A program made the position numbers and the translations under genes. 19,581 nt of DNA, taken from the NCBI RefSeq assembly GCF_006345805.1, contig NW_021824198.1, positions 1 to 19,581 on the forward strand, read 5' to 3'. Shown here in pieces: positions 1 to 19,581 of this stretch (the first letter of the stretch is position 1; each line of letters begins with the position of its first letter). Under the pieces are notes generated by a model. It was not told where the DNA came from. It made no database searches and saw nothing but the letters and a program-made list of their open reading frames with translations. Source of the stretch: Octopus sinensis (lineage: Eukaryota).

Positions 1-61
1 CAAAGCCTTCTGAGTGGAAATGGTAGACGGAAACGGAAGGAAGCCTGCAGTATATATAGTG

Positions 62-129
<68 letters not shown>

Positions 130-402
130 ATATATATTTATATATATACATATATATTTATATATATACAGACATGTATGTACGTGTGTTTTTGTGTGGT
201 GTGTCCAGTGTGTTTGTCCCGCATTCATTGCTTGGCAACCGACGTTGGTGCGTTTACGTCCCCGTAACTTAGCGGTTCGGCAATAGACACCGACAGAATA
301 AGTACTAGGCTTACAAATATTAAGTCCTGGGGGTCGATTTGCTTCACTAAAGGAAGTGCTCCAGCATGACCGTTGTCAAATGACTGAAACAAATAAAAGA
401 AT
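1..402 (+). mobile_element. tRNA-derived SINE, family A (5' part cut off by the window edge; internal TA/TG microsatellite)
   Basis: Colinear with the copies at 3314-3730 and 11020-11461: ggtagacggaaac...(TA)n...tgtttgtccc...tttacgtccccgtaacttagcggttcggcaa...aagtactaggcttacaaa...aagtcctgggg...gtgctccagcatg...tcaaatgactgaaac. Confidence 0.9.
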
Positions 403-562
403 TAAATATATACACACAGACACACACACGCATACACACACACGCAGACACACACATATACAGATAGATAGATATGGATATAGAAATATACGAATATATA
501 TATATTTATACATACATATAGATATATATGTGTATAAATGTATGTATATATATATATGTATG

Positions 563-652
<90 letters not shown>

Positions 653-655
653 CAT
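403..655. repeat. (CA)n/(TA)n compound microsatellite
   Basis: Direct reading. Confidence 0.95.
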
Positions 656-859
656 ATTTTGTATTTCTTACCCAAACAATTATATTTAATATATTCAATA
701 ATGTTCTGATTTGTATTCCTTCATAGTTGCCTCTATATCCGAGTCTAAGTTTGGATCTGTTGAGCACTACTATGTGTCTTCTACTCGGAGAATCTTGGAT
801 CTCATCCGTAGACTATATACAATGCATGCATGTGTGTGTTTGAACGCACATATGTATGG

Positions 860-1022
860 GGCTGGTTCCTTTCTGTTTCCGTCTACCAAATCCACTCAGA
901 AGGCTTTGAATGGGACGAGGCCCTAGAAAAGGACACTTGCCCTAAGTTCCACTCACGAAGACTGAACCCAAAACTATGCGATTGGGTAGCGATTTCCTTT
1001 ACAACAGATCCACGACTGCGCG
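860..1022 (-). mobile_element. Diverged 5' (head) fragment of SINE family A
   Basis: The reverse complement reads ...gggttcagtc...gggcaagtgtcc...caaagccttctgagtggatttggtagacggaaacagaaagg, matching the head of the other family A copies with many substitutions. Confidence 0.8.
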
Positions 1023-1204
1023 CACTTACAAAGGATGTGATCGTATGCGTGTCTGTGTTTATGTCGCTGCTTCTCTTTGTTGATTGTGACAAAAAGATAA
1101 TGAGGTACTGGTTAGTATGATGTAATTAATTAAAACAGTAAGAGTGGATATCAGTTAAGATAATTACCTGTGAATACAAATACCGAACGAGACACTGTGT
1201 GTCT

Positions 1205-1504
1205 TTACATATATATATATATATATATCTATATATATATATATATATAATATATATATTATATATATTATAATATATATATATATATTATATATATATA
1301 TATGTATATATATTATATCTATATATATATATATATATATATATACAATATATATATATATATGCATATACATCTTTATGTACTTATACATACATACATA
1401 CGCAAACATACAGACAGAATACACATAGATGCATACACACACATATACACATACATACATGCATACATACACATAACAACACATACTTACACGCGCACCC
1501 ACAC

Positions 1505-1544
<40 letters not shown>

Positions 1545-1556
1545 CATATATATATG
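1205..1556. repeat. (TA)n/(TACA)n/(CA)n low-complexity tract
   Basis: Direct reading. Confidence 0.9.
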
Positions 1557-1635
1557 TTCCTTGTTCTACCATCAATACAGGGAGAAAATGATGACTGAGA
1601 GACAGGTAAACACACGCATGTTTACGTCTTTATCC

Positions 1636-1854
1636 GGCAGACACGTTAGCGCGCCGGGCAAGATGCTTAGAGGTATTTCGTCTGTCGTTACGTTCTGAGT
1701 TCAAATCCGCCGAGGGTCGACTTTACCTTTCATCCTTTCGGGTCGATAAATAAAGTACCATTTTCGCACTGGGGGCGATTAATCGACTCAATCCCTTCGT
1801 TCTGTCCTTGTTTGTCCCCTCTATGTTTAGCCCCTTGTGAGCAGTAAAGAAATA
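1636..1854 (+). mobile_element. tRNA-derived SINE, family B (one unit)
   Basis: A-box-like ggcagacacgttagc, B-box-like gagttcaaatcc, body gtcgactttacctttcatcctttcgggtcgataaataaagtacc, tail ttagccccttgtgagcagtaaagaaata; colinear with 14243-14420 and 18211-18763. Confidence 0.9.
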
Positions 1855-2052
1855 TATATACGTTATTGTATATATGTATATATATATATATATATATATA
1901 GATATATATATATATATGAATAGAATTTTATACATATGCATATGTATATATACCACACACACACATATATATATATACATATACATTTATACATAGACAT
2001 ATATATATATATACAACATATTATATATATATAATATATATATATATATATG
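1855..2052. repeat. (TA)n-rich microsatellite tract
   Basis: Direct reading. Confidence 0.9.
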
Positions 2053-2947
2053 TTTACGCATAATACATACAGGTCTGTATAGTGTGTATCTATGTGCACA
2101 TGTGTACTCTTGCGCGGGTGGGGGTATTTGTAAATTAAAAATCCCGGTGATTGGTCAGAAAAAGAAAAATGGAAGTTTAAAAACAAATGCACTCAAATAT
2201 ATACATACACACACATTCACACAAATACTTCTTCACAAACATACACTCACTGAAGGACACACACACACACACACACAGATGCATGCATTCAACGCATGAC
2301 CACACTCACAAACATAAGCTTTATAAGCTACAGTGTCACATACATACACCGACATACAAGTCGTTTTGTTGTTCTGCCTCACGCTCTGCATGTGACAATA
2401 TCTGCGCATTTGTTTTTGTTGGCAGTATTGTTGCTGTTGTTGTTGTTGTTGTTGGGTGTTGTTACATAAACGACTTGCCTCCAGGTAAGAAAAAACAACA
2501 ACAGCATTAATCAAACATTAAAGAAAAACAGAAAAAACAAGACTATTATACTCAAGAGCAATATGTCGACTTGGCTAATTTACCCGCTAAACAGAAACGG
2601 AAGCAAATTAATGTTTGATCGTAGGCTGACTGAGGAAATTTTCCACGATTCCTTAATGTGGACCAATTTAGCTTCACCCTCCACCCCCAACCCACATCCA
2701 ACATACACCCTACGCACATAACAACAATAACAACATTACAAAACGATGATATACTAAAAAAGAAAAAAAAAATTACATCGGGGTAGGTTGATGCAGGCTG
2801 CCAAATGGAATATCATGTTTTCGGGTGATCGTCGTTCTGTTTTAAGTTAGATCCTGCGCGCGCAACATCATGTGATGTATAATAGGTTTACACAAAAACA
2901 CAACAAACACACAAAGACTAGCACACTTCATGCATAGGTTCAAACTT

Positions 2948-2989
2948 CCATATATATATATATATATATGATATATATATATGTGTGTG

Positions 2990-3029
<40 letters not shown>

Positions 3030-3150
3030 GTGTATATATTTCATTACATACATATAAATATTATATATATATACATATGCACACACCATATATATACATA
3101 CGTACATTCATGCATAAACACATATACATGTATATATGTATATATACATA
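2948..3150. repeat. (TA)n/(TG)n low-complexity tract
   Basis: Direct reading. Confidence 0.85.
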
Positions 3151-3248
3151 TATAAATGCTTTTTCTTGTATCGTCTATCTGGATGTTTTGTTGTCCTTTT
3201 TGTATCATCTAGTTGTCCGATGATTTGCGTTCTTGCCCCATTTTGTAT

Positions 3249-3294
<46 letters not shown>

Positions 3295-3313
3295 TATTAT
3301 ATATATATATATA

Positions 3314-3525
3314 TACTCTTTACTCTTTACCTCTTTTACTTGTTTCAGTCATTTGACTGCGGCCATGCTGGAGCACCGTCTTTAATCGAGAAACTCGACC
3401 GGGACTTATTCTTTTGTAAGCCCAGTACTTATTCTATCGGTTTCTTTTGCCGACCGCTAATAACAGGGACATAAACACACCAGCATCGGTTGTCAGCAAT
3501 GCTAGGGACAAACACAGACACACAA

Positions 3526-3558
<33 letters not shown>

Positions 3559-3730
3559 CATAATACGACGGGCTTCTTTCAGTTTCCGTCTACCAAATCC
3601 ACTCACAAGGCTTTGGTCGGCCCGAGGCTATAGTAGAAGACATTTGCCCAATGTGCCATGCAGTGGGACTGAACCCGGAACCATGTGGTTGGTAAACTAT
3701 AGCTACTTACCACACAGCCACTCCTGCGCC
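3314..3730 (-). mobile_element. Full-length tRNA-derived SINE, family A
   Basis: On the minus strand: head ggcgcaggagtggctgtgtggt (A box TGGCTGTGTGG), B box GGTTCAGTCCC, internal (TA)/(TG) tract, 3' end gacggtgctccagcatggccgcagtcaaatgactgaaac, then a tandem (aaagagt)-type tail. Confidence 0.95.
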
Positions 3731-3830
3731 TATATATATACATATATATATATATATTATATATATATCTATATATATTATAATATATAGTATATATCTA
3801 TATATATATATATATATATATTATTATATA

Positions 3831-3901
<71 letters not shown>

Positions 3902-3945
3902 ATATATATATATATATATATAATATATTATATATATATATATAT
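3731..3945. repeat. (TA)n microsatellite
   Basis: Direct reading. Confidence 0.95.
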
Positions 3946-3995
3946 GTAAGAAGATGTAAGAAGATTAGAGGTCTACACAATCACAGTTATATATA

Positions 3996-4301
3996 TAAAA
4001 GATGGAGGTGGAAATAGCACATAAATTAGTCTTGAAGAGGAATTTAATAAAAATGATTTTAAAAATTATTCAAGAGAATATTACCTCTTATCGTCTGCCG
4101 TAAAAGTTCTTGACCGCCAGACAGAAGATACACTGTTTTTACTTCGAACGTTTATAAATTTTTACTGATATTTGATAAGATGAGATTCATCAAAACTAGT
4201 AATATTTTCGTTATATAGTTTTTAAAATCATTTTTATTAAATTACCTCTAAAATGAAATGTCTTAGACTTACTTCTGTGCTATTTCCTCCCCCATCTTTT
4301 A
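3996..4301. mobile_element. Imperfect long inverted repeat, MITE/foldback-like
   Basis: 3996-4065 (taaaagatggaggtggaaatagcac...agaggaatttaataaaaatgattttaaaaa) is the reverse complement of 4219-4301 apart from substitutions and one ~13-14 nt indel; ~150-bp AT-rich spacer. Confidence 0.6.
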
Positions 4302-4312
4302 CACAAACAAAC

Positions 4313-4370
<58 letters not shown>
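4302..4370. repeat. (CA)n microsatellite
   Basis: Direct reading. Confidence 0.95.
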
Positions 4371-4371
<1 letters not shown>

Positions 4372-5292
4372 AATATATTTATATATATTATCATTAATTT
4401 TCTTATTTATAGCGGTTTGATTCGACCCCATACGGCTTAAATTTTCGTTGGCTTTTTACGAAGATATTTAGTTGCATTGATCCAAATCAAACGGTTTTAA
4501 ATAATATAATGTGTAACTCCTACTAAGTGTGGTGAATGCTTCCTTCATAGACCATAAACATACAACATATCTAAGTTATCTAAGTTAAATATTGATCTTT
4601 GTTATTATTGTAAGACATATATAGAAGCACTTTAAGGTTAAACTGTAGGACGACTGGGTACGTTTTAATGGAAATCTTATAACGTTTTACAAGTTCGGAA
4701 GTGATTTCGAAGCTTCAGTATGCTCACCGACATCAGACCATTTTGCACATTTATGTGCGTGTGTGTGTGTTTGTGTATGCATGTATGTACGTAATTATAT
4801 ATGTATATATATATATACTTATATATATATATGTATATATACGTATGTATGTTTCTGTATATATTTATGTATATTTATATATGACTTCCGGCTTTCGTAG
4901 AGTAAACACGTGTTGCTTTGCTCTGTGATAAAAAAACAAGAAGGTTTGCATAAATCGACGAAATAATAGGCGAAAACTCATAAAAAACGTAGAAATTGTT
5001 ACCTTATAGACGTGTACTCGGATATTTTGGTTAAAAACCGCAATATATTTTGCTACAAGCCAAGTATAGCATACAAAAGTTAGCAACGCACGCCAGATTT
5101 CCCTGTCGAAGTAAGCACATGGTGAAATCTTCTAAATTTATTTCCAGTCGACTCTAACAGCAAAAAGAACCGTTTTTCTTTTCTTTTTTTTTTTTGCAAA
5201 ACCTCTTCGTATTTTTGGGACTTCTACCTCTTATAAGATAAGTACCCCCTTTTCATTCATTTATTTTCCCGTAATTCAATGTAAGGGCCTTT

Positions 5293-5765
5293 TCTCTGTT
5301 TACATTCTGTAATAATCTATCGTTAATTCCGTTTAAACTATTTTTTATATATTTATTTGTTACTCTGTTTATATATGTGTATGCGCACATGTGTGTATAT
5401 ATTTGTATATATTTGTATATATATATATGTATATATATATGTGTGTATATATATGTATGCGTGTGTGTTAGAAGTATAGTCTCAATTAGTTTAGTTTAGA
5501 AGAAATTGTCTGTAGCGATGGACAGATATATATTTTCTTTTTCTATTTATTCTCTGTTTACATTCTGTAATAATCTCTTGGCTTCTGTTTTTTATTTTTC
5601 TTTATATACTTATTTGTTATTTTGTTTATATATATGTATGTGCACACGTGTGTATATATGTGTATGTATGTATATATATATGTATATATATGTATATGTG
5701 TGTGTGCAATTAGTTTCGTTTAGAAATTGTCTGCGGACAGATATATATATTCTTTTTCTATTTCT
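5293..5765. repeat. Diverged tandem duplication, ~258-bp period
   Basis: tctctgtttacattctgtaataatct at 5293 and 5551. caattagttt..gtttaga..aaattgtctg..ggacagatatatat recurs near the end of both units. Confidence 0.85.
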
Positions 5766-5824
5766 TCTTTCTCTCTCTGTCTCTTCACTTCTCTCCCTCA
5801 CGCATTTCCTTGTCTCTTCATTAC

Positions 5825-6345
5825 TCTCTTCTTTCAGCACTCAATCTCTCTTCTTTCAGCTCTCAATCTCAATCTCTCTCTAAACACATAGACGCTTTCT
5901 TTCTCTTCTTTCAGCTCTCTTTATGTATGTAGACGCTTTCTTTCTCTTCTTTCAGCTCTCAATCTCTCTTTAAGCACATAGACGCTTTCTTTCTCCTCTT
6001 TCAGCTCTCAATCTCTCTTCTTTCAGCTCTCTTTAAGTATATAGACGCTTTCTTTCTCTTCTTTCAACTCTCAATCTCTCTCTAAACACATAGAAGCTTT
6101 CTTTCTCTTCTTTCAGCTCTCAATCTCTCTTTAAGCACATAGACGCTTTCTTTCTCCTCTTTCAGCTCTCAATCTCTCTTCTTTCTCTTCTTTCTTACTC
6201 TCCTCTTTCAGCTCTCAATCTCTCTTTAAATACATAGACGCTTTCTTTCTCTTCTTTCAGCTCTCAATCTCTCTTCTTCCTCTTCTTTCTTACTCTCTTC
6301 TTTCGGCTCTCAATCTCTCTTTAAGTACATAGACGCTCTCTTTCT
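5825..6345. repeat. Pyrimidine-rich modular minisatellite, basic period 49 bp
   Basis: The TAGACGC anchor occurs at 5889, 5930, 5979, 6042, 6091 (TAGAAGC), 6140, 6235 and 6330; spacings 41, 49, 63, 49, 49, 95, 95. Confidence 0.9.
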
Positions 6346-6411
6346 CTATTTCTTCCCTACCACCTATTGCACTATTAAATTAATATAAATTAATATAATG
6401 AGATAGATAGA

Positions 6412-7125
6412 TAGATAAAATATCAAGAATATCCAGAACCTGGAAAAGTGACGAATTGGCGTTGTTCCTGATAGGATTGCGATGCGCCGACGGAGATAAT
6501 CCGAATAATATAATTATGGCTGCACTGAAGAGCAATGGATACAAAAGGACGTTAGCTCAAATAGAGCAGAAGAAGCAGGAGTTTATACGCTCCTATGCAC
6601 TTATCAGATCGCACATTAACACGCTGGATGCCATCTTTGACAGCGAACAAAGTAAAGATGGCAAGGATGGAGATGCGGGTGCTGATGAAAAAAGTCACCC
6701 TCACCTGGTAGACACCCAGGAAGAAAACTCCAGTGAGAAACCTGCCCGGGAAGTAAACCCAAGTGCAAGTGCTCCTACCAGCACCAAAAGCCATGGAGAA
6801 AAGAACCAAAAAGGAGGAAAAACTAAAACTAAAACTCAGGCAAAAAACCAAAAAAACGAAACAGCCAAGGATAGAAGCAAATCTGACTATCCATATACCA
6901 AAAAGGATGGAACAAACAGCGCACACGGGTGTGTAGGTTCTACTGAGAGGTGCCTGCTGGCATGGAGAGGAAGGTGCAGGCTGCCGTTTTGCACATCTGG
7001 GACCCTGCGGCAGAGACACGAAACAGGTCAGAACCAAACTACCGAAAGGAAAAGGGATGGACCACGCACCACCTGCCCCAAAACGGAGGTACGCAGATGT
7101 GGTGCGTGCCACAACGCCAACATGA
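6412..7125 (+). pseudogene. LINE ORF1 remnant (low-complexity basic region plus frameshifted CCCH-type zinc finger)
   Basis: Open from the (GATA)n tract at ~6412 (KISRISRTWKSDELALFL...). Joining frames gives VCRFY[L]RGACWHGEEGAGCRFAH (6929-6996) and RRYADVVRATTPT* (stop 7123-7125). Confidence 0.65.
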
Positions 7126-7269
7126 CGTTGTTGAAAGGCACTGCTGACAAGAATCTTTTTTGTGCATGGTACAAAGGATTGTACAGCAGCTGACCTGGCT
7201 TCATCAAACCCAAGCTCACAGGTGGGACTACCCACAATATACAAGACCACCACAGCAAACAGACCCAAG

Positions 7270-10255
7270 ATGGACACCGCCGGCAACAACATACACGTCA
7301 TCTCGATGCTCCTACTGAACATCAGAGGACTGCAAACACTCAGTAACAGGACAAAAATCCCGTTCCTGAGAGACTTTGTCGCATGCAATCAAGGCTTATG
7401 CATAGCACTTACGGAAACGCACCTGAAACCGGACATAGCAGATGCGGAATTACACATACCACAGTATGTTGTACTACGGACCGACAGAAAAGAAAGGAGT
7501 CATGGAGGAGTTGCTATGTACATCCGTGAGGACCTCACACCTCAGGTCCTTTTGTCATACTCAAACTCGGTGTGTGACACACTAATTGTACATGTAAGGC
7601 AACTTGGTGTAGTTGTGTGTGCTACATATCGCCCTCCAGATGCCCCAAGCCATATGGGCATTTGAAGACTGCCTTATAAAAATAGAAGAAGTCTAGTCAC
7701 ACTAGAACAACACATAAGTGTACATCTCATGGGAGACTTCAATCTACCCAATGTCAGATGCCCGAGGCCTTTCTCTCCCAGGAATGACACGATGTGAACG
7801 AGGACAGCGAGGTCCCTCCTGAACCTCATCGACACCCTGTACATGGAGCAAGTAATACTCCAACCAACCAGGGCAGGTAACACACTGGATCTCTGCTTCA
7901 CAAATAATATGGATCTCATCCATAATGTGAAAGTGACACCGACACTACTCTCGGATCACAACATGGTAGAGCTGACCATGTACGGGCCAAAGGAAAGCAT
8001 GGACATGCAGCCTACAAGAAACTCTCAGAATCTTTCCAGCTTGAACTTCAATAAGGCAAACTGGAAACAAATTGAGAAAGAGATCCTCAAACAAAACTGG
8101 CCTGAATGTCTCTCCTCGCCAGACATCGACATGAAACTTCAACAATTCATGTCTGTAATGCAAGCCATATGCTACAAATGTGTCCCAGAGAGAAAGGCCA
8201 CTGTACACAAGAACAAAATCCCCAGAGAGAGGAAAATTCTAATGAGACGGCGTCAAAAATCTCAAATCGCCAAACAAAACAAATTGAAAGCAGTGAAAAG
8301 TCCGCGTGAAAATGAAACTGTTGGAAATTGAAAATGTCTGCAACTCTCCCATGAAAAGGAAAGAGCAGACAAAGAAGCCTGGCTATAGACAACATAAAAT
8401 CTAACCCCAGAGCTTTCTACAGTAATGCCAAGAAACAGCTACGGTGCACTGTAGGATAGGGCCACTCCTTGAAAGGGATGGCACACTCACAGGAAATCCA
8501 ATGAGGGTAAGTGAAATACTAAATGAGCAATTCAAGAGTGTTTTCACCCCACCCCTTGGGCATTTCCAAATCAGCAATCCAACTGACTTCTTCACCACTG
8601 CAGATATGGGGTCAGAGGTGGCGATGATTGATTACATCAATATAAAGGAAGACGATGTAATAAAGGCTATAGATGAGATGAAAACAAACTCAGCTGCTGG
8701 CCCCGATTGATTCCCGGCAATCCTTTTAAAAGTATGTAAGAGAGTCCTAGCAAGACCACGGCAGTTCCTCTTTCAGAGCTTCCTTGCAGCTGGCAAACTT
8801 CCAAGAAAACTGAAGGAAGGTAAAATATGCCCTATTCATAAAGGAGGTAGCAGAGCGGAGGCCAAGAACTACGGACCTATCTCTCTGACCTCACACATCA
8901 GCAAGGTCATGGAACGAATAGTCAGAAGGAAACTAATCACCTTCCTTGAAGAAAATTACTTGCTGCCTGACACCCAACATGGTTTCCGACCAGGAAGAAG
9001 CTGCTTAACTCAGCTCCTACAACACGATGACTGGGTGCTGAAACGACTGCTCAACCACTCAATTGTGGAAGTCATATATCTCGACTTTGCAAAGGCCTTT
9101 GATAAAGTCGATCATGGAATGATATGTCACAAACTGCGTGATCTTGGCATAGTTGGAAATTTGGGAGAATGGCTTCATGACTTTCTGAAGGATAGAAGTC
9201 AGGTGGTAATAGCCAATGGGGCCACTTCCATTAACACGCAAATAGTGAGCGGTGTTCCGCAGGGCACTGTTTTGGGACCACTACTGTTCATAATGGCCCT
9301 CTCAGACATGCCCTCAGTCACGCAGAGAGCCACGATCACAAGTTATGCGGATGATACAAAAGTTTCACAGGCAATACAGAACCCTGAAGACACTAAACAC
9401 CTGCAATGTAAGCTGGACAAAATATACAAGTGGGCTGAAAAGAATAGCATGCAGTTCAATGCTGAAAAGTTTCAAGCTTTATGCTATCAGCATGCAAAAC
9501 TGAATGCAATACCCAATGAATACACTGGACCCGGAGGGATTGCAATCCCAGAGGCACAATCAGTGCGTGACCTGGGTATTCACATGAGTGATGACGCAAT
9601 CTTTCATGTACATGTTGCTAAACTAGCAATGAAATGTAGACGGCTGGCCGGATGGATTCTTAGAACCTTTAGAACAAGAGAACAAGAAACCATGATGGTC
9701 CTCTGGAAGACACTTGTCCAAAGCCACTTTGACTATTGCTCTCAGCTATGGTCACCATTCAGTGTCAAGTTGATCACAGAACTTGAGGCGATCCAACGAA
9801 GCTACACGAAGAAGATAGCCTCTGTGCAGCATATAAGCTACTGGGAAAGACTCAAGAGATTAAAACTCTATTCCTTGGAGCGTAGGCGAGAAAGATATGC
9901 CATAATATATATCTGGAAGATCCTGGAAGGACTTGTCCCAAACTTTGGCATCGAGAGTCACACAAATGCCAGAACCGGGCGCCACTGCGTGGTACCAAGG
10001 ACTCCAAATTTGCCATCAAGATGTAGGACAAGATACTGTGATAGCCTGGGCTTCAGAGGCCCACAGCTCTTCAATACCCTCCCGAAGAACCTGAGGGACC
10101 TGCATGGTGTAGATGCGGATGTCTTTAAAGTAGGACTGGATCTCTTCCTGTCAGGTGTCCCGGATGAACCAACTTCACGGCAGGAGGTGCAGATGAGGGC
10201 AGCTGCATTGAACTCTCTCATGCACCAAATGGCAGTTGCTAAAAAGCATTCGTGA
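7270..10255 (+). pseudogene. LINE ORF2 (APE endonuclease + reverse transcriptase), disrupted
   Basis: ATG at 7270. Frameshifts near 7655-7695, 7760-7810 and 8250-8440. In-frame TGA at 8708-8710 (AAGPD*FPA; G expected). Uninterrupted from 8711 to the stop at 10255. Confidence 0.92.
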
Positions 10256-10334
10256 GGTAAAATCATGTAACAAACCAAATGGCGGTGCCCCAGCATGGCC
10301 ACAGCTCATGAGCTGAAACTGGAAAAATCAAATC

Positions 10335-10541
<207 letters not shown>

Positions 10542-11019
10542 ATGTCTGCAAAGATATATACATATCCACACACTCGTGTCATACATATTGGGTGAGCGAG
10601 AAAAAGAATGAGAAATATGTTTATATACATATGTATACACGCGCACATGCATGAAAGGACACGTGCATAGTGTGTACATTGGTCTATATGTTGCAGTCTC
10701 TGTCAATTTTATGGTACATCGCACACGCGTGACTTATGATGCAACGGTATAATTAAACGGAGATGTACGCACGTGTGTGCGCGCGTGTGTGTGTGTGTGT
10801 GTGAGTGTGTGCACGTGTGTGTGTGTGGTGTTTGTGTTATCATTTCTGTTTCATAGCTTACAATTGTTTCTACATTTCTAGGGTGATTAATTTTGCGTTG
10901 CTTCAAAACGTGTTTGTTTGTAGTAACTTAGTGATATATGTAATGCAGTTTCTTTATATGGTCAGTTAGGGACGTTGCTTTATCAGAACTTGTTACAAAA
11001 AAAAAAAAAATACAACAAC

Positions 11020-11461
11020 AGGAGTGGCTTTGTGGTAAGTAGCTTGCTTACCAACCACATGGTTCTTGGTTCATTCACACTGCGTGGCACTTTGGGCAAG
11101 TGTCTTCTACTATAGTCTTGGGCCGACCAAAGCTTTGTGAGTGCATTTAGTAGACGGAAACTGTAAGAAGCTCGTCGTATATATGTATATGTATATATAA
11201 TATATATATGTGTGTGTGTGTGTGTGTGTTTGTGTGTGTGTGTATGTTTGTGTGTCTGTGTTTGTCCCCCAACATCGCTTGACAACTGATAGTGGTGTGT
11301 TTACGTCCCCGTTACTTAGCTGTTCGGCAAAATGGGAGCGATAGACTAAGTACTAGGCTTACAAAGAATAAGTCCTGGGGTCAATTTGCTCGACTAAAAA
11401 AAGCGGTGCTCTAGCATGGTCGCAGTCAAATGACTGAAACAAGTAATAGAGTGGAAGAGTA
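11020..11461 (+). mobile_element. Full-length tRNA-derived SINE, family A
   Basis: Head aggagtggctttgtggtaagtagcttgcttaccaaccacatggttc, internal (TA)(TG) tract, 3' end gcggtgctctagcatggtcgcagtcaaatgactgaaacaagtaatagagtggaagagt. Confidence 0.95.
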
Positions 11462-12015
11462 CCCACCAAAATTAGCGTACGCTGAAATTAATGGATGCAT
11501 CATGGTAGATGTGAGTTGTTTCGTAAGTTAAACTTATTAAACCGAAAAAATGAAATAGAACCAGGGAGTGTATTCATTATTGGCAAAACGACCCTCTTGA
11601 GATACAACAAAATATGTTTCAACAGACGAGTTTGCTTCAAGAAACATAGGATCCAAGAGTAAATTTAGAATAAAAATATTAATTCGTGTATTGTACAGGA
11701 CATGTGCCTTAGTTTATTGTTCTGTATCACATGTTGCTCTGGTGTTCATGCATTGTTTATGATATACATTCTCAATGTTTTCCACCTACCAGAGTAACAC
11801 GGGATATAAGAAAGGAAATATTTATATTACTCAGAACGTATTAAACAAGGACTCAATGAAAGTCTGGAAACGAAGACGTTTAGGACAAATATATGACAAA
11901 TGAATTGAATTTGCCAAGGTTTAAGGGGAGTTAATACCTGTCTTAGTTTAACATTGTACCTCTGCTGTGTATGACATGTAAGACACAGGACATGTATTCC
12001 TGTCCATGCATCATA

Positions 12016-12105
12016 TACGAGGGGGTATCAAAATATTCCTGGACTAGTTCTATAGCACGCCAATAGATGTCAGCACGCGGTTGCGTGCACAGTGAGTGCT
12101 AGCAG
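12016..12105 (+). mobile_element. Possible solitary Tc1/mariner terminus
   Basis: TA followed by cgagggggtatcaaaa..cctggact resembles mariner-type TIR starts (TACGAGGG...), recalled from family knowledge. Internal hairpin gcacgc-ggtt-gcgtgc (12073-12088). No partner TIR found in the window. Confidence 0.45.
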
Positions 12106-12380
12106 TATAGATTAATAATTTAAAAATTTTTGTAATTTTTAATTTTTAACTATAATGTAAATAATTAAAATTTTGAATTTTATATTATATATATTTTGTA
12201 TATTATATTAATTAATTTTATTTCTATGTTTTGGTTTATGTTTTTCACTCTTTGATTTGCCTATATATATAAGCATATTCATTCGCGCTCTATACACGCT
12301 CACACGCTCTGTACACACTGGAATACAAGGCATTACATAAATATTATTTATATTATCATCCTTATAATTTTATATATGTA

Positions 12381-12943
12381 TATATCTAGCATGTTGACTG
12401 TCCACTTTTTCGTGTTCAGTCCTTAATTGGTATATATAAATATTTTAATCTTCGGATTCTTTCTTTAATATGCTAGACCACTGGTTCTAATTGATAAATA
12501 TCAATTTTTACCCTAAATTTAATTTTATATAAATATTTGTTCTCTAACCGATAAATTAACTGCTGCTAACTATTAGCTGCAGGCTAGTTTTCTCGGGTCT
12601 CATCGCGCCAAAATTAGAGACATTTGAAATATATATTTCAAATGTAATAGCCGTACTCCATGCACGCGATATTTCGGTATCGTGTTGGCATTTAGTAAGC
12701 AAATTACATTTTATATGGGACCATGCTGATGATGGCTGCACTTTTCCTTGCGGAAAATAACAGCCGAAACTAAATTTAGTACATGGGTAAATATTTATTT
12801 CGTATATTTTTCACTTGTTTATTGTTTTGGTTTTGTGTGTGAGTTTGATCTGAGAACATAGACTTTTTGTGGAGAATGGCGATTTGACGTCTATATCTAG
12901 CATGTTGACTGTCCACTTTTTCGTGTTCAGTCCTTAATTGGTA

Positions 12944-12949
<6 letters not shown>
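12381..12949 (+). mobile_element. Retrozyme-like non-autonomous retroelement 1 (511-bp unit plus 58-bp terminal direct repeat, central hammerhead)
   Basis: 12381-12438 and 12892-12949 are identical (58/58). Both ends run into (TA)n. No coding ORF. Hammerhead at 12709-12791. Confidence 0.75.
12709..12791 (+). ncRNA. Type I hammerhead ribozyme, GUA cleavage triplet
   Basis: Stem I ccatg(12721-25)/catgg(12782-86), with a further tttat/gtaaa extension beyond a bulge. CUGAUGA 12726-32, extra U 12733. Stem II ggctg/cagcc plus ttttcc-ttgc-ggaaaa. GAAA 12766-69. Stem III actaaatttagt. GUA 12779-81; predicted cut 12781/12782. Confidence 0.9.
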
Positions 12950-12992
<43 letters not shown>

Positions 12993-13384
12993 AGGATGAT
13001 AATATAAATAATATTCCAGTGTGTACAGAGCGTGTGAGCGTGTATAAAGCGCGAATGAATATGCTTATGTGTATATTCCGGCGATCGGATATTATATGCA
13101 GAGATATTGTAATGTGACTAAGTGGTGTCAAATGTCTCGACGAAGGCCATTATCGCTGTTAATTAAGTGAAGTTGTTCCGAATATCAACAAGTGAGTAGG
13201 GACATGGACTTCGGTTTCCTGATTGCGTTTTGAGATTGATCACGCGTAAATAACATTAGTATCTCTCTCTCTCTCTTCCTCTCTCTCACAGTCCCACACA
13301 CACACACGTGCACAAATACACACACGCATAAATACATAGATACACACACCTACATATACTGGGAAAACAAACACTGTGATAAAT

Positions 13385-13420
13385 TTATATAAGTACAAAT
13401 ATACATAAATGTAAATATAT

Positions 13421-13477
<57 letters not shown>

Positions 13478-13800
13478 TGCATGTTTATATATATACTTAT
13501 AAATATTAATAAATACATACATAGATATATATGCATGTATGTATGCATATATATATATATTATATATATATATATATATATGCATATATATATAAGCTTA
13601 CATATGCTTATGTGTATGACTACATAAATATATTTTATATAGTATTGTATGAATATATATATATGTATATTATCTTCTATATTGTGTAAGTATATATATA
13701 TACATAAAAATTTATATATATATGTATATACAAATACATACATGAGTGTATGTGTAGGTGTAGGTGTGGATGTGTGTGTGTGTGTGGATGTGTGTGTGCA
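13385..13800. repeat. (TA)n/(TG)n low-complexity tract
   Basis: Direct reading. Confidence 0.9.
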
Positions 13801-13974
13801 TGATGTTCTAAAAAAGAAAAACCTACCAGCCCTAGTATATTCGTGACGGAGACTAACATGTCACACACGACTGCTCACCAGTAATTATTATGTTGGGTCA
13901 CTAATCAGAACGGAAGGTTCCGCCAGATCAATCATTAATCATTATCGGTTACAACACCAACAACAGCTACGAAT

Positions 13975-14240
<266 letters not shown>

Positions 14241-14242
14241 TA

Positions 14243-14420
14243 GGCGGCGCGCTCGCTGGTAGAATCGTTAGCACGCCGGAAGAAATGCCTACCATTCTGA
14301 GTTCAAATTCCACCAAGGTTGACTTTGCCTTTTATTCTTTCGGAGTCGATAAAATAAGTACCAGCTGAATACTGGGATCGACGTAATCGACCTACCCCTG
14401 CCTTGAAATGTTTGGCCTTG
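14243..14420 (+). mobile_element. SINE family B copy (internal deletion between the A and B boxes)
   Basis: ggcggcgcgctcgctggtagaatcgttagcacgccgg...gagttcaaattccaccaaggttgactttgcc...gtcgataaaataagtaccag...atcgacgtaatcgacc. Confidence 0.85.
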
Positions 14421-14776
14421 TTCATACCAGTTAACAGGAGTGCTGATTTTGTAGTTTTTTAATATTTTCCAAAGCAAATACTTTCTTATCCATATCGTGG
14501 CGATTTTTGTATTCGTTTGGTGTCAGCACAGGACATCCCAAGATGCGATGGACTATTATTTCATCAAATTTATCGCAGTATCTACATTTAGGGTCAGAAC
14601 TGTTTATAAGAAGGTTAGCCTGGTAGTTTTTGGTAAGCAAGCTTTGAAATATGCCGCCACTATGAAACCTTCAGTCTCTGCTTTCAGCCCTGAGCTTCTC
14701 ATCCACGGATGGGTTGTTGCTTGGTCTACATCAGCATTTCGGCTTTGAAGTAAATACTGTCCATACAGAGGCTTCT

Positions 14777-14780
<4 letters not shown>
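14420..14780 (-). mobile_element. Internal fragment of an R4/Dong-clade (RLE-type) LINE ORF, with zinc knuckle
   Basis: Across frameshifts: KPLYGQY...ADVDQATTHPWMRSSGLKAETEGFIVAA / LTKNYQANL..SDPKCRYCDKFDEIIVHRILGCPVLTPNEYKNRHD / WKILKNYKISTPVNWYE. The CCHC-type knuckle and the flanking blocks are typical of R4-clade ORFs. Confidence 0.85.
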
Positions 14781-14821
<41 letters not shown>

Positions 14822-14880
14822 GTAGTAGTAGTAGTAGTAGTATAGTAGTAGTAGTAGTATAGTAGTAGTAGTAGTATAGT
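14778..14880. repeat. (ATT)n(AGT)n compound trinucleotide repeat
   Basis: Direct reading. Confidence 0.95.
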
Positions 14881-15069
14881 ACCTCCGCCTTAGCGTAGTC
14901 GGAGGTATTGCTTTTCAGTCGTGTTTGTTTATTTCTCCGTGGACAAGATATCTCAAGAACCGCTGGATGGATTCGAGCTAAACTTTCAGGGATGTTTGGC
15001 CTTGTGACTGGCACGAATTGATTACATTTTGGGATCGATCTGATGCCGGACAAGGATTCTGGATTATTT
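14881..15069 (+). mobile_element. 5' part of a Helentron-associated non-autonomous element (HINE/DINE-1-like)
   Basis: Begins with the palindromic subterminal motif acctccg-ccttagcgtagt-cggaggt, then gtgtttgttt...ggatggatt...ttttgggatcgatc, a layout recalled from HINE-type elements. Confidence 0.6.
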
Positions 15070-15334
15070 GTTATATTAATTTACACGAAGTATTACGGTC
15101 TTACGTTGACTTTCAAGTCTTTCTCTGATCATCTCCCTTGAAAGCACGCTCATGGTTTCCACGAAACTTATGGCGGCATTGCTGTTTCCAAAGTTTTATT
15201 TTCGTTTCTCTATTATTAATTTTACTCGCGTCTCTCTCTCAGTAGAAACTGATAGATAAATAAATCAAATTACATAAACAAACGGCAGAAAAACCGTTCA
15301 GAAATTAAATAACACTAATATATTCAGTAACAAT

Positions 15335-15818
15335 GTGAGGTATACTTGCCATCTCAATATGGCTAACCACTAAGGGTGGGTGTTACTGTAGCTTGTAGTC
15401 CCAGGAGAATATCGTCTCCAGCTGGCTTTAGGCACACTTTCTGTGCCCTTATGGCATTTGCAAAGGGAGGTCATCCTTCCCTCGTCAACCTAAGTGATAC
15501 GCACGGACTGCAGTTTCTAGGTTTTGACCTGTCATCAGCGTACGACAATCACCGGTTTTCGATGAAAGGGGTCCCAATGCAAATACTTATATCGTTTTTC
15601 CAGTAACTTTTCGTCACTGATCTCAAAAAACTGTATGCAAGCAATAATAAATCTCTAAACGAGGTATAAACAGTAACTGCACGACAACGTAAGGTATACT
15701 AGCCATCTCAATATGGCTAACCACTAAGGGTGGGTGTTACTGTAGCTTGTAGCCCCAGGAGAACATCGTCTCCAGCAGTTACAGTTTATACCTCGTTCAG
15801 AGATTTATTATTGCTTGC
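15335..15818 (-). mobile_element. Retrozyme-like non-autonomous retroelement 2 (354-bp unit, 92-bp terminal direct repeat, 5' inversion, 13-bp TSD, central hammerhead)
   Basis: Direct repeats 15331-15422 and 15685-15776 (5 mismatches). TSD ATTCAGTAACAAT at 15322-15334 and 15819-15831. 15775-15820 is an inverted copy of 15635-15680 (44/46). Hammerhead at 15494-15552. Confidence 0.8.
15494..15552 (-). ncRNA. Minimal type I hammerhead ribozyme, GUC cleavage triplet
   Basis: Minus strand: gtgat tgt cgtacg CTGATGA c aggt caaa acct a GAAA c tgca g TC cgtgcg t atcac. Stem I cgtacg/cgtgcg plus gtgat/atcac. Stem II aggt/acct closed by a C.A apposition. Stem III AC-ugca-GU. Predicted cut between 15506 and 15505. 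Confidence 0.85.
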
Positions 15819-15960
15819 ATTCAGTAACAATAATAGATTTAATTTATCCTCGACAATTTTTGGTTTTACCAATTTTGAATATATTGCTCCTGTTTAAAAT
15901 CTCTTACCTACTTGACAACTGCATTTCTAGCTCTGCCTTGAAGGAAGCTTTACTTCTTGG

Positions 15961-16116
15961 ACTCACGTTTTTGTGCATAACGATGTTGTTAAGCTTCCGT
16001 TAACAACACCAAATGCAGGTCCTGTCCGTTTTCTATTACGCACGGATAAATTTTATGCTATAGACCATAATGGTTGTAAAGACAACATACCAGTAGATAG
16101 ACTAAAAAAGGCCTTC
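15961..16116 (+). pseudogene. Ty3/Gypsy integrase C-terminal (GPY/F-region) fragment
   Basis: THVFVHNDVVKLPLTTPNAGPVRFLLRTDKFYAIDHNGCKDNIPVDRLKKAF fits the Gypsy pattern THVFVRxD...PLxxPYxGPxxV.....V.iDRLKPA. Confidence 0.8.
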
Positions 16117-16211
16117 ATAGGGAAATTTGTCCCTGTTTCCATTGCAGACGATATACACACAGCATTACAAACACAGCCCGCACACCTACCTTCACATTCC
16201 CTGACTACTAC

Positions 16212-16426
16212 TGGGATCGATCAGGTACCAGACAAGGATTCTGGATTATTTTTCCGGGTCTTATTTTTACTTAATTTTTTAGACTGATCGGTTTCATTTT
16301 TAATATTCTCGTTTGTGAGAGCAGTCGAATTTCTTTCAGATATTCTCATTTTAAATATCATCTCCGACTAATCGTTGAGAGGACGTTGGTGTTGTCTTGG
16401 CGGAGGTTTGCTCTCTGAGTGCTAGT
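16212..16426 (+). mobile_element. 3' part of a Helentron-associated (HINE-like) element
   Basis: Starts with a 36/40 repeat of 15030-15069. Ends ggcggaggt (16399-16407, inverted copy of acctccgcc at 14881), a short hairpin gctc-tct-gagtgc, then tagt. Confidence 0.6.
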
Positions 16427-16751
16427 AAATGTCGCAAGAATGGCCAGTATGAACGGACCAATTCTGAGGATATACCTGTGAAAATTAAAAGGAAATATAA
16501 AAGGAGAAAGGGGCTCTCTACCCCACTTTTGACCTGGCTCCCGTGGCTTTTATGGGATTTTTTCCATGAGTAACCTTTCGAAGCGCCTCCCCCTATTGGG
16601 AGTTTTAATTGTTACTTACATTTCGTTGTTATCCTGCTTTTGTACACGGACATTTTCAAACGGACAAAACCCTCTGTTACTTTCGTTCTGTGTTTTGTCC
16701 CTTTATGTTTTAATTGATTTTTGTTAGCCCTTGTGGCCAATAAACGAACGA

Positions 16752-16799
<48 letters not shown>

Positions 16800-16800
16800 A
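16425..16800 (+). mobile_element. Probable 3' end of a further LINE (clade unassigned, possibly L1/Tx1-like) with (ATT)n tail
   Basis: Short frame VNVARMASMNGPILRIYL*, then ~270 nt of UTR-like sequence, AATAAA at ~16739 and (ATT)n at 16752-16800. The clade call is a weak recollection. Confidence 0.4.
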
Positions 16801-17449
16801 TTATCATATTTTAAAACGATAAACTTAACTCTTCACAAAGGTAAATACACAAGGCGAAGAGCGCGATGTGATTACAATAGGTAGTTTATTGGTTGAACGA
16901 TATTTCGACAGTTTACCTGTCTTTGTCAAGTTTAAAATGAAAAGTGATACATCGAAGTTGAAAATTATAAAAATCCAAATTTAAAATTTGAAAGAGGACA
17001 ACCAGCGTTCCCACGTTGATGGAATGACATTATCGGTCTTCAATTTTCAAGCTTACAACTGGCAAAAATAAAAAAAAGGAAAAAAGTGAAAAAAAGCAAA
17101 GAAAAAAGAAGAATATTTAATCAAACAGTTTTGTGTAAATTTGATGAAATTCTCGTGTCATTTTATTCATCCTTTCAAGCATATTTCCCCTCAAGCATTT
17201 TGAGTACTGAAAGTGTAGCAGATTCAGAATATTTTCTGAGAATATGCACTTTCAAAAGTCTTTTTCAAAATTACAACTGATTGAGGCAAATTGCTCAGCA
17301 AGTTCTGAAGAACTGCTGTTAATTTACCTGACATCATACCTATGCCAATTGCATCTTTTGTTTAATTGTTCTCTTGCTCAGCCAACATAAAACAAGTTGT
17401 GTTTCGTGCATTCTGCTGCGTACACCAAATGGGAATCTCTACACGCCTC

Positions 17450-17939
17450 ATAATGATATGCATAAGATCTGGCCATCAAATCTAAGTAGAGACTTCAAAC
17501 TTGAAATCTTCAAAGCCACAGTCGAACCAATTCTACTATATGGCTCAGAAACCTGGACGTTATCAAAGAAGCTTGAGAGGCGGTTGGATGGAACTTACAC
17601 TCGCCTCCTTATGAGAGTTCAAAATCTCTCGTGGAAGCGTCATCCAACCAAAATGCAAATATATGGGAAACTACCACCTGTGTCATCTCTTGTGAAAGGT
17701 AGGAGAGTCCAGTTTACTGGACATTGTTGTAGAGCTGAAAACGAGGCAATTTCTACCCTTCTCCTCTGGAAGACATCTACTCGCGGTACCAGAGGGCGCA
17801 CACTCTCCTACCCTGATGTAATCTCCAGGGATACAGGCATCCAGCAACAGAACCTCCGTAATGCTACGATGGACTGTGAAGTCTGGCGTAGCAAGGTAAA
17901 TTCCATTGTCTCGACCACGGTCGAACAGTGATGATCATG
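17450..17939 (+). mobile_element. 5'-truncated RTE-clade LINE (ORF C-terminus)
   Basis: KIWPSNLSRDFKLEIFKATVEPILLYGSETWTLSKKLERRLDGTYTRLLMRVQNLSW...RRVQFTGHC is typical of the RTE post-RT region. Ends tgatgat. Candidate TSD acacgcc(t/c)c at 17441-17449 and 17940-17948. Confidence 0.88.
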
Positions 17940-18210
17940 ACACGCCCCAACTTCTGTGTAAATCATAACGTTTCTGTTGTAATCGCTGTTGGAATTCTCT
18001 TCACACTTGTTGTTGCACAATGAACAGGACTTACCTTCCTTGTGACTGTTTTTCAAGGTTCATGCAGAAACTCCAATTTTAGCTTTCTTGGAACCAGAAG
18101 GAAAGGATAATAGTTCTCTTGGATCGTTATACCGTCTAAAGGCTGCAATAGGCGGCTGAGGAAATATTTGTCGGAAACGTGGATATTTTTTCCGCAAAAT
18201 GCTGGTTATC

Positions 18211-18763
18211 ATTTATTTCGGGAGAGGGGTTAAGTCGATTCCATTGACCTCATTAGTCAGCTGGCACTTATTTTATCGATATCGAACGGATGAAGCGTAA
18301 AGTCGGCCTCGGTGGAATTTGAACAAAGATCGTGAAGACAGACGAAACACCTATTTCTTTACTACCAACAAGGAGCTAAACACAGAGAGGACAAACAAGG
18401 ACAGAGAAAGGGATTAAGCCGATTACATCGACCCCAGTGCTTAACTGGTACTTATTTAATCGACCTCGAAAGGATGAAAGGCAAAGTTGACCTCGGCGGA
18501 ATTTGAACTCAGAACGTAGCGGCAGTCGAAATACCTATTTCTATTTCTTTATTACCCACAAGGGGATAAACACAGAGGGGACAAACAAGGACAGACATAG
18601 GTATTAAGTCGATTACATCGACTCAACTGGTACTTAATTTATCGACCCCGAAAGGATGAAAGGCAAAGTCGACCTCGGCGGAATTTGAACTCACAACGTA
18701 ACGCAGTCGAAATACCGCTAAGCATTTCGCCCGGCGTGCTAACGATTCTGCCAGCTCACTGCC
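18211..18763 (-). mobile_element. SINE family B, head plus three tandem internal units
   Basis: On the minus strand, units start at ggt(a/g)tttcg at 18716, 18535 and 18351 (periods 181 and 184 bp). Only the first has the A-box head tggcagaatcgttagc. Confidence 0.92.
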
Positions 18764-18767
18764 TCGA

Positions 18768-18768
18768 T

Positions 18769-18862
<94 letters not shown>

Positions 18863-18911
18863 TAGTAGTAGTAGTAGCAGCAGCAGCAGCAATAATAATA
18901 ATAATAATAAA
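18768..18911. repeat. (AAT)n(AGT)n(AGC)n(AAT)n compound trinucleotide repeat
   Basis: Direct reading. Confidence 0.95.
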
Positions 18912-19124
18912 TTTAAATATACGTACAAGCCAAATTTCTTTAATAATCTATTGTAATGAAACCAATAGATGATTGTTATTAGAATTTATCGATCCGTAGA
19001 GGTCGATACATAAATTAATTCAACCCTAGCGGGATTCGCATTACTGAGATGAAGATAAGAATTTAGATCCTGCAAGGTAATTGAGCAATAAAACCATAGG
19101 GTAGCTGAGAGGTGAGTCTACTTA

Positions 19125-19336
19125 GAAGACTCCGCCGGTTACGACGACGAGGGTCCCAGCTGATACGATCAACGGAACAGCTTGCTCGTGAAATTAACGT
19201 GCAAATGGCTGAGCATTCCACAGACACGTGTACCCTTAACGTAGTTCTCGGGGATAATCAGCGTGACACAGAGAGTGACAAGGCTGACCCTTTGAAATAC
19301 AAGTACAACTCATTTTTGCCAGCTGAGTGGACTGCC
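19125..19336 (-). mobile_element. Short retroposed insertion (probably the 3' part of a third SINE family) with 15-bp TSD
   Basis: AGGTGAGTCTACTTA is exactly duplicated at 19110-19124 and 19337-19351 around a GC-richer 212-bp segment. Orientation and family are inferred from recollection of similar repeats. Confidence 0.7.
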
Positions 19337-19478
19337 AGGTGAGTCTACTTACACAGGGATACGCATCTGTGTAAATACACATGCGCTTATGGTCTCATAA
19401 GGACACTTATATATACACTCATACATACGTATGTATGCCTGTATAATGTATATATTTTCAGCTATATATCTACTTTTG

Positions 19479-19513
<35 letters not shown>

Positions 19514-19581
19514 GTATGCATAGAACCTGGTTTATAATTAAAGAGCTCTGAATACCTACTTCTCATTCATATATAATATGA

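Follow-up and report, generated by a model that had tools for sequence, protein, structure and literature searches.

At positions 15322-15831 of an Octopus sinensis contig (NW_021824198.1, assembly GCF_006345805.1), a hammerhead motif sits in a short repeated structure bounded by a target duplication, and the question that this locus raises is what kind of element was inserted there, and by what route. All positions given here refer to the window, by which we mean the whole stretch of 19,581 nucleotides that was analysed (contig positions 1 to 19,581, forward strand). An initial annotation, made from the letters alone, had described a non-autonomous, ribozyme-processed retroelement with a minimal hammerhead inside a terminally redundant 354-nt unit. 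Hammerheads are well described already both in Penelope-like elements (PLEs) and in short non-coding animal repeats (PMC7229834, PMC4209133), and the background that the annotation invoked, minimal type I hammerheads in PLEs and retrozymes, agrees with the published accounts (PMC7229834, PMC4209133, PMC8557442). PLEs have been reported in cephalopod genomes (PMC8557442), and a cephalopod genome paper reports Rfam Hammerhead_1 matches as raw counts only; we found no literature joining the word 'retrozyme' with octopus, squid, Sepia or Euprymna.

Layout of the insertion

The segments of the element, the parts of its hammerhead and the repeats of a second element in the window are collected in Table 1. 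The direct repeat (15330-15422 and 15684-15776) is 93 nt long and 95% identical, with 5 mismatches and a spacing of 354 nt, in good agreement with the 92-bp repeats, 354 apart and with 5 mismatches, that had been annotated, and the 13-mer ATTCAGTAACAAT, likewise annotated as an exact TSD, is identical at 15322-15334 and 15819-15831. An inverted repeat of 51 nt and 94% complementarity (15630-15680 and 15775-15825) brackets copy a', which implies that the sequence past a' is an inverted copy of the preceding segment and not a continuation of the unit. The description of the locus as a terminally redundant unit therefore holds for the direct repeat and the more-than-unit length, but not for one of the ends, which is this overlooked 51-nt inverted fragment.

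Table 1. Positions of features within the element at 15322-15831 and of the repeats of the second hammerhead element
Feature	Position	Strand	Basis or remark
Left TSD copy, 13 bp, ATTCAGTAACAAT	15322-15334		exact repeat
Direct-repeat copy a, 3'-terminal segment in ribozyme sense	15335-15422	-	93-nt repeat, layout
Unit segment from hammerhead to terminal repeat, 71 nt	15423-15493	-	layout
Type I hammerhead motif	15494-15552	-	pattern search, Rfam alignment, folding, shuffles
Stem I pairing	15552-15548 and 15544-15539 with 15505-15500 and 15498-15494	-	
CUGAUGA core block	15538-15532	-	
C10.1	15531	-	
Stem II and loop	15530-15519	-	
A11.1	15518	-	
GAAA core block	15517-15514	-	
Helix III palindrome ACUGCAGU	15514-15507	-	
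GUC cleavage triplet	15508-15506	-	C17 is 15506
Unit segment upstream of hammerhead, 77 nt, without ORF	15553-15629	-	ORF list, layout
Segment c, left arm of 51-nt inverted repeat	15630-15680	-	inverted pair, 94% complementary
Direct-repeat copy a', upstream partial copy, analogue of a pseudo-LTR	15684-15776	-	93-nt repeat
Inverted copy of c, 5' end in ribozyme sense	15775-15825	+	inverted pair, layout
Right TSD copy, 13 bp	15819-15831		exact repeat
Second element, direct repeat, 61 nt	12378-12438 and 12889-12949		98% identical, 511 nt apart
Second element, inverted repeats, about 110-125 nt	12262-12388 and 12967-13075		flank the whole second unit

Read along the minus strand, the element consists of the TSD, inverted c (about 44-51 nt), a' (93 nt), the trinucleotide CGT, c (51 nt), b (207 nt), a (88 nt) and the second TSD copy. 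The hammerhead is contained in b, 71 nt from its 3' end; it is the only one of the element and sits outside the repeated segment. Short likenesses are found at all three junctions. The left TSD ends in the 5-nt string ACAAT, similar to an ACAAC ahead of a' (4/5). The right TSD begins with the 7-nt string ATTCAGT, which agrees at 6/7 positions with the complement of the terminal stretch of c; the inverted copy of c overlaps this TSD copy by 7 nt. GC is shared at the junction between a' and the inverted arm. When 13-mers are drawn at random from the window, a fraction of only 1.3e-4 combines both TSD-junction microhomologies (4/5 and 6/7). Divergence is similar throughout, at 5/93 in the direct repeat, 3/51 in the inverted repeat and 0/13 in the TSD, and such near-equal values fit a single event followed by neutral decay. 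No larger unit is marked by the 40-nt flanking repeat at 15030 and 16212, homology stopping at those 40 nt.

With a gap of 8 nt permitted, the 13-mer ATTCAGTAACAAT is similar to the a'-CGT-c junction as well. This likeness may reflect homology-guided choice of the target, or boundaries or a history more complicated than those of our model.

The annotated lack of coding capacity is borne out. The longest ORF of the element (76 aa) runs antisense to the ribozyme and has neither a homologue in a set of 5.8 billion proteins nor a Pfam match, the longest ORF on the minus strand measures 34 aa, and stops occur in all frames upstream of the ribozyme. Within the element there is no ORF for a reverse transcriptase (RT) with GIY-YIG, and none longer than 76 aa.

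The hammerhead motif and its RNA

From 15552 to 15494, the minus strand reads GUGAU-UGU-CGUACG-CUGAUGA-C-AGGU-CAAA-ACCU-A-GAAA-CUGCAG-UC and, past the predicted cleavage site, CGUGCG-U-AUCAC. The core blocks CUGANGA and GAAA and the UH triplet are all present in the correct order, and the complete type I hammerhead of the initial annotation, with its core and three stems, is found in this interval. Stem I comprises 6 inner base pairs, one of them G.U, and 5 outer ones, with helix I open as in type I; stem II has 4 bp over a C.A apposition (C 15531 opposite A 15518); and helix III is made of one A-U and one C-G pair with a UGCA cap, which renders ACUGCAGU palindromic over 8 nt. Cleavage is predicted on the 3' side of C17, between positions 15506 and 15505.

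In the window the linear motif is seen once where 0.07 occurrences would be expected, a descriptor that requires the stems gives 0.015 matches per dinucleotide-shuffled window, and an equally good full motif appeared in 1 of 3000 dinucleotide shuffles of the 19.6-kb window. That the hammerhead at this position arose by chance is unlikely. Nevertheless, at a rate of one per 3000 windows, chance would place tens of such motifs in a genome of gigabase size, so the motif by itself is not decisive. Comparison with the Rfam hammerhead models, which the annotation had named as a check, turned out against it, as no model reached threshold. The whole window contains no match at the gathering score, a 751-nt segment contains no hammerhead match at E<=10, and a search confined to 91 nt yields Hammerhead_HH9 as its sole match, with 14.2 bits where the gathering score is 52 (E 0.3). 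Despite this sub-threshold score, the Hammerhead_HH9 alignment places all core blocks in register.

Helix II normally has a highly conserved G10.1-C11.1 pair at its base (PMC4209133), in place of which the motif at 15494-15552 has C.A. The axolotl HHR_Amex2 has U.U there and shows weak cleavage (PMC7229834). With C.A substituted for G10.1-C11.1, the octopus copy is probably impaired, in line with the annotation's remark that it might be. Folding calculations predict that an isolated monomer adopts a non-hammerhead fold (-18.7 kcal/mol, versus -10.7 kcal/mol for the hammerhead fold) and that the minimum-energy structure of two co-folded copies is a double hammerhead (-40.7 kcal/mol) with an 8-bp intermolecular helix III. 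These predictions fit a dimer-dependent ribozyme, as has been reported of metazoan type I hammerheads (PMC4209133, PMC7229834).

Beyond the ribozyme, the whole unit (15423-15776, 354 nt) differs from its surroundings, with a GC content of 44% compared with 36% in the window. Relative to dinucleotide shuffles, its ribozyme-sense strand folds with z -5.6 as a circle and -5.0 as a linear molecule, whereas the opposite strand reaches only -2.1; for background, 36 window segments of 354 nt have a mean z of -0.97 (sd 1.19, minimum -3.07). This strand-specific excess of structure provides independent evidence that the functional form was an RNA of hammerhead polarity. The z of -5.6 on the sense strand predicts a stable, extensively base-paired unit RNA, and retrozyme RNAs have been described as 'highly self-paired'.

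A second hammerhead element and the search for copies

A bulge-tolerant descriptor identifies another hammerhead in the window, on the plus strand at 12721-12786, with the sequence CCAUG-CUGAUGA-U-GGCUG...CAGCC-GAAA-CUAAAUUUAG-UA-CAUGG. PLE hammerheads are characterised by one nucleotide separating positions 9 and 10.1, the G10.1-C11.1 pair and a palindromic helix III (PMC4209133); all three features are found at 12721-12786, where helix III is fully palindromic. Rfam returns no match at all for this motif. The element around it (12262-13075) also possesses a partial tandem and an inverted repeat, its junctions fall in (TA)n runs, and its 511-nt unit is predicted to be strongly structured (z -5.3 and -6.7). 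Beyond the ribozyme core, the two elements show no similarity to each other. That two hammerhead elements, alike in build yet unrelated, occur in one stretch of 20 kb argues for a kind that recurs in the genome rather than for coincidence.

The remainder of the window is repeat-rich, with AT/TG microsatellites, SINE-like repeats and one non-LTR retrotransposon. Among the 8 larger ORFs of the window that were scanned against Pfam, only 8909-10252 matches a reverse transcriptase (RVT_1), the neighbouring ORF at 7843-8328 gives a weak Exo_endo_phos_2 match, of the non-LTR endonuclease-RT type, and none matches GIY-YIG. No PLE coding sequence is found in the window. The named proteins nearest to the window's RT are hypothetical proteins of the octopod Argonauta hians (63-64% identity), and its best overall match (75%) comes from an ENA metagenome.

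Further copies of the element at 15322-15831 were sought in several collections. The window contains no second copy; a 26-mer from the direct repeat has 0 matches in JGI metagenomes, a family-level hammerhead pattern has 0 in IMG/VR and 0 in JGI metagenomes, and the 76-aa ORF, used among 5.8 billion proteins as bait for the ORFs of other copies, yields no candidates. In a 21-kb Argonauta locus, neither a hammerhead nor any likeness to the element was seen. Membership of a repeat family is therefore putative.

Origin and significance of the element

Metazoan non-LTR retrozymes (PMC7229834) offer a close parallel. At 354 nt and 44% GC, the unit falls within the range of about 170-400 nt given for these short, non-coding, low-GC units with a type I hammerhead, and it is similar to mussel units of about 350-390 nt. 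The same work describes a type I ribozyme in which helix I has 6 bp, helix II 4 bp and helix III 2 bp closed by a palindromic tetraloop, ends that are not LTR-like, a TSD of more than 4 bp and a highly self-paired sense RNA, each of which is paralleled here, and the insertion is longer than its unit, as predicted for a circular template. Size, GC content, the lack of an ORF and a TSD above 4 bp thus fit the published description of metazoan retrozymes. What departs from it is that retrozymes are defined by tandem units with at least two hammerheads, whereas the octopus locus has 1.26 units, a single ribozyme and no tandem array, that C.A occupies positions 10.1/11.1, and that the 51-nt inverted end fragment is absent from the published retrozyme scheme (PMC7229834).

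PLEs resemble the element in other respects. Their insertions are described as strongly truncated at the 5' end, with partial tandems that form pseudo-LTRs, an inverted 5'-truncated copy alongside and hammerheads in the sense strand (PMC8557442), and the layout at 15322-15831, with its inverted 5' fragment, partial upstream copy and full unit, is a miniature of this published structure. The pseudo-LTR-like partial tandem, the inverted fragment next to the upstream repeat, the absent poly(A) tail and the intermediate TSD length are all shared with PLEs (PMC4209133, PMC8557442), as are a sense-strand hammerhead near the 3' end and a palindrome in helix III that would suit cleavage as a dimer (PMC4209133). 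In contrast to PLEs, the element has no RT/GIY-YIG ORF and a unit of 354 nt instead of about 3-4 kb (PMC4209133, PMC8557442), its hammerhead lies outside the repeated segment and lacks the extra nucleotide together with G10.1-C11.1 (PMC4209133), and its inverted piece copies the internal segment c and not, as in a textbook PLE, the 3' terminus.

Li, Clavereau & Pollet 2026 (bioRxiv 10.64898/2026.07.22.740005) link hammerhead repeat families to PLE pLTRs and read 'monomer derivatives' of retrozymes as offspring unable to transpose further. The locus at 15322-15831 would likewise be a dispersed copy of about one unit from a hammerhead repeat family, a likeness of architecture; their survey covers vertebrates, a few insects and one coral, and describes no cephalopod family.

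Taken as a whole, the evidence leads us to favour, as a moderately probable reading, a fossil 1.26-unit copy of a short non-coding hammerhead retroelement, non-autonomous and mobilised by PLE-type machinery. Its assignment to the group formed by metazoan non-LTR retrozymes and non-autonomous PLE derivatives is the best explanation of its features, and in published terms it is best explained as a 'monomer derivative' of a non-LTR retrozyme. The annotated non-autonomous, ribozyme-processed retroelement is upheld in that the locus is non-coding, with a type I hammerhead and a 13-bp duplication; processing at the locus itself is not, because one hammerhead in 1.26 units makes release of a 354-nt circle impossible. 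With its single ribozyme, C.A at 10.1/11.1 and about 5% divergence between its repeats, this copy is most likely inert.

As the chief alternative, one that the annotation had itself named, the locus would be what a severe 5' truncation left of an autonomous PLE, namely its 3' end, instead of a separate non-autonomous family. Reverse transcription would then have copied 354 nt from the end of a long PLE RNA, jumped onto a second template at its 3' end for 93 nt more and gained the inverted fragment. This would accord with PLE insertions being highly 5'-truncated and often a partial tandem with an adjacent inverted copy (PMC8557442), with most dispersed PLE-type hammerheads being single motifs 'probably related to truncated PLEs' (PMC4209133), and with the position of the element's hammerhead near the 3' end in sense orientation. 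We nevertheless regard it as rather unlikely, since no coding remnant is found upstream of the ribozyme, the excess structure of the sense strand spans the whole 354-nt unit and not the ribozyme only, the 'canonical' 6-bp/4-bp type I layout is associated with retrozymes while the minimal bulged PLE form is seen at 12721-12786, and internal microhomology priming at both ends suits a template with no defined 3' end; none of these points is decisive. A further possibility is that the hammerhead is a chance or long-dead likeness and that the repeats came about by rearrangement of DNA, for example duplication and inversion at microhomologies, RNA playing no part as an intermediate. Rfam scores far under threshold, the tens of equal-quality motifs expected per gigabase genome and the lack of further copies in the window, JGI metagenomes, IMG/VR and the 21-kb Argonauta locus are compatible with such an origin, as is microhomology at all junctions, which replication-based rearrangements also leave. 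It is made improbable by the exact 13-bp duplication around the whole structure, which points to insertion at staggered nicks, by the coincidence of the motif with strand-specific RNA structure and with a helix III whose palindrome makes the double hammerhead the predicted minimum-energy dimer, and by a second hammerhead with PLE-specific features and similar repeat architecture 2.7 kb away.

The 51-nt inverted repeat could itself be taken to define the locus, as a DNA transposon, a MITE or a hairpin-RNA (miRNA-like) locus, a view to which we attach very little weight. Its arms are 94% complementary, and 15631-15826 matches two miRNA precursor models with E about 1e-8; both matches attain about half of the gathering score (50.7 versus 100 and 44.6 versus 110), however, and appear on both strands, as for any long hairpin. 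The miRNA identity suggested by the Rfam search at E<=10 over 751 nt was rejected as a sub-threshold, two-stranded match due to the inverted repeat. The arms also do not lie at the ends of the TSD-bounded unit, the true ends of which are not inverted repeats. DNA transposons usually have TSDs shorter than 13 bp, and the duplication here suits a MITE poorly, as does the strand-specific structure of the unit. ARAGORN detects no tRNA-like head of the sort found in SINEs, and a scan for bacterial promoters and terminators was uninformative for eukaryotic sequence.

Returning to a non-autonomous hammerhead retroelement, its anatomy suggests insertion by target-primed reverse transcription with twin priming, each step of which we infer from the arrangement of the sequence. 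Master copies elsewhere would supply the template, the hammerheads of adjacent units pairing through ACUGCAGU into a double hammerhead that would cut after GUC to release 354-nt monomers, which a host ligase could then circularise. At the target, an endonuclease would nick with a 13-bp stagger, and the plus-strand 3' end (...ACAAT) would anneal to GUUGU in the multimeric or circular template RNA to prime a first cDNA of 1.26 units in the order a, b, c, a'. The other 3' end (...ACTGAAT) could anneal to AUACAGU at the end of c, 54 nt away on the same RNA, and this second priming would produce the inverted cDNA. The two cDNAs would join at the GC microhomology, and gap repair would yield the 13-bp duplication. 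Target-primed reverse transcription by machinery supplied in trans, as first annotated, is consistent with the TSD and the more-than-unit length. Inversions produced by twin priming have reportedly been described for L1 by Ostertag and Kazazian in 2001. The element is similar to such L1 copies in that a target-primed insertion carries an inverted segment at its 5' end, with microhomology both at the second-nick priming site and at the inversion junction; it differs from them in belonging to another class of retroelement, in having no poly(A) tail and in a template that was apparently multimeric or circular.

A more specific claim, which we put forward tentatively as possible though doubtful, is that the element belongs to an undescribed cephalopod retrozyme family and might be the footprint left when a 354-nt hammerhead circRNA was reverse-transcribed by a rolling circle, a Penelope-like RT/endonuclease carrying out the twin priming. 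What suggests this footprint is the combination of 1.26 units, an inverted fragment of 51 nt and microhomology at each of three places, the site of 3' priming, that of second-strand priming and the join between the cDNAs. If it is true, a step of the retrozyme life cycle that has so far only been proposed would gain a direct genomic trace, and, should the octopus genome hold more copies, the clean junctions would offer testable detail on integration, namely internal microhomology priming without a fixed template 3' end, and twin priming.

As it stands, the locus is one old, decayed insertion that is probably dead, and no consequence of a single decayed copy for the host is obvious. Its practical value is as a seed for repeat-family annotation and as a reminder that Rfam thresholds miss such ribozymes. 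The element represents a known kind of animal retroelement, linked to PLEs, that is apparently undescribed in cephalopods, and if the octopus genome holds more copies, cephalopods would join the animals with hammerhead-bearing non-autonomous retroelements.

A second hammerhead ribozyme in the window

The hammerhead of the second element (12721-12786) carries a U bulge following A9, a G10.1-C11.1 pair and a helix III formed by a 12-nt palindrome, ACUAAAUUUAGU, and by these sequence features is classed as a ribozyme of the Penelope-like element type. A 61-nt direct repeat with a spacing of 511 nt is present in the element, with (TA)n runs at the junctions, and the entire unit is bracketed by inverted repeats of ~110-125 nt. 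Strong structure is predicted for both strands of the 511-nt unit, and an Rfam search of the element returned no match. The element shows no kinship with the hammerhead retroelement copy at 15322-15831.

Repeat and coding features of the window
Feature	Position	Strand	Remarks
Non-LTR retrotransposon	6456-10255	+	ORF 8909-10252 matches Pfam RVT_1
Second hammerhead element	12262-13075		Hammerhead on + strand
SINE-like family, ~184 nt	18222-18716, 1636-1867, 14255-14399		78-89% identity
Further dispersed family	3321-3726, 11019-11461; also 158-406, 869-985
40-nt direct repeat	15030-15069, 16212-16251		90% identical, spacing 1182 nt
104-aa ORF	15973-16287	+	Likeness by eye
CT-rich minisatellite	5814-6364		Overlapping periods ~47, 95, 112 nt
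Compound ATT/AGT (TAT-TAG) trinucleotide microsatellites	14769-14881, 18766-18886

Reading frames and the surroundings of the 15322-15831 element

The nearest named proteins to the non-LTR retrotransposon are those of the octopod Argonauta hians (63-64%), a likeness that points to an octopod as the source. Upstream of its RVT_1 frame, ORF 7843-8328 scored no more than 16.7 bits with Exo_endo_phos_2, a weak match that falls below the cut-off of 27.4. ORF 7162-7665, for which the Pfam scan gave no match, looks by eye like an AP-type endonuclease.

The 40-nt repeat places one copy on each side of the 15322-15831 element, and comparison of the flanks found no homology past the 40 nt. The 104-aa ORF, likewise lacking a Pfam match, resembles by eye the C-terminal tail of integrase/pol from an LTR retrotransposon, with a motif like ...NIPVDRLKKAF....

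Dispersed and simple repeats

Three copies of the SINE-like family lie in tandem at 18222-18716, with inverted copies near the other two sites. The two main copies of the further family, ~440 nt long, are in inverted orientation and 80% identical, and its shorter fragments lie near the window start. Identical internal TATAGTAG interruptions are common to both trinucleotide microsatellites, which are possibly the tails of one repeat family.
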